This document shows, one piece after another, positions 1 through 52,169 of a stretch of 52,169 nucleotides of DNA (positions are counted from its first letter, which is position 1; each line of letters starts with the position of its first letter). The translations under genes and the position numbers were made by a program. Source of the DNA: an uncultured archaeon. Lineage in GTDB: Archaea > Asgardarchaeota > Lokiarchaeia > Sigyniarchaeales > SOKP01. The notes beneath the pieces are model-generated. The model searched no databases and was not told where the DNA came from. It saw only the letters and a list, made by a program, of their open reading frames with translations. Location: positions 3,271 through 55,439 of the forward strand of contig CAZWEM010000029.1 in assembly GCA_964632315.1 (NCBI GenBank), written 5' to 3'.

Positions 1-80
1 AATAAGAAGTTAAAAGAGCAATTATTAAATCTAATAGAATAAATGAATAATTGTACCAATTTTAAAGAGAGTATGAGGAT

Positions 81-1178
81 ATGAGTTCTTTAAGAGTTAT
101 TGGAGTTGACCCCGGATCTCTTAGTTGGGATTTTTTTGGAATGGATAATAATAATATAATATTGGATACATCAATTCCATCAAAAGATTTAATTGAAAGC
201 CCAGAAAAAGCAATTTCTATAATTAAATCAGTACAAAATATTGATTTAATGGTTGCCCCTAGTGGTTTTGGACTTCCATTAAAAAATGTAAACGATTTGA
301 CAGAGGAAGATATTTTCTTTACTCTATTAAAATTCAACAAAAATAGTCAATCTCAATTAGTTGGTTTGGGTAATGTTCTTCGTTTGATTCAGAAAGAAAA
401 CATCCCAGGAGTAATTGTTCCGGGAGTGAAACATCTACCAACTATCCCGGTATTTAGAAAAGTGAATAAAATCGATATGGGTACAGCTGATAAATTGTGC
501 ACAGCTGTGTGTGGAATCAGGGATCAAATTGAAAAATTTGAAATAGCTCCTGAAAAAGCTAATTTTATAATGGTTGAAATCGGTTATGGATTCACAGCTG
601 TTTTAGCTGTTGAAAATGGACAGATAATCGATGGAATTGGCGGTTCAAACATAATGGGGTTTCAAGCATGTGGGAGTCTTGATGGAGAACTTGCTTACTT
701 AATCAAACATATTAAAAAAAAAAATATTTATAGAGGAGGAGTATCCTTTATTGCAGGTTATGAGGATTTGAGCTTACAAGAAATAACTTTATTATCGTAT
801 AGGGATGATAGAACAAAGATGGCACTTGATGCCTATTTTTCAAGTGTCCAAAAAGCAGTTTTTGGAATTTCATCTTCATTTTCTTCTAAAGATAAAATTA
901 GGGAGATCCTTTTAGCTGGAAGAGGAGCTGAAATTAATTTAATTCAAAAAAAAATGGATGATATTCTGAACCAAATTGCTCCCGTCAGAATAATGAAATC
1001 ATATAGCCATTTATCTAAGAGAGCAGCGCAAGGAGCAGCATTTATCGCTAATGGTTTAAGTGGTGGAGAATTCAAACCCATTATAGAGAATTTAAAAATA
1101 AAAGAGGCTTCTGGGTCAATATTGGATAATATTTTTATACCATTTGATAAAAACAGTTTTTTGAGTGATTCCTATTAA
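81..1178 (+). CDS. DUF1464-family protein (ASKHA/butyrate-kinase-like fold)
   Basis: N-terminal VIGVDPGS phosphate-1 motif, NKIDMGTADK, VEIGYGF, AAQGAA; overlaps next gene. Confidence 0.8.
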   Translation: MSSLRVIGVDPGSLSWDFFGMDNNNIILDTSIPSKDLIESPEKAISIIKSVQNIDLMVAPSGFGLPLKNVNDLTEEDIFFTLLKFNKNSQSQLVGLGNVLRLIQKENIPGVIVPGVKHLPTIPVFRKVNKIDMGTADKLCTAVCGIRDQIEKFEIAPEKANFIMVEIGYGFTAVLAVENGQIIDGIGGSNIMGFQACGSLDGELAYLIKHIKKKNIYRGGVSFIAGYEDLSLQEITLLSYRDDRTKMALDAYFSSVQKAVFGISSSFSSKDKIREILLAGRGAEINLIQKKMDDILNQIAPVRIMKSYSHLSKRAAQGAAFIANGLSGGEFKPIIENLKIKEASGSILDNIFIPFDKNSFLSDSY

Positions 1179-2745
1179 AATTCTCATTTTAACTGGTCAA
1201 CAAAGCTATCAAATAATAATAGAAATTACAAAACCCATTATTAAACATCAAATTTCTGTTGAAAAGGTTCCGATATCCATATCTGCTTTTCTAACAGAAA
1301 AAATGACACGAGAAATTTTAAAAAAGAAAAGCCTTTCCGAATTCGAATTAGTTTTAATCCCAGGATTTGTTCAATGGGATTCTAGTAAACTAGAGAAGGA
1401 ATTAAAAATTCCAATTAAAAAAGGACCTGAGTTTGCTTCAGAATTGCCCGATATTTTAAAATTTATAGATGAAATACAACTTTCAAATGTTTTACCTGCA
1501 AATAAATTACTGAAAACTACTGGAAAAAATGCCTATTTAAAATTTGTTAAAGAAAGATATGAGGAGGCTAAAAATCAATTAGGTACGCGCACTTTTTATT
1601 TGAATAAAAAGAAGTCAGATTTAATGATTGGGAGGAATTTACCTCCTCCTATAATAGCAGAAATCGTAAATTGCACTGAGAAATCAGATCAAGATATTCT
1701 TAGAAAATTGAAACATTATATAAATTCTGGTGCTGATATTATTGATATTGGGTGCGTTGCGAATAAACCTAACCCAAAAAGAGTTAAAGAGATCATCACC
1801 TTAATTCATAGAGAATCTAATATACTGATCAGTATAGATTCTATGGAATCAAGTGAAATATTTGCTGCTCTTAACAATGACATTGATTTAATTCTAAGTT
1901 TAGATTTAAGTAATTATGAAGAATTCTTAGGCATTGATCGAACAATTCCAATTGTGATTCTTCCTACTCTTATTAATGAAGGGTATTTTCCGAAAGAACC
2001 TGTAAAAAGAATTAATAATTTGTTTAAGTTGACCAAAATATTACAAGAAAATGGTTTCAGGAAATTAATTGCTGATCCATTATTGGAAACTCCAATTACT
2101 CCAGGTATATGTAATTCTTTAGAAGCATATTTTCTGTATAAAAAAGAAACTTCAAAACTAAAGAATCGGAATCTAGAATTACCAATGTTTTTTGGTATTT
2201 CTAATGTTGTAGAATTGATGGATGTCGATTCAGTAGGCATTAATGGTTTGCTTGCAAGTATTGCAATTGAGTTAGATATGGGAATTCTTTTTACAGTAGA
2301 ACATAGCACAAAAATGATGAATGGCGTGGCAGAATTAAAAAGATGTACCAAATTAAACTATTTAGCTAAACAAAAAAGTACACCACCAATAAATCAAGGA
2401 ATTCAAATATTCAAATCAAAGGGAAAAGTTAGCCAATCACTTCCAGAGATTGATTTTGAGAATGCGATTTACGTGAAAGATATGAATCAAAGTTATATCC
2501 TTGATGAAAATGGATATTTTAAACTTTATGTAAATCATTATAATAACGAAATTTATGTTTTATTTTATACAAATGCACATAGTTTAATACATACTTTTAT
2601 TGGAAATGATGCTGAGGCATTATCAAAAAAAATTATCTCTCAAAATCTTACAAGAGACTTTGACCATCTTAATTATCTGGGAAGAGAGTTAAATAAAGCA
2701 GAATTTTGCTTGAAAACGGGTAAACCATACATTCAGGATGAGTAA
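1165..2745 (+). CDS. Archaeal dihydropteroate synthase-like protein with C-terminal DUF4346-like domain
   Basis: GADIIDIG, ISIDS, ADPLL, NVVELMDVDSVGIN, EHSTK; C-terminal GYFK...HLNYLGRELNKAE...YIQD. Confidence 0.8.
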   Translation: MIPIKILILTGQQSYQIIIEITKPIIKHQISVEKVPISISAFLTEKMTREILKKKSLSEFELVLIPGFVQWDSSKLEKELKIPIKKGPEFASELPDILKFIDEIQLSNVLPANKLLKTTGKNAYLKFVKERYEEAKNQLGTRTFYLNKKKSDLMIGRNLPPPIIAEIVNCTEKSDQDILRKLKHYINSGADIIDIGCVANKPNPKRVKEIITLIHRESNILISIDSMESSEIFAALNNDIDLILSLDLSNYEEFLGIDRTIPIVILPTLINEGYFPKEPVKRINNLFKLTKILQENGFRKLIADPLLETPITPGICNSLEAYFLYKKETSKLKNRNLELPMFFGISNVVELMDVDSVGINGLLASIAIELDMGILFTVEHSTKMMNGVAELKRCTKLNYLAKQKSTPPINQGIQIFKSKGKVSQSLPEIDFENAIYVKDMNQSYILDENGYFKLYVNHYNNEIYVLFYTNAHSLIHTFIGNDAEALSKKIISQNLTRDFDHLNYLGRELNKAEFCLKTGKPYIQDE

Positions 2746-2756
2746 AATAAAACATA

Positions 2757-3041
2757 TTATAAAATCTCAAAACAAGTTTTAACATCCATGCCAGGTTCAA
2801 GCAAAGGTAATAATTTTGCCAAAGATTTAGGCAAATTCTTATTATGCACCTTCAATGCTTCTTTGTCTTGATATTTTTCATAAAATATGATGGTATTTTC
2901 CAGACCTTTTACAGTATGCGGAATGTATTCTAAACATCCCGGTTCTGAATCCTTGATTACTGGAACTGCTTCTTTTAATGCTTGTATTGCTTCATCCATT
3001 TTCCCTTCTTTTACTTTAATAGTAGCAATTAGACTTATCAT
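2757..3041 (-). CDS. ABM/putative quinol monooxygenase family protein
   Basis: EPGCLEY and FYEKY..EAL..H motifs; start moved to ATG at 3041 (MISLIATIK), preceded by GTGAG. Confidence 0.8.
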   Translation of the reverse strand: MISLIATIKVKEGKMDEAIQALKEAVPVIKDSEPGCLEYIPHTVKGLENTIIFYEKYQDKEALKVHNKNLPKSLAKLLPLLEPGMDVKTCFEIL

Positions 3042-3088
3042 ACATCTCACTTGATTAAAATCTCGATTATAAAATAAAAAAAGCATCA

Positions 3089-4951
3089 TCAATTAAAAAT
3101 TTCGTGAAGTATCGATCCTTGAGCATTTTTTGGTTCTGGAATTTTAAGTAAATGGGCTAATGTAGGAGCAAGATCAATTAATTCTACCTTGTTCTTAATG
3201 GTACTTCCTTTCCTAATTCCTGGACCATTTATTATTAATGGTACACTTATAGAATAATCACCTAGCTTTGCTTCTGGTAAATAATAAGAATGTGCTCCGA
3301 AAAATATACGAGAAGAATCACAAATTGGACCTTTAAATGCCCTTTTCGTAATGCTGAAAGAATCTAAGGAACTTAGATCTCCATCAAATAATCCATATGA
3401 TGGTTTTAGAAAATAAATCACGTCCCCAATTCTATCTCCATTTAACCCGTACTCACTCGCTTCTTCCCTCTTTAAAGCTGACTGTATGATACTTTCATTA
3501 GTTTCTGGATCTTTTATCTTGTATAATACATCAATTATCTTGTCTCTAATCTCTTCATATTCCTTTTCTTTTACTATTCCATGAGGATCTCGATTCTCTA
3601 GGTTTACCCAGACAAAAGGAGGGTCCATATATGGAAATGCAAGGGTATTTTTCCAGTCAATAATATATTTTTTTTCATTAGAACTCCAATTATATTGAAT
3701 TAAACCTGCTTTACTGAACACTAATGGGATATTTATGATTTTCCATATAGGCATGGCGCCATGATCGGATACAAAAACTACAATGGTATGGTCATCAATG
3801 GATCCTTTTATTAAGTCTCCAACCATTTCATCTACTATTTTGTAAGCTAATTGTACATTTTGTAATGTTTTTTCAGCCTTCTCTTCATTATATAGGGGAG
3901 AATCTTCATAAAGAAATGCTAATGAACTATGATTGATGGTGTCTAAAGGATGATAATGGAAATAACAAATATCCCAATTTAGTTCTTTTTTGGTAAAAAC
4001 CACGGAACGAGCTAAGGTCTTACTTTCTTCTCTAGCAGACTGCAAGAAATTTTTCATATTACCATAAATCATGAATTCAACTTCATGTTCTTCAGGTAAA
4101 TCATATTCAAAAACGTTTTTAATTAAACTTTCAGCCAAATTTTCTGGATTTGTCCAACCTATTAAGTTATAAAGTGCTGAGCATTCGATCTCCATCTTTT
4201 TTTGGGATTTGTCGATTTTAAGAAACTTTAGTCTGAATATGCAAGGCAGAAGACCATCACTAGTGCTAATGTTAATTGAAATCCACTGACTCCACCCTTG
4301 AGCTTCAAAATCTAAATATTCTATTCGATTATCTAATTCAATAGCAATACGATCGTTTCCATTATTTTCATAATAATGAATTTTAATGACTTTTTCTTGT
4401 TTGCCTATTTCTTTTCTTAAACTGAGAATAGCGCTAAAAATAATTGGATTAGATTTGAATTTAGTTCTGGAAGGGATTTCTTCCCCTTCCAACTTTACTT
4501 TAAAGGACCGTTGTATCATTCTAGGTAACGATTCGGGAATAAACCAAGAATATAAACTCATGCCCCCTTTTTTAAATTCTCCTGGCCAGCCTGAAGGATA
4601 ATTCATTATAAAAGGGGTTAATCCATTATTTTGTGCCACATTCCAAATGTATTCTGCTTTACAATTCCGAGATAATTGAGTTCTCGATCTATGCTTCATC
4701 CCATAATCAAGGGGTTCACCAGCTAAGTGCATATAAAAACTAGTGACTCCATGCACTGCAGTTTTTGCTCCTGTTGCAATTGTAGTCCAGTTGGTAGGAG
4801 TGTCACAGGGGGGGCATGGATAAGCTTCACCATAAACACCTGTGTCTATTAATTTCTTGATATTTGGAAGAACTCCTTCATCAATAAACTTGTTAATTAG
4901 ATAGGGGATAGATTGATCTATTCCAATAAGGAGAATCTTTTTACCTTTCAA
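3089..4951 (-). CDS. Alkaline phosphatase superfamily, type I phosphodiesterase/nucleotide pyrophosphatase-like
   Basis: LLIGID, TPTNWTTIATG (nucleophile Thr region), DTINH, VSDHG, GAH, DLAPT. Confidence 0.85.
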   Translation of the reverse strand: MKGKKILLIGIDQSIPYLINKFIDEGVLPNIKKLIDTGVYGEAYPCPPCDTPTNWTTIATGAKTAVHGVTSFYMHLAGEPLDYGMKHRSRTQLSRNCKAEYIWNVAQNNGLTPFIMNYPSGWPGEFKKGGMSLYSWFIPESLPRMIQRSFKVKLEGEEIPSRTKFKSNPIIFSAILSLRKEIGKQEKVIKIHYYENNGNDRIAIELDNRIEYLDFEAQGWSQWISINISTSDGLLPCIFRLKFLKIDKSQKKMEIECSALYNLIGWTNPENLAESLIKNVFEYDLPEEHEVEFMIYGNMKNFLQSAREESKTLARSVVFTKKELNWDICYFHYHPLDTINHSSLAFLYEDSPLYNEEKAEKTLQNVQLAYKIVDEMVGDLIKGSIDDHTIVVFVSDHGAMPIWKIINIPLVFSKAGLIQYNWSSNEKKYIIDWKNTLAFPYMDPPFVWVNLENRDPHGIVKEKEYEEIRDKIIDVLYKIKDPETNESIIQSALKREEASEYGLNGDRIGDVIYFLKPSYGLFDGDLSSLDSFSITKRAFKGPICDSSRIFFGAHSYYLPEAKLGDYSISVPLIINGPGIRKGSTIKNKVELIDLAPTLAHLLKIPEPKNAQGSILHEIFN

Positions 4952-4960
4952 TTTACATTC

Positions 4961-6091
4961 CTAATAACGTTTTATAATATTATATATAGTGTCTCTTTGA
5001 GCGGGTTTTTTACCAGCTAATCTTATGATTTCTATTATTTCTTTTGGACTTAGATATTCTCCAAATTCTGCTCCAGCACTTTTAGATATATTTTCTTCCA
5101 TTAAAGTACCAGAAAAGTCATTTACACCAAAATTCAGTGAGATTTGAGCTAATTTCGGGCCGAGTTTAACCCAAGAACATTGGATATTGTCAATATAATT
5201 TTGGAAAAAAATGCGCGCTACGCAAAAAAGTTTTAGATCATCCATTCCATAACTCGCTCTCAAGGGAAAACCTTCTAACCTTGAAAGCAAGGGTTTTTCT
5301 TTCACGAATGGTAATGGAACAAATTCGGTAAAACCGTTTGTATCTTTTTGAATGTTACGTATAACTTCCAAATGATCCATTATATCCTCAAGACTTTCAA
5401 TATGGCCATACATGATGGTTGAAGTTGTTGGAATCCCTAATTTATGTGCTTTTTTTATCACATTTATCCATTGATCTGTACTGAGCTTATTTGGACAGAT
5501 AACTTTTCTTACTCTATCCACCAAGATTTCTGCGGCTGTTCCTGGCATTGAATCTAGCCCAGCCTTTTTTAGCTCGATTAAAGTATCTTCTAACGAAGCT
5601 TGATACAATTTCGACATATACCATACTTCTTGAGGTGAAAAAGCATGAATATGAATATCTCTACTCACAGCTTTTACTTTTTTAAGAATATCGAGATAAT
5701 AATCAAAATTGATATTGGGATTAATACCTCCTTGCATGCAGACTTCTGTACATCCATTATTTTTAGCTTCTTTTACCTTCTCACTTACTCCATCTAAAGA
5801 AAGTAAAAATGCATCTTTCTGCTTTGAGGAAACGCTAAAAGAACAAAATTTACATGATTGGTAGCAGATATTCGTAAAATTAATATTTCGATTGACGACA
5901 AAAGTAACAATATTCTTTTTTATTTCATAACATAAATGGTCCGCTACCTTTTGTAATGAGAAAAATTCCTTGTTGGTGGTTTTTAGTAGTTCAATTGCCT
6001 CATCTTTATTGATTTCCTCAGAATCTAATGCCTTTTTTAATATTTTCCTTATTTTAGGGTTAATGTGATCCAGAGAATTAGTTTCAAGCAT
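4961..6091 (-). CDS. cofH: FO synthase subunit CofH (radical SAM)
   Basis: NRNINFTNICYQSCKFC, QGG, HAFSP, SMPGTAAEIL, TIMYGH, EFVPL, EENIS; adjacent to cofG. Confidence 0.92.
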   Translation of the reverse strand: MLETNSLDHINPKIRKILKKALDSEEINKDEAIELLKTTNKEFFSLQKVADHLCYEIKKNIVTFVVNRNINFTNICYQSCKFCSFSVSSKQKDAFLLSLDGVSEKVKEAKNNGCTEVCMQGGINPNINFDYYLDILKKVKAVSRDIHIHAFSPQEVWYMSKLYQASLEDTLIELKKAGLDSMPGTAAEILVDRVRKVICPNKLSTDQWINVIKKAHKLGIPTTSTIMYGHIESLEDIMDHLEVIRNIQKDTNGFTEFVPLPFVKEKPLLSRLEGFPLRASYGMDDLKLFCVARIFFQNYIDNIQCSWVKLGPKLAQISLNFGVNDFSGTLMEENISKSAGAEFGEYLSPKEIIEIIRLAGKKPAQRDTIYNIIKRY

Positions 6092-7192
6092 CTAAATAAT
6101 ATCATGTATTCTTTTTTTAATATTTTCTGAAATAAAACCCCGTTTCTCTATATATTTATCATAAACAGGTAACCTTTCCTTCAAGTGAAAACCATAGCGT
6201 TGACATATTTTGCTTAACTCTTCTATTTGAGGCCATGGATGTTCTGGATTTATGAAATCTTTTGAAAATGGTGAAATCCCACCAAAATCATCTATACCAG
6301 CTTCTAAAAATTCTTTTTCATAACCTCTAATCAAATTAGGAGGAACTTGAATCGGGATTTCATTATTAAAAATTATATTGGCAATTAACGTAATTTGTAA
6401 TAGTTCCTTAACTGATGAGGGTTTTTTAGGTTTATATGGAATTCCCTCTTTGCATGTAAAGTTTTGTAAGATAACCTCTTGAATATGCCCGTACTCTTCA
6501 TAAATATTATTAATAATTAACAAATCTTTAATTCGATCTTCGAATGATTCCCCTATACCAATTAATAAACCAGTTGTAAATGGAATTTTTAGTTTTCCTG
6601 CATTTCTAATATGATTCAGCCTTATAGAAGATGCTTTAGAAAGAGAAAATTGATGAGCCCCTCCCTCTTCTAATAATTTCAAGCTGGTACTTTCCAGCAT
6701 TAACCCCATACTAGCATTATATGGCTTTAACTCATTTAATTCATCAAAAGATAGTAAACCTATATTTGTATGAGGTAAAAGATTACTCTCAAGTAGAGTG
6801 GAACTAATTTTTTTGATAAAATCTATGTAACCATTGAAATTTCTTTCTTTAAGCCTATTTCTAACGATCTCAAACTTTGCGGGATTTTCACCGGACATTA
6901 GTAAAGCTTCCTTACAATGATATTTTAATCCTTGTTCAATAAGATTATTGATTTCTTCACTCTCAATTAGAACATTATTTGCCTTTTTATCTGATTTTAA
7001 AACACGATGATTATAAAAACAATATCCGCATTGGTTTTGACAATAATTGGAAATTGAGAGCGTAAAATTTTTTGAAAAAGTGATTATTTTTCTCTCTGTC
7101 AGTGGTTTTTGATTTTGAATGTCATCGGATAGATCTCTTAATTTCCTAAGAGACAAGTTTTTTAATTTTAAGATTTTTTCCTCTTCTAACAT
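6092..7192 (-). CDS. cofG: FO synthase subunit CofG (radical SAM)
   Basis: TFSKN, CQNQCGYC, LPHTN, SMGLMLE, IPFTTGLLIGIGE, QVPPNL, DDFGGISP, NPEHPWP. Confidence 0.92.
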   Translation of the reverse strand: MLEEEKILKLKNLSLRKLRDLSDDIQNQKPLTERKIITFSKNFTLSISNYCQNQCGYCFYNHRVLKSDKKANNVLIESEEINNLIEQGLKYHCKEALLMSGENPAKFEIVRNRLKERNFNGYIDFIKKISSTLLESNLLPHTNIGLLSFDELNELKPYNASMGLMLESTSLKLLEEGGAHQFSLSKASSIRLNHIRNAGKLKIPFTTGLLIGIGESFEDRIKDLLIINNIYEEYGHIQEVILQNFTCKEGIPYKPKKPSSVKELLQITLIANIIFNNEIPIQVPPNLIRGYEKEFLEAGIDDFGGISPFSKDFINPEHPWPQIEELSKICQRYGFHLKERLPVYDKYIEKRGFISENIKKRIHDII

Positions 7193-7872
7193 GAACTCAC
7201 TCTTTTATAGTTTAAAAGAACAAAGTTATCCCTCTTTTTGACTTTAACAAGAGAAAACTGAGTACTTTGTGACATTTTTGAAAATCCTTCCCCCTCAACT
7301 AAACTGACGGCATTTTTACCTCCAACGATCCACGGAGCAATGGTGAGCCTTATTTCATCAACTAGATTATGCTTTAAAAAAGACCAATTTAAAGTTCCCC
7401 CTCCTTCTAATAAGAGAGATTTGACCCCTAAATCACTAATTTTTGGCATTAATTTAAGAATATCGACCCTTTCTTGTGTCCCTGATCTTAAAATTTTAAC
7501 CCCTTTATCTTCATATGATTTTTCTCTCTCTTTAGTTACATTTTCAGTTGTACATATCACAGTTGGGTACAAATTCGGCTTAAAATTGATAGCATTTGAT
7601 TCAATGGGTATACTTAATTTACTATCAATTATAATCCTATAATATCCTTCATGATCAAAATACTTGATATGGAGTTTGGGGTCGTCTTTTATAATCGTGC
7701 CTTTTCCAACCAATATCGCATCAACTTCTGTTCTTAATTTATGAACTGCTTTCCAATCTTCTTCGTCTGAAAGTTCTGGATCCCCATTCTTAGAAGCAAT
7801 CTTTCCATCGATTGTCATAGCAGCACTTAATATAATATATGGTTTTTTAGTTTCGTTTATGAATCCGAACAC
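7186..7872 (-). CDS. arfC: 2,5-diamino-6-(ribosylamino)-4(3H)-pyrimidinone 5'-phosphate reductase (Rib7/RibD_C)
   Basis: AAMTIDGKIA, VHKLR..DAILVG.GT...DDP, LLEGGG.LN, APWIVGG; no deaminase domain. Confidence 0.88.
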   Translation of the reverse strand: MFGFINETKKPYIILSAAMTIDGKIASKNGDPELSDEEDWKAVHKLRTEVDAILVGKGTIIKDDPKLHIKYFDHEGYYRIIIDSKLSIPIESNAINFKPNLYPTVICTTENVTKEREKSYEDKGVKILRSGTQERVDILKLMPKISDLGVKSLLLEGGGTLNWSFLKHNLVDEIRLTIAPWIVGGKNAVSLVEGEGFSKMSQSTQFSLVKVKKRDNFVLLNYKRVSSC

Positions 7873-9007
7873 CTCTGATATAAACTTTTTTAATATTGCT
7901 TGGATTTACTCTCTGCATTAAGAGAGGAAAAATCCCATCCTTTTCTAAACTTGGGACAAATAGGTTAGAGTCATTTAAATCTACCATGAAAAAATTAGCT
8001 AGCTTTCCTTGTTCAATTGAACCCATTTTCTCTTCAACTTCAAAATTTTTAGCCGCATTGATGGTAATCATTTTAATCAGAGTTTTAGCTTCAATCTTTA
8101 TATTTTTGTTAAAAATTCTAATGACACGATAAAGATACCTTAATTCTTCAAATAAATCAGGACTATTTGCCATGAAATTATCTGTTCCTATTGAAATATC
8201 GAATCTTTTCTTTAAAATATCTATAATAGGTGGAAATCCAACTCCAAAATATCCGTTACAGCGAGGACATATAACTAATTTCATATTTTTATTGCTGATT
8301 TTTGCTAAATCTTTCTCAGCAAGATGCGTGCCATGAATAATTACATCTACTATTTGTTCTTCAACCATTCGATTAATTAATTTAGCGTTTCTCTCTTCTT
8401 CTGCTGAATGACATGCTATTACCTTTTTTTTATTAAGCTTACTATGCTTAAGTTCTTTTAGAACTCTCTCATTGACTACATCATATGAAACTAAGCCAAT
8501 TCCATCTGCTTCTAAATATACAGATGTAAGATCTTCAGTATTTTCAAAACGTCCCAATATCATACCATATATTGGGCTTTCCTCTAATGCCTTTTTAAGC
8601 AAGGCTATTCCCTCTAAGCCTCTCTCTCGAAAATCAACAAAATATGTTATACCATTATGGATCATTTCTTCTAATCCTTTCTTTATTCCAATTGATTTTA
8701 TTTCTGAAGGGGTTTCTTCAAACAATTTATGTTTAATTCCAAATGGTGGAGCGACTACCTCTCTTAAGTTTCTATTAAATCCTTTTTCTTTTGCAAAATT
8801 ATCACCAATGTGCACGTGTGAGTTAATCAATCCAGGTATGATCATCATTTTTGTTGATATGTTCATTACATCTAAAGGATATTCAATGGAATCGCATGTT
8901 ATTTCAGAGATTTCTCCTCTCTTATTGACCTTAATTCTTATATTTTTCTTAAATTCGAGATCTTCACCAATTAGCCCAAAATCACTAAATATAATATTTT
9001 CAACCAT
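7847..9007 (-). CDS. Metal-dependent amidohydrolase (deaminase-like)
   Basis: PGLINSHVHIGD, DFRE, HSAE, IHGT, CPRCN, GTDN, TINAA; overlaps arfC start. Confidence 0.85.
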   Translation of the reverse strand: MVENIIFSDFGLIGEDLEFKKNIRIKVNKRGEISEITCDSIEYPLDVMNISTKMMIIPGLINSHVHIGDNFAKEKGFNRNLREVVAPPFGIKHKLFEETPSEIKSIGIKKGLEEMIHNGITYFVDFRERGLEGIALLKKALEESPIYGMILGRFENTEDLTSVYLEADGIGLVSYDVVNERVLKELKHSKLNKKKVIACHSAEEERNAKLINRMVEEQIVDVIIHGTHLAEKDLAKISNKNMKLVICPRCNGYFGVGFPPIIDILKKRFDISIGTDNFMANSPDLFEELRYLYRVIRIFNKNIKIEAKTLIKMITINAAKNFEVEEKMGSIEQGKLANFFMVDLNDSNLFVPSLEKDGIFPLLMQRVNPSNIKKVYIRGVRIHKRN

Positions 9008-9239
9008 ATTTACTTAGGAACTTCTATTAAAACGTTCTAAAATGTAATTAATATTCAATAAACCAAACTTATTATAAATTTTACGGATTATTTAAAGTAG
9101 TTTTTAATTGTATCAAGCTTTTTTTTAAATTAAAGCACGTTAAAGCGCTATTAAATAATAAAATGATGTTTTAGATCTCATTTTTATTGGAAATTCTCAA
9201 GAGAAATTAAAATAAATTACTCATTTTACTGAAAAAAAA

Positions 9240-10202
9240 TTATTCCTCTAAAATCAGTTTTCTAAGTTCAGAATATTTTAATTTTAACTCACAATAAACA
9301 TTATACGGATGAATGGATTCGAGACTCTCTACTTGGAAGATAATTTCACCTTCCCCCAAATCGGGAAAATCTTTCGCAATAAAATTTCTCGCCATTCCTC
9401 TCACGATATCTTCTGCAAATAATGGATTAAGGTGTGCTGTCCTTACTAATTGGGCCTCATCAGGACGCTTCAAGATACTCTGAATTCTCCCGCTCATTGA
9501 TTCTTCAATTACATCAATTAGTTCAAGAACATCAATTTGTTGTTTGTTAATATCTTTAACTTGCACATTAATAGAACCAATAGACCTTTGATTGTGAGAT
9601 GCAAAGGGTAAAATATTCAGTAGAGTCTTCATATCTTCAGAGGAAATATTAATATCATCCCTATTTTTTAATACTGATTCGGCATACTCTTTACTGAGAT
9701 CGATAGCACAAGGACAGCACGACATTCCCATTGCTTTAGCTCCTATATAATATTCAAATTCTTGTACACCTGATTCATTCTTTCTACCATATACTATTGA
9801 ACTAACATCATAAGATTTCTGGATAACCCTATGTTGATTTTCCTTCAATTGTATTATCATCTTTCCTTCCAATTTTACTTCAATCTTAGATGTATAGGGA
9901 TGTTCTTTAAACAATTTCCTAGCAATCCTGTCAGAAACAGCTTCAATTGTAGTTGCTGGTTTATAAACACTTTCATTAATAACTTCCTCGATTGTTTCAC
10001 TACTCCGACTCATATGTATGCCTCTCTGATTCGGTGGAAGCGAAATTAAAGCTGAAATTCTAGGATAAAAGGAATATTTCTTGTTTTCTTGGACAATTTC
10101 AACCTTTTTATCAACACCAATAATTCCAACTTTATCTATACCTAAAGAGATAAAAGAATCGGAATTTTGTAAATCCTTTTTGAACTTTGGGATGAAAATC
10201 AC
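9240..10202 (-). CDS. mptA: GTP cyclohydrolase IV MptA (FolE2 family)
   Basis: RGIHMSR, CCPC, SHNQR, LKRPDE, NPLFAED, ESIH. Confidence 0.9.
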   Translation of the reverse strand: MIFIPKFKKDLQNSDSFISLGIDKVGIIGVDKKVEIVQENKKYSFYPRISALISLPPNQRGIHMSRSSETIEEVINESVYKPATTIEAVSDRIARKLFKEHPYTSKIEVKLEGKMIIQLKENQHRVIQKSYDVSSIVYGRKNESGVQEFEYYIGAKAMGMSCCPCAIDLSKEYAESVLKNRDDINISSEDMKTLLNILPFASHNQRSIGSINVQVKDINKQQIDVLELIDVIEESMSGRIQSILKRPDEAQLVRTAHLNPLFAEDIVRGMARNFIAKDFPDLGEGEIIFQVESLESIHPYNVYCELKLKYSELRKLILEE

Positions 10203-10295
10203 ATTTTTATTGTATAATTCCTAAATTGAAAAATTCTCGATTGCATATAAAATATTTTTAGAAAACTTATAGGAAGCGAGCAATAAATAAAATTT

Positions 10296-11435
10296 TTAGC
10301 GTTTCTTTAGAAAATGTCTATAAATAAGCATGTAATTTTTTACGCTAATTATTTTAGGGTTTCGTCTATAACTGGAGGAGATAGGTGCACTACAGCGAGA
10401 ACATAAATTAGAGGTGTGCATCCAATCTTTAAATTCATCTGCGTGAGCTGGATGTTTACAATTTGGACATAAAACTACCCCCCTATTCTTATCTTCGGGA
10501 AGTTTTGGTAATTTAAAGCAAAAAATACATTTGAAATCTTCTTCTGAAATCATAGAACCTTTAGGTCTATATTTATTCAAATCTCGGACTTTAGCTAGAC
10601 TTTGTGAACTTTTAGTTTTTTTTGTAGTTTTAGTCCTTTGAACACGAGCATGGGTAGGTCTAATTCTGGAGTTTTGAGTTCTATTAGAGGTTGTACGCGC
10701 GCTTCTGTTGGAGGAGGGACTTTGAATATTCGATCTGACTCTACGAGTCGTCTGGCTTCTAGGAGTTGCCAAATCATTTATTCTTCTCGTTCTTCGTGCT
10801 ATATACTCTCTTGTCAATTCGGGCATACTAGATTTTTTTCCAAGAAAGCCAAAAATGAATAAATTGAAAATGGATATGATAAGCAGTAGTAAAAGATTAA
10901 GATCTAAAGAAAAACGGAGTGGTGTAAGAGCAGAATTAAACACCTCACTTACATTATAAAAAACAACCCAGTATAAAATGATAAAAATAATTAGTGAAAA
11001 TGCTAAAATAAACCCTAGTGCTCTCGCGTTCATCGACTTAGTTCTAAAATAGATTACTCTGTATTTTTTAAAACATCTATAAAGTGAATGTGACCCATAG
11101 ATCACGAAAGGGAGGCCAAATATAAGACTCCAAAAGCTAAAATAAAGATTAGAGCCAGAAATTAAGTTTTCACCCAAGATTCCAGTAAATGACCCCCAGA
11201 TGGAATAAAAAACTCCAATTAACAAGGGTACAATCACAAAAAAAGCAGTATTATAGGGCGAATTAAACTCCCTATGCCGCTTGATATTTTCAAAGAGTTT
11301 AATCGTAAAAACTAACCAGAATCCAATTAAAATCCACGTTATGAGATTATTCAATGAAGCCGAAATTAGACCATGAATCACTCCAATTAAAAAAAAAATA
11401 GTTAGGATTATTAGAATAGCTTTTCTTTTTACCAT
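10296..11435 (-). CDS. Polytopic membrane protein with C-terminal RING-H2-like zinc finger (putative membrane-anchored E3 ligase)
   Basis: About six hydrophobic helices, R/S/T-rich linker, then CIFC-x16-CPNCKHPAHADEFKDW-x6-CSRC; last gene of the Ubl-E1-E2-JAMM run. Confidence 0.8.
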   Translation of the reverse strand: MVKRKAILIILTIFFLIGVIHGLISASLNNLITWILIGFWLVFTIKLFENIKRHREFNSPYNTAFFVIVPLLIGVFYSIWGSFTGILGENLISGSNLYFSFWSLIFGLPFVIYGSHSLYRCFKKYRVIYFRTKSMNARALGFILAFSLIIFIILYWVVFYNVSEVFNSALTPLRFSLDLNLLLLLIISIFNLFIFGFLGKKSSMPELTREYIARRTRRINDLATPRSQTTRRVRSNIQSPSSNRSARTTSNRTQNSRIRPTHARVQRTKTTKKTKSSQSLAKVRDLNKYRPKGSMISEEDFKCIFCFKLPKLPEDKNRGVVLCPNCKHPAHADEFKDWMHTSNLCSRCSAPISSSYRRNPKIISVKNYMLIYRHFLKKR

Positions 11436-11458
11436 GAACTAATTTCACCAGACTATCA

Positions 11459-12265
11459 TTATTCATCATATTCTAAATAAGCAGGTTTTCCTTCGATTAT
11501 GGGATTCATGAAATCCAAAATCTCAGGTAACATTCCGATATCTAAGTTACCTTTTATATCGAAGGGAACAGAGAACCACTTCTTTTTATTTAAATTAGCA
11601 CGATAAATTTCAAAACCTAGAGATTTTCCATTTATCTTATATGGATCGATGACTAAAGCAATCGCTTTTTCCCATAACTTTTGATACCTTGCTTGAGTTC
11701 CCAAGTCTTCTCTTGACATAAAACATCCATATGATGGGTGGGAATGATACCATCCACAGATGAATAATTTATTCTTTTTAATATCCTTAAATGCCCTTAC
11801 ATAATTTTTATAATCCTTGATTTCAGCATACACTGCAGTACCGTGTCCCATTGGATAGGCATCTTCGATATGTAGAATATCGGAATTATTATCATACTTT
11901 CCAGCTAATAGTCCGATAACCTCTACCCAATCTTCCCTTCTAATGCTAGAGTGAGCATATTTTAATGCGTGGCTTGTTATTTTAAGGATTGCCTTTACAG
12001 TTATTTGGATGTTTGCAGTTGGTTTTTCATAACTTGCAACAGTTTTTATAGGTTCCATTGGGATGGGTTCAAGATTATCCTTAACTTCAACATCTATATG
12101 ATTCAATGGTTGGATATCAATTAGCTCTGATGTTAACTCTTCTTGAAGTTCTTCTTCTATTTGTAATTCTGTATAAATCTCTTCTAGCAATTCTTGTTTT
12201 ATTTTCTCCTTAATTTTTTGTTTAATTGCTTCTTTGATAGCAGCGCTATTTTTATCGGTATTCAT
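11459..12265 (-). CDS. MPN+/JAMM metalloprotease (Rpn11/CSN5-like deconjugase)
   Basis: EVIGLL, GWYHSHPSYGCFMSRED (H-x-H-x7-S-x2-D), ALVIDP; likely start ATG 12265 behind GGTGA overlapping the E2 stop. Confidence 0.92.
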   Translation of the reverse strand: MNTDKNSAAIKEAIKQKIKEKIKQELLEEIYTELQIEEELQEELTSELIDIQPLNHIDVEVKDNLEPIPMEPIKTVASYEKPTANIQITVKAILKITSHALKYAHSSIRREDWVEVIGLLAGKYDNNSDILHIEDAYPMGHGTAVYAEIKDYKNYVRAFKDIKKNKLFICGWYHSHPSYGCFMSREDLGTQARYQKLWEKAIALVIDPYKINGKSLGFEIYRANLNKKKWFSVPFDIKGNLDIGMLPEILDFMNPIIEGKPAYLEYDE

Positions 12266-12272
12266 GGTATAC

Positions 12273-12800
12273 TCACCATTTATCCTTTGCATACTTCTTG
12301 ACTAAATTTTTTACCTTTTTCTCAAACATTTTTTGATTTTTCATCATTTCCAAGGCTGCCTTCTTATTAAAAACATCCGTTGGATTAACGTATTTTCCGC
12401 GAGTATTTAGCATTGCAATTATGGCTTGAACGACGGTAACAGCTGTTTTTGAAGGGCTCCATCCCCCTTTTTTTCCGACTAAAGAAGGATCGACTAGAGC
12501 TAGACAGATATTCCTCTGTCCTTTATATTCACTCGGTTTTGGCCAAAAGTTTGGATGCCAAATGGGTGTGTGTAATCTCACAAAAGGAGGTTGCTTTGGA
12601 TATTGAGCTGGAAATTTCATTTCTAATTTAAATAATCCTCCTGCGTATGCTGTTCCTTTAGGGCCTTTAATTGTTATAGCAACATGATCGATACTTTTTC
12701 TTTTCGGATCAAAGGGTTTTAGTTGAACAATTGTCCCTTCTTTCAACATTTTTTTAAGTCCAGCAAAATCTCGCGAAACTCGACTACTTCTTATACTCAT
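12273..12800 (-). CDS. Ubiquitin-conjugating enzyme E2 (UBC fold)
   Basis: IKGPKGTAYAGGLF, FPAQYPKQPP, IWHPN, catalytic ICL, WSPS. Confidence 0.93.
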   Translation of the reverse strand: MSIRSSRVSRDFAGLKKMLKEGTIVQLKPFDPKRKSIDHVAITIKGPKGTAYAGGLFKLEMKFPAQYPKQPPFVRLHTPIWHPNFWPKPSEYKGQRNICLALVDPSLVGKKGGWSPSKTAVTVVQAIIAMLNTRGKYVNPTDVFNKKAALEMMKNQKMFEKKVKNLVKKYAKDKW

Positions 12801-12859
12801 ATTTTTAACCCCGTATTTTATTTAATTTTGTTTAATTTATTTAGATTTTTATTAATTTT

Positions 12860-14095
12860 TTATTTTAACTTAAGCGTAACCATAATTTCTCCCCCTTTAA
12901 AACCCGCTATCGTCAAAAATTCATAATTTCTCAAATTATTTTCGATAACTGTCTTTTCTAAATCCAATATGATTATATCGTTAAAATCTTGTAAAGTCAT
13001 TAATGGTTCGAGGTCGGGATCCAATTGAAAACCATTCTTCTTCAAAATTTTTATAATATTAATACAAGGAGATCGTTTGCTCATTTTTATAACTACTCTT
13101 CTTACACCTTTCCCACATTGAATGCATTCAGGATTTCGTTTTTTCTCAATGTGATAAAATTTCATAGTCATCGCATTAAATATGACGTAATCTGATTCAG
13201 GTTTTCCTAAACCTTTATGTCCTTTTTCCCAATGAATGATTTTCACGGCTTCATGGGATTGGAGGGCAGAAATAACCGCATTAATCGTGATTATTCCTGG
13301 ATCGTGTCGATCAATTAATTTGACTATGTCATCTTGAGTATATTCGGGCAAGAAATTATATTTGTTTACTAATTCATTTGCAGTTTTTTGAATGAATTTA
13401 ATATCATTTAAATTTTTAGGATTCGGTTCTCTTTCAAATTTTTCCTTAAAAGCCATATCCCCTTTAAATACACAATGAATTCTTTTCCTAGGAATTCCCA
13501 CCACGGTGCAAGCAGCCATTTCATCGTTTTCTACCACCGGCAAGGGATTACATTCATAGCAAGCATTCTTATAAGGAAATATCGTGTAGATATGTCCATG
13601 ATAACCAGAAACTCCTCCATCAACTAAAGGTTTTCTAAACCGGATACATTGTGCATTTAAGTTCAATCTGGCGTTCATAGAATCAAGTCCTCCAATAATA
13701 ACATCAGCATTATAGTACAAGGAAGGATCTAACCTTTCTAAAGAGGTATGGTATCCTATGACGGTGATATTTGGATTAATTTCTCTCAATTTTTTTGCGG
13801 CTACAATAGCTTTAGGCTCACCTAGTCTAGCATCTGTAAAAAGAATTTGTCTGTTTAAATTTGAATGTTCAATAATGTCTAAATCGACGAGATCCAAATG
13901 ACCCACTCCTAACATAGCTAGGTTTTTAGCAATTTCACATCCTAATCCACCTACTCCAATAATTAAGACTCTCGCATTTTTAACTAATTTCTGAGACCAT
14001 CCTTCTAAACGGAATTGCCTGTCATATAAATCTCGTTCTTCCATTGACATTCCTTTTGCAAAAAAATCTGATTCTTTAACCAACCACATCACCAA
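12860..14095 (-). CDS. Ubiquitin-like activating enzyme E1 (ThiF/UBA3-like, with C-terminal ubiquitin-fold domain)
   Basis: LYDRQ, GVGGLG, DLDIIEHSNLNRQ, CYEC and CIQC zinc pairs, catalytic-Cys segment AACTVVGIPRKRIHC; exact start uncertain (14095 to about 14050). Confidence 0.93.
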   Translation of the reverse strand: MVMWLVKESDFFAKGMSMEERDLYDRQFRLEGWSQKLVKNARVLIIGVGGLGCEIAKNLAMLGVGHLDLVDLDIIEHSNLNRQILFTDARLGEPKAIVAAKKLREINPNITVIGYHTSLERLDPSLYYNADVIIGGLDSMNARLNLNAQCIRFRKPLVDGGVSGYHGHIYTIFPYKNACYECNPLPVVENDEMAACTVVGIPRKRIHCVFKGDMAFKEKFEREPNPKNLNDIKFIQKTANELVNKYNFLPEYTQDDIVKLIDRHDPGIITINAVISALQSHEAVKIIHWEKGHKGLGKPESDYVIFNAMTMKFYHIEKKRNPECIQCGKGVRRVVIKMSKRSPCINIIKILKKNGFQLDPDLEPLMTLQDFNDIIILDLEKTVIENNLRNYEFLTIAGFKGGEIMVTLKLK

Positions 14096-14106
14096 TAATA
14101 TTAATC

Positions 14107-14144
14107 AAAAAAATAAAAAAATTGAAGGGCTAAATGCCCTTTCA
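14107..14144 (-). terminator. Hairpin plus T-tract between Ubl gene and E1
   Basis: Minus strand reads AAGGGC-ATTTA-GCCCTT followed by CAATTTTTTTATTTTTTT. Confidence 0.55.
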
Positions 14145-14172
14145 TTATATTATACTCTATGAAGAGAAAGAT

Positions 14173-14505
14173 TTAAACGTATCCAGCAGTACTCGCAGGT
14201 ATTAAAAGAATATCGTCACCATCATTAACGTTATAGTCTTTTAATTGATTGCTTTCGTCCATCGTAACACCACCAGATGAGAGATGGAACTCATCTGGGT
14301 CAAGTCCAAATAAATTTCCTAAAGTATGTTTAATATCGCTTACCTGATTAGCATCATTCACGACCAATTTCTCTTTCTTTTCACCAGGACCAATAGTTGA
14401 CATAAAATACAATGTCACTTTTCGACCTGTAGAGGGGACCTTACTTGATGGGGTTTTAGATTTAACTGGTTCTAATTCCTCATCAAAATCGTCATCAAAA
14501 CTCAT
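14173..14505 (-). CDS. Ubiquitin-like (UFM1-like) modifier 1 with acidic N-terminal tail
   Basis: Beta-grasp pattern KVTLYF...LKDYNVNDGDDILLIPASTAG-YV; first gene of the E1/E2/JAMM/RING run; GTGA upstream. Confidence 0.85.
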   Translation of the reverse strand: MSFDDDFDEELEPVKSKTPSSKVPSTGRKVTLYFMSTIGPGEKKEKLVVNDANQVSDIKHTLGNLFGLDPDEFHLSSGGVTMDESNQLKDYNVNDGDDILLIPASTAGYV

Positions 14506-14762
14506 TCAAATCACTTTTTTTAAGGTTTTTTTTAGTTTTTATTCTGAAAACTTAATAATAACATCTAAAAATACTATTATAAAACCAATTGGAATGATTA
14601 TGAAGTTTTAAAAAATATCAAATTTCGTGAGTTTATAACCATAGTATATTATATCTATATATTTAATGGCAATCTATTAATGCATACTCAATAAAGTTTA
14701 ACACTTAAAGAGAAGAAATATTAATAATAACCTAAATTCTGAATATCACGCATTTTAAACCA

Positions 14763-15440
14763 ATGAGCACTCCAGATGAGGTTGAGCCACTTGTTCTCGG
14801 CTTAATTAAAGAATATTTACAAAAAAAGCCATTCTTTTCAATTGAAGACATAGTTACCTATATAAATAACAGAACTAGAGCAAAACCTTATGTAAATAAA
14901 AATAAAATTGAAAAAATTATTAAAAGACTCATTAAAAAGCGTAGAATTATACCTGGGACTAAATTAATGAAAAATAACATTATTGAGCATCCTATTAGAA
15001 ACGAAATATTTAATTTCGTGAAGAAAAATCCCTCTAATATCAATGAAATTATGAGAGCTTTAAACATCGGCAGTAATCAAACCCTATGGCACTTATCTTG
15101 TTTGGAAAAATTTCAATTCACGCGTTCAAGAGATATTGAAAATCAAAGAATAATTTTCCTCTATGAATCCGATCCGGAATTAGATGAAATTTATTTCTAC
15201 TTAAACCAAGATATTGTTCAAGAAATACTTGACCTGATGATACAAGAAAAGGAATCTCTAAAAGTATCTGATATTTCAAATCAGTTAAAAAAGAATTATA
15301 ATACTATAAAAAAGTATTTACAAATCTTAAGAAAGTTAAGAATAATTTCAATTGAGAAAGATAAGAAAAGAACCCTTTTTAAATTAAATTACAAGGAATA
15401 TGATAAATTTCAAGATTTAATCATTGGAGGAAAAAAATGA
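14763..15440 (+). CDS. Multi-winged-helix (ArsR/HTH-like) DNA-binding protein
   Basis: RNEIFNFVKKNPSNINEIMRAL..WHL..LEK and ISNQLKKNYNTIKKYLQILRKL wHTH repeats. Confidence 0.75.
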   Translation: MSTPDEVEPLVLGLIKEYLQKKPFFSIEDIVTYINNRTRAKPYVNKNKIEKIIKRLIKKRRIIPGTKLMKNNIIEHPIRNEIFNFVKKNPSNINEIMRALNIGSNQTLWHLSCLEKFQFTRSRDIENQRIIFLYESDPELDEIYFYLNQDIVQEILDLMIQEKESLKVSDISNQLKKNYNTIKKYLQILRKLRIISIEKDKKRTLFKLNYKEYDKFQDLIIGGKK

Positions 15441-15519
15441 ATACTTCACAATTATTCCAATGGATTTTATATGGTGAATCATCTATTAAAAATTTAGAAA
15501 ATAATCTATCCTAAAAATT

Positions 15520-16314
15520 ATGAAGAAAAATTCTCGCATTTATTGGACATTAGCTTTGTATCTTATTTTTACAGTATTATACCTACTTTTCTTCATTTTA
15601 AAGATAGATAATTTTCCCTTATTTATCATTTTGACAATCTCTAGCGCTATGGTACTTTCCAGTAGCACTATTTATACTATTTCCCGATCTACAATCACTC
15701 ATAAAAGCCCCACCCCCAAAATTAAACTTTCTCCAACAAAGAAAACATTGGGTAAATTTACTTCAGAATTAATTGAAGATTATTTTGAAGCAATGCCAAT
15801 AATCGACCAGTACGCCGATTCAGACGCCCCTTATGAGGAAATTTCCCGAATAGACGAATATGTTTTTACAGAATTTAATAACGAGGATCTAATGAAAATT
15901 GATAGCTTAAAATTATCAAAAATGGACAAGATTTTTTTTCTGAGGGAAATGCTTTACTTTGAACCTAATGAAAGGAGATATTTAATCAATGAGATGCTTA
16001 AATATCAAGAAGACCCAAATATACCCGTTTCATATACTCCATTAATAACCCCTTTTGGTATTGAAGATAAATTACGAATCTATTCTCGGTCATTGATAGA
16101 ACCAGGAGAAAAAACAAAGATAATTATTATTGAAAAATCAGATTTTATTAGCGAAGTGAAACTTAAAATTGGGACTTTATTCGATTATGATTTGGATGAT
16201 TTTGTTTTATCGTCTGGAGGGATTATATTAGATGAAAAATTGCAAATTAATCATTATAATATCGAAGATGATGATGAAATTGCTATTATACCCTCAAGAA
16301 AAGAAAGAAAATAA
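15520..16314 (+). CDS. Two-TM membrane protein with C-terminal Ubl domain paralogous to the modifiers (no terminal Gly)
   Basis: Two N-terminal hydrophobic helices; C-terminal 80 aa about 31/80 identical (manual, ungapped) to Ubl1 (PGEK, LSSGG, DE, IP) ending SRKERK. Confidence 0.8.
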   Translation: MKKNSRIYWTLALYLIFTVLYLLFFILKIDNFPLFIILTISSAMVLSSSTIYTISRSTITHKSPTPKIKLSPTKKTLGKFTSELIEDYFEAMPIIDQYADSDAPYEEISRIDEYVFTEFNNEDLMKIDSLKLSKMDKIFFLREMLYFEPNERRYLINEMLKYQEDPNIPVSYTPLITPFGIEDKLRIYSRSLIEPGEKTKIIIIEKSDFISEVKLKIGTLFDYDLDDFVLSSGGIILDEKLQINHYNIEDDDEIAIIPSRKERK

Positions 16315-16315
16315 A

Positions 16316-16735
16316 TTAAATGTTTATTTTACCAGCTGTACTAGCTGGAATTAATAATATATCATCTCCATCACTCACATGATAATCACTCAAATGAGTT
16401 CTTTCATCCATAGTGATACCTCCAGAAGATAAATGAAAATCGACTGGATCCAGTCCAAAAATATTAGCGACGGTTTCTTTAATTGCACCAACAAGATTTC
16501 CTGTATTTACTAATAATTTTTGCTTTTTTTCCCCTGGACCAATAGTAGACATAAAAAAGACGGATATTTTGTCACCTTCAACGGATACCTCTGGTGTCTT
16601 AGTTGAAGGTTCTAAATCTGGAGACTTTGAAGGCGGTCCCTCAAGCGATTCTTCTGAATCATCTCCTAAATCTTCATCTAGATCTTCATCAAATTCTTCA
16701 TCGAATTCATCATCAAACTCTTCGTCAAAATCCAT
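16316..16735 (-). CDS. Ubiquitin-like (UFM1-like) modifier 2 with long acidic N-terminal tail
   Basis: True start likely MDFDEEF at 16735 (GGTG upstream); core 56/80 identical to Ubl1 by manual alignment; ends LIPASTAG-KINI. Confidence 0.85.
   Translation of the reverse strand: MDFDEEFDDEFDEEFDEDLDEDLGDDSEESLEGPPSKSPDLEPSTKTPEVSVEGDKISVFFMSTIGPGEKKQKLLVNTGNLVGAIKETVANIFGLDPVDFHLSSGGITMDERTHLSDYHVSDGDDILLIPASTAGKINI
16669..16732 (-). repeat. Imperfect 12-bp/4-aa coding repeat (DFDE EFDD EFDE EFDE DLDE DL)
   Basis: F/L every fourth residue in a D/E tract; tcttcatc/tcatc units on + strand. Confidence 0.65.
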
Positions 16736-16871
16736 TTTTAGCACACCAAATATATCTAAGTAATTAATAGAATTTATAGTATATAAAAATATGAGAAAAC
16801 TTAAGAAAGCAAACACTTTAGAAGCTGTCTTGATATAAATATAATATAGAAAATTATTGAGTGTTCTAAAG

Positions 16872-18029
16872 ATGGATGAAAAACCTATTCCCAAGCAACA
16901 GATTCGAGAAAAACTTCCTAAAGAGGAATTAGATGCAGATTTTGATTCTGACTTGTTGAGAAAAATAAGGAAGGAAAGATTTAAATTGAGCAAGGAAAAA
17001 GAGGAATGGGAAAAAATATTGAACAAAATCCAAGAATATGATGAAAGTATCGAAGATCTAGAAAAGAAAAGAAAACAAAAAGAAATCGAACTTAGAAATC
17101 TAGTAAATCAGAATGAAAAACTTAAAAATGAGTTAGAAAAAAATAATAATGAAATTAAACAAGCAAATAGCATTCTAAAATCGAGAGAGAAAGAATTAAA
17201 TCAAAAAATTGATGATTTAAATAAATATAAACAGAAATTGGATAAGATTAGAGATGATATTGAAGAAGAAAGAAAAAAATTAAAACAAGAGAAAGATAAA
17301 GCTGAAGAACGCATAGAAAAAATTAAAACCAAAATTCCAGGCATGGAAAGAAGAGAGAATGCGTTAGAACGAACAGTCAATGATTTTGAAGATAAACTTC
17401 AAAATCTAAGGAATGAACTGAGAGAATTAACTAACAAAAGAAACTCTCTTAACAAGGAATTAAGTGATTTAAAGAGACAAATGGTGGATGAAAAAAATAG
17501 AATAGATGAAGAGAAAAAAAAATTAAAAGAAGAAAGAGATAAAAACCGAATAAAAAAGAATGAATTAAAATCATTAAATCGAGATATAGAAAATAAACAA
17601 GACAAACTAGAAAAGGAACAAGATAAAAGAGAAAGAGAAATCAAGTCGTTGGAACGGAAAAAATCGAATCTGGAATCAAGATTAAAGGAATTAGAAAAAA
17701 AAATTCCAAAATATGAGAACCAGTATTATTCTAATCAAGATAAAATAAAAGATTCTGAAGAAAAGATTAAAAAATTAAATTCTGACGTAAAAAAGTTGGA
17801 AAATGAAAAAGCAAAGCTCGCTTCTGAAATCAGAAATAAAGAAAAAGCGATAATGAAAGAAGATTCAAGAATAAGAGAAGAAAAAAATGCTATCAAAAAA
17901 GAAAGAGAAAAACTCGAAAAAGATAAAGCTCGTTTTATTAGGGAAAAAAGAGATTTTGAAAAATCATTAATAAAAGCAAAGAGTATACCAAAAACAAAAA
18001 TTAAGTCAAAAACTCCTTCTAAATATTAG
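16872..18029 (+). CDS. Long coiled-coil protein, function unknown
   Basis: About 340 aa of nearly uninterrupted K/E/L heptads, no ATPase motifs; likely ATG 16872. Confidence 0.75.
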   Translation: MDEKPIPKQQIREKLPKEELDADFDSDLLRKIRKERFKLSKEKEEWEKILNKIQEYDESIEDLEKKRKQKEIELRNLVNQNEKLKNELEKNNNEIKQANSILKSREKELNQKIDDLNKYKQKLDKIRDDIEEERKKLKQEKDKAEERIEKIKTKIPGMERRENALERTVNDFEDKLQNLRNELRELTNKRNSLNKELSDLKRQMVDEKNRIDEEKKKLKEERDKNRIKKNELKSLNRDIENKQDKLEKEQDKREREIKSLERKKSNLESRLKELEKKIPKYENQYYSNQDKIKDSEEKIKKLNSDVKKLENEKAKLASEIRNKEKAIMKEDSRIREEKNAIKKEREKLEKDKARFIREKRDFEKSLIKAKSIPKTKIKSKTPSKY

Positions 18030-18065
18030 AAAACGTCTTTTCAACAGGTATAAAAAGAGTAAATT

Positions 18066-19100
18066 ATGAAAATCCCAAAAGGAATTGAAGGTGATTATAT
18101 CGAAACTAAGACTCCATCACTTTTTTTTGATGTTAAAGGCATACTTCATCCTAGTGATAGAAAGATTTGCTACTTGAGATTCGTACCAGATGAAAATGGT
18201 GATCGTGTTAAAGATGGGCTTAAATACAAAAAAGTTTATGATTTAGAGGAGAGAGAACTTTTAATCCAAAAGAAATATCCACAATATCATTTTTATTTTC
18301 CAGAATATGATATGAATCTTCAAAGTGTGAAAAATGAGGAAATAAAGAGGATATATTCTCCACGCCGATACCTCAATTTGTTAAGAAATAAAGATAACCT
18401 AACCAAATTTGAAAAAAGGAGTCTTGATCTATGTGATCTTTTAAATTCTGAAGGAAGTATACCAGAAGGCCAAATTGGTATAACTGGATCACCTATGATT
18501 GGATTAAATTTAAAAAAGTCTGACATTGATCTGATAATATATGGTACAAAAGTTTGCCGAGACTTACAGCCCCATCTGGAGTCACTTTTTAAAAAGACTA
18601 ATTTTTTTAGACACTATACTCTTAAAGAGTATGAAAAGCATTATAAGTGGAGGGTTGGTGGATCTGATATAAGTTTCGACCAATTTATGAGAACAGAAAA
18701 ACGTAAGCTCCATCAGGGAAAATTTTATGGCGTTGATTTTTTTATTCGTTATATTAAGAGTCCTTATGATTGGAAAGGTACATTTTATCAATATAAATTT
18801 AAAAATCTTGGAAGAATATCTTTGATCGGTAAAATATTAGACATTGATGATGGACTATTTACCCCTTGTTCTTATAAAGTAAACTGCGAAAAAATAATTA
18901 CTAGTGATTTTGGGTCATATAAAAATTATTCGAATTTAAATGAAGTATTCTCATATAGAGGTAGGTTTTGTGAGCAAGCTAGAGTGGGAGAGAGATTCTT
19001 AATTAATGGAAAACTTGAGGAAGTTCATCATGAAGGTGTTACTCATTATAGAGTTATATTAACCCATCAAAAACTTGATAAAATGATTCTAATGACGTAA
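18066..19100 (+). CDS. Archaeal nucleotidyltransferase-domain protein (COG1665-like)
   Basis: GITGS...SDIDLIIYG (GS/DxD), N-terminal KGILHP..YLR, C-terminal SYRGRF.EQ. Confidence 0.78.
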   Translation: MKIPKGIEGDYIETKTPSLFFDVKGILHPSDRKICYLRFVPDENGDRVKDGLKYKKVYDLEERELLIQKKYPQYHFYFPEYDMNLQSVKNEEIKRIYSPRRYLNLLRNKDNLTKFEKRSLDLCDLLNSEGSIPEGQIGITGSPMIGLNLKKSDIDLIIYGTKVCRDLQPHLESLFKKTNFFRHYTLKEYEKHYKWRVGGSDISFDQFMRTEKRKLHQGKFYGVDFFIRYIKSPYDWKGTFYQYKFKNLGRISLIGKILDIDDGLFTPCSYKVNCEKIITSDFGSYKNYSNLNEVFSYRGRFCEQARVGERFLINGKLEEVHHEGVTHYRVILTHQKLDKMILMT

Positions 19101-19160
19101 TCATTCAATTTCTCTTATATCAATAAAAAATAATAGTTAAATTTCATTAAATGAATGTAG

Positions 19161-20174
19161 ATGATTGAACAATTAAAAAAAACTGTTGAATTAGATCCAA
19201 GCGATTTAGATGGTTGGATAAATTTAGGAGACGCTTATTACGATTCAGATAATTTTGATAATGCAATAGGAGCATATAGAGAAGCGTTAAAAATTAATCC
19301 TGACTTCTCGGAGGTTTGGAATAACCTCGGACTCGCCTATTCAATGAAGGGCGAGTATGATAAGGCAATTGAATGCTATGAGAAGGTTTTAGAAATAGAA
19401 CCAGATGATGCTATAACTTATTATAATATGGCTTTTGCTTATGAAGATAAAAATGAACTAGAGCTTGCCCTCAAATATTATAAAAAAGCTTTAGAAATTG
19501 ATCCGAGCTATACTGATGCTTTTAACAATATCGCGTTAATTTATCGGGATTTACAAAAGTATGAGAAAGCAATTGATTCATATGAAAAAGCAATCAATAT
19601 TAATCCTGATGAGGTAACACTTTATACAAATTTAGCAACTGTCTATTATGACAAAAAAGACCTTAATAACGCAATAGCCTATTATCAAAAAGCTTTAGAA
19701 ATTGAACCAGAAAATGTTGAAATTTGGTTAGAATTAGGAGATCTTGGATATGAAAAATCTGATTTTGATCTTGCCATGAAATGTTATAAGAAAGCATTAA
19801 AAAATGATCCAAGTAGTATCGAAGCATGGAATAACCTCGGCTTAGTTTATACAATTCAAGAAGAATATGAAAAATCTATCAATTGTTATAAAAAAGCTTT
19901 AAAAATCGATCCAAATGACTCAATATTAAATGATAACCTTGGATTTAGTTATTATGCAATAAATGATTACGAAAAAGCAATCAAATATTATAAGAAATCT
20001 CTCAATATTAATCCTAACAATATTCCTTCATTAAAGAAATTAGGAACTCTGTATTTCGATGTGAAGAAAGATTACCAAAAAGCAATCTCCCTCTTTAAAA
20101 GAGTAATTGAACTTGATCCTAATGATGATGATACAAAGACAATACTCGAAGCATATTCTGATAAACCTAAATGA
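19161..20174 (+). CDS. Tetratricopeptide repeat protein (about 9-10 x 34 aa)
   Basis: Repeated W.NLG..Y....Y..AI..Y.KAL.I.P. Confidence 0.95.
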   Translation: MIEQLKKTVELDPSDLDGWINLGDAYYDSDNFDNAIGAYREALKINPDFSEVWNNLGLAYSMKGEYDKAIECYEKVLEIEPDDAITYYNMAFAYEDKNELELALKYYKKALEIDPSYTDAFNNIALIYRDLQKYEKAIDSYEKAININPDEVTLYTNLATVYYDKKDLNNAIAYYQKALEIEPENVEIWLELGDLGYEKSDFDLAMKCYKKALKNDPSSIEAWNNLGLVYTIQEEYEKSINCYKKALKIDPNDSILNDNLGFSYYAINDYEKAIKYYKKSLNINPNNIPSLKKLGTLYFDVKKDYQKAISLFKRVIELDPNDDDTKTILEAYSDKPK

Positions 20175-20240
20175 CCAAAAACTTGTTTCTTAATGTATAT
20201 ATGATTAACCTTATTATTTAAGTACATTTTTCCTTATTTA

Positions 20241-21551
20241 ATGAAATTTTATAATGCTGATTTACATATCCACTCCCCACATTCGATTGCAGTCTCTAAA
20301 GCTTTGAATTTGGATACAATGATTGTAACAAGCAGAAAGAAAGGGTTAAATATTTTAGGAACAGGCGACGTGCTTCAACCTGATTGGTTTAATTACATGA
20401 AACAGAATCTCCAAAAAGATAGAGATGGTTCATTTTCTTACAAAGGGACGTACTTCATTTTACAATCAGAAATTGAAGATGAAGAGAGCATTCATCACGT
20501 AGTGCTTTTTCCCGATTTTAATATTGTACTCGAAATTCAAAAAAAATTAGCACCACATTCTAAAAATATAAAAAATGAATGGGGTGGAAGACCAAGAGTA
20601 AATTTACCTCCTGGAAGACTTGTTGATATAATTACTGATTACGGTGCAATTATTGGACCTGCTCATGCATTTACTCCATTCAAGGCTATATTTCGACAAA
20701 ATAAATATAAATCTTTAGAAGATTGTTATGGAGGATCAACAAAAAAAGTTTCTTTTTTAGAATTAGGATTATCTGCCAATACTCAACTTGCTGACAGGCT
20801 GAACTTTCTTAAAGATGTTTCTTTTTTAAGTAACAGCGACGCACATTCAGAAAGCCCCCGTTCTTTAGGGCGTGAGTTTAATCAGTTTGAAATTGAATCT
20901 CCCTCTTTTGAGGAAATTCTACTCGCAATTAGACGTAGAGATGGAAGGAAAATTGTATTAAATGTTGGATTGCATCCAAAACTCGGAAAGTATTATAATA
21001 TGTTCTGTAGCAAATGTAGGAGGAGAGTGATTTTTAAAAAATCTAATGATCAACCAGATATGATTTTAAAAAGATATCGAATTACAGATGATTTTATAAT
21101 TATCTATAGTAATAACCCCAAAACTAATAAACACAATTACATTGAGAAGGTCTCAAAGAATAAAGTGATTTGTCCCGCTTGTAAACAATACGAAGATAAA
21201 AATTACAAAATTAAACTTGGTGTGAGTGAAAGAATTGATGTGATCTCTACATATAAGACACCCATTCATCCTAGTCATCGTCCTAAATATGTCAACGCAA
21301 TTCCTCTTTTTGATATTATTCGTTCTATAAAAGGAATCAAAAGTGTGAGTAGCAAGACAGTTTTTAATGAGTATGAACAAATAATAGAGAAACTAGGAAC
21401 TGAATTTAACATCTTAATTGATCTCTCATTAGAGACGATTGAAAAATTCGATTCTAATATTGCATCAGTAATAAAAGCAATGAGAAACAACGAGATAAAT
21501 TATTCTCCCGGAGGAGGGGGAACATATGGACAAATAAAACTTGATATTTGA
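20241..21551 (+). CDS. PHP-family endonuclease Q-like protein (TIGR00375-like)
   Basis: ADLHIHS, GTGD, PAHAFTP, ELGLSA, SNSDAHS, LGRE, LGKY, CSKC...CPAC, GV.ER, PGGGGTYG. Confidence 0.85.
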   Translation: MKFYNADLHIHSPHSIAVSKALNLDTMIVTSRKKGLNILGTGDVLQPDWFNYMKQNLQKDRDGSFSYKGTYFILQSEIEDEESIHHVVLFPDFNIVLEIQKKLAPHSKNIKNEWGGRPRVNLPPGRLVDIITDYGAIIGPAHAFTPFKAIFRQNKYKSLEDCYGGSTKKVSFLELGLSANTQLADRLNFLKDVSFLSNSDAHSESPRSLGREFNQFEIESPSFEEILLAIRRRDGRKIVLNVGLHPKLGKYYNMFCSKCRRRVIFKKSNDQPDMILKRYRITDDFIIIYSNNPKTNKHNYIEKVSKNKVICPACKQYEDKNYKIKLGVSERIDVISTYKTPIHPSHRPKYVNAIPLFDIIRSIKGIKSVSSKTVFNEYEQIIEKLGTEFNILIDLSLETIEKFDSNIASVIKAMRNNEINYSPGGGGTYGQIKLDI

Positions 21552-21564
21552 TATGAGACAATAT

Positions 21565-21804
21565 CTAAATATTAAATTCAAGAGTGAGGTTTAGTAATTC
21601 TCCACACTTATTACAACATAACCAATCAAATATTTTCAATGTAACTACCATTAATTCTAACTCATTTCGGGGAAATTGATTTCTGAACTTTTTAACATAT
21701 TCGCAGGTGGGACAACTAATAATTGCTCTTACTTTAATTATGTCATCTCTATTTTCCGATGGCAGAAGAGCTTGTTCACTGTCCTTATTTGATTCAATTT
21801 CCAC
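21565..21804 (-). CDS. Small zinc-ribbon protein
   Basis: CPTC...CCNKCG; GAGG upstream of GTG start. Confidence 0.65.
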   Translation of the reverse strand: MEIESNKDSEQALLPSENRDDIIKVRAIISCPTCEYVKKFRNQFPRNELELMVVTLKIFDWLCCNKCGELLNLTLEFNI

Positions 21805-21992
21805 GATTCAGAATACCTCGTGAAGAAATAATAATAATTCAATCTTATAAATTTATTTCTCTTGCTTATTGTCTTATTATTCCTACGAATAAGTTGAAGT
21901 AAGACAAGATCATATTAAGAAGATGATACATCAATATTACTTCCTTATATTATTCTGATATAATACTCATATTATATGTTAACTTCTTCCAA

Positions 21993-23150
21993 ATGCAGGT
22001 TATTCTTATGAATGATGAAAATTACGACCTCTCAGAACTAGCCAAATCAAGAATGTCAGTACGCTCTCGATTTAATGAAATAGCTAAACAAAATCAAGGT
22101 TCCAAAACTGGTTTAAGTTTAGATAACGATAATTATTTGTCTGAACTATTAAAAGTTTTGAAAATCAAATCCTTAGTAGTTGGTGTTGGAGGTGCGGGGA
22201 ATAATACAGTTTCTAGAATGAATGACTTGGGTTCAAGTGAAATTGAGACTTTAAATATAAATACTGATGCCCATGATCTATTTTATTCAAATGCTAATCA
22301 AAAGTTGCTAATTGGCAAGGAAACATGTAACGGTCTTGGCTCTGGTAATGATCCACAAATAGGAGCTACTGCTGCAGAGGAAGATGTTGAAAGATTATCA
22401 GATATATTAACTACGGACGTTGTATTTATTACTTTTGGTTTGGGTGGAGGTACTGGTACAGGCGCTGCTCCTATAATCGCGAGAGAGGCGAAAAAAAATG
22501 GAGCTACTGTTGTTTCTTTCTGCTCCGTTCCATTTACTTCAGAAGGAAAAGAAAGAACAGGAAGAGCTAAATTGGGTCTGAAACACCTTGCTGAATTTTC
22601 AGATACGTTGATTCCCATTCCAAATGATAATTTGTTACGATTTAACCAGAACTTACCAATATTGACTGGATTTAAGATAATGGATGAAGTACTTATCAGG
22701 TGTATTAGGGAAATTCTCAATTTAATAAATAATTGCGGACTAATTAACATTGATTATGCAGATGTTAGAAAGGTTTTAGAAAAAAAGGGTAATTATCCTT
22801 CTGGGCTAATAGGAATAACTGAATCTTTGGGTGATGATGGTGATTTGGTAAAAAAAGCAAAACTAGCATTAAACAACCCTCTATTAGAACCAGATCCTAC
22901 TAAAGTTGACAACTGTATAGTCTCTGTTGCTGGAGATCATCGTATCTCTCTGTCAAAAATAGATAAAATTATCTCTGCGATTTCTAACGAAATCCCGGAC
23001 GAAGCTTCTTTAAAGTTTGGTACATCCCTCAACCCCCTACTAAGATCAAAAATTCGCATAATGGCGTTAGGCAGGGGTCCTATTTCTCCTTATGTGACCG
23101 CAGCAGTTAACGATACTAACTTCCCTCAATCTAATCTTAATCTACTATGA
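21993..23150 (+). CDS. ftsZ: Cell division protein FtsZ
   Basis: GVGGAGNN, NTD, GLGSG.DP, GLGGGTGTGAAP, PF..EG..R, T7 loop GLINIDYAD. Confidence 0.93.
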   Translation: MQVILMNDENYDLSELAKSRMSVRSRFNEIAKQNQGSKTGLSLDNDNYLSELLKVLKIKSLVVGVGGAGNNTVSRMNDLGSSEIETLNINTDAHDLFYSNANQKLLIGKETCNGLGSGNDPQIGATAAEEDVERLSDILTTDVVFITFGLGGGTGTGAAPIIAREAKKNGATVVSFCSVPFTSEGKERTGRAKLGLKHLAEFSDTLIPIPNDNLLRFNQNLPILTGFKIMDEVLIRCIREILNLINNCGLINIDYADVRKVLEKKGNYPSGLIGITESLGDDGDLVKKAKLALNNPLLEPDPTKVDNCIVSVAGDHRISLSKIDKIISAISNEIPDEASLKFGTSLNPLLRSKIRIMALGRGPISPYVTAAVNDTNFPQSNLNLL

Positions 23151-23355
23151 GATTTGCTAAATTTTTAAAATTATAATTCAAATGGATCAGTTTTCTTTCA
23201 AAAAATTAGGATAACCTTAAATTTACGAAAATTTAAATAAAATTTCATTCATTTTAATGACTAACGTAGATAATAGCGTAGTAAGTAACAAATTTTAAAA
23301 AATTTACCAGAATATATATTAAAAATAATATTTAGAAATTCATTGGTGTTCTTAT

Positions 23356-23805
23356 TTGAATAAAGAAATGCCTATTGACGAACTTAAAGAAGAAATAAGA
23401 GCATTCTTAAACGATAGAAAAGCTCTCGTGTTATGCACATGTTTGAATAATGTCCCTCGTGCGACTCCTATGGATTTTTATATGAATAAATCTCAAAATA
23501 ACTTTAACATTTATGTGGGCCTCGCTCCGGGTAGAAAGGTAAAGAATGTAGAAGAGAATCCCATTGTAAGCATTGGGATTTATACACCAATGGATACGGG
23601 AAAAATTCAAGGAGTTCAAATAACAGCGAGTGGGAAAGAAAGGTTAAGATTCCTTCGTGAAAATGATGAGGAATTTGAATCAGCACAAAAGATAGTTCGA
23701 GGTAAAAGAAACCTGATCTTAAAAATTATCCCCGAGAAAATTGAGATGTTGGATTATGATTTTGTTAAGAGAGGATATTCTCGTTTTCAAGATTTAGAAT
23801 TATAA
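23356..23805 (+). CDS. Pyridoxamine 5'-phosphate oxidase-like (split-barrel flavin/F420-binding) protein
   Basis: LCTC..NVPRATP, RKVKNVEENPIVS, GVQI; GGTG RBS. Confidence 0.75.
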   Translation: MNKEMPIDELKEEIRAFLNDRKALVLCTCLNNVPRATPMDFYMNKSQNNFNIYVGLAPGRKVKNVEENPIVSIGIYTPMDTGKIQGVQITASGKERLRFLRENDEEFESAQKIVRGKRNLILKIIPEKIEMLDYDFVKRGYSRFQDLEL

Positions 23806-23820
23806 AATAAAAAAAAATGA

Positions 23821-24123
23821 TTATTTTTTAAATAAATCTAACGCTTCATTCCCGGGAACTAATAGATTAACCTTAAATTTATACCCTTCAAAAGCCGAAG
23901 CGAAAGCAGCTAATCTTTTTGTTATGCCTTTCATGCCTTCATATAATTTTTCTTCAGGTATTTCGTAGATATTATATGTTATATATTCGTAATCAGAAGC
24001 CATCCATTGGTTCACTCGTTTAACAAATTCTGGATATTTGGTTGCTTTACCCGAAAGATAATACTTTACGAGTTCATCCGCTATGTGAGGTGGATATTTT
24101 ACGATACTCATTACGTTAACCAT
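23821..24123 (-). CDS. Hypothetical small alpha/beta protein
   Basis: Clean ORF with coding-like composition; start probably ATG 24123 or 24138. Confidence 0.6.
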   Translation of the reverse strand: MVNVMSIVKYPPHIADELVKYYLSGKATKYPEFVKRVNQWMASDYEYITYNIYEIPEEKLYEGMKGITKRLAAFASAFEGYKFKVNLLVPGNEALDLFKK

Positions 24124-24331
24124 TTTGAATTTCACCATTAACGTTAACAATTTAAATTGGATTGTTAAGATCATATAGTTCAAGATCAAAATATAAAATT
24201 TTACATTTTTGGAAAAATAGGCTTTCCTATAAACGAAGACTTGTAAGAATCTAAATAAAACTTAATAGAAGAATCTTAATTTTACCAAATATTAGTTATT
24301 GACAAATTTAAATGCGATATAGTTATTCATC

Positions 24332-27295
24332 ATGCTTTCAGACAAGGAAGTTGAACAGCTCAAACATTCTAGAACGGATAAGGATTTGAAAAAAATCTTT
24401 AAACAAATTGCTTCAAAAAATCCTAATACTTATTTTCCAACAAAAGAACTAAAGCAACTTGGATATATTAGGAAACAATGTAAAAATTGTGGGGTATATT
24501 TTTGGACAACTCTTAAAAATAGAAATTTTTGTGGAGATCCTACTTGTGCAGGAGGTTTTAAAGTCACTTCAGATAACCCAGTGAAGGTTAAATTGTCCTA
24601 TGTAGGAGTTTGGAAAAAAATTGTTGAAATATTGGAACCCAGAGGGTATAAACCAATAAAGAGATATCCATGCGTTGCGAGATGGAATCCCACCTCAGAA
24701 TTTACAATTGCATCCATTTCTGCGTTCCAACCATACGTCATAACAGGAGAAGTTGACCCTCCTGCTAAAAAATTGATAATACCCCAGTTTTGTTTGAGAT
24801 TCAATGATATTGAGAACGTAGGACTTACAGGTTCGCACGCTTCAGGGTTTGTAATGATTGGTCAACATTTTTTTGGCACACCTGAAGAATGGAATCAAGG
24901 GGAATTGTTTATGGATATTCACGATTTCATACATATAGGCGTAGGCCTTCCGAAGGAAGAAATTACTATTCATGAAGATTCATGGGCTGGGGGAGGGTCT
25001 TTTGGTTGCAGTCTTGAATTTTTCAGTAGAGGGGTCGAACTCTTTAACCAAGTATATACGATGTTTGAACAAACATCTCAAGGTCCAAGAGAACTCTCAT
25101 TGAAAGTGTTAGATATGGGTCTTGGACAAGAACGAGTAGCTTGGTTTTCACAGGGCACACCTAACATCTATGAAGCTACATTTCCTAAAGTTCTCTCAAA
25201 ATTGAGAGCTCTAACACGAATTAAATTAGATTTTAACTTATATATTGAATTCTCGAAATATTCTGCCTATTTGAACATTGATGAGGTTGAGGATTTAGAT
25301 GAAGCCTGGCAAAAAGTAGGAAAAGAACTCAATATTGAGGTTGATAAACTTAAAAACATAATTTTACCCATGACCGCGCTTTATTCAATAGCAGAACACG
25401 CTCGCACTCTATTATTTGGTATAAATGATGGCAAGTTACCTTCAAACACTGGTGGTGGATATAATTTAAGAGTAATCTTTAGACGGGCTATTGGATTCAT
25501 AGATGAGTTCAATTGGGACATTGATTTAGCAGATGTATGTGAGTGGCACGCAGAAGAATTATTTGAATTATTTCCTGAGGTCTCAGAACATCTCAAAGAA
25601 ATCAGGGAAATTTTAGAAGTAGAGAAAGTAAAATATTATAGAACTAAGGAAGAAGCATTAAAAACTTTAAAAAACGTCTTGAAAAAAGGAGATATTACCA
25701 AAGAGATGTTGATTGAATTATATGATTCAAAGGGGATAAATCCTGAAATGGTCAAAAAAGTAGCGTTTAATTTTGGTAAGATAGTCAAGATTCCGGATAA
25801 TTTTTATAGCTTAATCGTTGAAAGCCATGAAAAAGTCGAACAAATTCATGCAACTGAAAAAAAAGTTGACTTAAATCTTAAAAATGTACCTAATACTAAA
25901 TCACTTTATTATTTTGATTACACTAAAACCTCAAATGAAGCTAAAGTATTAAAAATCATAAATAAAATGGTAATTGTAGACCAATCTGTGGCATATCCAA
26001 CCTCAGGGGGCCAATTACATGATATAGGTACGATCAATGGTCAAAAATTTAACGATGTTTTTAGGCAAGGTAACCATGTAATTCATGTATTAGAAGAGAA
26101 TCCAACCTTTAATGAAGGAGCCCAAGTTATAATTTCAGTAGATAAAAGGTGGAGAAAACAGTTATCGCAACATCATACTGCCACTCACATTGTAAATGCT
26201 GCTGCAAGGGAGGTATTAGGAAGCCACATCAATCAAGCAGGAGCTAAAAAGACTCTTAGAAGTTCTCATCTCGATATCACTCATTACGAGCAAATTTCTC
26301 ATGCAACTCTAAAAATTATAGAAGAAAAAGCAAATGATATAGTTAATCAAGAAATTAATCTCAACTTATCTTTCATGCCAAGATCTGATGCTGAACAAAA
26401 GTATGGTATGGGAATTTATCAAGGAGGGGCTGTACCAGGAAAATACATTCGAATAGTTGAAATCCCTGGATACGATGTAGAAGCTTGTGGAGGGACGCAT
26501 TTGAATAATACTGGTGAAACTGGAAAGATTCGAATCTTAAATTCCCAGAAAATACAAGATGGGGTTGTTAGATTAACTTTTACTGCAGGAGAGGCAACTG
26601 ATGAGATTGAAAAAAGAAATCAAAAAATTTTAAATAAAATACAAGATCTACTAAACGTTAAAACTGAACAGATAATCCCAAGAATAGAAGAACTACTGAA
26701 AAAATGGAAAGAAGTGAACAAAGCTCTTAAATCGGGTAAATTTGATAAAAGGGATTTGATTCTCAATTCAAAAGGAATCTTTAAGGGAGAAATTATCCCA
26801 GAATTGGCAAAAATTCTGAATACAAAAGAAAAAGGAGTATATCAGAAAATTAAGAAACTTTATGAAGAATGGAATTTATCAAAAGCAAAATTAGAGGAAA
26901 TTTCTGATTTATTAGATGATTCATCAATCAAAGAAGTAATTGATAGTGCTATAAAATTAAATGATTATGAAATCGTTATTGAAACAGTAGAAGGTGTCAG
27001 TCAAAAAGATTTGAAGAACTATAGCAGTAAAGTAGTTAACCAATCAGCCGAAATTATTACCATATTTATCGATAAAGCTAAAAAAGGAATTATTCTTATG
27101 GGTATGATAGGAGAAAAAGGAGTTGACGAGAAAATATTTAATATGGGAAATTTATTAAAAGAAATCAGCGAGAATTTTGACGGTAAAGGTGGCGGAGGTC
27201 TTGATTTTGGGCAAGGGTTCATAAGGGATTTATCAATTAGTTTAAATGAACTTAAAACTCTGATAATTGACAAAATTCGAAATTTAATTAGCTAA
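24332..27295 (+). CDS. alaS: Alanine--tRNA ligase (archaeal type)
   Basis: N-terminal CKNC...CG zinc motif, ASI..FQP, QFCLR..D..NVG, DMGLG.ER, GGGYNLR, editing HHTATH and EACGGTH, C-terminal GKGGG. Confidence 0.96.
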   Translation: MLSDKEVEQLKHSRTDKDLKKIFKQIASKNPNTYFPTKELKQLGYIRKQCKNCGVYFWTTLKNRNFCGDPTCAGGFKVTSDNPVKVKLSYVGVWKKIVEILEPRGYKPIKRYPCVARWNPTSEFTIASISAFQPYVITGEVDPPAKKLIIPQFCLRFNDIENVGLTGSHASGFVMIGQHFFGTPEEWNQGELFMDIHDFIHIGVGLPKEEITIHEDSWAGGGSFGCSLEFFSRGVELFNQVYTMFEQTSQGPRELSLKVLDMGLGQERVAWFSQGTPNIYEATFPKVLSKLRALTRIKLDFNLYIEFSKYSAYLNIDEVEDLDEAWQKVGKELNIEVDKLKNIILPMTALYSIAEHARTLLFGINDGKLPSNTGGGYNLRVIFRRAIGFIDEFNWDIDLADVCEWHAEELFELFPEVSEHLKEIREILEVEKVKYYRTKEEALKTLKNVLKKGDITKEMLIELYDSKGINPEMVKKVAFNFGKIVKIPDNFYSLIVESHEKVEQIHATEKKVDLNLKNVPNTKSLYYFDYTKTSNEAKVLKIINKMVIVDQSVAYPTSGGQLHDIGTINGQKFNDVFRQGNHVIHVLEENPTFNEGAQVIISVDKRWRKQLSQHHTATHIVNAAAREVLGSHINQAGAKKTLRSSHLDITHYEQISHATLKIIEEKANDIVNQEINLNLSFMPRSDAEQKYGMGIYQGGAVPGKYIRIVEIPGYDVEACGGTHLNNTGETGKIRILNSQKIQDGVVRLTFTAGEATDEIEKRNQKILNKIQDLLNVKTEQIIPRIEELLKKWKEVNKALKSGKFDKRDLILNSKGIFKGEIIPELAKILNTKEKGVYQKIKKLYEEWNLSKAKLEEISDLLDDSSIKEVIDSAIKLNDYEIVIETVEGVSQKDLKNYSSKVVNQSAEIITIFIDKAKKGIILMGMIGEKGVDEKIFNMGNLLKEISENFDGKGGGGLDFGQGFIRDLSISLNELKTLIIDKIRNLIS

Positions 27296-27450
27296 GAATA
27301 ACTATATAGAGATTTTAAAAAATCCCATTTTTAGCCATTTCAAGTCATTTTCTGGTTATTTATTCTATATAGTCTATAGAGAGAGAGTTTAAAACCAAAT
27401 TAACCTATAATTACTTGTGAAAAACTACACTAAAATAGAGCATTAGTCTA

Positions 27451-27603
27451 ATGAAGCCAATATTTGAAGAATTTTTATGTCCTAAATGTGGAAAGTATAA
27501 GATCTTAAAGATTAATGAAATATGTATAGATTGTCGAGATGAGCAAATTGTTATGGAAATTCTTAATAATACAACAAATGAGCTCGTTACCTCTACTCAA
27601 TAA
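27451..27603 (+). CDS. CPxCG-type zinc-finger microprotein (50 aa; not in ORF track)
   Basis: MKPIFEEFLCPKCGKYKILKINEICIDCRDEQIVMEILNNTTNELVTSTQ*. Confidence 0.65.
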   Translation: MKPIFEEFLCPKCGKYKILKINEICIDCRDEQIVMEILNNTTNELVTSTQ

Positions 27604-27735
27604 ACATATTTTTGAAGAAATCTCTTCTTTTTGTATTTGAACTTATAAAACTAAAAAGATTTTAAATAAAGAGTTTACTATTATTTACTAAAATATGCTT
27701 TCTTTAGGAAGTTTTTGAAAAGCGGTGTTAATTTA

Positions 27736-28554
27736 ATGGTTGAAATTATACATATTAGTGATCTGCATTATGGAAGTGAATTTGTTGGAGATTATTTTGA
27801 AAATATCATTAAATATATAGAAGAAATAGAACCAGATATAGTGATTTGCACAGGTGATATGGTTCATAAAGGAAGAATCAAACAATTTAGAGCAATACTT
27901 CCTTATATAGAAAGAATACGAGATATTTCTCCTTTTTTAGCAGTTCCTGGTAATCATGATGCAAAAAATTCAGGTTTAGTTTATTTCGAAAAAATTATTG
28001 GTCCTAGGCGATCACGAAAGGTTCTAGAAAATAAAGATACTGTAATCGTTGGGCTCTGTTCTGCTAGGGATGACATGAGTGAAGGTATGATAGGCGATGA
28101 ACAGTTAGATTTTGCAGGAAGGTGTTTTGATAAAAATCTGGAAAATCGGATAATTGCGCTTCATCATCATTTGATTCCGCCACCTCTTTCTGGTCAGAAA
28201 TTTACTACTGTAAGGGATGCTGGAGAAATCCTTGAATTAACACAATTATTTGAAGTAGATCTCGTTTTAATGGGACATAGACACGTACCCCATGCATATA
28301 TTCTAGATAATAATAGAACAGACACGATCTTTTTATATTGTGGAACCTCTACTTCAAATAAAGTTCGCGCTGATGATATTCCTAGTTTCAATCATATACG
28401 TTTAAATGAAGGTGATATAGAAGTTTATATGGTATACTCTACGAATCTCGAAAAAAACTTGCTCCTTGAAAGGAAAAGATCTAGAACAAAATTTGTCAGA
28501 CCCCGCCGAACTAGAATAGAACATTTATTAAGTTCAGAAGTTTGGGATGTATAA
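27736..28554 (+). CDS. Calcineurin-like metallophosphoesterase (CpdA/Icc-like)
   Basis: HISDLH, TGD, PGNHD, HHH, GHRH; GGTG RBS before ATG 27736. Confidence 0.88.
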   Translation: MVEIIHISDLHYGSEFVGDYFENIIKYIEEIEPDIVICTGDMVHKGRIKQFRAILPYIERIRDISPFLAVPGNHDAKNSGLVYFEKIIGPRRSRKVLENKDTVIVGLCSARDDMSEGMIGDEQLDFAGRCFDKNLENRIIALHHHLIPPPLSGQKFTTVRDAGEILELTQLFEVDLVLMGHRHVPHAYILDNNRTDTIFLYCGTSTSNKVRADDIPSFNHIRLNEGDIEVYMVYSTNLEKNLLLERKRSRTKFVRPRRTRIEHLLSSEVWDV

Positions 28555-28563
28555 AAAAGAAAA

Positions 28564-28992
28564 GTGAAACGAATGACTAAGCCAATCACACCTCTCGTTG
28601 CTGTAGATGCTTTAATTAGATATTCTGATGATTCCATTATTTTGATTAAGAGAAAAAATCCTCCTTTTAAAGGGATGTTAGCTCTCCCCGGAGGTTTTGT
28701 TGATATTGGAGAAACAGTAGAAGAAGCATGCATTAGAGAAGCTTTCGAAGAAACGAACATAAAGGTGAAGATCAAAAGATTGATCGGTGTATTTTCGAAG
28801 CCTGATAGAGATCCAAGAGGACACAATATCTCAATAGCATTTTATTGTATTCCTTTATCAAAAAAAGAATTTCCAAAAGCTAAAGATGATGCAATGGATC
28901 TAGAAATTGTTCCAATAAAAGGAATTCCAAAATTAAATCTTGCTTTTGATCATAAAGATATTATAGATGCCTCTGGAATTTTAAATAAATAG
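28564..28992 (+). CDS. NUDIX hydrolase (ADP-ribose pyrophosphatase-like)
   Basis: GGFVDIGETVEEACIREAFEETNI, RDPRGH, LAFDH. Confidence 0.92.
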   Translation: MKRMTKPITPLVAVDALIRYSDDSIILIKRKNPPFKGMLALPGGFVDIGETVEEACIREAFEETNIKVKIKRLIGVFSKPDRDPRGHNISIAFYCIPLSKKEFPKAKDDAMDLEIVPIKGIPKLNLAFDHKDIIDASGILNK

Positions 28993-28995
28993 TCT

Positions 28996-29787
28996 TTACA
29001 AGGGAAATAGTTTCTTATAACATCGGCAACAAGGAATTCCAATAAAAATATTCTGAAAGTGTTTATTTTCAGATTCGTATAATTCATCCATCAGGTTTAA
29101 TAATTTATTCCGCATTTGGATTGAATTAATATCGTTAGAAAAGTAAATTCCTTTAATTGTTTCATAATGCAATTGACTTTTACAAATAGGGCATGTTGAA
29201 AAATTTTCTAGAAATTTTTTAAAATCTTCATCCTCAAGTTCTCTTGGTATTATCGAGAAATTTTCAAGTGGATAATCAGGATCTATCAATCTAACTAAAT
29301 ACTCGAAAATCTCTTCTTTTGAATCTTGGTCCTCATATATTGAGGTAAAGAATACGGTTTCTAAATGGTTTTCTTCGACAAATTGAATTATTTCATTTTC
29401 TTTAATCTCTCGGTTATCTAAATCCTTTTTTGTTCCAATTAGAATTATAGGTACATCTCCTGCCCCTTTCCGCACAGTCTCAATCCAACGCTTTAATTCA
29501 TTGAAAGAACTCCTATTGGATAAATCAAAACAAATCAATCCAGCACAAGCTCCTCTGCAAAAATCTTTAAACATGAATCGAAATCGTGGTTGATCTTTCA
29601 GATCCCACACAAGAAATTTATAGCTATCGTTCTCATTAGCATAGCATTCAACTGATTTAAATGATACACCAATAGGCCAATCATTTTCATTAGATCCATT
29701 TATGAATGAAGTTTTTCCTGAGCCAGATGTCCCTCCTAATATCAATTTAAGCTTGAAAGATTTGCTTATATGGATCACTTCATCCAA
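28996..29787 (-). CDS. Divergent Rab-like small GTPase with C-terminal zinc finger
   Basis: G1 GTSGSGKTS, G3-like WDLKDQ.RF, G4-like GTKKD; C-terminal CPIC...CCRC. Confidence 0.8.
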   Translation of the reverse strand: MDEVIHISKSFKLKLILGGTSGSGKTSFINGSNENDWPIGVSFKSVECYANENDSYKFLVWDLKDQPRFRFMFKDFCRGACAGLICFDLSNRSSFNELKRWIETVRKGAGDVPIILIGTKKDLDNREIKENEIIQFVEENHLETVFFTSIYEDQDSKEEIFEYLVRLIDPDYPLENFSIIPRELEDEDFKKFLENFSTCPICKSQLHYETIKGIYFSNDINSIQMRNKLLNLMDELYESENKHFQNIFIGIPCCRCYKKLFPL

Positions 29788-29847
29788 TTTTTAAAACTTA
29801 ATAAGAGTTAAACCTATTTTTCTAATGTATATTCATTCTAAAAAGGT

Positions 29848-30237
29848 TTATGGTGATTTAATTTCATATAAATTTCCATATTTGTCTTTCAAAAATAAGT
29901 AATAATTTTTTTCATCCCCTTCACGTGGGACTTTCATTACTTGATATTGTAACTTTTTAGCATTTTTTACCAATTTATCTCGATTTTCAATTATTAAACA
30001 GGAATGGGTAAAGACATCCATTGCTCTACTTTTTCCCTTAGTTATGAACACCTCAAAATTAACCTCTAAATTGCTATACCGAATTACTTTATGCTCATCA
30101 TTAATACCAAAAAATTTCCTCATTAGATTACTTGAAACGTTAAAAACTCTCACCTTTTCTAATTCAAGTAATCTTATAAAAAATTCATCACTTTCTTCTT
30201 CATTATTAGCTGCTACCGCTAAATGTTCAATTTTCAT
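29848..30237 (-). CDS. VOC/glyoxalase family protein
   Basis: MKIEHLA, FEVF, THSC, FLKDKYGNLYEIK. Confidence 0.82.
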   Translation of the reverse strand: MKIEHLAVAANNEEESDEFFIRLLELEKVRVFNVSSNLMRKFFGINDEHKVIRYSNLEVNFEVFITKGKSRAMDVFTHSCLIIENRDKLVKNAKKLQYQVMKVPREGDEKNYYLFLKDKYGNLYEIKSP

Positions 30238-30415
30238 AATATCTTCATACCAAATTTTTCTGATAAATTATAAGAATCAGTTCCATAAAAGCATTTTAGC
30301 ACTTAACAAAAATATAATTTTTTCCATAAAAAACTCATCAAGCTTTTTAAATTTTGAAGTTTATTAATTATTAAATTAATGTGATCAGTTGAGTTAAGGT
30401 TAAGGTAAAGTAAGA

Positions 30416-31264
30416 ATGACGAACGTTAGAGAGAGTGAATTTATCAATAAATTATATGAAGAGGTGTACAAACTCTCCTCCATCTCGAAAACGCAAGTTT
30501 ATCGGTTTAAAAAAGAGTGGAATTTGCACTTAACCTCCTTTAAGACTAAACCTCATTTGATTCGAAACATTTCAGTTCAAAAGGATAGATTTCTAAATGA
30601 TATTGATTATAGAATTTCTATTTTAAATACTGTTAAATTAGCTTTTGAAGATTGTTTTCACACAATCAAATCTCTTTTAATTGTGTTATATAAAGAATAT
30701 CTAAATGAATCAGATTTATTTTTACAAGGTTTTAATGAACAAGATCAATTGGTTCTAAAATACTTCATCGCATATAAGATATTAGGTGATCTAATTCAAT
30801 ATAATACGATGGATCACGATACTATTCCAATAAAGTTTAATTTATTGGCGAGGAACTATTTAATGTTCAAAATGAAAGGCTTGAATGACGATGAAATCTT
30901 AGAAAACTTGAAAAAAATCAAAATTTTACTCTCTTATGAAGAACTAAAAGATGTTTTAAACCAAATTATTGAAGATGGATTTCTAATGAAATCTAACGAT
31001 AATAAGTATACCTTGAAAAAAGAACTAATATTATCTAATGAAGGGGAACAGCAGTATAATAAATTGCTTAGACCTTTAATTGATTGGCCTACAGGGATGT
31101 GGCGCAGTTTCTATAATATACGAGAATTAAATGTCAATATTAGTAATAATGGAGAGGAAAATGTTAAATTAAATAAAATTCTAGAAAAATCAGCGACTCA
31201 AGGATATGCCGCTTGTCACTATGTTTTTGATAATTTGATAAAATATTACGAGCAATCTAAATAA
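30416..31264 (+). CDS. Hypothetical protein (possible internal winged helix)
   Basis: Long ORF; segment ELKDVLNQIIEDGFLMKS..KYTL resembles a wHTH wing. Confidence 0.6.
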   Translation: MTNVRESEFINKLYEEVYKLSSISKTQVYRFKKEWNLHLTSFKTKPHLIRNISVQKDRFLNDIDYRISILNTVKLAFEDCFHTIKSLLIVLYKEYLNESDLFLQGFNEQDQLVLKYFIAYKILGDLIQYNTMDHDTIPIKFNLLARNYLMFKMKGLNDDEILENLKKIKILLSYEELKDVLNQIIEDGFLMKSNDNKYTLKKELILSNEGEQQYNKLLRPLIDWPTGMWRSFYNIRELNVNISNNGEENVKLNKILEKSATQGYAACHYVFDNLIKYYEQSK

Positions 31265-31268
31265 CTTT

Positions 31269-32147
31269 TTAATTGAAATCCTTAGTTTTTAATACTGGAA
31301 TGTCAAACTCTTCCAATATCGGAATTAAATGCTGTTTTCCTTCAGAATTAATTCCCTTCCAGTCAATTACAAAACAGTCAACTTTCTCAACTGTGTTCTT
31401 TATCATGAGGTTAATAATTGAATCATCAAGATCCATGATGAAATATTTAGGGCATATAAAGGAAAAAGCAATATCATTATAGATTAATATCCGACTAAAA
31501 TTTGGAGCATAATGCGTTCCTCCAAATCCCAGTCCTATTCGATTATCAAGATGACTCATAATCTCATATTTAGTTATTGTATTGATAATACTGTCGGCAA
31601 CCACTTTTGCAGCCTTTTCATTTTTCCAATCTTTAATGGTGCTGCCTAATTCCATAAAGATTAAAGGCTTATCTAAGATCGTAGGTCCATGATGAGTCAC
31701 TTCCATATCAATCGGAAAACCGGACAATCCTGAAGACTTGGTATTTTCGACGAGACATTCATATCCAGATTTAAGAAGTAAAGCACTCGCTTTTGATAAA
31801 TCTTTAGGAATTCCTCCAAAATCGGCATCTTTATTCCAATTTCCCGTCGTATGTATCAGTAAAGAAGGTCGAGAAGTTTTCGACACATGCCTACTAGCAA
31901 ATATGACAAAATCTGGGTCAAAATTATATAGTTTTAGATCATCAAGATATATCAATCTTTCATCGGTTAAACCAAGATATACTTTTGAAGATTGAGATCC
32001 TTCTGTAGACCTTAATTGATACAAATCATTCTCGTGCCATTTAAAGTCAGTTTTATTAAACTTATATCGGCCAGATTTTAATAAATTGCATCGGATATTC
32101 ATCGAAGCTTTATCTTCAGTTGAACTAATAATTAAAAAGCTTGACAT
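31269..32147 (-). CDS. dtdA: D-aminoacyl-tRNA deacylase (archaeal DtdA/DTD2)
   Basis: D.AS.NI, FASRH.S, HTTGN, EVTHHGP, ELGS, GFGGTHYAP, DWKG. Confidence 0.92.
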   Translation of the reverse strand: MSSFLIISSTEDKASMNIRCNLLKSGRYKFNKTDFKWHENDLYQLRSTEGSQSSKVYLGLTDERLIYLDDLKLYNFDPDFVIFASRHVSKTSRPSLLIHTTGNWNKDADFGGIPKDLSKASALLLKSGYECLVENTKSSGLSGFPIDMEVTHHGPTILDKPLIFMELGSTIKDWKNEKAAKVVADSIINTITKYEIMSHLDNRIGLGFGGTHYAPNFSRILIYNDIAFSFICPKYFIMDLDDSIINLMIKNTVEKVDCFVIDWKGINSEGKQHLIPILEEFDIPVLKTKDFN

Positions 32148-32225
32148 TGTTATTATCTATTATTAATTAGTAATAAACTATGTAATCTAAAAAATTTAAA
32201 ATATCTTTTTGATAAAATAAATATA

Positions 32226-33200
32226 ATGGCTATTCAATTCTTATTAGTTATATCGATCTCGTTAGTGATGGGGACAGTATTTTTTTTCACAGATTTATAT
32301 GAGAAAAAACATCCAAGAATGCATATCTCCCTAATAGCTGGTATTTCGCTTTCATATTTTTTCTTAGTTATCCTCCCTGAGATTTCGGAAAATATTCCAG
32401 AATATCCTTTTAACATAACAATTTTTGAATATCTTTTTGTTGTTTTGGGCTTCGTGTTTGTACACGTTTCCGAAAAAATGATTCTCCAAAAAGTAGAGCT
32501 TAATTCTCAGAAAAGAATGAGAAAATTAATGATTAAGGAAAGAACTCTCGAAAATGTAGAAAAAAATATTGAACTAGTTCTTGCAAGAGAAATTAACAAC
32601 GAAAAATTAGATGAATATGCATTAAAAGATATTGCTAGTGCCTTAAATAGCTTAAATAAACAAGAAGAGGAATTTAAATCAGAAATCAATCAATATAAAA
32701 TAAAAATCCAAACGCATATTAGTGAAGATCTAAGAAGGCTTCGGTTTTTTACTAATTTCACTTACCATTTTCTCATAGGTGTGATTATTGTAGGATTATT
32801 AAGAGATGAGCTAATAACTAATCCCATAATACCAACGATACTATTCTTCTTTTTTGCATGGTTTAGAGCTTTAATTTCACTTAGGACTGAGGCTCCTCAA
32901 ATTTTTTCTGATCTTGATATTTGTGAAATAAACATTGATAGAAATTCCAGACAGAGATATTTACTTTCAGGCTCAACATTATTAGGAGTAATGATTGGAC
33001 TAATTTTAGAAATAGTCTATCCAATTCAACTTGAATTAATATACGTTCTGTATTCCTTCATATCTGGTGTAATCATGTATTCAATATTTAGAGAAGTAAT
33101 TCCTCAGAAAGAAAAAGGAAAATCCTTATATTTCCTAATTGGATTTTTTGGATTTACCGTATTAATAGTTATAATAAACATATTCACGAATATACTATAA
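32226..33200 (+). CDS. ZIP-like membrane protein with cytoplasmic coiled-coil insertion
   Basis: AGIS..YFFL..LPE and SFISG.I.Y...REVIP motifs; about 8 TM; about 80-aa K/E-rich insert after TM3. Confidence 0.6.
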   Translation: MAIQFLLVISISLVMGTVFFFTDLYEKKHPRMHISLIAGISLSYFFLVILPEISENIPEYPFNITIFEYLFVVLGFVFVHVSEKMILQKVELNSQKRMRKLMIKERTLENVEKNIELVLAREINNEKLDEYALKDIASALNSLNKQEEEFKSEINQYKIKIQTHISEDLRRLRFFTNFTYHFLIGVIIVGLLRDELITNPIIPTILFFFFAWFRALISLRTEAPQIFSDLDICEINIDRNSRQRYLLSGSTLLGVMIGLILEIVYPIQLELIYVLYSFISGVIMYSIFREVIPQKEKGKSLYFLIGFFGFTVLIVIINIFTNIL

Positions 33201-33217
33201 AAATAAAAATAATAAAA

Positions 33218-35122
33218 TTAGATCCCTAATTTCTTTCGATTTTCTTCGATGTGATTAAGAATTGACTCAACTGCTTCTTGAGTATCCACTTCAATATGTA
33301 GAATGCCTCCCGTGATATTTTTACAATCTTCAGTTAAAAGCTTGACCAGATCGGGGCCTCCAGTAACAGTAGGAACAGGATTCACATACGTATATAATCC
33401 AAAAGCCAAGGCAAAAACTGCATCTATCGTAGCTTTCTGTTCCATGTATTCGGGAGCTACCGCAACAACAGGTAAATCAGGGATTGAGACACCTCCAAGA
33501 GCTTTTGAAATTTCACCAACTAAATCAGCAACTCTTCCTGTATCTGTACATGTACCATAGCTTAAAACTGGTGGAATATTCAATTTTTCACAGAGAACTT
33601 TTAATCCTGACCCTGCTAATTCTCGAGCCTCCGGTGAGCATAATCCTCCAACTTGTACTGCTCCATTACCGCAACCCATTGACAAAACTAGAATATCTCT
33701 CTTTATCAATTCTTTTGCCATATCGATCACATGCACATCTTGACCAAAATCTCGTAATGTAGTACATGAAACTAATGCAGCCACACCTCGGATATCACCT
33801 CGTTTAATCGCATCAAGTAAGGGTTCAAGACTTCCTCCTAATGCATTTACTATGCTTTCCGTTGAAAATCCAACAATTGCCTCGGTCATATTTAATCCTC
33901 TGACAGGTTCGATTGAAGAATGACGATCCGCAAAATTATCAATAGCCATTTGGATGAGTTGCTCAGCTTGTTTTTCGGCAAATTCAGGTTCGTAATTCAA
34001 ACGATCTTCTATCCCTTCAAACGCAACGACATCACTTACTGGAATTAATTTAAATTTATACTTTTCAGCGTATTTTGGATCAATTGGCATGGAACAATTC
34101 ATATCACAAGCAAATAAATCTACACATCCACTTGCTAATACTGCTTCTTGCATTATCCAATTACCTGTAAACCCATAAAAAACATCGTCCATTTCCCATC
34201 GTTGGATCATTTCTTGACCAGTTTCAATATTGGCTATAATTCTTAGTCCTTTTGCCCCAACGGATCTTGCTTTTTCTTGCCATTCTGGTTTTCTTGCTGC
34301 CTGCACCATCGCAAACCCTAAGAACGGTTCATGCCCATTTGGTAGTATATTAACATAATCTGGGTCCAAAACTCCAAGATCTACCCGCATTTTATGAGGT
34401 TTGGGAATATTGAATAAAATGTCTTGACAAAATTCATTGACAATTTGGCTTTGATATGCCATTGCTATTCCCAGTCGCATCGCTTTAAGTGCTAAGCTTG
34501 CATAGTATCCATCCACATTCGTAAGACAAGAACTTGTAGAGAACATCATTTCACCATGGATTCCTCCTGGAAAGATATCTAATTTTTCCCAAACTTCTTG
34601 CCTTTCTTTTGGAGCAAGAGCCCTTACAATCTTACTTTTCTCATAATGGGGTCTATTGAAATCTTCTATGACAAAATCGCATAGACGAAATGTAATTTCC
34701 TCCGTTGAACCAGAAGTATCTAATCCTAATCTCTCTGCAAAAGATTTAAGCTTCCCTGGTTCAGATATCTTAAAAGGAGTTTTTCCCTCAACTGTACTTC
34801 TTAAAGTCTTGATCGTTTGATCTGTGTGATAATGATAAGTTGAAGCGCCCATTACATTTCTCAATAACATCATGCGCATTGCCATTCCATCTGCCGTGAT
34901 TCCACACACCCCACGTTTATCAATTGAAACATCAGCACGACAAGGACCATTAGAACATAAATCACATCTCGCTCCTTTTAAGCAAAATGGACATCTTTTA
35001 TCAGGATCACTTCCAAAACCTTGAGCTTCAAATCGATCCCATATGTTGTTCATTTCATCTTTTTTAATACGTTCATAAACCTTTCTGACAGAATCGTGAT
35101 ACGACAATCTTTTACCTTCCAT
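33218..35122 (-). CDS. cooS: CooS/HCP-superfamily protein, divergent (CooS-V-like) carbon monoxide dehydrogenase
   Basis: CPFC...CDLCSNGPC...GVCG, NGH, IETGQE, DMNC, VSCT, MGC, YGTCTD, PEYMEQKA. Confidence 0.88.
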   Translation of the reverse strand: MEGKRLSYHDSVRKVYERIKKDEMNNIWDRFEAQGFGSDPDKRCPFCLKGARCDLCSNGPCRADVSIDKRGVCGITADGMAMRMMLLRNVMGASTYHYHTDQTIKTLRSTVEGKTPFKISEPGKLKSFAERLGLDTSGSTEEITFRLCDFVIEDFNRPHYEKSKIVRALAPKERQEVWEKLDIFPGGIHGEMMFSTSSCLTNVDGYYASLALKAMRLGIAMAYQSQIVNEFCQDILFNIPKPHKMRVDLGVLDPDYVNILPNGHEPFLGFAMVQAARKPEWQEKARSVGAKGLRIIANIETGQEMIQRWEMDDVFYGFTGNWIMQEAVLASGCVDLFACDMNCSMPIDPKYAEKYKFKLIPVSDVVAFEGIEDRLNYEPEFAEKQAEQLIQMAIDNFADRHSSIEPVRGLNMTEAIVGFSTESIVNALGGSLEPLLDAIKRGDIRGVAALVSCTTLRDFGQDVHVIDMAKELIKRDILVLSMGCGNGAVQVGGLCSPEARELAGSGLKVLCEKLNIPPVLSYGTCTDTGRVADLVGEISKALGGVSIPDLPVVAVAPEYMEQKATIDAVFALAFGLYTYVNPVPTVTGGPDLVKLLTEDCKNITGGILHIEVDTQEAVESILNHIEENRKKLGI

Positions 35123-35504
35123 TTTAATACCTCTGATAACTCTTTTTAATTTATTTGTTGTTTTAATTTGAATTTATATCATTTTATTATAAATATAAAG
35201 ATTAATACGAACAAGTTCTAAATATGCCAGAAAACTCTTTTTTAATTTTATTGGATATAGATTAAATTAAGAAAAATCTTGTATAATCCTATACCGTTTT
35301 CCTAACTTGTCGTAGGCTTGATGAAAGCGAACATGAATTCATATAATTCCATTCTTTTTTAAAATAAAATATTTATGAATTAAAACTTTTAATTGATAGT
35401 AACCAATAAAATCTAAGATCATGATTTTTATATTCTTTGATTAATAGTACGAATCTTTATATCTATTATACTTGATTCATTACTAGAAAGGTGAGATACT
35501 CATT

Positions 35505-36080
35505 ATGATAAAAAAAAGTTTTAATGATTTATTGGAAATCGATGATGACGACAAGAAGATTATCGAGATGATAGAGCGAAATCCAAGCATTACTCACTCT
35601 GAAATTGCTCGAGAGATCGAAAAGTCACAACCAGCAGTCGGAGCACGTATTATCAAGCTTGAAAGGAAGAATTTACTTACTAAGCAAGTAGGGTTTAATA
35701 TAAAAAAGGTTGACATTAAAACAGCTATAGTATTTATTTCTACCAAAGATGTGGACTATGTTGTAGAAAAAGTAGAACAATGTCCTTTTATTAATCATGC
35801 ATTTAAGATCTCCGGCGAATTTAATCTTCTATGCTTTATTTCGGCAGCAGATCTCCAAACTATTGAAAAGCTAGTTGATGTATGTTTTAGAAAAGATCCA
35901 AACGTCATAAATGTGAAGACTAATATATTGATTGACTCAGTTCATGATTTTGTAGTTCCAATTGATTTTCAAATTGAAAAGTTTGACTTTCATGCTGCTA
36001 ATTGCGGTCCAGAATGTAACATAAACGTAAACTTACCAAAATATAAGTTTACCAAAGTTGAAGAAGAAGAAGAAGAATAA
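35505..36080 (+). CDS. Lrp/AsnC family regulator with Cys motifs
   Basis: DDDDKKII...THSEIA...SQPAVGARI.KL; CPF, SGEFN, CGPEC; GGTGA RBS. Confidence 0.88.
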   Translation: MIKKSFNDLLEIDDDDKKIIEMIERNPSITHSEIAREIEKSQPAVGARIIKLERKNLLTKQVGFNIKKVDIKTAIVFISTKDVDYVVEKVEQCPFINHAFKISGEFNLLCFISAADLQTIEKLVDVCFRKDPNVINVKTNILIDSVHDFVVPIDFQIEKFDFHAANCGPECNINVNLPKYKFTKVEEEEEE

Positions 36081-36091
36081 ATTAAAATTCT

Positions 36092-36637
36092 CTATTTATC
36101 CAGCAAACCTTTTGCTTTAGCAATCTTATACTTGCATTTATCCCCACAGCCATCTTCTAATGTGGGATCGTGATTTTCTGAATCAAAATCAATAGGTAAG
36201 ATGAGATCTTTTGCAATTTCAGTAACAACTTCCATTGAACTTGCTTGAACATCTGGATTATTTCGAAAATGATAATTCACGATATTATCTAACTTATCAA
36301 GTTTAGAACTGGCAAGGATGATGCAAATATTATGGGCTCCACTCAATCTGAAAGCATTCAACATGAATGGGCAACATTTAGCCATATCAATAATCTCTTC
36401 AGGTTTTCTCGTGTTAACTTCAACGGTAGCAAGGAAAAGATCAACTCGTTTAAAGTTAATCCCCGGTTGGAATTGTAGAATTCCTTCTTTCTCTAGCTTC
36501 TTTATGCGCATGCCAACAGTTGGTTGGCTTCGATTAATTCTTTCAGCAATTTCTGTATGGGTGAGGTTTGGATCTTCTTGAACAAGAGTAATAATTTGGC
36601 GATCTATATCATCAAGCTTTAATTTGTCTGAAATCAT
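36092..36637 (-). CDS. Lrp/AsnC family regulator with Cys motifs (paralog)
   Basis: LDDIDRQII...THTEIA...SQPTVGMRI.KL; CCPF, SGAHN, CGDKC. Confidence 0.88.
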   Translation of the reverse strand: MISDKLKLDDIDRQIITLVQEDPNLTHTEIAERINRSQPTVGMRIKKLEKEGILQFQPGINFKRVDLFLATVEVNTRKPEEIIDMAKCCPFMLNAFRLSGAHNICIILASSKLDKLDNIVNYHFRNNPDVQASSMEVVTEIAKDLILPIDFDSENHDPTLEDGCGDKCKYKIAKAKGLLDK

Positions 36638-36825
36638 AAAATTATCCCTAATTTGTTATATTTTCCTTATTAATTAATAATTGCTCATCATTTATAATTT
36701 ATAAGGTATTTTATCAAGAATGATCATTCTCATAGCCTTTTTGATTCATAATCGAAATTAATTCGAAAAAGCTTAAAATCCTTTATTTAAAGATAATTAT
36801 TTTTTAGATCTTAGTCCAGAATAAG

Positions 36826-37065
36826 TTAATCAATTGTGATCGCCTCTAATTTGCAAGCTGTGGTACACATATGGCATTTTACACACCTATCCTCCCTTTC
36901 TTCGATCACAATACTTTTTGGTTCGCTGTCTTTATTAATAACTTTATAAATTCCTCGAAAACAAGCATCTTCACAACTATATGCTTTACATTCTTTACAC
37001 TTGTTTGTGTCAATATGATGGAATTTATAATCATCAATACTAGTCGACTTATCAGTGTCACTCAT
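36826..37065 (-). CDS. 2[4Fe-4S]-type ferredoxin
   Basis: CKECKAYSCEDAC and CVKCHMCTTAC. Confidence 0.85.
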   Translation of the reverse strand: MSDTDKSTSIDDYKFHHIDTNKCKECKAYSCEDACFRGIYKVINKDSEPKSIVIEEREDRCVKCHMCTTACKLEAITID

Positions 37066-37182
37066 TAATTCTAATTAACTAATCAGAATTATTATCTATT
37101 AAGATTATATTCTATAATATAACCATTTAACTTACAAACATTAATACTTAGCTTAAAGTTAAGAAAAGGTTTAGGATTTTTC

Positions 37183-37851
37183 ATGGAATTCAGCCACATG
37201 CATTTATTCACATTACCAAATTTAAAGGAGGGCACCTTTCTTGATCGTCCTAATAGATTTGTGGGTATTATAGAATATCGATCAAAAGTTTATCAAGCTC
37301 ACATTCATGATCCAGGAAGACTTACTGAATTATTGGTAGAAGGTAGGAAAGTATTGTTCAACGATTCTCGAGGGAAACTTGATTACTATATTCGTGCAGT
37401 CAAGACTGATGAAGAATGGGTTCTCATTGATACGGCACAACATTCTAAAATTGCGACGCACCTTTTTGAAAAACTTCCAGCTTATTCTCACATAAAAGAT
37501 ATAAGACGAGAGGTTCCAGTTGGAAAAAGTAGAATCGATTTTTTGTTGGATGGAGTCCCTTTAGAAGTAAAAGGAGTTACACTAGTAAAAGATGAGTTGG
37601 CGTTATTTCCCGATGCCCCAACTGAACGAGGTACTAGACATGTGAAAGAAATAATAGAAAATAAGGGGAAAATTATGTTCTTGATATTTAGAGATGCTAA
37701 ACGCTTTGGACCGAATCAAGAAACAGATCCAAAATTTACTCAAAAATTATCTGAAGCTAGGTCAAAAGGAATTCAAATAATTACAGCTAAGATAAGTTTT
37801 GATGGTTCCAGACTTTATTATGAGGGAAGCATCCCATTGTTTGATTTTTAA
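37183..37851 (+). CDS. sfsA: SfsA DNA/RNA nuclease
   Basis: RPNRF, HDPGRL.EL, SRIDF, EVKGVTL, FPDAPTERG.RH. Confidence 0.92.
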   Translation: MEFSHMHLFTLPNLKEGTFLDRPNRFVGIIEYRSKVYQAHIHDPGRLTELLVEGRKVLFNDSRGKLDYYIRAVKTDEEWVLIDTAQHSKIATHLFEKLPAYSHIKDIRREVPVGKSRIDFLLDGVPLEVKGVTLVKDELALFPDAPTERGTRHVKEIIENKGKIMFLIFRDAKRFGPNQETDPKFTQKLSEARSKGIQIITAKISFDGSRLYYEGSIPLFDF

Positions 37852-37990
37852 TTGACGTTCCCTATATCTTTTTTTAGACTATAGCTAAAGACATTAATAA
37901 TTTTATATTTCATTAGCAGAAGTTTTAAAATAGCAAATTTTCATTAATGAATGTCGAAAATCAATTTGAATATAAATAGGAAGTGAAATT

Positions 37991-38299
37991 ATGACAGAAG
38001 AAAAAGAAAAATTTATATCATCTCCAGATGTTTGTTCTTGGGCGGATGATGAGACGGAGAACTATCATTTTGAAATCACTATGCCCGGTGTCGAAAAAGA
38101 TTCGATTAAGTTAAAAATTCATGAAGATTCATTTTTTGTGAAAGGGGAGACTGAAAACACGGTTTATGTTGGTAGCTACGCAATATGTTGTCCAGTTAAA
38201 CCCGAAGAAACTAAAGCTGTATATAAAAATGGGATTCTCAAAATAGATGTTCCATTTAAAGATCCGATGGAAGATTCTGTTGATGTTACCATAGAATAA
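37991..38299 (+). CDS. Hsp20/alpha-crystallin family protein
   Basis: EITMPGVEKD, A.YKNGILKI, C-terminal V-T-I motif. Confidence 0.88.
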   Translation: MTEEKEKFISSPDVCSWADDETENYHFEITMPGVEKDSIKLKIHEDSFFVKGETENTVYVGSYAICCPVKPEETKAVYKNGILKIDVPFKDPMEDSVDVTIE

Positions 38300-38319
38300 A
38301 ACGAGTAAGAGGGATATAA

Positions 38320-38628
38320 ATGTCTGAAGAAATAGAAAAAACTTATGTATCACCGGAATTATTCATGCATCCGGATGATGATCATAAAAATTATTTGATA
38401 GAAATTAATCTACCAGGAGTAGAAAAAGAGAAAATTAAGCTAAAAATGCTTGAAGATTCATTCTTCATAAGAGGTGAACGGGAAGATACAATATATATTG
38501 GTACATATGCAGTATGTTGTCCAATCTCGCCAGAAAAAGCGAAAGCACGATTAAAAAACGGTCAATTGAAAATAGAAGTACCTTTCAAGGAATCTGAATT
38601 TCACAGCATTGAAGTGAATATCGAATAG
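38320..38628 (+). CDS. Hsp20/alpha-crystallin family protein (paralog)
   Basis: EINLPGVEKE, KNGQLKI, V-N-I motif. Confidence 0.88.
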   Translation: MSEEIEKTYVSPELFMHPDDDHKNYLIEINLPGVEKEKIKLKMLEDSFFIRGEREDTIYIGTYAVCCPISPEKAKARLKNGQLKIEVPFKESEFHSIEVNIE

Positions 38629-38659
38629 CTTTTTTTCCTTTTCTTTTTTTTAATATCAT

Positions 38660-39169
38660 ATGAATTTAGAAAAGATTATTATTTTTATTGATAATAGTAA
38701 TTTGTTTCATTCCTTTCAATCACTAAACTTTCATTGTGATTATAGTAAACTCAAAACAATAATTACTGGAAATAGAAATCTGGTAGAAGCAAATCTTTAT
38801 ACAGGGCTGATGTATCCTGTTAGAGAAAAAGAGAAGGCATGGTTTAACTCACTATATAAAATAGGTTATACAGTGAAGACTAGAGCGATTAAAGTCGCTC
38901 CTAATGGTAAAAAAATTGAAAAACGAATTGATGTATTGATGGCAGTTGATATTATCGTTTCTGCTTATGAAAAAATTGTTGATACAATAATCATAGTAAG
39001 TGGAGATAGTGATTTTGTGCCCGTTGTTAAAAAAATAATTGGATTAAACAAGAATGTCGAACTTTGGTCATTTAAAAAACTTCTTTCTCGTCAATTAAGC
39101 GAAATCTTAAAACTAGAACAGATTTTCTATATTGATGATTATTTGGATAAAATTAAGTTAGTAGAATAA
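38660..39169 (+). CDS. NYN (LabA/DUF88) PIN-fold protein
   Basis: FIDNSN, EK.IDV.MAVD, VSGDSDF. Confidence 0.88.
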   Translation: MNLEKIIIFIDNSNLFHSFQSLNFHCDYSKLKTIITGNRNLVEANLYTGLMYPVREKEKAWFNSLYKIGYTVKTRAIKVAPNGKKIEKRIDVLMAVDIIVSAYEKIVDTIIIVSGDSDFVPVVKKIIGLNKNVELWSFKKLLSRQLSEILKLEQIFYIDDYLDKIKLVE

Positions 39170-39204
39170 AGTTTGTTTACATTAAGTTTAATATTATGTA
39201 ATTT

Positions 39205-39241
39205 TGAAAACCTATGCAGCAGTAAATGCTGCTTCTTTTCA
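39205..39241. terminator. Stem-loop between convergent NYN and trxB genes
   Basis: GCAGCA-gtaaa-TGCTGC inner stem; TGAAAA/TTTTCA outer stem. Confidence 0.45.
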
Positions 39242-39260
39242 TCCTCAATTTATTTAAGTT

Positions 39261-40205
39261 TTAGTATTCAATTTTAACTTCTTTTAAATAATCAAAAGCA
39301 GAGTAAGCAGCAATCACTCCTTCAGCTACTCCCGTAATTGCTTGTTTAAAAGGAGCATTAGCAACATCTCCGGCAGAAAAAACTCCTGGGATATTTGTTT
39401 CCGATTTTCTATTGATAATAATTTCTCCTTTTTCATTTATTTTTACTCCTAAATTTTTTGCCAACTCTGAGTTAGGAATAGTACCTATTTCTATAAAAGC
39501 ACCATCTATTTTTAATTTACTTCCTGTGTCAAAAATTATCTGCTCAACTTTAGAATCTCCTTTAATTTCAACTACATTAGTGTTATTGATGATCTCAATT
39601 TTATTATTAGCATACACTCTTTTCTTGTTAATTGGCTCTGCCCGAATATCTTCTCTGCGATATACAATATAGACTTTATTAACATTTTGAGCTAAAAAGA
39701 GTGCTTCTTTAGCAGCAGAATCGCTTCCGCCAATAACAGCTACTACTTTATCCTTATAAAACGGGCCGTCACACGTGGCACAATAAGAAACACCTCTCCC
39801 GGCAAATTTTTCTTCGCCAGGAATTCCTAATTTACGCCTTTCAGAGCCTGTTGCTATACAAATGGCTCGTGTCTTGAATTTCTGAAAAAAAGAAGATAAC
39901 ACGAAATGAGCCCCGGCATTTTGTATATCATTAATCTCATCGGAAATATATGGGATCTCCAATGAATTCATGTGATCTTTAAACATATCCATTAAACCTT
40001 GACCACTAATGGAACTAATTGCTGGATAATTCTCAACTATATCTGTCGTTGCAATTAATCCTCCAAATACTTTTCCGATAATTAAAACATCTATTGCAAA
40101 TCGAGCAGCATATATAGCGCATGCTATTGCGGTTGGACCCCCTCCTACAACAATCAAATCATAAATTTTATCTGGATCAAAACTTTCCATGTCAATATTA
40201 TACAA
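39261..40205 (-). CDS. trxB: Thioredoxin-disulfide reductase
   Basis: VGGGP, ATG, GRGVSYCATCDG, GGSDSA, YRR, AGD. Confidence 0.93.
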   Translation of the reverse strand: MYNIDMESFDPDKIYDLIVVGGGPTAIACAIYAARFAIDVLIIGKVFGGLIATTDIVENYPAISSISGQGLMDMFKDHMNSLEIPYISDEINDIQNAGAHFVLSSFFQKFKTRAICIATGSERRKLGIPGEEKFAGRGVSYCATCDGPFYKDKVVAVIGGSDSAAKEALFLAQNVNKVYIVYRREDIRAEPINKKRVYANNKIEIINNTNVVEIKGDSKVEQIIFDTGSKLKIDGAFIEIGTIPNSELAKNLGVKINEKGEIIINRKSETNIPGVFSAGDVANAPFKQAITGVAEGVIAAYSAFDYLKEVKIEY

Positions 40206-40206
40206 A

Positions 40207-40836
40207 TTAATTACCTCTTATTAGTTCTTTTAACACTTCATTAGGACCTATTATTCCCTCAAATGTTTTTCTATCATTTATTACTGTCAAAGGAACGCTT
40301 AATGTATCAAAATTATTGCCAATCTCTGGATGAGCCATGATATCAATAATTTGTGATTTTATTTTTCCATTTGAAGCTATAGCAAATTGATTTACAAATG
40401 AAACTATCTCTGGGCAATAAGCACATGACTCAGTTATCATCACTTTAATAACTGAAGGAACCATTGTATCAAGATTTTGTTGAATTACTGAACCATAATA
40501 ATTCAATTCCCCAGAGAAGGTTACTAAAGTATCTACAAATGGTTTAATCTCTGCTCCAAATGGATTCGCTTGATAACGAATGATTTCTTCATTTTGAGCA
40601 TTGAAAAATAATATGGCGGGTAAATATTCAATTAAATTCTCTTTTAAGAAAATCTGGTCAGAAATTTCATTAACGGTAAGTAAATTTTCTGAACTCTCTT
40701 CATACGTTTTAATAACCGTTCTTAAATAATCATTATTCTCTTCATTCTTACTCAAAATAAATGTAATTTGAACGGGTTTTTTAAGCCTCTCCATCTCTTT
40801 ACGAATCAACTTATTATAAATATAGGATATCGGCAT
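40207..40836 (-). CDS. Protein disulfide oxidoreductase (PDO) paralog lacking N-terminal CxxC
   Basis: Two Trx folds; only C-terminal CAYC; SVP cis-Pro. Confidence 0.8.
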   Translation of the reverse strand: MPISYIYNKLIRKEMERLKKPVQITFILSKNEENNDYLRTVIKTYEESSENLLTVNEISDQIFLKENLIEYLPAILFFNAQNEEIIRYQANPFGAEIKPFVDTLVTFSGELNYYGSVIQQNLDTMVPSVIKVMITESCAYCPEIVSFVNQFAIASNGKIKSQIIDIMAHPEIGNNFDTLSVPLTVINDRKTFEGIIGPNEVLKELIRGN

Positions 40837-40874
40837 TTTTTTTTAAATGATGTTTATTTATTCGAAATACAATT

Positions 40875-41558
40875 TTAGTATTGGACCCGAATATTTCCCC
40901 CAATTAATTCTCGAATAATTTCATTTGCTCCAACCATTCCAACTAACGTTTTTTGATCATTAATAATTGTATATGGAACTCCTGCAGCATCATAATATTG
41001 ACCTATATCAGGATTTGCATTAATGTCGATTACAACAGTCCTTATTTTTCCTTCAGAGGCTAAAGCAAACAAAGAAGCAATTGTGACTACTGATGGGCAA
41101 TATGGACAAGAGTTTGTAATCATTACTTTTATTGTCGTAGGGTTAATCCGATTAAGATTTTGTTTAATGGCTGCCTCATAATAATTTGGAGCTCCTGCAA
41201 ATGTAAACAAAGCCTGGATAAATGGTTGTATCTCAGGACCTTTAGGTGCGGCTAAATATCTTATATATTCAGTTCCATTCTCATCAACGAATAAGATTGT
41301 TGGAACACGTTGAATATCATACCGTTTGACAAATTCGGGATTATTATCAATTGAGAGTTCCTCAACTGTTAAAAGTCCGTTGGAATTTTCTTCGTAAATC
41401 CTTAACAAACTCATAAATTCATTACAATCCATGCAGGCTCTTATTGTTGTTCCATCCGGTCGAGCACTTTGAGAGGTAAATACTTTTAACTTTACTGGTC
41501 TTTTTAGTTTCGTCATTTCACGTTTAATTATATTTCGATAGTTCTCATCTTGGGACAA
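40875..41558 (-). CDS. Protein disulfide oxidoreductase (PDO/AhpF-N-like)
   Basis: CMDC and CPYC, RVP/GVP; AGGTGA RBS. Confidence 0.88.
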   Translation of the reverse strand: MSQDENYRNIIKREMTKLKRPVKLKVFTSQSARPDGTTIRACMDCNEFMSLLRIYEENSNGLLTVEELSIDNNPEFVKRYDIQRVPTILFVDENGTEYIRYLAAPKGPEIQPFIQALFTFAGAPNYYEAAIKQNLNRINPTTIKVMITNSCPYCPSVVTIASLFALASEGKIRTVVIDINANPDIGQYYDAAGVPYTIINDQKTLVGMVGANEIIRELIGGNIRVQY

Positions 41559-41586
41559 GACTTCTCACCTTTCTCTTTAATTTTAA

Positions 41587-42291
41587 TTAAGCATACATCC
41601 CACCAAAATCTCTTTGTCCTTTTGTTAATTTATCTAAAAGATCTTGAGGGGTAAACATTCCATAAATATTATCTTTTTCATTTATAACCGTATGTGGGAC
41701 ACCCTGAACTTGATATTTCATAGCTATGTCGGGATTCAAATTTACATCAATAACTTCTGCTGATATTTTACCCTTCGAAACTATTGCGAATAATGTTAAA
41801 ACTGGCACGGTCTGTGGACAGTAAGGACATGTAGGGGTGATGAAGATCTTCATGTTAGATTTAGGAATTTTATCAAGATTCGTTTGAATTTGATCCGTAT
41901 AATAGGGTCTCACACCGGAGAAATATTGAATACTATTCAAGAATGGCACAAACTCCGAGCCTGAGGGATTTGCAGAATATCTAATTATTTCTTTCCCTTT
42001 CTCATTAACAAAAAGGATTGCAGGAATTCTTTCCACGTTGTATCTTCGGGCTTCCTCTACATCTTCTTCCGTTGAAACCTCTTCAAAATCTAATTTACCC
42101 TCCGACAGATCTGAAAGCATCTGCAATAAATTATGCGTCCCTTCGCAAGACATGCACACCCGCTTTTTAGTTCCATCATCTTGCATTTTAAAATCTGTAA
42201 ATAATTTTAATACAACTTTGTCTTTTAATTTACTCAGCTCATTTTTGATATTATTCATTTCATTTTCTGAAAATAACATTTTATCACCCAA
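41587..42291 (-). CDS. Protein disulfide oxidoreductase (PDO/AhpF-N-like)
   Basis: CMSC and CPYC, RIP/GVP. Confidence 0.88.
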   Translation of the reverse strand: MGDKMLFSENEMNNIKNELSKLKDKVVLKLFTDFKMQDDGTKKRVCMSCEGTHNLLQMLSDLSEGKLDFEEVSTEEDVEEARRYNVERIPAILFVNEKGKEIIRYSANPSGSEFVPFLNSIQYFSGVRPYYTDQIQTNLDKIPKSNMKIFITPTCPYCPQTVPVLTLFAIVSKGKISAEVIDVNLNPDIAMKYQVQGVPHTVINEKDNIYGMFTPQDLLDKLTKGQRDFGGMYA

Positions 42292-42549
42292 TTCTACATA
42301 AGCTATAATATTATCTGAAATAGCTCTTATAATACTTTTTTCTTTAAAATATAAAAAAATAGAATATTAACTTAGCATGAGATAAATTAAAAAATTAATG
42401 TATTTTTAAGCGTTTATTTATCAATTTATATAATTTATTTTTGACTCTTTGCTTAAACTTTTAAAACCCATATTTTATATCATTAAAATACTACTATTAA
42501 AATAGTCAGATTAATAAATTAACAATCAGCAAAAACAAAATGGACTAGA

Positions 42550-43587
42550 ATGATACCGACATATTCACCAGCCATTATGTACTTCGATTTAAACGGATTG
42601 AATGGCCCAAAAATCAATTTCTGGTATCCTTACGAACTTCCAGAAAATGTTAGGTCATTAATTGGATCGAAATGTAGTTCTATTATTTCTAGCGATATGA
42701 GTTTCATTCCTGAAGTTTTACTGGTGTTTCCTCTTCCTTCATTAAATTCAAAGATGTTGATCAAATATTTCGAAAAACCTAAAAAACAAGAGAAAAGGGG
42801 TCCAGATCGTTCAGTGTTAGTTTTTCTCTTCCCAGAAGGAGATGATGTGATTTTTTACCGCTACATGAGTTATATTGATTCATATTTTGCGGATACAATA
42901 AAAAAGATAAACCAGCTTGAATCAAAATATACAGACAAACAAACAGTTTTTACAGAAATCGTTAATTTAAAAGACACTTTGATTGAGTCAACTGAATATT
43001 TACGTTCAAAAAGTCAATTTTTAACAGAATCCGAAAGATTGGAAGTAACTCCGATAGATCAAGGTTCCACGGAAGAACCCAAATCTAAATTTAAAGTAGT
43101 TATTTTAGGAGATCCAAGCGTTGGTAAGACTTCCACAATATTAAGATTTACCGACAGCGTCTTTTTAAGAGCATATATCCCTACTATGGGCCTCAATATT
43201 ACCCAAAAAAGGTTTGAAGTAAATGAAAATCCCGTTGAATTAGTACTTTGGGACATTGGCGGACAAGTCCATTTTGAGACAATTCGAAGACAATTTTATG
43301 AAGGCGTAAGTGCTTTTGTCATTCTCTTTGATTTGACAAAGCCGGGATCATTTGCTAACGTTCCGAAATGGCACAATGATATTGTCAATTATGTAAAAAA
43401 CGGGCGCTCCCTAAAAGCATATTTAATAGGAAATAAGACAGACTTACATGAGGAAAGAGTTGTGAGCGTGAGAGATGGAATTAGACTCGCAACTGCTTTA
43501 GACATGGAATATATCGAAACTTCTGCATTAACTGGACACAATATTGAGTATTGTTTTAAAACGATATCGTCTGAACTCTTACAATAA
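42550..43587 (+). CDS. Rab-like small GTPase with N-terminal longin/uDENN-like domain
   Basis: GDPSVGKTS, PTMG, WDIGGQ, GNKTD, ETSA; N-terminal YF...NGPKI..YP. Confidence 0.85.
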   Translation: MIPTYSPAIMYFDLNGLNGPKINFWYPYELPENVRSLIGSKCSSIISSDMSFIPEVLLVFPLPSLNSKMLIKYFEKPKKQEKRGPDRSVLVFLFPEGDDVIFYRYMSYIDSYFADTIKKINQLESKYTDKQTVFTEIVNLKDTLIESTEYLRSKSQFLTESERLEVTPIDQGSTEEPKSKFKVVILGDPSVGKTSTILRFTDSVFLRAYIPTMGLNITQKRFEVNENPVELVLWDIGGQVHFETIRRQFYEGVSAFVILFDLTKPGSFANVPKWHNDIVNYVKNGRSLKAYLIGNKTDLHEERVVSVRDGIRLATALDMEYIETSALTGHNIEYCFKTISSELLQ

Positions 43588-44571
43588 TAATTCGCAAGGA
43601 TCTTTTAATTTGGATTTAATATTATTTTTTCTTCCATAAAATTTCAATATCCAGAATGCATCTGGACAGTACGTTGTAATATAACTTTCACTTTTTTTGG
43701 AGTTAATACTTCTTTCAAAATCTTGATAAACCTTCATCCGTTCTAAAGCTATTTTTTCTGCAATATCCGTTCTCAACTGATGTCCAACTCCTCCTCCACA
43801 ACATCCATGGGGGATTTTAACAACATCATAACCGCTTTTTTTATAAAGATCATTTAAATAATTTTCAATTTCTGGAAATTCAATATATTTCATTGGGCAG
43901 GCATGTTGAATCATCAAGTTCCCCGATTTTTTTTCGAAAGATGGAGTTAAATATTCAGTGAAATATTTTATTTCAATATCAAGTTCACTGTAGTGTTTTT
44001 TAAAGACCATGTAACAACTTGGGCAAACTGTAATTATTTCTTTATATCCTTTCTTAATGAAAAATTGCTTGTTTTGTTCTACCAAGTATTCATAAGTTTC
44101 TTTTTCACCAGTACAGAGGATTGGATATCCACAGCATGTTTCTTGTGGGATAACAGAAAACTTTACATTATTCTTAATTAAATATTTAGCGATGTGTTCA
44201 GCATATTTAGGAGTTTTAACAGTTGTAAAGCATCCAAAGTACAATAAAGTATTGCTTTCTCTTAAGATTCCTTCAGGTAACTTAACCCGACTTCTATTTT
44301 TAGTAAAAGGAGTCCCATATACCTTTAAAGCTTCAATACTTGAGCTTAACCCATCAATCGTATTTCCATCTTCCAAAAATTTCTGCTTAAGTAGGAATCG
44401 TTCATAATGAGTTCCGCAGGCTCCACAATGAATGCAATTGTATAGCTTATAATAATCACGTTGCTTGAAGGTAGTTGAATCCTTGTTCTTTAACAAGGCT
44501 AAGACTTCTTCATTTGTTAAGAAATTCGTAGGATCAACCTGTTCACAAGGACAGACGAAATCATCCTTCAT
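43579..44571 (-). CDS. CCG-domain Fe-S oxidoreductase (HdrD/HdrB/GlpC-like)
   Basis: CIHCGAC, YFGC, CCG, CPSC, QHAC, CCGGG, YCP. Confidence 0.82.
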   Translation of the reverse strand: MKDDFVCPCEQVDPTNFLTNEEVLALLKNKDSTTFKQRDYYKLYNCIHCGACGTHYERFLLKQKFLEDGNTIDGLSSSIEALKVYGTPFTKNRSRVKLPEGILRESNTLLYFGCFTTVKTPKYAEHIAKYLIKNNVKFSVIPQETCCGYPILCTGEKETYEYLVEQNKQFFIKKGYKEIITVCPSCYMVFKKHYSELDIEIKYFTEYLTPSFEKKSGNLMIQHACPMKYIEFPEIENYLNDLYKKSGYDVVKIPHGCCGGGVGHQLRTDIAEKIALERMKVYQDFERSINSKKSESYITTYCPDAFWILKFYGRKNNIKSKLKDPCELLL

Positions 44572-44581
44572 AATTTTGGCT

Positions 44582-45577
44582 TTAAAGAAGTAGTTCGAAT
44601 ATATCTTTAGCTCGTGGTTTGATTTTGTAAATTTTACTAAATCTAGCCAAGATCCACCAGCAACTAGGACAATAAGTCGTTATGAAGTCAATATTTTCTT
44701 TATCAAAATCTCTCATTCTTTTTTTGGCAATCTCATCTATAACGTCCGTTCTTCCCATGTAACCACTCCCTCCTCCACAACACCAGTGAGGGACATCTAT
44801 AATCTCATAACCACTTTTAAATAAAACATTATTAACTAATTTATCAACGCCCTCCCTGCCCCGATTTTTTAACTGACAAAGATGTTGTATGGCAATTTTT
44901 CCATCCTTTTTATCTTCTGAAGGCTTTAAATAATCTGCGATGTATTCCACTTTAATTTCATCTTCCATCTCATTAACATAATCTTTTCTAAAAAGGTCAT
45001 AGCAGGCTGGACAAAGACAAATTATTTTCTTAAATTTTTTAAATATCTCAATATTTTCCTTTTTACACGTTTCATACTCTTCTCTTAATCCACTAACCAA
45101 TAAATGCCATCCACAGCAAATTTCAGTTTCTAAAACAGTAAAATCAATGTTTTGTTTCAGTAAAAAATTTAGTGCGTGTTCAGTATATCGAGGGATCCTG
45201 ATTGTGGAAAGGCACCCCATAAATAACAACGTATCAGATTCTTTGGGTATCTCTGGTGGTTTTCTGATCCGCATTGTATTCGAAGGATAGGGCGATCGAT
45301 ATTTTTCAAAATATTCTTTCATTTCCTCAAGCCCTTCAAACGAATTTCCATCTTCAAGATATTTTTCCTTCAATTTTATTCTATAATCTTCAGTATCACA
45401 CTCTCCGCAATGCACGCAGTTATATACTTTGTAAAAATCTTCTTCAGTGAATTCGAAATTATCTTGATCATCAATTAAATTCCTTACTTCTTCATCAGAT
45501 AAGAAATTTTCTGGGTCAGTTTCATCTGTAGGATAATTTTTTCTTCCCTCAATCCTTTGTTTCACGGTGTACACCAC
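44582..45577 (-). CDS. CCG-domain Fe-S oxidoreductase (paralog)
   Basis: CVHCGEC, FMGC, CCG, CPAC, QHLC, CCGGG, CPSC. Confidence 0.82.
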   Translation of the reverse strand: MVYTVKQRIEGRKNYPTDETDPENFLSDEEVRNLIDDQDNFEFTEEDFYKVYNCVHCGECDTEDYRIKLKEKYLEDGNSFEGLEEMKEYFEKYRSPYPSNTMRIRKPPEIPKESDTLLFMGCLSTIRIPRYTEHALNFLLKQNIDFTVLETEICCGWHLLVSGLREEYETCKKENIEIFKKFKKIICLCPACYDLFRKDYVNEMEDEIKVEYIADYLKPSEDKKDGKIAIQHLCQLKNRGREGVDKLVNNVLFKSGYEIIDVPHWCCGGGSGYMGRTDVIDEIAKKRMRDFDKENIDFITTYCPSCWWILARFSKIYKIKPRAKDIFELLL

Positions 45578-45689
45578 ATATCTGAAGTTTATATTTACTA
45601 TTAAAAATATTGTTTAAACATTATAAAGTTTTGAATAATTAACAATATATAATTGAAAAAAAAATAATAAATACCCTTTAATGTATTGA

Positions 45690-46808
45690 TTGATCAAGAA
45701 AATGATTGATGCTCTATTAATTATAAACGAAGCGGGAGCACTATTGTTTAACTGGCACCCAGAAGAACTTGATGAAGAAGGTAGTGATGACTTATTAAGT
45801 GGTTTTCTGACTGCTTTAAACAGCTTTGCAACATTTGAGAGGGGAGAGGATATTAAATCCTTACGTTTAAAGGAAACAACTTTCATATTCGAAAAATATG
45901 ATCAACTTTACCAAAAACTCACTTTTGTAGTAGCAACAAAAAAAACAGATTTAACTGAACTATTGCATGCTTTCATCCATGAAATAATGAACCAATTTAT
46001 AGCCGAATATAACAATATCTTGGATAAAGAATTCGATGGAGAAATTACAATTTTTAGAAATTTTCGAGAAAATGTAGATAAAATAAGCCGGAATCTGGGT
46101 TTGGACGTCTTGGCTTCAAATATTGAGGAAATTGAAAAAGGTACCGTTTTAAAGGCAGTTATATATATCGAACCAAAAGGGGGGAATATTTTTTTCATTC
46201 ACGCTAAACAATATTTAGAGAAAGAAAAACTGAGCTTTTTAATACCTCTTATCCTAAATTCTGCTCAATTACTTTATCAGAATCATCTTAATGAACCCCT
46301 GCATTGGTTCCTTATAAATACTGTTCAAAGTGAAAGTACAGTAGTAGAATCCCGGGAAAATATCCTCATTGTAAAACAATATAATCTCTCGGTTGACTTT
46401 GAAAACGATTTCTTATCATTAGAATTTTTTAAAGATGAAGGAAAATATGTTAAAAAACCTCAAAAGTTAATAGAAAAATTTGAAAACATTAAATGGGACG
46501 CAAGGATTCGACAACTCTTTTTAATAGATTTAGTTGGGAAAGTATTCTATTCTCAAATATTTGATGAGAAATATGATTGTATTGATTACATCCCAGAAAC
46601 TATTAGTTTTTTAACAAGTGCTAAGAAAGCATCCATCGAAATTTATCATCGAGTCTTATTCAATGCTGCGATAGGTGGGGAAAAGATTATAACTATATGT
46701 GTTAATTTTAATAATTTTGCATTGACCCTTATTGGTGATATTAAAGACTTGAATGATTTTAACATGATTCAAGATGTCTGTTTAAAGATATATAAGCAAT
46801 TACAATAA
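45690..46808 (+). CDS. Longin/roadblock multi-domain protein
   Basis: N-terminal LLIINEAGALLF...DLLSGFLTAL.SFA longin signature; two further beta-beta-alpha-beta3 units (VIYIEPKGGNIFF; LFLIDLVGKVFYS). Confidence 0.65.
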   Translation: MIKKMIDALLIINEAGALLFNWHPEELDEEGSDDLLSGFLTALNSFATFERGEDIKSLRLKETTFIFEKYDQLYQKLTFVVATKKTDLTELLHAFIHEIMNQFIAEYNNILDKEFDGEITIFRNFRENVDKISRNLGLDVLASNIEEIEKGTVLKAVIYIEPKGGNIFFIHAKQYLEKEKLSFLIPLILNSAQLLYQNHLNEPLHWFLINTVQSESTVVESRENILIVKQYNLSVDFENDFLSLEFFKDEGKYVKKPQKLIEKFENIKWDARIRQLFLIDLVGKVFYSQIFDEKYDCIDYIPETISFLTSAKKASIEIYHRVLFNAAIGGEKIITICVNFNNFALTLIGDIKDLNDFNMIQDVCLKIYKQLQ

Positions 46809-46895
46809 TTTATAATTATAAATTTTAAATTATAAGATGTCATTATTCTAATTTATTATCATAGGAATATAGATTATTTAAAGTGAGAATTCACA

Positions 46896-47948
46896 ATGTT
46901 TATAGAATTATGGATTGAATTGATGATTCTGCAAACCTTAATCGGGTATTCTTTTGCTTTAGCTAACGCCTTTATAGGGATTTATAACATTAAAGACCTA
47001 AATTTGATGAAAGGAGATTTCACTTTTGTAAAGTATCATAAACGATTTGGATGGACTGAAATTACAATTTTCTATGCCTTATTCGCTCAATGCATGTATA
47101 TGCTATATAGTCATATAATTGCCTCAGATCCGTTATTATTCATCCCTTCTGGTTTATGGTCTCACACATGGATTGGAGGCTTGATTGGAACGATTTTAGT
47201 GACATTTAAATTTATCATCGCAAAATTTAGAAAAGACAGCATTTATCTATATGGGCAATATATTGGTCCAATAGGATTTTTGGGATGGAGTTTAGCCCAT
47301 TGGACCAATCTTTACAATTTCTATTTTGTGGTTTTACCATATTGGAATTCAATGGGGATTCCCACCTATCTTGTGCCTATCTCTTTTCTATGGGCAGCAA
47401 TTCTTCCTTTTATTGGTGCTACAGCACTATTCTTGCTCGTATTATATAAAAGAGGTGCCACTATAAAAGACAAAGCACGTTTTGCCTTTAATCAGATTGC
47501 ATTCTTGTTGCATGGGGTTACATTTGGATATGAAAAGTCTGCGAAGGAATTATTGGGCACTCCGACTTTATTCAAGTATGTCATCCCTAGAACATACGAA
47601 TTCATCGAAAAGATGATGACTATGTCTGGGTTAAATATGAGAAAATTAGAAACAATGAGTCTACCCGATGCTCTAAACGAATTCATTCAAATGGCTCAAA
47701 AAATCGGGATGGCACAACAAGTTAAAATAAATTGGGAGTCAGAGAAATCATTTACCATTGAATCCGTTAACTGTTCAACCTCTCAAGTAAGAAGTGTAAT
47801 GACTGAGGAAGAATTAACAAATGCAGTGTGTCCTTGGGCAATTTTTGCCGCCTCTATTGCTAATAAAATTACCGGAAGAGAATTGAGGATGGAACCTTCA
47901 GAATTCAATCAAATTGGTGCCATAACTAAATTGACCTTGTTAGATTAA
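46896..47948 (+). CDS. Membrane protein with C-terminal V4R-like domain
   Basis: About 5 TM helices with His residues; C-terminal F...G.A, NC...VCP pattern. Confidence 0.55.
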   Translation: MFIELWIELMILQTLIGYSFALANAFIGIYNIKDLNLMKGDFTFVKYHKRFGWTEITIFYALFAQCMYMLYSHIIASDPLLFIPSGLWSHTWIGGLIGTILVTFKFIIAKFRKDSIYLYGQYIGPIGFLGWSLAHWTNLYNFYFVVLPYWNSMGIPTYLVPISFLWAAILPFIGATALFLLVLYKRGATIKDKARFAFNQIAFLLHGVTFGYEKSAKELLGTPTLFKYVIPRTYEFIEKMMTMSGLNMRKLETMSLPDALNEFIQMAQKIGMAQQVKINWESEKSFTIESVNCSTSQVRSVMTEEELTNAVCPWAIFAASIANKITGRELRMEPSEFNQIGAITKLTLLD

Positions 47949-47976
47949 ATATGAATAAAAAAAATTTAAAATAATT

Positions 47977-48135
47977 TTATTCTTTCTTTTTTAACTTGAC
48001 ATCAGTTCGCTGAACACCAACTTCTCTATTAGTAGGCATTGCAGTTCCACAGTTATCACGTTTTGCTTCGTTTGCTTTTAAAGCTTTTTCTAATTCCTCT
48101 TCTAATTCATCATCAGACAGATCTTTATCATTCAT
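47977..48135 (-). CDS. Small 52-aa protein (not in ORF track)
   Basis: MNDKDLSDDELEEELEKALKANEAKRDNCGTAMPTNREVGVQRTDVKLKKKE*, co-oriented downstream of FTR gene. Confidence 0.55.
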   Translation of the reverse strand: MNDKDLSDDELEEELEKALKANEAKRDNCGTAMPTNREVGVQRTDVKLKKKE

Positions 48136-48210
48136 AATAGTTAAAGAGAAATGAAAATATTTAAGGATTCTATTTATGAATCATTGAAAATAATTAATAG
48201 TTCAAAAAAA

Positions 48211-48576
48211 TTATTTATTTAGGAAATCTAAAACTGCCTGTTCCTTCTCTTTAGGCCTTCTTTCAGGTACTGTAACAAAGGCTTCATCGATAGTTTCATA
48301 AAAATCTGAACGCATGTACAAATTACAATAGCAAGTTCCATGTTCTTTGATATCCAAAGGTGCATATTCACAGGGACAGATCAAATCTCTATCTAAATCT
48401 CTATTTCCTGTAGCTAATCTACAAGGACAAGATTGATATCCATGTTTATTTTTATTTACCACTAATCCCTCAATTAATTCATCTAAGGTATTTTTATCTT
48501 TGTTTAATAACCAATTATTTTTCTCAGCAACCTTCTCACAATATTCTAACATTCCTTCTTTTTTATTCATATCCAT
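48211..48576 (-). CDS. Ferredoxin:thioredoxin reductase catalytic subunit
   Basis: CPCR, DLICPC, CYCNLY, PERR; GAGG RBS. Confidence 0.9.
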   Translation of the reverse strand: MDMNKKEGMLEYCEKVAEKNNWLLNKDKNTLDELIEGLVVNKNKHGYQSCPCRLATGNRDLDRDLICPCEYAPLDIKEHGTCYCNLYMRSDFYETIDEAFVTVPERRPKEKEQAVLDFLNK

Positions 48577-48588
48577 CTTAAATTACCT

Positions 48589-48903
48589 CTATTTCAATAA
48601 ATCCTCATATTGATTCGGGTTATATCCAACTACGATCTTATCATCACATACGAAAAATGGATATGCAATTCTGTCTGGCTTGTAGTTCTCTCTAAGATAT
48701 TCTAGAATTTCTGATTTCTGCTTTGCTGAAATATTATCGATATCAATATATTTATACTTAATATCCTTATCGCTTAGAAATCTCTTACATTTTTTACACC
48801 ACATACATGTACTGAGTGTGAATATGCTCACGTCATGTGCATCATTCTTACCTTCTACTTCATTGAATAATTCTGTTATAAAATCGGGAAACATAATAAC
48901 CAC
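48589..48903 (-). CDS. Glutaredoxin/NrdH-like protein
   Basis: TLSTCMWCKKC, AYP, IVVGY. Confidence 0.88.
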   Translation of the reverse strand: MVIMFPDFITELFNEVEGKNDAHDVSIFTLSTCMWCKKCKRFLSDKDIKYKYIDIDNISAKQKSEILEYLRENYKPDRIAYPFFVCDDKIVVGYNPNQYEDLLK

Positions 48904-49133
48904 TTCAAATTTATTATTATTAAATTTTTTAATTGCTCTTCGTTAAATTTATTTTCCAATTGGGATATCTAACTGAATTACTTGAAATATATATTATTTA
49001 ATCTTATAATACATTGATCTTTATAATTCAGCACATAATTAATATAAAGAAAATCTGATGAAAAGTATTGAAAAATAATAGATTTGAAAACAGCAAACGA
49101 AATTCTAAATGAACTTCCCAGCAACTTAAAAGA

Positions 49134-49328
49134 GTGGGAATTACTTATAATGATTTAGGGAATTTAGTATATTATTTTACAATAGAAGAATTAGCAGAAA
49201 AACTCAACTGTTCAAAAAGTTTTATATATAAATATCTATCGAATAATAATATTCATGTTCTAAAAAAGAAGATTGATGTTACAAAGGATAAAATAACTTA
49301 TTTTGAAAGTAAATTTTCAAAACTATAG
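49134..49328 (+). CDS. Small HTH (excisionase/MerR-like) protein, possibly remnant
   Basis: YFTIEELAEKLNCSKSFIYKYL. Confidence 0.5.
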   Translation: MGITYNDLGNLVYYFTIEELAEKLNCSKSFIYKYLSNNNIHVLKKKIDVTKDKITYFESKFSKL

Positions 49329-49784
49329 TTACCTATTTTTATTCTTTTTTATGTTTTCACGCCAATTAATATCTATGCACTCAAATGCTTCTTCGGTTCT
49401 TTTTCTTATATCCGCGTCGCAAGAATCTAATAATAATCCTAAATGTTGTAAAGCACGTTTATCGCCAATCTTCATTAGGCTTTCAATTATAATGAATAAC
49501 ATAGCCTTATCTTGTAAGTCTTCTGGCTTTTCCACTTCTTTTATTAAGACATCCAGGATTGGCTGCGTGGCCTTTGAATGCTCAATCTCACCTAATGCCT
49601 CAATAATACGATGAATAACAACAGAATCCTCTTCTTTCTTTAGAGCTTTAATCAAAAGATTCACTGCCCTTCCTTCCTTGAGATGTCCCAACGTTCTTGC
49701 CCCCGTTGCTCTTTCCATTGTATCTCCATGGAACAATTTTTTGATAGCTTCATTAAAATCTTCATTTTGAGATTCTGGATCCAT
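49329..49784 (-). CDS. HEAT/PBS-lyase repeat protein
   Basis: R...A..LG.L...RAV..L, ALGEI, SL.KIGD.RA repeats. Confidence 0.85.
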   Translation of the reverse strand: MDPESQNEDFNEAIKKLFHGDTMERATGARTLGHLKEGRAVNLLIKALKKEEDSVVIHRIIEALGEIEHSKATQPILDVLIKEVEKPEDLQDKAMLFIIIESLMKIGDKRALQHLGLLLDSCDADIRKRTEEAFECIDINWRENIKKNKNR

Positions 49785-50018
49785 ATAAGTCTGTGCAATC
49801 TAAAGCATTAAAATCTGTTTTTTATAAATTATTAAATAAACTGAAATCTAAAATGTGATTACTAATCATTTTCTAATTAATTTTAATAATTCTGAATTCT
49901 CGGTTTAAAATAGAATTAAGAAGATTAATTTGACCTTGCTTAAAGATTTAAAAGACTGTGATTGATATTAAAATATAAAAGGAAAAGTTATTTTCAATCA
50001 CGATTAAGTAACAATAAC

Positions 50019-51092
50019 ATGCAAGATTCCTCGAGAGAACCATTAACAACAGAATCAAATTATATTTTATGCCTTTCATTTTTTGATAGTATCTTAGGTC
50101 CAACTATATTCTACAGTAGTTCACCTATTGGTGATAATGATTATCCAGATATAGGTAAAATCTTGGAATTTCAAGATAGAGAGGGAGAATTCATTTTTGC
50201 CCACAGAAAGTATCAAACAATTAATTACATCTTTTATATAGATTCTGAGCTAGCAAGAGGCGGAAAAGACCTCCTCATGATTACATATATGATAAAAGCG
50301 GCGTATTATAAAGATGAAATTACCGATGTCTATAAGTATCTTCAAGGAAAAACTCCTGAATTGGAAAAATTTGCTTTAGAGCTCAAGAATCTTAAAGGAT
50401 TAACTGAAGTTCTTCATTCACGTAAAAAAAGTTCAAATAAAGAAAATCTATTTGATGAGGCTCTTTCAAAATTTAAGGAGGATTTCTTATCAATTTTTGA
50501 TAAATATTATGAAATAGTAGCACCCAGTGAACCTTTACCAGCTCCTCTAATTCAAAAAGAAAATCTTAATAAAATATATATTTTTGGTCCAAGAAAATCA
50601 GGGAGATCAACATTACTGAAGAATTTGGAAGTAATTCAATTCCTTCAATACAAAAATAACAGCAATAAAAAAGATTTGGCCAATAAAATTTACGAATTCA
50701 TCATAGACAATATCGAAATAATGACATATGAATGTCTAGAAGAAGATGAGAATCATGATAATTATTTACGATATGAAGAATGTTTGGAAAATGCACAAGC
50801 ATTTATTTTGATTTTTGATGCATCTACCAAAAAATCAGCAGCTGATACCATTGAAATAATCAATATAGTGCTAAATAAATGCTTAGAAAAAGGAGAAAAG
50901 ATGCCTGTATTGATTATAGGAAATACTTTTAGTAAAAAGGATAAATTAGGTGTGAAGTTTATAGAAAAACACTTTAATCTACCTGAGTTAGCTGAATGCG
51001 GATGGGTGATTAAATATGTTTCCTTGAACGTAATTGAGTACGATCAAGAATTAATTGAGTCTTTGCGCTGGATAACTAAACATATAATTTAG
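50019..51092 (+). CDS. Longin/uDENN-like domain fused to degenerate small GTPase
   Basis: FFDSILGPTI, ARGG..LLMI; P-loop GPRKSGRST, no DxxG, FILIFD, LIIGNT; likely ATG 50019. Confidence 0.7.
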   Translation: MQDSSREPLTTESNYILCLSFFDSILGPTIFYSSSPIGDNDYPDIGKILEFQDREGEFIFAHRKYQTINYIFYIDSELARGGKDLLMITYMIKAAYYKDEITDVYKYLQGKTPELEKFALELKNLKGLTEVLHSRKKSSNKENLFDEALSKFKEDFLSIFDKYYEIVAPSEPLPAPLIQKENLNKIYIFGPRKSGRSTLLKNLEVIQFLQYKNNSNKKDLANKIYEFIIDNIEIMTYECLEEDENHDNYLRYEECLENAQAFILIFDASTKKSAADTIEIINIVLNKCLEKGEKMPVLIIGNTFSKKDKLGVKFIEKHFNLPELAECGWVIKYVSLNVIEYDQELIESLRWITKHII

Positions 51093-51236
51093 TTAATACA
51101 TCAACCATTTAGATTTCTTATTCCCTTAATAGAGATCATACTTGCAATGTATTAGTTTCTAATTAAATTTCAAAAAGTAAGATCATCACTTGTTTTTAAT
51201 TTTTTTATTTATAAATAACTGTAATGTATTGAATCT

Positions 51237-51899
51237 ATGATAAGAAATTTGTTAAATTTTGACGAAAATATTGAAGATGAGTTGTTTGAAACTGATGAAG
51301 ATTTAGATTTTATTAATTGGATGGAATTGGAAGGAAATTCAAGAATATCGGAATTATCAAGACAACTGAGAACGTTTTTCAATTTTAAAACAATCATTAT
51401 CTGTCATCGATTTTCAAATCATAGTCCAAAAATTAAAAGATCTGATAATAAAAATATTGAAAATATTAAAAATGAGTTATCTGCCCTAATTTATCAATAT
51501 AATATTTCTTTAAAAAAATTAAAAATATCTAAAATTGAGAATTTTACTGAAGTAATTAAAAGTATTTTGAAAGAATGCAATTTTCACCAAGATAATGATC
51601 TGTTGGTTATCTTAAATGAATTGAAAAGCCTTGGAAATAAAATCTGGAAGACACTTCATTTATTATCCGAACTTTCTAATATTGGAATGAATTTGGTATA
51701 TATTGCTAGTAATATCGCTGAAATTTTGTCGTATATTGAAAGCATCTATTTTCTTCCATATTCCTTATTCTATAACGGATTAAATCTGTGTTACGCTCAA
51801 ATTAGTAGCGAAATCTCTAAACTCTTAAAAAATGCTGACGTGAAATCAAACACAAATACAAAAATAGGTAGCAAAAAGGTGAGTTTATTTGAAAATTAA
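51237..51899 (+). CDS. Hypothetical protein
   Basis: 220-aa ORF, no recognised motif; ends with AGGTGA RBS for next ORF. Confidence 0.5.
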   Translation: MIRNLLNFDENIEDELFETDEDLDFINWMELEGNSRISELSRQLRTFFNFKTIIICHRFSNHSPKIKRSDNKNIENIKNELSALIYQYNISLKKLKISKIENFTEVIKSILKECNFHQDNDLLVILNELKSLGNKIWKTLHLLSELSNIGMNLVYIASNIAEILSYIESIYFLPYSLFYNGLNLCYAQISSEISKLLKNADVKSNTNTKIGSKKVSLFEN

Positions 51900-52155
51900 A
51901 AACTCAACCCAAGTTTCAAGAAGAAATGTTCAAGAAGTAAGGATAGCAATTTGTCCTGACTTTAAATGTTCATATCTTAAAAAGATTAAACCTCTAAAAT
52001 TTGGCTTTTTTGGCTTTAATAAGTATCCAAAATGTCCTAGACATAAACTTAATCTAGTTTTTATTGATGAGTTTGTTAGAGATTTTTTTAATGCAGTCGA
52101 ATCTTGTATCTTTGGAAGGAAGATTAGCTTTAAATTTTCTTACAGGGTTTTATGA
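51889..52155 (+). CDS. Zinc-finger protein, probably truncated
   Basis: CPDFKC...CPRH; AGGTGA RBS; tail overlaps an out-of-frame LAGLIDADG motif. Confidence 0.5.
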   Translation: MKIKNSTQVSRRNVQEVRIAICPDFKCSYLKKIKPLKFGFFGFNKYPKCPRHKLNLVFIDEFVRDFFNAVESCIFGRKISFKFSYRVL

Positions 52156-52169
52156 TGGGGATGGAAACT
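52091..52169 (+). other. Partial reading frame with LAGLIDADG homing-endonuclease motif (runs off window)
   Basis: Frame from 52091 reads MQSNLVSLEGRLALNFLTGFYDGDGN. Confidence 0.55.

Follow-up and report, generated by a model that had tools for sequence, protein, structure and literature searches.

Canonical E1 enzymes are known with tags that end in Gly-Gly, and a single terminal Gly is common to UFM1, ATG8 and ATG12. In the window, a 52,169-nucleotide stretch of DNA from an uncultured Lokiarchaeial archaeon, the modifiers of a conjugation locus end instead in Ala-Gly, and our literature search found no paper on this end, or on the membrane RING or the anchored ubiquitin-like (Ubl) protein of the locus. 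We read the locus as a ubiquitin-type conjugation system that is encoded in an operon and found across the Asgard archaea ("system A"), here in its Lokiarchaeial form and working by the mechanism proposed below, and give this reading a probability of about 0.7. The operon, on the minus strand, runs from a modifier (Ubl1) through an E1, an E2 and a JAMM protease to a membrane protein with a RING finger (TM-RING); the gaps are 77 bp before E1, 59 bp before E2 and 23 bp before TM-RING, and the E2 and JAMM genes overlap by 20 bp. The open reading frame list of the window places all eight genes at the coordinates given in the original prediction, whose operon gaps of at most 77 bp were reproduced from the sequence, and its claim of a complete conjugation set is borne out by the Pfam and fold identities of the Ubl, E1, E2, JAMM and RING components. 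The locus is flanked by housekeeping genes encoding FolE2 and an amidohydrolase.

Ubl1 (14173-14505, minus strand; 110 aa) is a ubiquitin-family modifier that matches the Pfam ubiquitin model (3.2e-6; 27.3 bits against a cut-off of 25.4) and consists of a disordered acidic N-terminal tail carrying VKSKTP, a beta-grasp domain, and IPASTAG followed by the two-residue extension YV. In its structure model (pLDDT 75.5) residues 1-23 are disordered, and the top Foldseek matches are to Caldiarchaeum ubiquitin (6fno and 6fj7). The second modifier, Ubl2 (16316-16735, minus strand; Pfam ubiquitin, 4.7e-4), has a longer and very acidic tail (net charge -22 over the first 45 residues) with an STKTP motif and ends in IPASTAG and then KINI; a third copy is encoded on another contig of the same genome.

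Several features of the orthologues suggest that Ala-Gly is the true conjugating end. The modifier end follows the consensus IP[AVH]S[TIV]AG, with the stop codon immediately after it in most species, and most Ubl2 orthologues likewise finish in IPAS[TIV]AG directly before the stop. STAG forms the last residues in about 50 of 71 Ubl1 orthologues, the remainder carrying one to four further, unconserved residues, and of the library representatives 16 have nothing after AG and 23 have a further 1-6 residues. IP[AVH]STAG is retained in distant Asgard families. Moreover, in the tandem Ubl genes P0121 and P0122 the units are arranged head to tail, as in polyubiquitin, and are joined at ...STAG or ...SQAG, after which the acidic tail of the next unit follows. 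The terminal Gly is invariant among orthologues, in keeping with the single-Gly terminus that had been predicted.

The three enzymes are of ubiquitin type. The E1 (12860-14095, minus strand; 411 aa) is a canonical, single-chain enzyme that matches ThiF at 3.8e-60 and has an insertion of about 60 residues compared with the Pfam model. Its adenylation domain is accompanied by an inserted segment with the catalytic Cys (AACTVVGIPRKRIHC), by CxxC pairs and, at the C-terminus, by a domain of probable ubiquitin fold. Its closest relatives in the PDB, over residues 35-335, are SAE2 (2.8e-39), UBA1 (1.3e-37) and UBA3 (2.4e-35), with UBA5 reaching only 1.2e-15. The E2 (12273-12800, minus strand; 175 aa; net charge +24) matches UQ_con at 2.5e-26 and shows a UBC fold with HPN, a catalytic Cys in NICLALV and additional residues on either side of that Cys; its PDB relatives are Ubc15, UBE2R, UBE2T, Ubc13 and UBC9 (1e-14 to 1e-11). 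The enzymes are of ubiquitin/SUMO/NEDD8 type, in agreement with the prediction that the modifiers are handled by ubiquitin/NEDD8-type enzymes. The Rpn11-like JAMM/MPN+ metalloprotease (11459-12292, minus strand; 277 aa; Pfam JAB, 1.7e-16) has an N-terminal extension of about 90 charged, helical residues and, as read from the translation, an intact E...HSH-x7-S-x2-D motif; it is presumed to trim precursors and to deconjugate.

In TM-RING (10296-11435, minus strand; 379 aa), six predicted membrane helices (residues 4-197) are followed by a juxtamembrane helix, a linker, the finger and a C-terminal helix. All six helices appear in the AlphaFold model (m88cddb644973; pLDDT 69.7, with 60-80 in the RING region) and hydropathy shows part of them, consistent with the predicted six-helix E3; by model and charge, basic residues flank the two ends of the helical region on the same side. 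The linker (residues 224-283) is disordered, rich in Arg, Ser and Thr, and has a net charge of +18. For the RING finger proper (10392-10529, minus strand; residues 303-348), the proposed zinc ligands are C303 and C306, C323 and C326, H331 and E334, and C345 and C348, with W338 at the E2-binding Trp position. None of the Cys and His positions varies among 24 sequences that include distant families, and E334 and W338 are retained in at least 90% of the same alignment. In most species ligand position 4 is Tyr or Phe and position 6 is Glu, which may leave one zinc site incomplete. The finger falls below every Pfam RING threshold (zf-RING_16 gives 16.8 bits, under that model's cut-off), and its profile matches the RING-H2 of RNF24 in the PDB at 1.7e-5, followed by EL5 (0.007), RNF4 (0.02) and the HRD1 RING (0.06). 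Foldseek returns TRIM37 (3lrq, probability 0.89) and the HRD1 RING (6f98, 0.85), the fold matches being RING and U-box domains. From its invariant or nearly invariant ligands, the RNF24 profile match and these fold matches, we regard the finger as a RING-H2-derived, putative E3 domain. No convincing solved relative was found for the membrane domain, for which the best, unrelated helical matches have Z scores of 7-9 and HRD1 one of 6.1. Public homologues of TM-RING are all annotated as "hypothetical protein" and have no Pfam domain. Other RING proteins are encoded in the same genome, and TM-RING need not be the sole E3.

Divergent to the operon lies the gene for a tandem winged-helix protein (14763-15440, plus strand), which matches HTH_5 in two stretches (1.4e-10), is of ArsR/HTH_24 type, has Promethearchaeota HTH_24/HTH_5 proteins as its nearest Atlas clusters (score 0.96), and is a probable transcriptional regulator. 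Downstream, TM-Ubl (15520-16314, plus strand) has two N-terminal membrane helices by hydropathy, a conserved helical middle and a C-terminal ubiquitin-family domain (residues 198-254; 8.9e-7), with a mean column identity of 67% over 45 aligned sequences. It ends in IPSRKERK here and in IPSRK, IPLRK or IPRNK, never Gly, in about 58 orthologues. As predicted, it is thus a membrane-tethered Ubl paralog, and one that, having no terminal Gly, cannot be activated.

A Lys/Glu-rich coiled-coil protein (16872-18029, plus strand), whose start was set at the second Met from comparison with orthologues, ends in IKSKTPSKY and so shares a motif with the N-terminal tail of Ubl1. In its orthologues IREKTP occupies residues 11-16, and I-K-[ST]-K-T-P is present one to four times at the C-terminus. 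The motif is rare, with three occurrences in the 4753 open reading frames of the genome, all within system A; its presence in both the modifier tail and the coiled-coil end makes the latter protein a candidate substrate or partner. The gene is inherited together with the locus: it is syntenic at Lokiarchaeial loci and adjoins the Ubl gene in three other families.

Across 78 Lokiarchaeial species the E1 is 70-84% identical, and about 60 of their loci keep the entire gene order, an arrangement far beyond chance. The core of Ubl, E1, E2, JAMM and TM-RING is found again in distant Asgard families, where, as at every other locus, the Ubl gene lies directly upstream of E1 and the JAMM gene between E2 and TM-RING. 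A TM-RING gene not conserved beside the operon had been named beforehand as refuting the prediction; the gene follows the JAMM gene at all loci compared, and was matched in 146 of the 301 Asgard genomes searched. The winged-helix gene is syntenic in about 60 Lokiarchaeial loci, and neither it nor TM-Ubl was seen at the loci compared from distant Asgard families; confined to the Lokiarchaeial family, both stand outside the conserved core. No gene of the block is better conserved than the E2 (77-94% identical across loci, about 90% across species), which together with the housekeeping flanks points to a core cellular function rather than an accessory island.

For the biochemical steps, the membrane topology, the JAMM substrate and the roles of TM-Ubl and the shared motif, we infer the following scheme. 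Ubl1, Ubl2 and the third copy, which are beta-grasp proteins of the ubiquitin family, would conjugate through their Ala-Gly end. Any 1-6 residue extension or tandem unit after the Gly is most likely removed by the JAMM protease, which probably also deconjugates. The operon E1 would adenylate the terminal Gly, form a thioester and hand the tag to the UBC-type E2, and the six-helix E3 would hold its finger on the cytoplasmic side, so that tagging would occur on the inner side of the cell membrane. In Lokiarchaeia, TM-Ubl is most likely a fixed Ubl for docking or regulation, and the winged-helix protein probably controls transcription. The psi-K-S-K-T-P motif of the modifier tail and coiled-coil end may be an acceptor or docking site, and would then permit chain formation and mark a built-in substrate.

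The same genome also encodes a dispersed set of GG-ubiquitin, E1b (530 aa) and E2b, the last only 38% identical to the operon E2. The original prediction had raised the case of an operon E1 acting on a GG-ubiquitin encoded elsewhere; such a ubiquitin is present and, at 92-98% identity within the family, well conserved, but an E1 and an E2 of its own go with it and persist without the operon, which answers that case indirectly. TM-RING and the operon E1 are absent from five genomes, four of them from a single genus (90-100% complete) and the fifth a closed genome of the same order; no Ala-Gly Ubl was found in four of these five. All five keep E1b and E2b, and the genus of four keeps GG-ubiquitin. 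This phyletic pairing makes it most likely that the operon E1 serves the Ala-Gly tags, its acceptance of Ala at the penultimate position being predicted from linkage. That the operon E1 and E2 serve GG-ubiquitin, with the Ala-Gly proteins as unconjugated Ubl-domain adaptors or decoys, we consider very unlikely. E2b is split between two frames in this assembly, an apparent frameshift that might leave the operon E2 to serve GG-ubiquitin here as well, and we know of no solved canonical E1 complex with an Ala-Gly-ending tag; yet the last Gly never varies within the Ala-Gly family, while what follows it is variable or absent, head-to-tail tandem precursors exist, the Ubl gene always adjoins E1, and the truly non-conjugatable TM-Ubl, by contrast, lacks the Gly in every species.

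Human UFM1 ends in IIP-x4-G plus two residues, and the modifiers here share the I-P-x4-G register and a single Gly exposed past a short extension. Structure-based Ufm1 homologues, some partial and some with several match regions, have been described in nine Asgard clades in a 2026 paper (PMC12962969) and, compared by description rather than accession, would fit the fused or tandem Ubl forms here; a UFL1/DDRGK-like protein is also encoded elsewhere in the genome. It is nonetheless improbable that these are Asgard Ufm1 homologues run by ubiquitin-type enzymes in a UFMylation-like, or ancestral, system at the membrane. PF03671 (Ufm1) has no match in 301 Asgard genomes, nor in this one (best E 0.5, an unrelated open reading frame). 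In three structure searches with the modifier the 50 best matches do not include UFM1, the nearest being Caldiarchaeum ubiquitin, ubiquitin variants, ISG15, Hub1, NEDD8 and SUMO. The modifier passes the Pfam ubiquitin threshold, the E1 is closer to SAE2/UBA1 than to UBA5 by 24 orders of magnitude, the E2 belongs to UQ_con, a JAMM stands in the place of a UfSP-type Cys protease, and the E3 is of RING type; the "UFM1-like" label of the original prediction therefore fails as homology and finds no support as a mosaic. An anti-virus module like bacterial Bil or CBASS Cap2/Cap3 also unites Ubl, E1, E2 and JAB, and PADLOC gives partial matches (the E1 adenylation domain to CBASS E1-E2 models, 2.8e-17; JAMM to a JAB model, 8e-7), but these cover generic domains and are far weaker than the eukaryotic E1 matches, Ubl, TM-RING and TM-Ubl have none, and a defence island would hardly be a single-copy block in a fixed housekeeping setting with 80-90% identity over 78 species, which makes this origin exceedingly implausible. 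Within the ubiquitin-type reading that we prefer, ERAD-like quality control is one possible physiology, its competitor being a SUMO-like role in regulation. Misfolded or surplus membrane proteins would then be tagged by TM-RING, extracted by Cdc48 or PAN and degraded by the proteasome, with TM-Ubl acting like Herp, Usa1 or TMUB1. The polytopic domain, disordered linker and cytosolic RING-H2-type finger of TM-RING parallel Hrd1, the gene for a conserved, non-conjugatable Ubl with a membrane anchor lies beside it, and Cdc48 and 20S proteasomes occur in archaea (PMC13328587). We consider this role tentative and rather unlikely, as the membrane domain matches Hrd1 at the noise level of helical bundles (over 113 residues), the conserved block has no Derlin, Hrd3, translocon, Cdc48 or proteasome gene, TM-Ubl is restricted to one family, and the only motif-marked candidate substrate is soluble.

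SUMO has the acceptor motif psi-K-x-E, to which the psi-K-S-K-T-P of system A can be likened as a putative acceptor or docking site. With UFM1 the modifier has only the single terminal Gly in common. Judged by its sequence, the locus represents the archaeal ubiquitin operon that is already known, in a variant form where the tags end with Ala-Gly rather than Gly-Gly and the predicted ligase is a protein of the cell membrane.

Translation of the window recovered all eight open reading frames of the original prediction where it had placed them. A minus-strand run consists of the modifier Ubl1 (14173-14505; Pfam ubiquitin), an E1 (12860-14095; ThiF, 3.8e-60), an E2 (12273-12800; UQ_con, 2.5e-26), a JAMM metalloprotease (11459-12292; JAB, 1.7e-16) and TM-RING, a six-helix membrane protein and candidate E3 (10296-11435; zf-RING_16, 16.8 bits, sub-threshold). 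Neighbouring genes in this run are separated by 77 bp (Ubl1/E1), 59 bp (E1/E2) and 23 bp (JAMM/TM-RING), and E2 and JAMM overlap by 20 bp. Beyond Ubl1 are a winged-helix gene (wHTH; 14763-15440, plus strand; HTH_5, 1.4e-10), a two-helix membrane protein with a Ubl domain (TM-Ubl; 15520-16314, plus strand; Pfam ubiquitin) and a second modifier, Ubl2 (16316-16735, minus strand; Pfam ubiquitin). A search with the E1 returned 78 loci at 70-84% identity, every one of them from Promethearchaeota (Lokiarchaeia-type), and about 60 of the 78 retain the full order: amidohydrolase, FolE2, TM-RING, JAMM, E2, E1, Ubl1, wHTH, TM-Ubl, Ubl2, a Lys/Glu-rich coiled-coil protein (16872-18029, plus strand, in the window) and a 344-aa protein. 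The operon E2 is ~90% identical throughout these loci.

The synteny check across Asgard genomes proposed with the original prediction came out in its favor, as TM-RING is kept beside the operon genes even in distant families. A TM-RING profile found a match in 146 of 301 sampled Asgard genomes, and in nine loci from seven other families the homologue adjoins JAMM, with E2, E1 and a Ubl gene also adjoining it where the contig is long enough; the five-gene core is thus Asgard-wide. The coiled-coil gene accompanies this core in several families, and wHTH, TM-Ubl and Ubl2 were seen in the Lokiarchaeial family only. The 344-aa protein (window 18066-19100, plus strand; 50-61% identity) adjoins the coiled-coil gene in almost every Lokiarchaeial locus and has no Pfam match; downstream of it (19161-23150, plus strand) come a TPR protein with nine repeats, a protein of 436 aa that likewise matches no Pfam model, and a member of the FtsZ/tubulin family (Tubulin, 2.2e-37). 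The window stretch is present in salt-marsh and marsh metagenome sequencing runs, and no RNA run is listed among the runs that contain it.

The enzymes are of the ubiquitin type. The ThiF match of the E1 (residues 25-324 on the 238-position model) and its alignment to UBA3 across residues 35-335 place it in the canonical class, in which an adenylation domain carries a catalytic-Cys insertion; its translation contains GVGGLG, NLNRQ and the catalytic segment AACT...HC. Its closest solved relatives are SAE2 (2.8e-39), then UBA1 and UBA3, with SAE2 and UBA1 in the range of 1e-39 to 1e-37, and UBA5 reaches only 1.2e-15. The E2 matches UQ_con over model positions 2-138 of 140, has the HPN motif and the Cys, and is no more similar to UBC9 than to Cdc34, UBE2T or Ubc13 among its PDB relatives. 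The JAMM protein has the Rpn11-like metal-binding signature E...HxH-x7-S-x2-D, read here as an upstream Glu plus HSH-x7-S-x2-D (HSHPSYGCFMSRED).

Ubl1 itself passes the Pfam ubiquitin threshold (PF00240, 27.3 bits against a cut-off of 25.4), and its profile finds ubiquitin chains in the PDB. Its AlphaFold model (pLDDT 75.5, with a disordered tail at residues 1-23) is matched best in Foldseek by Caldiarchaeum ubiquitin (E 1.3e-7; TM 0.78 by target), followed by ubiquitin variants, ISG15, Hub1, NEDD8 and SUMO. Two VIA searches gave ubiquitin-type proteins in the best 50 rows, at Z 11.6-14.6, with ubiquitin and ISG15 at Z 13-14, and the proteins listed across the Ubl1 fold searches are ubiquitin, ISG15, NEDD8, SUMO, Hub1, FAT10 and UBL domains. 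Preceding the domain in the tags is an acidic N-terminal tail of 25-60 residues that carries a K-S-K-T-P motif.

The C-terminus ends in Ala-Gly where ubiquitin has Gly-Gly. In about 50 of 71 Ubl1 orthologues a stop codon directly follows ...LLIPASTAG, and the remainder have 1-4 unconserved residues past AG (YV in the window copy). Ubl2 ends in IPAS[TIV]AG. The Ala-Gly end of the modifier (IPAS[TIV]AG) is invariant in about 70 Lokiarchaeial orthologues and in distant Asgard families, which retain IP[AVH]STAG. TM-Ubl, in contrast, ends in IPSRK..., with Gly absent in every species. The last Lys of the tag lies 19 residues before the end, and trypsin would leave a DYNVNDGDDILLIPASTAG-type remnant. 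A search of 1.84 billion representatives returned 565 relatives; in the best 150, the number of residues past the Ala-Gly motif is zero in 16 proteins and 1-6 in 23. Two of these 150 proteins are tandem forms, with three (P0121) and two (P0122) head-to-tail Ubl units, each unit ending in ...STAG or ...SQAG with the acidic tail of the next directly after it. As this is the layout of polyubiquitin precursors, the tandem forms argue that cleavage and activation would occur after Ala-Gly; P0121 is known from 1.2-kb contigs only, and so has no readable neighborhood. Ala-Gly Ubl domains are also found at the C-termini of larger proteins (P0125, P0126, P0145, P0137, P0151; L101:15072-16829), whose N-terminal parts were assigned by eye as Roadblock/LC7-like, zinc-ribbon, HerA/FtsK-like P-loop ATPase and vWA; the ATPase form ends in IPSSRAG and the vWA form in IPASHAG plus five residues. 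Such proteins might be conjugated whole through their Ubl end.

The original prediction had called the modifier UFM1-like, which as a statement of kinship did not survive: the modifier passes the ubiquitin threshold, the Ufm1 model matches nothing, and the E1 and E2 are of the ubiquitin type. The Ufm1 model PF03671 gave no match in the source genome except to an unrelated ORF (E 0.5), it matched none of the 301 Asgard genomes, and with E values up to 0.1 allowed it did not appear among the Pfam matches of the Ubls. UFM1 was likewise not among the best 50 rows listed in three Ubl1 fold searches, although all of the proteins listed are beta-grasp folds, so the fold ranking alone leaves room for kinship. 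Where the UFM1 pathway has a UBA5-type E1, UFC1, UfSP and UFL1-DDRGK1, the operon encodes a canonical E1, a UQ_con E2, a JAB protease and a RING-like E3. What is left in common is the single terminal Gly, exposed here as Ala-Gly followed by 0-6 residues, and the I-P-x4-G register of the tail, which is also that of human UFM1.

The idea that wHTH is a UFL1/DDRGK1-like winged-helix scaffold was rejected, as the protein resembles ArsR/HTH_24 regulators and the UFL1 and DDRGK Pfam models match another protein, on contig C59 of the source genome. That 799-aa protein (L108:6975-9374, minus strand; DDRGK 2.6e-18, E3_UFM1_ligase/UFL1 8.3e-18) has PCI winged-helix repeats and a C-terminal VPS28 domain (1.9e-5), and resembles a UFL1/DDRGK1-like scaffold to which an ESCRT-I module has been fused; its gene is far from any Ubl gene and on a different contig from the operon. 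In nine Asgard clades, a 2026 study reported Ufm1 homologues identified by structure, of which some were incomplete and others contained several hit regions (PMC12962969). Compared by description only, the fused and tandem Ala-Gly forms would fit that account, and we retain as a minority reading that the Ala-Gly family and those homologues are the same.

TM-RING has 379 residues and six membrane helices, unlike the small soluble RING proteins of known archaeal operons. The model (pLDDT 69.7) places the helices at residues 4-25, 28-57, 63-84, 101-123, 137-165 and 179-197, followed by a juxtamembrane helix, a disordered Arg/Ser/Thr-rich linker (224-283, net charge +18), a small zinc-finger region of alpha/beta type and, last, a helix at the C-terminus. 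Since the first and last membrane helices are flanked by basic residues, both ends of the protein, and hence the finger, would be cytoplasmic by the positive-inside rule. In an alignment of 24 C-terminal domains, eleven of them from more distant genomes, seven Cys/His residues are invariant (C303, C306, C323, C326, H331, C345 and C348), E334 is nearly so, and W338, aligned to the Trp of RNF24 that is the E2-binding position, is kept in at least 90%. The single TM-RING sequence falls short of the zf-RING_16 cut-off (16.8 against 27.4 bits), and Pfam searches of 51 orthologues gave stray sub-threshold matches only. The profile of the 24 domains, run against the PDB, finds the RNF24 RING-H2 at E 1.7e-5, then EL5 (0.007) and RNF4 (0.02), with the Arkadia and HRD1 RINGs ranking below RNF24; by fold, Foldseek matches the HRD1 RING with a probability of 0.85 and TRIM37 with 0.89. 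The profile alignment puts C326 at ligand 3, residue 328 at ligand 4, H331 at ligand 5 and E334 at ligand 6, with W338 on the RING-H2 Trp. Residue 328, canonically a His, is His in the window copy and Tyr or Phe in most species; there is an extra upstream Cys in a CPxC knuckle, and ligand 6 is His in a distant paralogue. These ligand positions and their variation among species suggest that the finger is probably a RING-H2 derivative in which the upstream Cys replaces ligand 4 and Glu replaces the ligand-6 Cys.

No convincing solved relative of the membrane domain emerged from fold searches with the whole model, and Foldseek gave it no match with E below 0.4. The best HRD1 row (Z 6.1, rmsd 3.9 over 113 residues) is exceeded by unrelated helical proteins at Z 7-9, and the ZnT1, MSP-1, designed-repeat and HRD1 rows were all set aside as lying within the range for unrelated helical bundles. 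With the model as query, the Atlas search gave the Promethearchaeota cluster to which the protein itself belongs (TM 0.43), besides weak matches to clusters containing a RING. Public homologues of TM-RING are all named 'hypothetical protein' and are without a Pfam domain, so domain-based surveys of Asgard E3s have likely missed them. A complex prediction for full-length TM-RING with TM-Ubl returned no answer (score 0.00) and bears neither way on binding. Elsewhere in the source genome, a 5-kb contig (C95; L083) has a 195-aa frame at about 117-251 whose N-terminal part weakly resembles UQ_con/RWD (E 0.002) and whose tail is Cys/His-rich and RING-like.

The source assembly, which is 99.5% complete, holds a second, dispersed ubiquitin set. 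A stand-alone GG-ubiquitin (contig C8, L079:9861-10160; PF00240, 7.2e-10) ends in ...ATQAGG plus one Cys, lies among unrelated genes (an HTH protein, a solute-binding protein and DUF362), and was found at 92-98% identity in 21 of 25 searched genomes of the Lokiarchaeial family. A second canonical E1 of 530 aa, E1b (contig C34, L080:7757-9349), contains a catalytic-Cys segment of its own together with a long, charged insertion; its neighbors are a subtilase, a HAD hydrolase, a DnaJ protein and an LRR protein, with no E2 beside it, unlike in genus g4. The second E2, E2b (contig C3:12520-13117, minus strand), is split over two frames that meet near 12900, which could reflect a frameshift, a pseudogene or an assembly error, and is 70-75% identical to an intact 170-aa E2 that adjoins E1b in another genus. 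A third Ala-Gly paralogue is encoded on contig C39.

The two sets come apart in other genomes. A full TM-RING match is absent from four genomes, all of one genus and 90-100% complete, and from a closed 4.36-Mb genome of the same order, G213. All five are also without an operon-type E1, the best match being the E1b orthologue (40-47% identity to the operon E1 over the adenylation domain), and in four of the five no Ala-Gly Ubl was found. They retain E1b (49-64% identity) and a UBC E2; in one of them this E2 gene is some 800 bp away from E1b, and its product shares only 38% identity with the operon E2. GG-ubiquitin is kept in all three genomes searched of the four-genome genus. As the operon set is missing where E1b, E2 and GG-ubiquitin persist, the two sets are inherited as separate units, and most likely the operon E1 serves the Ala-Gly tags and E1b serves GG-ubiquitin. 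A weak point named with the original prediction was that its E1 might act on a GG-ubiquitin encoded elsewhere; such a ubiquitin does exist, but its set persists in genomes that have neither the operon E1 nor TM-RING. G213 has no operon E1 and no Ala-Gly Ubl, and contains a 40-residue RING-finger remnant with an internal stop codon (G213:C1:594201-594320; L104:9199-9315); some lineages have therefore lost the Ala-Gly system.

A short lysine motif links the tag to its neighbor. In the V-K-S-K-T-P of the Ubl tails, K and P are invariant; orthologues of the coiled-coil protein have I-R-E-K-T-P at residues 11-16 and one to four C-terminal copies of I-K-[ST]-K-T-P-S. The strict form [IVLM][KR][STAE]KTP occurs three times in the 4753 ORFs of the source genome, in Ubl1, in the C39 paralogue and in the C-terminus of the coiled-coil protein, and is on that account specific to the Ala-Gly system. 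Only this form is, as the relaxed [KR]-x-K-T-P is not enriched genome-wide (33 observed against 23 expected). The psi-K-S-K-T-P sequence, where psi is a hydrophobic position, is a putative acceptor site or a putative docking site.

How the parts would act together can be stated at several levels. It is well grounded, by homology and by the published reconstitution of the Caldiarchaeum enzymes (PMC5654768; PMC6043591), that the E1 would activate the Ala-Gly end, the E2 carry the tag, the membrane RING promote transfer, and JAMM both trim the tag and reverse its attachment. The case for an ERAD-like role is one of architecture, and no translocon, Derlin, Cdc48 or proteasome gene is found in the conserved block; the motif and the soluble coiled-coil candidate suggest a regulatory, SUMO-like role. 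The reading that brings these together, to which we assign, as a joint claim, a probability of slightly under one in five, is that Asgard archaea have two separate ubiquitin-type systems, the Ala-Gly one being membrane-based and directed by a consensus motif. The E2, held at the membrane by TM-RING and TM-Ubl, would tag the lysines of psi-K-S-K-T-P, both in the tag's own tail, forming chains, and in the co-inherited coiled-coil protein. The system would then be a prokaryotic forerunner or analogue of membrane ubiquitylation of the ERAD or sorting kind, with SUMO-like substrate recognition. Linked to it is the possibility that the Ala-Gly family is that of the Ufm1 homologues of the 2026 study, in which case UFM1 would descend from a tag handled by a canonical E1, E2 and RING.

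Asgard ubiquitin systems are used to infer the origin of eukaryotic protein tagging, and published work on them takes Gly-Gly ubiquitin and RING ligases that are small and soluble as its basis. Among Lokiarchaeial cassettes, the most conserved one has a core found in many Asgard families; it departs from this in its Ala-Gly tag and its unannotated integral-membrane ligase, and in Lokiarchaeia also in the membrane-anchored pseudo-tag alongside it, and is of interest for the origin of ubiquitin signaling. If the biochemistry holds, ubiquitin-style tagging at membranes would be older than eukaryotes, and the origin of ERAD-like or sorting-type ubiquitylation could be tested with a few small recombinant proteins. 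Two independently inherited E1-E2-tag sets in one archaeon are, in addition, a natural system for studying how E1s discriminate tags by their last two residues.

Among known systems, bacterial Bil and CBASS Cap2/Cap3 were considered and rejected, as PADLOC matches were partial and confined to the generic adenylation domain and JAB, with none for Ubl, TM-RING or TM-Ubl; the locus is also fixed and syntenic across 78 species, not a variable island, and a defence role is unlikely. The SUMO pathway comprises SAE1/2, UBC9 and the psi-K-x-E consensus, and SUMO2/3 use their N-terminal tails for chains. The operon resembles it in that SAE2 scores highest among the solved relatives of the E1 and in that the modifier has a flexible N-terminal tail with a short Lys motif that recurs in a neighboring protein, whereas the motif here is psi-K-S-K-T-P and the operon E2 is no nearer UBC9 than other E2s. 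The UFM1 system likewise exposes a single Gly by removal of a short extension and acts at a membrane, but the modifier here is outside the Ufm1 family by sequence, its best-ranked folds are of the ubiquitin type, and all four enzyme classes differ: the operon has a canonical E1 that includes a Cys domain, an E2 of the UBC type, a JAMM and a RING.

The eukaryotic ERAD ligase Hrd1/synoviolin resembles TM-RING in layout: a polytopic domain in the membrane is joined through a flexible linker to a cytosolic finger of the RING-H2 type, which carries the E2-binding Trp, and in Hrd1 with Herp/Usa1 (also TMUB1) a membrane-anchored Ubl domain that is itself not conjugated stands alongside the ligase. 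Both the fold and the profile searches with TM-RING list the HRD1 RING among their matches. Homology of the membrane domains is not demonstrable, however, the TM-RING ligands are altered, and Hrd3, Der1 and Cdc48-recruiting partners are missing from the locus, so that the resemblance is architectural only.

Also comparable are the Asgard Gly-Gly cascades. That of Helarchaeia has an E1, E2 and RING, a pro-ubiquitin with GG+SPKN, and a link to ESCRT (bioRxiv 10.1101/2023.07.25.550441), and a discrete, separate Ub gene region has been described in Lokiarchaeota (Hatano 2022, PMC9192718) that is probably the locus in the window; an Asgard ubiquitin gene cluster as such is already known (PMC5654768; PMC9192718). 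The literature searched made no mention, for Asgard archaea, of a tag that ends in Ala-Gly, of a RING embedded in the membrane or of an anchored Ubl. The cascades share with the present one the phylum, eukaryote-type E1, E2 and RING proteins, and short C-terminal extensions that need removal; they differ in that their ubiquitin ends in Gly-Gly and their RING is soluble and has an N-terminal loop, whereas here GG-ubiquitin, E1b and E2b run parallel to an independently inherited Ala-Gly set. The operon of Candidatus Caldiarchaeum subterraneum encodes Ub, an E1-like and an E2-like protein, a small RING finger protein and an Rpn11-like JAMM that trims the ubiquitin precursor (Nunoura 2011, PMC3082918; Hennell James 2017, PMC5654768; Fuchs 2018, PMC6043591). 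It has the same five protein classes in one operon, including the E1 catalytic-Cys insertion, the UBC-type E2 and the Rpn11-like JAMM, and its solved ubiquitin is the best structural match of Ubl1. The locus described here departs from it in an Ala-Gly rather than a Gly-Gly tag, in the acidic 25-60 residue tail with K-S-K-T-P, and in a 379-residue, six-helix E3 with a variant RING (Glu at ligand 6) in place of a small soluble one, and it further encodes an anchored Ubl without the Gly, a second modifier, a regulator and a coiled-coil protein bearing the motif.

Follow-up and report, generated by a model that had tools for sequence, protein, structure and literature searches.

The window, a stretch of 52,169 nucleotides from a Loki-type Asgard archaeon with a GC content of ~31%, carries a co-oriented minus-strand run of genes of a ubiquitin-like modifier (Ubl) operon. 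The run encodes a Ubl precursor, an E1, an E2, a JAB/MPN (JAMM) metalloprotease and, as the final gene, a 379-residue protein with six transmembrane (TM) helices and a predicted C-terminal RING, hereafter TM-RING (Table 1). The TM-RING reading frame opens with ATG, its homologues share the starting MVKKK, and folE2 comes after it in the window. The E2 and JAB reading frames share 20 nt (12273-12292), and 23 nt separate the JAB stop from the start of TM-RING, a spacing consistent with co-transcription and translational coupling. The products of both Ubl genes (14173-14505 and 16316-16735, minus strand) end in STAG plus a short tail (YV and KINI, respectively), not in Gly-Gly, and have acidic, Phe-periodic N-terminal extensions. 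The second Ubl gene adjoins a Lys/Glu-rich reading frame of 390 residues (16857-18029, plus strand), nearly all of which is coiled-coil-like.

Table 1. Positions of the TM-RING gene, its parts and its operon partners in the window.
Feature	Residues	Coordinates	Strand	Evidence
Whole gene, six-TM RING protein, final Ubl-operon gene	1-379	10296..11435	-	ORF list; homologues
C-terminal helix, packs onto RING	365-378	10302..10343	-	AF2 pLDDT ~96; structural matches to dimeric RINGs/U-boxes reach residue 379
RING domain (predicted): beta-hairpin 320-322/329-331, helix 332-341	296-352	10380..10550	-	
Zinc-ligand motif	C303..C348	10392..10529	-	Translation; column counts; alignments to RNF24 and Odin srfp
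Trp338 codon, E2-contact Trp position	338	10422..10424	-	61/61
Glu334 codon, RING ligand position 6	334	10434..10436	-	60/61 Glu; opposite Cys6 of RNF24 and His of Odin srfp
Disordered Arg/Lys/Ser/Thr-rich tether	224-295	10551..10766	-	pLDDT <50 for 233-279
Basic juxtamembrane helix	209-223	10767..10811	-	AF2; R215 kept in 45/61
TM helix 6	179-197	10845..10901	-	AF2; hydropathy
TM helix 5	137-162	10950..11027	-	AF2; hydropathy
Basic cytoplasmic beta-hairpin, loop with 7 K/R	127-136	11028..11057	-	DSSP of both AF2 models
TM helix 4, contains P109, kept in 55/61	101-123	11067..11135	-	AF2; alignment
TM helix 3	64-80	11196..11246	-	AF2; hydropathy
TM helix 2, leads into conserved cytoplasmic loop R-E-F-N-S-P-x-N-T	28-56	11268..11354	-	AF2; hydropathy; conservation
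TM helix 1, cytoplasmic KRK before helix	2-25	11361..11432	-	AF2 helices; KD peak 2.82
JAB/MPN (Rpn11-like) metalloprotease, upstream operon partner		11459..12292	-	Pfam JAB 1.7e-16; adjoins TM-RING gene in 12/12 loci
E2 (UQ_con), presumed RING partner		12273..12800	-	Pfam 2.5e-26
E1 (ThiF family)		12860..14095	-	Pfam 3.8e-60
Ubl precursor, C-terminus ...STAG-YV		14173..14505	-	ORF; operon head in 11/12 loci

When the proteins of the window were used in tblastn searches, E1, E2, JAB and TM-RING were found in the same order and orientation in 12 of 12 operon loci, drawn from five GTDB families (f1, f3, f7, f16 and f28). A Ubl gene precedes this block in 11 of the 12, often with a second Ubl close by; at the twelfth (L041) E1 was matched only in part, and no Ubl was found, its place being off the aligned stretch. 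Across the loci the identity of TM-RING drops to 24-26%, whereas that of the E2 holds steady at 57-59%. The archaeon's own genome has a single full-length E2 match, the operon E2 itself, and encodes several RING proteins besides TM-RING. The E1 and E2 of clusters that carry a small RING are ~33-36% identical to those of the window, and the present arrangement is therefore a distinct operon type. The pair noted at 15520-16314 (plus strand) recurred, among the 12 loci, only in the same-genus locus L043.

The full-length AF2 model of TM-RING, built with 87 homologues, has a mean pLDDT of 86.3, with values of ~95 in the TM region and ~96 in the RING, and a model of the TM region alone agrees with it (pLDDT 87.4, pTM 0.80). 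Hydropathy scan and models concur on six TM helices, as counted approximately in an initial annotation of the locus. The same annotation had placed both termini in the cytoplasm and described an Arg/Ser/Thr-rich linker between membrane and RING, and these points, too, were borne out. K and R number 3, 3, 7 and 10 in the N-terminus and alternate loops vs 0, 0 and 1 on the opposite side, and by the positive-inside rule the protein should therefore be N-in/C-in, with a cytoplasmic RING on the same side as the E2. The tether region (residues 200-295) contains 18 R, 9 K, 14 S and 13 T in 96 residues, and the model shows it as disordered. Its counterparts in 61 diverse family members are similarly composed (R 17%, K 8%, S 17%, T 12%) and 52-161 residues long. 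A crude hydropathy count gave six hydrophobic segments in 43 of these 61; the RING is C-terminal in all of them, with 87-193 residues between the last TM helix and the first zinc-ligand Cys and 26-46 residues beyond the last.

The RING is the most conserved part of the protein, with a mean column identity of 0.60 vs 0.36 in the TM region. Outside it, conservation exceeding 70% over the whole family is confined, in the TM region and its flank, to F66, P109, Y125 and R215. Conservation of the TM region is striking among Loki-type genomes, where motifs such as R-E-F-N-S-P-H-N-T-x-F-F and Y-R-C-F-K-K-Y mark its cytoplasmic face. Several candidate relationships of the membrane domain were rejected. 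An internal 3+3 repeat of the bundle received an hhalign probability of 1.9%, Pfam produced only scattered chance matches to the TM region (e.g. PFF1_TM in 8 members), and a match to the calcium-sensing receptor in a PDB profile search (E 4.8e-5) was discounted as compositional because it spans the TM helices and the low-complexity tether. A search of the ESM Atlas for look-alikes of the TM domain gave no usable match.

The zinc-ligand motif translates exactly as first annotated, and the segment E-F-K-D-W (10422-10436, minus strand) indeed puts Glu at RING ligand position 6 with Trp four residues on. The ligand columns were counted in 61 diverse homologues with identities down to ~20%. C303, C306, C323, C326, H331, W338, C345 and C348 are present in all 61 and E334 in 60, the one remaining homologue having Ala. 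Position 328 is variable (Y28/H18/F7/R5/K3) and D333 is kept in just 33. The resulting family pattern, C-x2-C-x(12-17)-C-x2-C-x4-H-x2-E-x3-W-x6-C-x2-C or C4-H-E-C2, is conserved far beyond chance, and the ligand spacing of the 61 sequences fits a cross-brace. Instead of the eight Cys/His of a classical RING, the family has seven invariant Cys/His and Glu334 at ligand 6. A RING-H2 has His at ligands 4 and 5 and Cys at 6; the variability of H328 and the Glu at 334 exclude the family from this class, and the initial reading of H-x2-H as a ligand pair had to be given up. The seven invariant Cys/His ligands likewise separate the domain from U-boxes, which have the RING fold without zinc ligands. 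Around the ligands, the hydrophobic residue before C2 (F305) is F/I/V/L in 60 of 61 members, R347 between C7 and C8 is kept in 56, and the Pro after C7 is replaced by Ser in 45. Residue 349, directly after C8, is N/D/S/G/A/E/T and never K/R, so that the canonical linchpin is missing.

Profile alignments and the modelled fold identify the domain as a true RING, although it scores below threshold in Pfam. Aligned by hhalign with an 81-residue operon RING of Odinarchaeum yellowstonii (P0239), which itself carries PF14446 and PF13639, the family obtained a probability of 97.4% (E 1.3e-11), with E334 opposite the second His; BLASTP gave 2e-7 for the same protein. A PDB profile search matched the RING-H2 of RNF24 at E 0.001 with the ligand columns all in register (C326=C3, 328=H4, H331=H5, E334=C6, W338=Trp, C345/C348=C7/C8). 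In the AF2 model, residues 296-358 form a compact C-terminal domain, capped by helix 365-378, that matches RING/U-box folds, with U-boxes (3lrq, CHIP, Prp19) appearing as often as RINGs. The initial annotation had set a non-RING zinc finger against its own proposal; both the Odinarchaeum alignment and the model come down on the side of a RING. In Pfam, TM-RING reached 16.8 bits against zf-RING_16 (cut-off 27.4), and no family member passes a RING cut-off, the best scoring 26.2 vs 27.3 (zf-RING_2). Sub-threshold matches were obtained to Prok-RING_1 in 23 of the 61 members, zf-RING_16 in 20 and zf-RING_2 in 17, several of them spanning the whole zf-RING_2 model.

From these alignments we infer a first zinc site of C303, C306, H331 and E334 (Cys2-His-Glu) and a second of four Cys (C323, C326, C345 and C348), in which the first Cys of CPNC would replace ligand 4. 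It had been suggested earlier that either the Glu or the extra CPNC Cys completes the second site. The part concerning the Cys holds, as this residue is invariant and would stand in for the variable His4; Glu334, assigned to site 1 with C303, C306 and H331, would have no part in the second. As a ligand, Glu is uncommon in structural zinc sites, and Glu334 may instead not bind the metal, leaving site 1 three-coordinate plus water, or partly zinc-free and held by U-box-like hydrogen bonds and salt bridges, with the Glu kept for E2/Ubl contact or regulation. The rarity of Glu in structural Cys/His sites, the Ala of one natural variant and the frequency of U-boxes among the best structural matches would agree with this. 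We nevertheless regard it as rather unlikely. The remaining three ligands of site 1 are invariant, and in the AF2 model strand 329-331 is followed at once by the central helix (332-341), with E334 in its first turn, where ligand 6 is located in a RING. Moreover, related RINGs have a conventional ligand at this position. In Asgard lineages that lack the six-TM family, RINGs follow the pattern C-x2-C-x13-CPxC-x4-H-x2-H-x3-W-x6-CPxC with His at ligand 6, among them small soluble ones beside E2/E1 (RING-E2-E1 in Odin, JAMM-RING-E2-E1 in another genome), while Cys occupies it in RNF24 and in a canonical RING-H2 of the archaeon's own genome (L045; Trp at +4, CPLC, linchpin Arg). The Glu site is therefore a metal-ligand position in every relative examined, and a zinc-binding Glu334 is the reading we prefer.

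The family is large and almost exclusively Asgard. More than 369 full-length relatives (56-95% identity) were found in a word-indexed search, all of them 'hypothetical' and all from Asgard MAGs, and an exhaustive search with HMMER through 1.84 billion cluster representatives extended the family to 119 clusters (50% identity level), reaching ~25% identity; ~60 of the clusters are full length. In a set of 400 genomes from the phylum, matches over the full length (E < ~1e-80) occurred in at least 10 GTDB families belonging to more than one class, with RING-level matches only in the remaining lineages. Species-representative genomes yielded 160 loci, of which the best 80 all lie in Asgard (Promethearchaeota) MAGs bar one contig. 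This exception (L113, DATKTW010000176.1), a 15.5-kb contig in a 'Nanopelagicaceae bacterium' MAG with a copy 59% identical to the window gene, is most likely a mis-binned Asgard contig. Homologues are also present in closed genomes, e.g. one single-contig genome of 6.0 Mb, making experiments feasible.

Some loci found in these searches deviate from the standard gene. In genus g41 of family f13, nine genomes have a single in-frame TAA within the family match (e.g. G022:C159:22212-23318); the open frame is nonetheless ~360-390 residues long, and the stop probably falls close to one end of the match. At L071 (G082:C1:130492-133866), three tandem paralogues of ~210 residues, all having 2-3 hydrophobic segments and, at the C-terminus, a C4-H2-C2 RING, look like an array of small membrane-anchored RINGs in another Asgard lineage. 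A 195-residue frame in the archaeon's own genome, outside the window (G000:C95:117-524), has a weak UQ_con match (E 0.002) followed by a weak Prok-RING_1 match (E 0.12) and could be a fusion of an E2/UEV-like and a RING-like domain.

The strict retention of the Ubl-E1-E2-JAMM-RING operon makes a membrane E3 the best-supported role for TM-RING, which is probably the ligase that the operon places in the membrane. The combined data suggest a model, which we consider likely as a whole, of a membrane-embedded RING E3 of the Loki-type operon: six TM helices in an N-in/C-in topology would hold a tethered cross-brace RING with a Cys2-His-Glu site, which would recruit the E2 and promote Ubl transfer near the membrane. 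Of these points, the architecture and the conservation, the kinship with operon RINGs, the RING fold as predicted and the linkage to the operon are shown here. E2 binding, E3 activity and membrane substrates are inferred, as is zinc binding by the Glu. In the proposed sequence of events, the JAMM enzyme would mature the Ubl and later take the tag off, the RING would bind the Ubl-charged operon E2 via F305 and Trp338, and the Ubl would be passed from the E2 to lysines on proteins in or near the membrane. The basic disordered tether of 70-100 residues would give the C-terminal RING its reach, while the TM bundle and the conserved cytoplasmic loops may choose partner or location. Such a use of F305 and Trp338 has a precedent in the small RING finger protein (srfp) of Caldiarchaeum subterraneum, an active E3 that needs the equivalent Ile and Trp (W58) (PMC5654768), and a Helarchaeial operon RING is an active E3 as well (10.1101/2023.07.25.550441).

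The absent linchpin, the uniformly sub-threshold Pfam scores and the homologue with Ala334 count against this model, and the canonical soluble RINGs of the same genome could serve the operon E2 as alternatives. The RING might be non-catalytic, acting as a membrane dock or scaffold for E2, JAMM, Ubl tags or others without activating E2~Ubl, in the manner of the RING-like fingers of GATOR2/SEA and IFT-A. Profile and structural matches to such non-catalytic fingers of IFT-A (WDR19, E 0.015; 8bbg, prob 0.98) and GATOR2/SEA would fit this role, as would the missing linchpin, the low Pfam scores and the usual Ser in place of Pro after C7. This is improbable, however, given the invariant E2-contact Trp and the nearly invariant hydrophobic residue before C2, the constant position of the gene in the RING slot of the operon beside E1/E2, and the fact that homologous small operon RINGs are proven E3s.

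Many Asgard archaea, then, carry the operon RING on a conserved six-TM protein, which offers a clonable candidate route for Ubl tags to membrane proteins and a naturally occurring RING in which a carboxylate occupies one of the zinc-ligand positions. We further propose, tentatively, that in Loki-type Asgard archaea, and in several further lineages of the phylum, the core Ubl operon is coupled to the membrane, a dedicated polytopic E3 tagging membrane proteins for ESCRT sorting or for extraction by Cdc48/proteasome, with an undescribed and maybe labile or regulated Cys2-His-Glu site. If true, such a membrane-coupled operon would parallel in prokaryotes, without having to be ancestral to it, the quality control of membrane proteins in eukaryotes. 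RING ligases with a polytopic membrane domain (Hrd1, MARCH and the Pex RINGs, for example) are regarded as innovations of eukaryotes, linked to their endomembrane system. Ubiquitin binding by Asgard ESCRT-I/II components is known (PMC9192718), and where ERAD evolution is reviewed, the archaeal cascade appears solely as a soluble and 'primitive' one (PMC13328587). No description of a six-TM or otherwise polytopic operon RING was found in PMC5654768 and its supplement, 10.1101/2023.07.25.550441, PMC9192718, PMC10936438, PMC13328587, PMC13734099 or PMC11354881; in the first of these the word 'transmembrane' is absent, and its supplement mentions membranes just in the context of ESCRT.

In Hrd1/gp78, as in TM-RING, a cytosolic RING follows a polytopic membrane domain; that of Hrd1/gp78 works with a cytosolic E2. 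Eight TM helices, which form the retrotranslocon half-channel, are followed closely by a RING-H2 (C3H2C3) in Hrd1/gp78, whereas TM-RING has six TM helices and a C4-H-E-C2 RING, and its family keeps 87-193 residues between the last TM helix and the first RING Cys. Homology of the TM bundle to these retrotranslocation ligases, which would make TM-RING an archaeal forerunner of the ERAD ligase-channel, is highly improbable. The structural likeness of the bundles is inconsistent and in the range of noise, and sequence similarity is nil; the likeness to Hrd1 would be architectural only, as the initial annotation had cautioned. The RING-CH/RINGv domains (C4HC3) of MARCH/Doa10 and PHD-type spacing share with TM-RING the order C4-H-x-C2 and a Trp four residues after ligand 6, and MARCH/Doa10 are likewise membrane-anchored, but with the RING N-terminal to the TM helices. 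Their ligand 6 is Cys and their C4-H5 spacing ~7, as opposed to Glu and a spacing of 4 in TM-RING, and no MARCH or PHD matches appeared in the PDB profile and structural searches.

The Prok-RING_1 (PF14446) and zf-RING_2 (PF13639) models have, as far as compared, neither a Glu at ligand 6 nor a six-TM module. Burroughs, Iyer and Aravind in 2011 reportedly described prokaryotic RINGs in Ub-like operon neighbourhoods, some with TM helices, and the present family may overlap with these. Several TM-anchored RINGs of other architectures occur in other Asgard genomes, so that a 'prokaryotic membrane E3' is not unique to TM-RING. The closest known systems are the srfp E3s (Caldiarchaeum, Helarchaeial, Odinarchaeum P0239). 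These are soluble proteins of 80-100 residues, in contrast to the 379-residue TM-RING with its six-TM bundle and ~100-residue tether, and their operon order is RING-E2-E1 in place of Ubl-E1-E2-JAMM-RING. Ligand 6 is His (Odin, others) or Cys (PMC5654768) in srfp and Glu in TM-RING, and ligands 7-8 lie in CPxC in the former and in C-S-R-C in the latter. Common to both are homologous RINGs encoded beside E1/E2/Ub/JAMM genes, the hydrophobic residue before C2, the Trp four residues after ligand 6, and the CPxC knuckle, whose Cys in the Caldiarchaeum srfp is the 'C3B' Cys (PMC5654768).

Follow-up and report, generated by a model that had tools for sequence, protein, structure and literature searches.

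An Ala-Gly variant of the Asgard ubiquitin operon in a Loki-type archaeon

Background

The ubiquitin operons of Asgard archaea are used as an argument for an archaeal start of eukaryotic protein tagging, and to our knowledge the biochemistry carried out so far has used tags ending in Gly-Gly.

Among the closest described systems is the operon of Candidatus Caldiarchaeum subterraneum, which comprises a pro-ubiquitin, an E1, an E2, a small RING protein and an Rpn11-like JAMM metalloprotease (PMC5654768, PMC6043591; PDB 6FJ7, 6FNO). In that system CsRpn11 cuts pro-ubiquitin after the last Gly, and E1 activates only the trimmed form (PMC5654768, PMC6043591). Processing by CsRpn11 was strongly slowed when the penultimate Gly of the Caldiarchaeum ubiquitin was changed to Ala (Gly77Ala, equivalent to the natural Ala described below), and was blocked by bulky residues just past the cut site (PMC6043591). 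The ubiquitins of Hel-, Heimdall- and Odinarchaeia have a Gly-Gly end and were assayed as such (PMC9192718, bioRxiv 10.1101/2023.07.25.550441), the Helarchaeial pro-ubiquitin carrying a four-residue tail past its last Gly. In addition, one paper described structure-based Ufm1 homologues from nine clades of Asgard archaea, some showing several match regions in one protein (PMC12962969). No mention of an Ala-Gly or single-Gly Lokiarchaeal ubiquitin was found in the literature searched.

Here we describe two neighbouring genes (14173-14505 and 16316-16735, both on the minus strand) in a 52,169-nucleotide stretch of DNA, referred to as the window, from a Loki-type Asgard archaeon. Their cluster resembles the Caldiarchaeum operon in gathering the same gene set, in the short C-terminal propeptide on the modifier and in having an Rpn11-like JAMM as the only obvious processing enzyme. 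It differs in that the Loki tag ends in Ala-Gly rather than Gly-Gly, has a shorter tail (0-6 residues, against nine in Caldiarchaeum), and carries an acidic arm of 28-55 residues with a conserved K-S-K-T-P motif; moreover, there are two or three tag paralogues per genome together with a membrane-tethered dead copy, and the zinc finger forms one polypeptide with a polytopic membrane domain. With the Gly-Gly ubiquitin systems of other Asgard archaea it shares the enzyme families and the logic of a pro-form, but the host genome here carries both Ala-Gly and Gly-Gly tags.

Results

Two paralogous modifier precursors

The tag genes and the features around them are as follows.

14173-14505, minus strand: Ubl1, a 110-residue precursor of an Ala-Gly-type ubiquitin-family modifier (open reading frame, translation)
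14422-14505, minus strand: N-terminal arm of Ubl1, residues 1-28
14182-14421, minus strand: beta-grasp core of Ubl1, residues 29-108
14173-14181, minus strand: Ubl1 tail YV and stop codon
16316-16735, minus strand: Ubl2, a 139-residue paralogue of Ubl1 (open reading frame, translation)
16571-16735, minus strand: hyper-acidic arm of Ubl2, residues 1-55, with 26 Asp/Glu and D-E-E-F repeated
16331-16570, minus strand: core of Ubl2, residues 56-135
16316-16330, minus strand: Ubl2 tail KINI and stop codon
15520-16314, plus strand: membrane protein whose C-terminal part is a copy of the Ubl domain that cannot be conjugated (PF00240, 29 bits)
14763-15440, plus strand: winged-helix protein with at least two ArsR-type HTH domains, between the Ubl genes (PF01022 HTH_5, 1.4e-10, two stretches)
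14125-14141, minus strand: G+C-rich hairpin followed by a T run (consensus terminator-like scan and sequence)

Translation confirmed the reading of the earlier note that both cores finish LLIPASTAG and continue into unrelated tails (...DDILLIPASTAG-YV in Ubl1 and ...DDILLIPASTAG-KINI in Ubl2), and that neither protein has a terminal Gly-Gly. Its count of 56 identities between the 80-residue cores of Ubl1 (KVTLYF...STAG) and Ubl2 (KISVFF...STAG) was exact. Ubl2 matched the profile of the tag family with an E value of 1.6e-38, and in many genomes the orthologues of Ubl1 and Ubl2 are ~2.2 kb apart. Both precursors begin with a disordered N-terminal arm that is acidic and rich in Phe, continue with a beta-grasp core like that of ubiquitin, and have a flexible tail that closes with the invariant motif P-x-S-T-A-G.

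The membrane protein ends ...IIPSRKERK, without Gly, and its Ubl domain is identical to the Ubl1 core at 31 of 80 positions; a gene of this type adjoins Ubl2 on the opposite strand throughout the family. The hairpin, terminator-like by consensus, lies directly after the Ubl1 stop codon and ahead of the E1 gene.

Membership of the ubiquitin family

PF00240 matched each of the three Ubl domains in the window, Ubl1 scoring 27.3 bits (27.4 in a second search) and hence above the cut-off of 25.4, and Ubl2 alone 20.3 bits, under that cut-off. When 1.8 billion proteins were searched, the next-best matches after the family itself were eukaryotic polyubiquitins. The AF2 model of Ubl1 (core pLDDT >90) had the topology of ubiquitin (two strands, helix, two strands, short helix, strand), that is, a beta-grasp with a flexible C-terminal tail, and its top three Foldseek matches were the Caldiarchaeum ubiquitin chains 6FNO_D, 6FJ7 and 6FNN_C (E 5e-8 to CsUb). 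VIA-align gave Z values of 13-14.7 against ISG15, ubiquitin and NEDD8, with an rmsd of 1.1-1.4 Å over 75-79 residues for ISG15 and ubiquitin, and superposed Gly108 of Ubl1 on Gly76 of ubiquitin. Neighbours in ESM Atlas, both by features and by shape, were ubiquitin-family clusters, and the fold-search matches listed comprised Caldiarchaeum ubiquitin, ISG15, ubiquitin, NEDD8 and SUMO.

The tags share with eukaryotic ubiquitin, NEDD8 and ISG15 the fold, the tail length, the signature stretch L-x-DYN-[IV], the canonical types of E1 and E2, and the coexistence of paralogous tags, each with its own E1s. Unlike these proteins, they show only ~20% identity and have Ala at position 75; mapped onto ubiquitin numbering by a fixed offset of 32, Ubl1 has Ser at the Ile44 position, Pro at the Leu71 position and no Lys at the K48 and K63 positions. 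A disordered N-terminal arm ahead of the beta-grasp is also found in SUMO, and in SUMO2/3 this arm carries the chain-forming lysine, but the Rad60-SLD match of the tag was weak (18 bits, under the cut-off). The Ala-Gly tags are best read as a variant of archaeal ubiquitin, and kinship with UFM1 is not supported.

A conserved Ala-Gly end followed by variable tails

The motif IP[AS]S[TS]AG was kept in 120 of 120 close homologues, and P103, A107 and G108 were the only invariant columns in an alignment of 46 sequences reaching down to 40% identity. Among 159 short-ended units of the family, 49 stop exactly at the Gly, while the remainder carry tails of 1-6 residues which vary in length and sequence, Tyr being the commonest residue right after the Gly. 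Tandem precursors of two and three units were also found, with every unit ending ...AG. That conservation breaks off at the Gly, the point on which the earlier note had built, is therefore far beyond chance, and the homologues keep the Gly itself, as its proposal required. Instead of a Gly-Gly C-terminus as in Ub/NEDD8/SUMO-type modifiers there is Ala-Gly, and Ala at the penultimate position is a fixed trait of the family. A single invariant Gly end with a short removable tail supports the idea of a processed precursor and suggests that these beta-grasp proteins are conjugatable modifiers.

Within orthologue groups the tails are not random, Y[FIV] being common among Ubl1 orthologues.

Operon enzymes and maturation

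Four further genes on the minus strand complete the cluster.

12860-14095, minus strand: E1, canonical-type ubiquitin-like activating enzyme (PF00899, 3.8e-60)
12273-12800, minus strand: E2 with UBC fold, HPN motif and Cys in the expected place (PF00179, 2.5e-26)
11459-12292, minus strand: Rpn11-like JAMM/MPN+ metalloprotease, candidate enzyme for both maturation and deconjugation (PF01398, 1.7e-16)
10296-11435, minus strand: candidate RING-type E3, a polytopic membrane protein that has a Cys/His zinc-finger region at its C-terminus (zf-RING_16, E 0.0055)

The best solved relatives of the operon E1 were SAE2/UBA2, UBA1, UBA7 and UBA3 (1e-39 to 1e-35), with UBA5 reaching only 1e-15; those of the E2 were ubiquitin, SUMO and NEDD8 E2s. 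The E2 was the only full-length, uninterrupted UQ_con match in the genome (a partial match was located at C3), and with one such E2 present the enzymes of the Ala-Gly operon could also serve Gly-Gly ubiquitin. The genes that are clustered in archaeal ubiquitin operons (Ubl, E1, E2, Rpn11-like JAMM and a RING-type protein) are all found together here, although Pfam support for the RING-type member is weak, its zf-RING_16 match falling under the cut-off. The Asgard ubiquitin operon is a known system, of which the Ala-Gly tag locus represents a new variant.

The catalytic motif of the JAMM is intact, with E124, H183, H185, S193 and D196 (E...HxH...S..D) invariant in 30 orthologues. In seven families of the phylum its gene lies within ~2-4 kb of a Ubl gene, and Ubl, E1, E2 and JAMM stay linked in these seven (f1, f2, f5, f10, f14, f16 and f22); the genomes counted are related, and such co-occurrence counts are not independent. 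The modelled JAMM-Ubl1 complex scored 0.88 against 0.53 for the best of three controls, a pass by the mark applied to such scores. Of 80 solved complexes, 58 attained that mark, as did 2 of 110 mismatched pairs; these figures are only approximate here, as our own alignments were used. Model runs agreed in at least 99% of contacts, with a partner pLDDT of at least 89, and placed Ubl1 residues 100-110 in contact with JAMM residues E124, H183, H185 and 193-196, i.e. in the active site. A similar complex (6FNO) has already been solved, and the pass may reflect this likeness only.

The intact motif, the conserved synteny and the position of the tail in the modelled active site make the neighbouring JAMM a plausible maturase, in agreement with the earlier note, which had favoured it over a cysteine protease of the UFSP type. 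Given that CsRpn11 handles Ala and bulky residues poorly and that the Loki Gly is mostly followed by Tyr, either the pocket of the Loki JAMM differs, or processing is slow, or another enzyme is responsible. Trimming may not even be the main task of the JAMM, because about one third of the homologues need none.

A separate Gly-Gly ubiquitin in the same genome

A Gly-Gly ubiquitin ending ...QAGG-C is encoded elsewhere in the genome (G000:C8:32953-33144; PF00240, 38.9 bits) and is highly conserved, at 92-98% identity across genus and family. A second canonical E1, UBA1-like, was identified at C34 (G000:C34:41765-43345). The Gly-Gly ubiquitin and the second E1 are confined to families f1 and f2; the Ala-Gly tag and JAMM occur in seven families. 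Two short ThiF-family genes were also present, and the one that was searched was closest to tRNA threonylcarbamoyladenosine dehydratase. We read the Ala-Gly tags as having a pathway of their own, apart from Gly-Gly ubiquitin.

The operon E1, E2 and JAMM could instead mainly serve Gly-Gly ubiquitin, with the Ala-Gly proteins being poorly handled as substrates and functioning as regulators, decoys or non-covalent adaptors. We consider this unlikely, even though a single uninterrupted E2 gene is detectable in the genome, the Caldiarchaeum pro-ubiquitin was processed more slowly with Ala at the penultimate position (PMC6043591), the locus holds a membrane-tethered Ubl copy that cannot be conjugated, and the Ile44 position is taken by Ser. 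In seven families E1, E2 and JAMM are linked to the Ala-Gly gene and not to the Gly-Gly gene, for which most of these families lack a strong match, and it is the second E1 that shares the phyletic range of Gly-Gly ubiquitin. Furthermore, an invariant terminal Gly, many genes stopping there and tandem precursors would be difficult to account for unless the C-terminus is used.

In a wider proposal, each Lokiarchaeial cell would run two pathways insulated from each other by the penultimate Ala: the Ala-Gly tag with the operon E1, E2, JAMM and a membrane ligase, and the near-invariant Gly-Gly ubiquitin with an E1 of its own. The Ala-Gly tag, and not ubiquitin proper, would then be the functional forerunner of single-Gly eukaryotic tags such as UFM1 and would work with the UFL1-like scaffold encoded in the genome. 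Taken as a whole, this proposal appears distinctly unlikely.

Comparison with UFM1

The earlier note had proposed that the tags are related to, or convergent with, UFM1. The UFM1 features it named (KVSFKITLTSDP at the start and RIIPRDRVG-SC at the end) are correct for real UFM1 proteins, and the K-V...T..P and IP-x4-G registers do align: the profile alignment of tag and UFM1 runs in register over 73 columns, with T..P at its start and IP-x4-G at its end, and is weak (hhalign P 0.004, 14% identity), yet ubiquitin and UFM1 gave only a 9-column match. As evidence for UFM1, however, the IP-x4-G spacing does not discriminate, because it equals the tail length of ubiquitin. A single terminal Gly after a small or hydrophobic residue, with Pro five residues before it and a short propeptide (two residues in Ubl1, as in UFM1, and four in Ubl2), is likewise shared, though in form only, and the word 'convergent' fits this single-Gly end well.

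The profile searches pointed away from kinship. Pfam Ufm1 (PF03671) matched none of the window proteins at E values up to 1, nothing at the tag locus at E up to 10 and, at E up to 0.001, nothing in any of 301 Asgard genomes. With hhalign, the tag family alignment gave a probability of 96.6% (E 6e-10) for ubiquitin and 8.4% (E 0.004) for UFM1, although neither the UFM1 set (at least 88% identity) nor the Gly-Gly ubiquitin set (92-98%) is deep enough to compare the profiles fairly and the score difference (19.7 vs 11.9) may only reflect alignment depth. UFM1 was absent among the best 50 Foldseek matches listed, as well as among the VIA-align and ESM Atlas matches listed, which were of ubiquitin, ISG15, NEDD8 and SUMO types.

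The enzymes gave the same answer. A UBA5-type E1 and a UFC1-type E2 without HPN are not what the locus encodes: its E1 is far from UBA5 and its E2 is an HPN-type UQ_con protein. The UFC1 profile had no match in the tag-bearing genome, nor did Peptidase_C78 (UFSP), although the latter search was silent in every control genome too. A UFM1-type operon (UBA5-like E1, UFC1-like E2, UFM1-like tag) was not found in the genome by profiles that may miss a divergent system, nor among the other ThiF-family genes inspected (the MoeB-like, the two short and the UBA1-like ones).

A true relationship of the tags to eukaryotic UFM1, whether as relatives or as its ancestors, with a JAMM taking the role of UFSP, is consequently very unlikely in our view, despite the presence of a UFL1-like protein in the genome (PF09743, 55.3 bits, C59:12048-12668) and the Asgard Ufm1 homologues described in PMC12962969, which may or may not be the Ala-Gly tag family. 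In sequence, including the L-x-DYN-[IV] signature, the tags are much closer to ubiquitin, as they appear to be in fold among the matches listed, and their candidate processing enzyme is a metalloprotease and not a cysteine protease. It was the results with Pfam, hhalign and the enzyme types that led us to reject UFM1 membership.

Sulfur carriers also have a terminal Gly as their active end, a ThiF-family E1 adjoins the tag genes and faint precomputed ThiS matches occur on a tandem relative, but it is extremely improbable that the tags are sulfur-carrier or other non-conjugating beta-grasp proteins (ThiS/MoaD/SAMP type) merely lying beside a ThiF-family enzyme, given that no window protein matched the ThiS or MoaD Pfam profiles, that the E1 belongs to the UBA2/UBA1/UBA3 type and is accompanied by an E2 and a zinc-finger protein, and that a separate MoaD-like protein (...AIAGG) adjoins a MoeB-like E1 on C5 in the same genome.

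Discussion

We regard it as probable that the locus encodes precursors of Ala-Gly modifiers of the ubiquitin family, typical of Loki-type Asgard archaea, which are trimmed by the JAMM and conjugated by the operon E1 and E2, separately from the Gly-Gly ubiquitin pathway.

In the proposed pathway, the Rpn11-like JAMM would strip the tail of 2-4 residues and expose Gly108, as the Caldiarchaeum precedent, the synteny and the complex model suggest. The canonical-type operon E1 would adenylate the exposed Gly and form a thioester, and the UBC-type E2 would pass the tag on to target lysines, probably at the membrane, where the membrane zinc-finger protein is the probable E3. Activation of the tag and its passage from E1 to E2 are predicted from genes ending at the Gly, from the linked enzymes and from the complex model. 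Removal of the tag from its targets may again fall to the same JAMM. The penultimate Ala would act as a mark of specificity, setting this pathway apart from the Gly-Gly ubiquitin and the second E1 elsewhere in the genome.

If the commonest Loki-type tag indeed ends in Ala-Gly, proteomics based on the di-Gly remnant would be blind to it; the remnant left by trypsin would be ~19 residues long, because the last Lys of Ubl1 is Lys89. The Ala-Gly tag also offers a natural test of the purpose of the penultimate Gly, CsRpn11 having handled Gly77Ala poorly. Finally, an Ala-Gly tag beside a Gly-Gly ubiquitin and a second E1 would, if our reading is true, suggest that parallel, insulated Ubl pathways predate eukaryotes, a split analogous to that between ubiquitin, NEDD8 and SUMO in eukaryotes.

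Gene cluster and the conserved Ala-Gly end

The window belongs to a Loki-type Asgard archaeon, its named homologues being Promethearchaeota proteins. It has a G+C content of ~30% and carries two paralogous tag genes, Ubl1 and Ubl2. Ubl1 is the first of a co-directional run encoding an E1, an E2, a JAMM protease and a membrane protein, with further genes upstream.

Genes in and around the Ubl1 run (window coordinates, strand, product)
10296-11435, -, polytopic membrane protein with a Cys/His finger at its C-terminus; same run as Ubl1
11459-12292, -, JAMM/MPN+ protease; same run
12273-12800, -, E2, UBC-type, with HPN motif; same run
12860-14095, -, E1, ThiF family; same run
14173-14505, -, Ubl1; first of the run
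14763-15440, +, multi-winged-helix protein; upstream of the run
15520-16314, +, membrane protein with a third Ubl domain copy at its C-terminus, without the terminal Gly; upstream of the run
16316-16735, -, Ubl2; follows the membrane-protein gene
16857-18029, +, 390-aa Lys/Glu-rich protein, divergent from Ubl2

The composition of the 390-aa protein suggests that it is probably a coiled-coil. Between the E1 gene and the Ubl1 stop, a G+C-rich hairpin with a T-run was found (14125-14141, -), which could lead to more Ubl1 transcript than enzyme transcripts.

Translation confirmed the ends LLIPASTAG-YV in Ubl1 and LLIPASTAG-KINI in Ubl2, both lacking Gly-Gly, and the two 80-residue cores have 56 residues in common. 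Conservation of this end is far beyond chance: IP[AS]S[TS]AG was kept in 120/120 close homologues, and representative hits drawn from 1.8 billion proteins retained [LIM][LI]IP-x-S-x-A-G. Across 46 aligned sequences, with identity as low as 40%, no column was invariant except Pro103, Ala107 and Gly108 (the last core residue of Ubl1). Among short-ended units, 49 of 159 stopped exactly at the Gly and the others carried 1–6 more residues of variable sequence; in the Loki family, Tyr was the commonest first residue beyond the Gly. Two metagenomic proteins, P0121 (372 aa; loci L058 and L059) and P0122 (250 aa), consist of three and two complete arm-plus-core units, respectively, arranged head-to-tail like polyubiquitin precursors, and every unit ends in AG; contigs of ~1.2 kb are their sole known source. 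The motif conservation, the Gly-ended units and the arrays together point to this Gly as the functional end of the protein. The earlier note had read both genes as encoding processed precursors, an idea that gains indirect support from the invariant Gly and from tails varying in both length and sequence.

One relative, P0140 (Helarchaeota label), ends in STAGG-F, i.e. Ala-Gly-Gly. In hhalign, the A-G of the Ala-Gly family paired with the A-G in the end, Q-A-G-G, of this genome's own Gly-Gly ubiquitin. This register hints that the Ala-Gly family may have lost the last Gly.

Ubiquitin versus UFM1

All tests run favoured ubiquitin over UFM1. The Pfam ubiquitin model matched the three Ubl domains of the window (Ubl1 and the membrane copy above the cut-off, Ubl2 below it), while the Pfam Ufm1 model matched none of the three, nor anything in 301 Asgard genomes. 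Matches of Ubl1 to PDB sequences were ubiquitins. In profile–profile comparison, the Ala-Gly family matched ubiquitin with a probability of 96.6% (E 6e-10) and UFM1 with one of 8.4% (E 0.004), the UFM1 set having been retrieved with a query 100% identical to database UFM1s. Ubiquitin itself scored just 0.4% against UFM1, but little weight was given to the Ala-Gly family outscoring it, since the UFM1 and ubiquitin alignments were shallow. The resemblance to UFM1 noted earlier (K-V...T..P and IP-x4-G) does occupy true in-register positions over 73 columns, but is weak (14% identity).

The AlphaFold2 model of Ubl1 had ubiquitin topology (core pLDDT >90). Among the matches listed, Foldseek ranked three Caldiarchaeum ubiquitin entries highest, with ubiquitin variants, ISG15, NEDD8 and SUMO after them; VIA-align scored ISG15, ubiquitin and NEDD8 at Z 13–14.7; and the ESM Atlas neighbours, whether found by features or by shape, belonged to ubiquitin-family clusters. 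VIA-align paired ubiquitin residue 76 with model residue 108, and the UFM1-like tail length is therefore the plain ubiquitin tail length.

The enzymes gave a similar picture. The best relatives of the E1 were UBA2, UBA1, UBA7 and UBA3 (1e-39 to 1e-35), with UBA5 at 1e-15, and the E2 belongs to the standard UQ_con type. No match to the UFC1 profile was found in the genome, nor to the UFSP profile, a search that was silent in control genomes too. The proposed UFM1 relationship was not supported, and UFM1 membership was rejected on the missing Pfam Ufm1 match, the profile comparison and the enzyme types.

According to Picchianti et al., UFM1, UFC1 and UFSP2 occur in eukaryotes only, and UFL1/DDRGK1 have Asgard origins (PMC10183829). 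This genome fits that account, with no Ufm1/UFC1 profile match and a UFL1-like protein on contig C59 (12048-12668, L064; PF09743 E3_UFM1_ligase, 55.3 bits; open frame of 801 aa). A 2026 paper reported structure-based 'Ufm1 homologues', some partial and some with several regions matched, in nine Asgard clades (PMC12962969); if these are the Ala-Gly family, they are closer to ubiquitin by the tests used here.

N-terminal arm, ubiquitin-equivalent positions and domain fusions

The N-terminal arm of Ubl1 had low pLDDT in the AlphaFold2 model. Both arms (14422-14505 and 16571-16735, -) begin with an acidic, Phe-containing segment (D-D-F-E-D / D-E-E-F repeats), and K-S-K-T-P is fixed at 85 residues ahead of the IP motif in 102/164 units, with looser S-K-[TV]-P forms in distant members; each unit of the tandem precursors has both elements, as does the relative P0125. 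With ubiquitin numbering mapped onto Ubl1 by a fixed offset of 32, Ser stands in place of Ile44, Val in place of Lys48 and Asp in place of Lys63; Lys11 and Lys27 are kept. Speculatively, arm lysines may act as chain acceptors, as in SUMO2/3.

The Ubl was also found at the C-terminal end of larger proteins, fused to Roadblock-like (P0125), P-loop ATPase (P0135) or VWA (P0166, Sigynarchaeota label) domains. These end at the Gly or one residue past it, and might be conjugated whole via their C-terminus. Named Ala-Gly members were all Asgard by submitter labels (Promethearchaeota, Helarchaeota, Sigynarchaeota, Heimdallarchaeota and Thorarchaeota).

Proposed JAMM maturation and pathway

The nearest characterised system is the ubiquitin operon of Caldiarchaeum subterraneum, in which an Rpn11-like JAMM cuts off a propeptide of nine residues that follows the last Gly, the E1 activates trimmed ubiquitin only, and the JAMM deconjugates as well (PMC5654768, PMC6043591). 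The earlier note had named the neighbouring JAMM as the maturase. Besides this precedent, its candidacy is supported by an active site whose residues (Glu124, His183, His185, Ser193 and Asp196) do not vary among 30 orthologues, by a position within ~2–4 kb of the gene for the Ala-Gly tag in seven of the phylum's families, and by a predicted complex of the JAMM domain with Ubl1 that scored 0.88 (best of three controls, 0.53). The mark for such scores was reached by 58/80 solved complexes and 2/110 mismatched pairs, counts that are rough because custom alignments were used. At least 99% of contacts agreed between runs, partner pLDDT was at least 89, and Ubl residues 100–110 were placed against the JAMM catalytic residues. 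As the Caldiarchaeum complex is already solved, the model indicates likeness to a known complex rather than proof of binding. JAMM orthologues also share a conserved acidic C-terminal motif, Y-L-E-Y-D-E (11459-11480, -, in the window).

From the Caldiarchaeum precedent, the conservation and linkage of the JAMM and the complex model, we propose that the JAMM would trim the Ubl tail, the E1 would adenylate Gly108 and form a thioester there, the tag would be handed to the E2, and conjugation would follow with assistance from the membrane zinc-finger protein.

The penultimate residue of the Ala-Gly family is always Ala. The same change in Caldiarchaeum ubiquitin (Gly77Ala) made processing much slower, Gly77Val abolished it, and bulky residues past the cut site blocked cleavage (PMC6043591). 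Given the Ala and frequent Tyr here, the Loki JAMM and E1 must, by analogy, be adapted to the Ala-Gly end.

A Gly-Gly ubiquitin and a second E1 in the same genome

Further ubiquitin-like and E1-like genes were found on other contigs of the source genome.

Additional genes (contig and coordinates, product)
C8:32905-33156 (L002:1453-1707, L065), Gly-Gly ubiquitin, placed at 32953-33144, ending in QAGG-C; PF00240, 38.9 bits
C34:41765-43345 (L063:4766-6346), second canonical-type, UBA1-like E1; 527 aa; UBA1, 8e-40
C5 (L060:5429-5707), MoaD/SAMP-like protein ending in AIAGG; beside the MoeB-like gene and a TusA-like gene
C5 (L060:5959-6774), MoeB-like ThiF enzyme

The C5 MoaD/MoeB-like pair is of the sulfur-carrier type and separate from the ubiquitin-type systems of this genome. 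Besides the full-length E2 of the window, a partial UQ_con match was seen on contig C3. The Gly-Gly ubiquitin was 92–98% identical across genus and family, a conservation far above that of the Ala-Gly tags, and no conjugation enzymes were seen among the neighbours scanned at C8. Together with the second E1 it was restricted to two families of the phylum (f1 and f2), whereas the Ala-Gly tag with JAMM occurred in seven, though the genomes counted are related and hence not independent. The second E1 is probably the partner of the Gly-Gly ubiquitin, because both are confined to f1 and f2, and the contrasting distributions fit two parallel pathways in the genome.

Ubiquitin operons of Asgard archaea and Caldiarchaeum are well documented, and the assayed Helarchaeial and Caldiarchaeal pro-ubiquitins have Gly-Gly ends; no mention of the Ala-Gly family was found in the literature searched. 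Within the archaeal ubiquitin system, Ubl1 and Ubl2 represent a conserved variant with an Ala-Gly end. The separate Gly-Gly ubiquitin in the same genome offers a reason for the Ala-Gly end: the difference between the two ends is possibly one insulating mark between two putative parallel pathways.

Follow-up and report, generated by a model that had tools for sequence, protein, structure and literature searches.

HERP, Usa1 and TMUB1 are membrane UBL scaffolds of ERAD, in which HERP and Usa1 act for Hrd1. A second known principle is the holding of a regulator at the membrane: the ArsR-type autorepressor SdpR of B. subtilis is sequestered there by SdpI, and the membrane anti-sigma factors RsgI and RseA each hold a regulator, with RsgI-type receptors carrying carbohydrate-binding ectodomains. 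Membrane-anchored ubiquitin-fold proteins can also act on the ubiquitin cascade itself: MUB is an inhibitor of E2~Ub formation (PMC4996978), and ubiquitination by MARCH, a TM-RING ligase, requires UBL3 (PMC9001657). In Pyrococcus furiosus, the pf1089/TFB-RF1 operon encodes a four-TM protein of unknown function that is co-transcribed with an activator of its own operon, and no binding between PF1089 and TFB-RF1 is reported (PMC5937170). Interest in the ubiquitin-type systems of Asgard archaea stems from their standing as forerunners of the eukaryotic system, and how they are wired into the cell is little known. In full-text literature that included papers on Asgard ubiquitin and ESCRT systems, we found no description of a tethered Ubl or of the tail-domain/winged-helix cassette reported here; a prior description is still possible. 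The protein that we analyze, TM-Ubl, is best filed as a combination of the two principles, a membrane-anchored, non-conjugatable Ubl on the one hand and the membrane tethering of an ArsR-type regulator on the other.

The window, a stretch of 52,169 nucleotides from an uncultured Lokiarchaeial archaeon, contains the TM-Ubl gene (P0001) as an open reading frame for 264 aa at 15520-16314 on the plus strand. Upstream on the same strand, 79 bp from its end to the TM-Ubl start, lies the gene of a tandem winged-helix (wHTH, ArsR-type) protein of 225 aa (14763-15440; Pfam HTH_5 at 1.4e-10), which is the predicted partner of the TM-Ubl tail domain described below. On the other side, the TM-Ubl stop codon TAA (16312-16314) is one base from the opposite-strand stop codon (16316-16318) of Ubl2, a soluble Ubl of 139 aa (16316-16735, minus strand) whose gene is the third of a wHTH/TM-Ubl/Ubl2 block. 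A second soluble Ubl, Ubl1 (110 aa; 14173-14505, minus strand), is encoded by the first gene of a divergent operon, Ubl1-E1-E2-JAMM-TM-RING (10296-14505, minus strand), which is also supported by synteny. These coordinates confirm what the initial annotation had said of the gene's position, namely that it sits between the two soluble Ubl genes with its stop 1 bp from that of Ubl2.

Both in the window and in orthologous loci (53-56% identity), the minus-strand order is TM-RING, JAMM, E2, E1 and Ubl1, followed by wHTH and TM-Ubl on the plus strand, Ubl2 on the minus strand and then a coiled-coil gene. The order is syntenic across all loci inspected, and genes for a JAMM protease, an E1, an E2 and a RING protein with roughly six TM helices lie within 5 kb. 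The sister genus g3 also has the TM-RING-JAMM-E2-E1-Ubl operon, directly adjoining the coiled-coil gene; wHTH, TM-Ubl and Ubl2 are jointly missing there, so that they are present or absent as a single block. Given g3, the Ubl operon is independent of this block and, because g3 keeps the operon without the three genes, TM-Ubl travels with the wHTH gene and not with the TM-RING. Co-occurrence with the TM-RING, which the initial annotation had suggested as a check, therefore holds in one direction only: it fails in g3, where the TM-RING operon is kept in genomes that have no TM-Ubl.

The N-terminal part of TM-Ubl is a TM hairpin (15544-15684, plus strand) composed of TM1 (aa 9-28), a four-residue loop and TM2 (aa 33-55). 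Both segments have 19-residue Kyte-Doolittle means of 1.5-2.5 and are helical in the AF2 model (H3-27 and H32-46), in agreement with the two TM helices that had been noticed at first reading. Positive charge is found in the N-terminal MKKNSR and, at about +8, in aa 56-80 after the second helix, and therefore both ends of the protein can be placed in the cytoplasm; an N-in/C-in topology is likely on this charge distribution, with all parts past helix 2 then cytoplasmic. Directly after the hairpin comes a juxtamembrane linker that is basic and disordered (aa 56-79; 15685-15756, plus strand; pLDDT 34-48), and the family consensus is Lys/Arg-rich over this stretch.

At its other end, TM-Ubl carries a beta-grasp (ubiquitin-fold) domain (aa 184-258; 16069-16293, plus strand). 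Residues 198-254 match the Pfam ubiquitin family PF00240 with 29 bits against a gathering score of 25.4, and in a gapless MAFFT comparison of the last 80 residues the domain is 38% identical to Ubl1, close to the earlier manual estimate of about 39%, and 33% identical to Ubl2. AF2 models aa 184-258 as a beta-grasp fold with a pLDDT of about 85, and Foldseek superposes the domain on ubiquitin and ISG15 chains with a TM score of 0.9 and an rmsd of 1.1-1.3 A over 75-78 residues. Several residues that are common to the soluble Ubls are invariant in TM-Ubl, including the PGEK loop, F.LSSGG and the DY..D.D.I..IP segment. The two kinds of protein part ways at the terminus, which is PASTAG-YV in Ubl1 and PASTAG-KINI in Ubl2 and IIPSRKERK in TM-Ubl: a basic tail, SRKERK (16294-16311, plus strand), replaces STAG by comparison with relatives, and the C-terminal Gly that marks a conjugatable (type I) Ubl is absent. 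Because the STAG end is swapped for SRK(K), E1 should be unable to activate this domain. The initial annotation had described TM-Ubl as a membrane-tethered, non-conjugatable Ubl, and both halves of that description agree with the N-terminal hairpin and with the missing Gly at the conjugation position.

To place these features in an evolutionary context, we drew on a homologue search of 5.8 billion proteins, which returned 343 relatives of TM-Ubl. The best 120 of these 343 are almost all 262-267 aa long, with identity down to about 50%, and the named assemblies among the relatives listed belong to Lokiarchaeota/Promethearchaeota. All regions of the protein are conserved, the middle region included. 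Nearly all of the 119 full-length members end in IPSRK(K/E..) and have no Gly; the Gly is likewise missing from every divergent representative (269-293 aa) of the tethered clade, and an exhaustive profile search showed that other relatives of the Ubl domain, free or fused, all end in IPSSTAG plus 0-6 residues. Because the Gly-less terminus is kept clade-wide while other relatives keep IPSSTAG, loss of the conjugation end is, as judged from the aligned termini, a fixed and clade-defining trait and not decay. The gene is likewise neither absent nor decaying in related genomes, an outcome that would have weakened the original proposal: we found full-length TM-Ubl in 90 of the 151 genomes sampled from the order, confined to four genera of one family (g1, 34/41 and the window's own genome; g2, 49/53; g45, 3/8; g46, 3/6). 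It was not found in the remaining genera and families searched in this 151-genome sample, with which a phylum-wide sample agrees, and many of the g1 genomes without a TM-Ubl match are 79-87% complete. Two other proteins, P0144 and P0207, resembled TM + Ubl proteins in hydropathy and were considered as further membrane-tethered Ubls; they were rejected, as their N-termini look Roadblock/LC7-type by reading and their hydrophobic segment probably corresponds to a strand in the protein core.

What lies between the anchor and the Ubl domain had been described as a helical linker, and here the analysis led to a different picture. Residues 46-86 are basic and disordered in the AF2 model (pLDDT < 50), and they are followed by a helical domain at aa about 88-164; when this domain is folded alone, its last three helices reach a pLDDT of about 90. 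Together with its conserved motifs, this identifies the middle region as a discrete, strongly conserved helical domain of ~85 aa (aa about 80-168; 15757-16023, plus strand), which we call the tail domain as it is common to the C-termini of surface proteins. A profile of the domain matches aa 80-168 of TM-Ubl at 7.4e-28. Many longer proteins of Lokiarchaeota (400-2,000 aa) have this domain at their extreme C-terminus, often together with the TM helix in front of it, and most of them start with a signal-peptide-like hydrophobic segment, carry beta-helix/NosD, beta-propeller, Laminin-G (LamG) or Kelch ectodomains and have a single TM about 80-250 residues from the C-terminal end. With a signal peptide, an ectodomain and a single C-terminal TM, these can therefore be regarded as type-I surface proteins whose tail domain is cytoplasmic. 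Some proteins carry two copies of the tail domain, and in P0177 and P0236 a Cys-rich, RING-like (zinc) finger stands behind it.

The tail domain had no match in Pfam or NCBIfam, Foldseek against the PDB gave no hit better than an E value of 5, and VIA-align over 48,161 chains gave only generic helical bundles (Z <= 4.0); the ESM Atlas yielded nothing by features or by shape, and comparison with known anti-sigma and SdpI domains (Pfam, NCBIfam, Foldseek, VIA) gave no sequence or fold match, an outcome that still leaves room for a distant relationship. The tail domain thus appears to represent an undescribed domain family. A UBA/CUE-like, Ubl-binding three-helix bundle was also considered and was dropped, as nothing supported it. 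In the window's own genome, TM-Ubl is the only protein with a tail domain, a weak match on C25 being unconfirmed by a custom HMM; because TM-Ubl carries the only confirmed copy, tail-to-tail pairing with other surface proteins was ruled out as its function in this organism.

Profile matches align TM2 of TM-Ubl with the single C-terminal TM of the type-I surface proteins. TM-Ubl itself lacks their combination of a signal peptide and a large ectodomain, with four residues between its helices, and it resembles a type-I protein in which those four residues are all that is left of the ectodomain and a Ubl domain has been added to the tail. The initial annotation had counted TM-Ubl as independent evidence that the Ubl system works at the membrane; that evidence is weak, as the anchor is seemingly inherited from a type-I receptor-like family.

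The wHTH protein encoded upstream has ArsR/SdpR-like matches in the PDB and NCBIfam over aa 72-124 and 141-220, and its second winged helix (aa 141-220) matches ArsR/SmtB, CzrA, HlyU and SdpR-type models, the NCBIfam SdpR-like match (2.6e-8) being below the cut-off. The protein is therefore probably a transcription factor, with ArsR-type matches behind the DNA-binding assignment that are weak (E values of 1e-10 in Pfam and 1e-3 in the PDB). Genomes of g3 encode 11-19 wHTH paralogues each, the best of which adjoin long tail-domain genes, and up to 15 tail-domain matches occur in one sister genome. At the level of ORFs, we confirmed a same-strand wHTH paralogue beside a tail-domain gene in loci L013-L016, L020 and L023; a short wHTH paralogue without the second winged helix sometimes intervenes within such cassettes. 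Locus L020 comes from a genome of the window's own genus.

Across all four g3 genomes, 25 of the 38 tail-domain ORFs directly adjoin a same-strand wHTH paralogue, which lies upstream in nine cases (type A, as in the window) and 32-211 bp downstream in 16 (type B); several of the 13 unpaired ORFs are at contig ends or are stand-alone tails of 85-98 aa. We then compared the distance matrices of the wHTH proteins and the tail domains over the 25 pairs, which gave a correlation of r = 0.87 that none of 2,000 permutations equalled and that the kinship of the four genomes inflates somewhat. The wHTH protein and the tail domain co-diversify. For the wHTH protein of the window and for its tail domain alike, the nearest non-orthologous pair is L020, a type-A cassette, and the window pair can therefore be taken to descend from a receptor/regulator cassette. 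TM-Ubl has the features of such a cassette, with a tail domain that follows its last TM helix on the predicted cytoplasmic side and an adjacent, same-strand, co-diversifying wHTH gene.

We also predicted the complex of the wHTH protein with the tail domain. It scored 0.79, 0.79 and 0.81, whereas none of three controls exceeded 0.11; the score is the model's own confidence and not a measurement. The prediction passes a mark that 58 of 80 solved complexes and two of 110 mismatched pairs attain, a calibration that is rough here given the use of custom alignments. There are 149-165 predicted contacts, with a partner pLDDT of 87-88 and contact agreement of at least 92% among runs. On the wHTH side, the interface spans aa 12-131, which takes in the helices at the N-terminus as well as the first winged helix (aa 72-124), with K54 and W109 among the predicted contacts; on the other, the greater part of the tail domain is involved, with F116, F140 and L155 among its contacts. 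The ArsR-type second winged helix (aa 141-220) is absent from the listed contact residues. Invariant residues showed no clear enrichment within the predicted interface, and we know of no similar solved complex that the model could have memorised. Taken together, the prediction lends support to, and does not prove, binding of the wHTH protein to the tail domain. Both by recurrent gene pairing and by prediction, the partner of the tail domain is this regulator rather than an enzyme of the Ubl pathway.

On evidence that is computational throughout, our preferred reading, to which we assign a probability of about one in two, is that TM-Ubl is an ectodomain-less member of a Lokiarchaeial family of cassettes and tethers its regulator, with its non-activatable Ubl domain serving as a cytoplasmic input or handle. 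Such a cassette would consist of two genes, one for a membrane protein with a cytoplasmic tail domain after its last TM and one for the cognate tandem winged-helix regulator. In ordinary cassettes the ectodomain would supply the signal. In TM-Ubl, the regulator (14763-15440) would be kept at the membrane by the tail domain (aa 80-168), and the ubiquitin-fold domain behind it would substitute for an extracellular sensor. Because the residues shared with soluble Ubls are kept while the activation end is lost, we propose that the domain may be read by those components that recognise the soluble Ubls, such as the E1, the E2, the JAMM protease, the TM-RING, the proteasome or an unfoldase. If these bound, modified or extracted the Ubl domain, they could alter the tethering or the stability of the anchor, and with it the amount of regulator held, which would feed back on transcription of the block (wHTH, TM-Ubl and perhaps Ubl2); the divergent Ubl1-E1-E2-JAMM-RING operon might respond as well. 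Regulation of the wHTH protein by tethering, the direction of that regulation, the ligand of the Ubl domain and the promoters that respond are what we infer in this scheme. A point against tethering is that adjacency and co-diversification would be equally expected if the wHTH protein merely activated transcription of its neighbour without contact, in the manner of TFB-RF1 and pf1089 (PMC5937170).

A broader proposal, which we put forward tentatively and consider possible rather than probable, is that Lokiarchaeia may have a large, undescribed class of one-to-one TM signalling cassettes, each pairing a type-I surface receptor with a cognate tandem winged-helix transcription factor held by its tail. 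TM-Ubl would be a derived member in which a Ubl is the sensor, and through which the Ubl system would control a membrane-tethered transcription factor. To our knowledge, ubiquitin-type control of a membrane-tethered transcription factor is so far known from eukaryotes (Spt23/Mga2, Nrf1).

The described systems closest to the Ubl half of TM-Ubl lend themselves to another explanation, that of the initial annotation, in which the protein is a static membrane scaffold or decoy: its Gly-less Ubl would non-covalently recruit or inhibit the backside of E2, the E1, the JAMM protease, the TM-RING or an AAA unfoldase, and contact with the wHTH protein would be incidental or secondary. Like MUB and UBL3, TM-Ubl places a Gly-less ubiquitin-fold domain permanently at the membrane beside a ubiquitin-type cascade, and the likeness to UBL3 extends to the ligase, as UBL3 works with the MARCH TM-RING ligases and the TM-Ubl locus encodes a TM-RING. 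The means of anchoring differs, being C-terminal prenylation (CAAX) in MUB and UBL3 and an N-terminal TM hairpin in TM-Ubl, which has no Cys near its C-terminus; TM-Ubl also has an extra domain that is predicted to bind a winged-helix regulator, and we saw no specific sequence relationship to MUB or UBL3 beyond the ubiquitin fold. With HERP, Usa1 and TMUB1, TM-Ubl shares a TM hairpin, a non-conjugated UBL and a polytopic RING ligase in the system. The order of parts is reversed, however: in those proteins the UBL is N-terminal and the hairpin follows, whereas in TM-Ubl the hairpin precedes a C-terminal UBL. No homology to them was detected by Pfam outside the beta-grasp domain. They differ, too, in the company that the gene keeps, since that of TM-Ubl co-varies with the wHTH gene and not with the TM-RING.

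In favor of a scaffold or decoy, the invariance in TM-Ubl of residues common to the soluble Ubls suggests that recognition surfaces are kept, RING, E2, E1 and JAMM genes lie within 5 kb in a syntenic arrangement, and there are precedents for non-conjugatable Ubls that are anchored in a membrane and act on the cascade (PMC4996978, PMC9001657). The explanation is compatible with tethering of the regulator. It is at odds with g3, which has the TM-RING operon and no TM-Ubl, and with the origin of both the anchor and the middle domain in a receptor/regulator cassette in which the wHTH protein is the partner, and we regard it as rather doubtful.

A third explanation takes the wHTH protein as a protein-protein adaptor and not as a transcription factor, in which case the tail domain and the wHTH protein would form a sorting, anchoring or cytoskeletal coupling device to which TM-Ubl adds a Ubl sorting signal. 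The winged helices of ESCRT-II and of the PCI type are adaptors of this kind; in our data, the first winged helix is predicted to contact protein and not DNA, cassettes include short paralogues without the second winged helix, and P0177 and P0236 combine a tail domain with a RING-like zinc finger. We nevertheless find this improbable, as one-to-one, co-diversifying pairs are typical of specific signalling and not of a general adaptor with many cargoes, DNA-binding regulators of the ArsR/SmtB kind are what the second winged helix matches, and models of ESCRT-II, PCI and cullin gave no match. Weakest is the notion that the Ubl domain could be an acceptor or primer, on which the TM-RING would build Ubl1/Ubl2 chains to give a membrane-bound chain or turnover of the anchor, much as chains are built on non-cleavable ubiquitin fusions in the UFD pathway: a Ubl domain and SRK(K) tail that are Lys-rich, the invariance of K200 and K214, and a membrane-embedded ligase would suit it, but it is purely inferential, leaves the tail domain and the wHTH pairing unexplained and strikes us as very unlikely.

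For the tethering of a regulator by TM-Ubl, the nearest parallels are SdpI-SdpR and the anti-sigma factors, in which a membrane protein is encoded beside a DNA-binding regulator and holds it, as is here predicted only. SdpR is of the ArsR type, as is the second winged helix of the wHTH protein, and the carbohydrate-binding ectodomains of RsgI-type receptors resemble those in the sister cassettes, which are of the beta-helix, LamG and propeller types. TM-Ubl differs from these systems in being archaeal, in the two winged helices of its regulator and in having a cytoplasmic ubiquitin-fold domain as the proposed sensor. The pf1089/TFB-RF1 operon, which joins a membrane protein gene to that of a regulator, resembles type-B cassettes in its gene arrangement.

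A strictly conserved Ubl that is anchored in the membrane and cannot be conjugated would give archaea a counterpart of the eukaryotic type-II Ubl-domain proteins, and its predicted coupling to a DNA-binding regulator offers a concrete way to test whether tagging is linked to transcription. Across the lineage, the tail-domain/wHTH cassette may serve as an archaeal TM signalling device, a kind of device that is poorly known in archaea, and it defines a new domain family with a predicted partner, both of them small soluble proteins.

Lastly, the intergenic regions of the locus contain candidate cis-elements. As a genome-wide pattern, CCAATTGG had 15 matches against three for a control pattern; the exact copies lie inside coding regions, no regulon was found genome-wide, and the count of CCAATTGG-type matches within the window is not above chance. 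With exact copies in coding sequence and a window count at the level of chance, a CCAATTGG regulon was dropped as evidence. Within the divergent intergenic region itself, the block containing CCAATTGG (14580-14605) hardly varies among three orthologous loci, although their proteins share only about 55% identity. A related element lies at 15450-15466, 54-70 bp upstream of the TM-Ubl start, and both are candidate sites.

Two beta-helix surface proteins, P0177 (L021 1299..5291) and P0236, carry a Cys/His-rich, RING-like zinc finger after their cytoplasmic tail domain, the helical domain that TM-Ubl shares with the receptor-type surface proteins. This combination would connect the tail domain in a second way to machinery of the ubiquitin type. 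The domain also occurs as stand-alone ORFs of 85-98 aa, which have neither a TM segment nor a neighbouring paralogue of the winged-helix (wHTH) protein that is its predicted partner (G030:C39:18176-18388, G030:C10:8766-8987, G150:C184, G150:C222, G117:C3, and G019:C194).

The wHTH family itself includes short paralogues of 141-155 aa (L013 3168..3593, L015 2483..2950, L017 2948..3373, and L021 772..1212) that correspond only to the N-terminal, predicted tail-binding part of the wHTH protein, the ArsR-type second winged helix being absent. Some type-A cassettes, in which the wHTH gene lies upstream of the tail-domain gene, carry such a short paralogue between the receptor gene and the full-length wHTH gene, and these short forms could act as competitors or co-factors. 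Elsewhere in the window's own genome, a gene for a 540-aa polytopic membrane protein overlaps a downstream gene for a 318-aa wHTH paralogue (E 2e-18; G000:C25:19839-23021, L009 217..1836 and 1794..2747). Tail-like motifs are present in the C-terminal helical region of the 540-aa protein as a weak match (E 0.009) that was unconfirmed by the HMM built in this analysis; the pair may represent a distant type-B cassette, the arrangement with the wHTH gene downstream.

Outside the Ubl locus, the same genome encodes a third soluble Ubl paralogue of 113 aa with the C-terminus SSTAG-IF (G000:C39:14086-14346, L007 1438..1779), which brings its complement to three conjugatable-looking Ubls in addition to the tethered TM-Ubl; the sister genus g3 gave a single Ubl match only. 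For Ubl2, the longest ORF (16316-17026, minus strand) opens at TTG 17026 and would yield 236 aa with an odd hydrophobic N-terminus, but because its orthologues measure 133-139 aa, the likely start is the ATG at 16735. Further Asgard-type architectures were found in this Ubl family (P0136, P0169, P0144, P0147, and P0207), including a polyprotein of three tandem Ubls with STAG at the end of each unit (P0136), an ATPase-Ubl fusion (P0169), and two Ubl fusions whose N-termini are Roadblock/LC7-like by eye (P0144 and P0207). The Gly is also lost in P0207, which ends in IIPAKYKVK.

A gene for a 390-aa SMC/Rad50-like coiled-coil protein (16857-18029, plus strand) directly adjoins the Ubl operon in all lineages inspected, including the genus without the wHTH/TM-Ubl/Ubl2 block. 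Two intergenic elements are retained in orthologous loci: a 24-nt conserved block including CCAATTGG (14580-14605) in the divergent region between Ubl1 and the wHTH gene, and a related TTATTCCAATGGA element (15447-15466) upstream of TM-Ubl, immediately 5' of a TATA-like TTTATAT. Exact copies elsewhere in the genome lie within genes.
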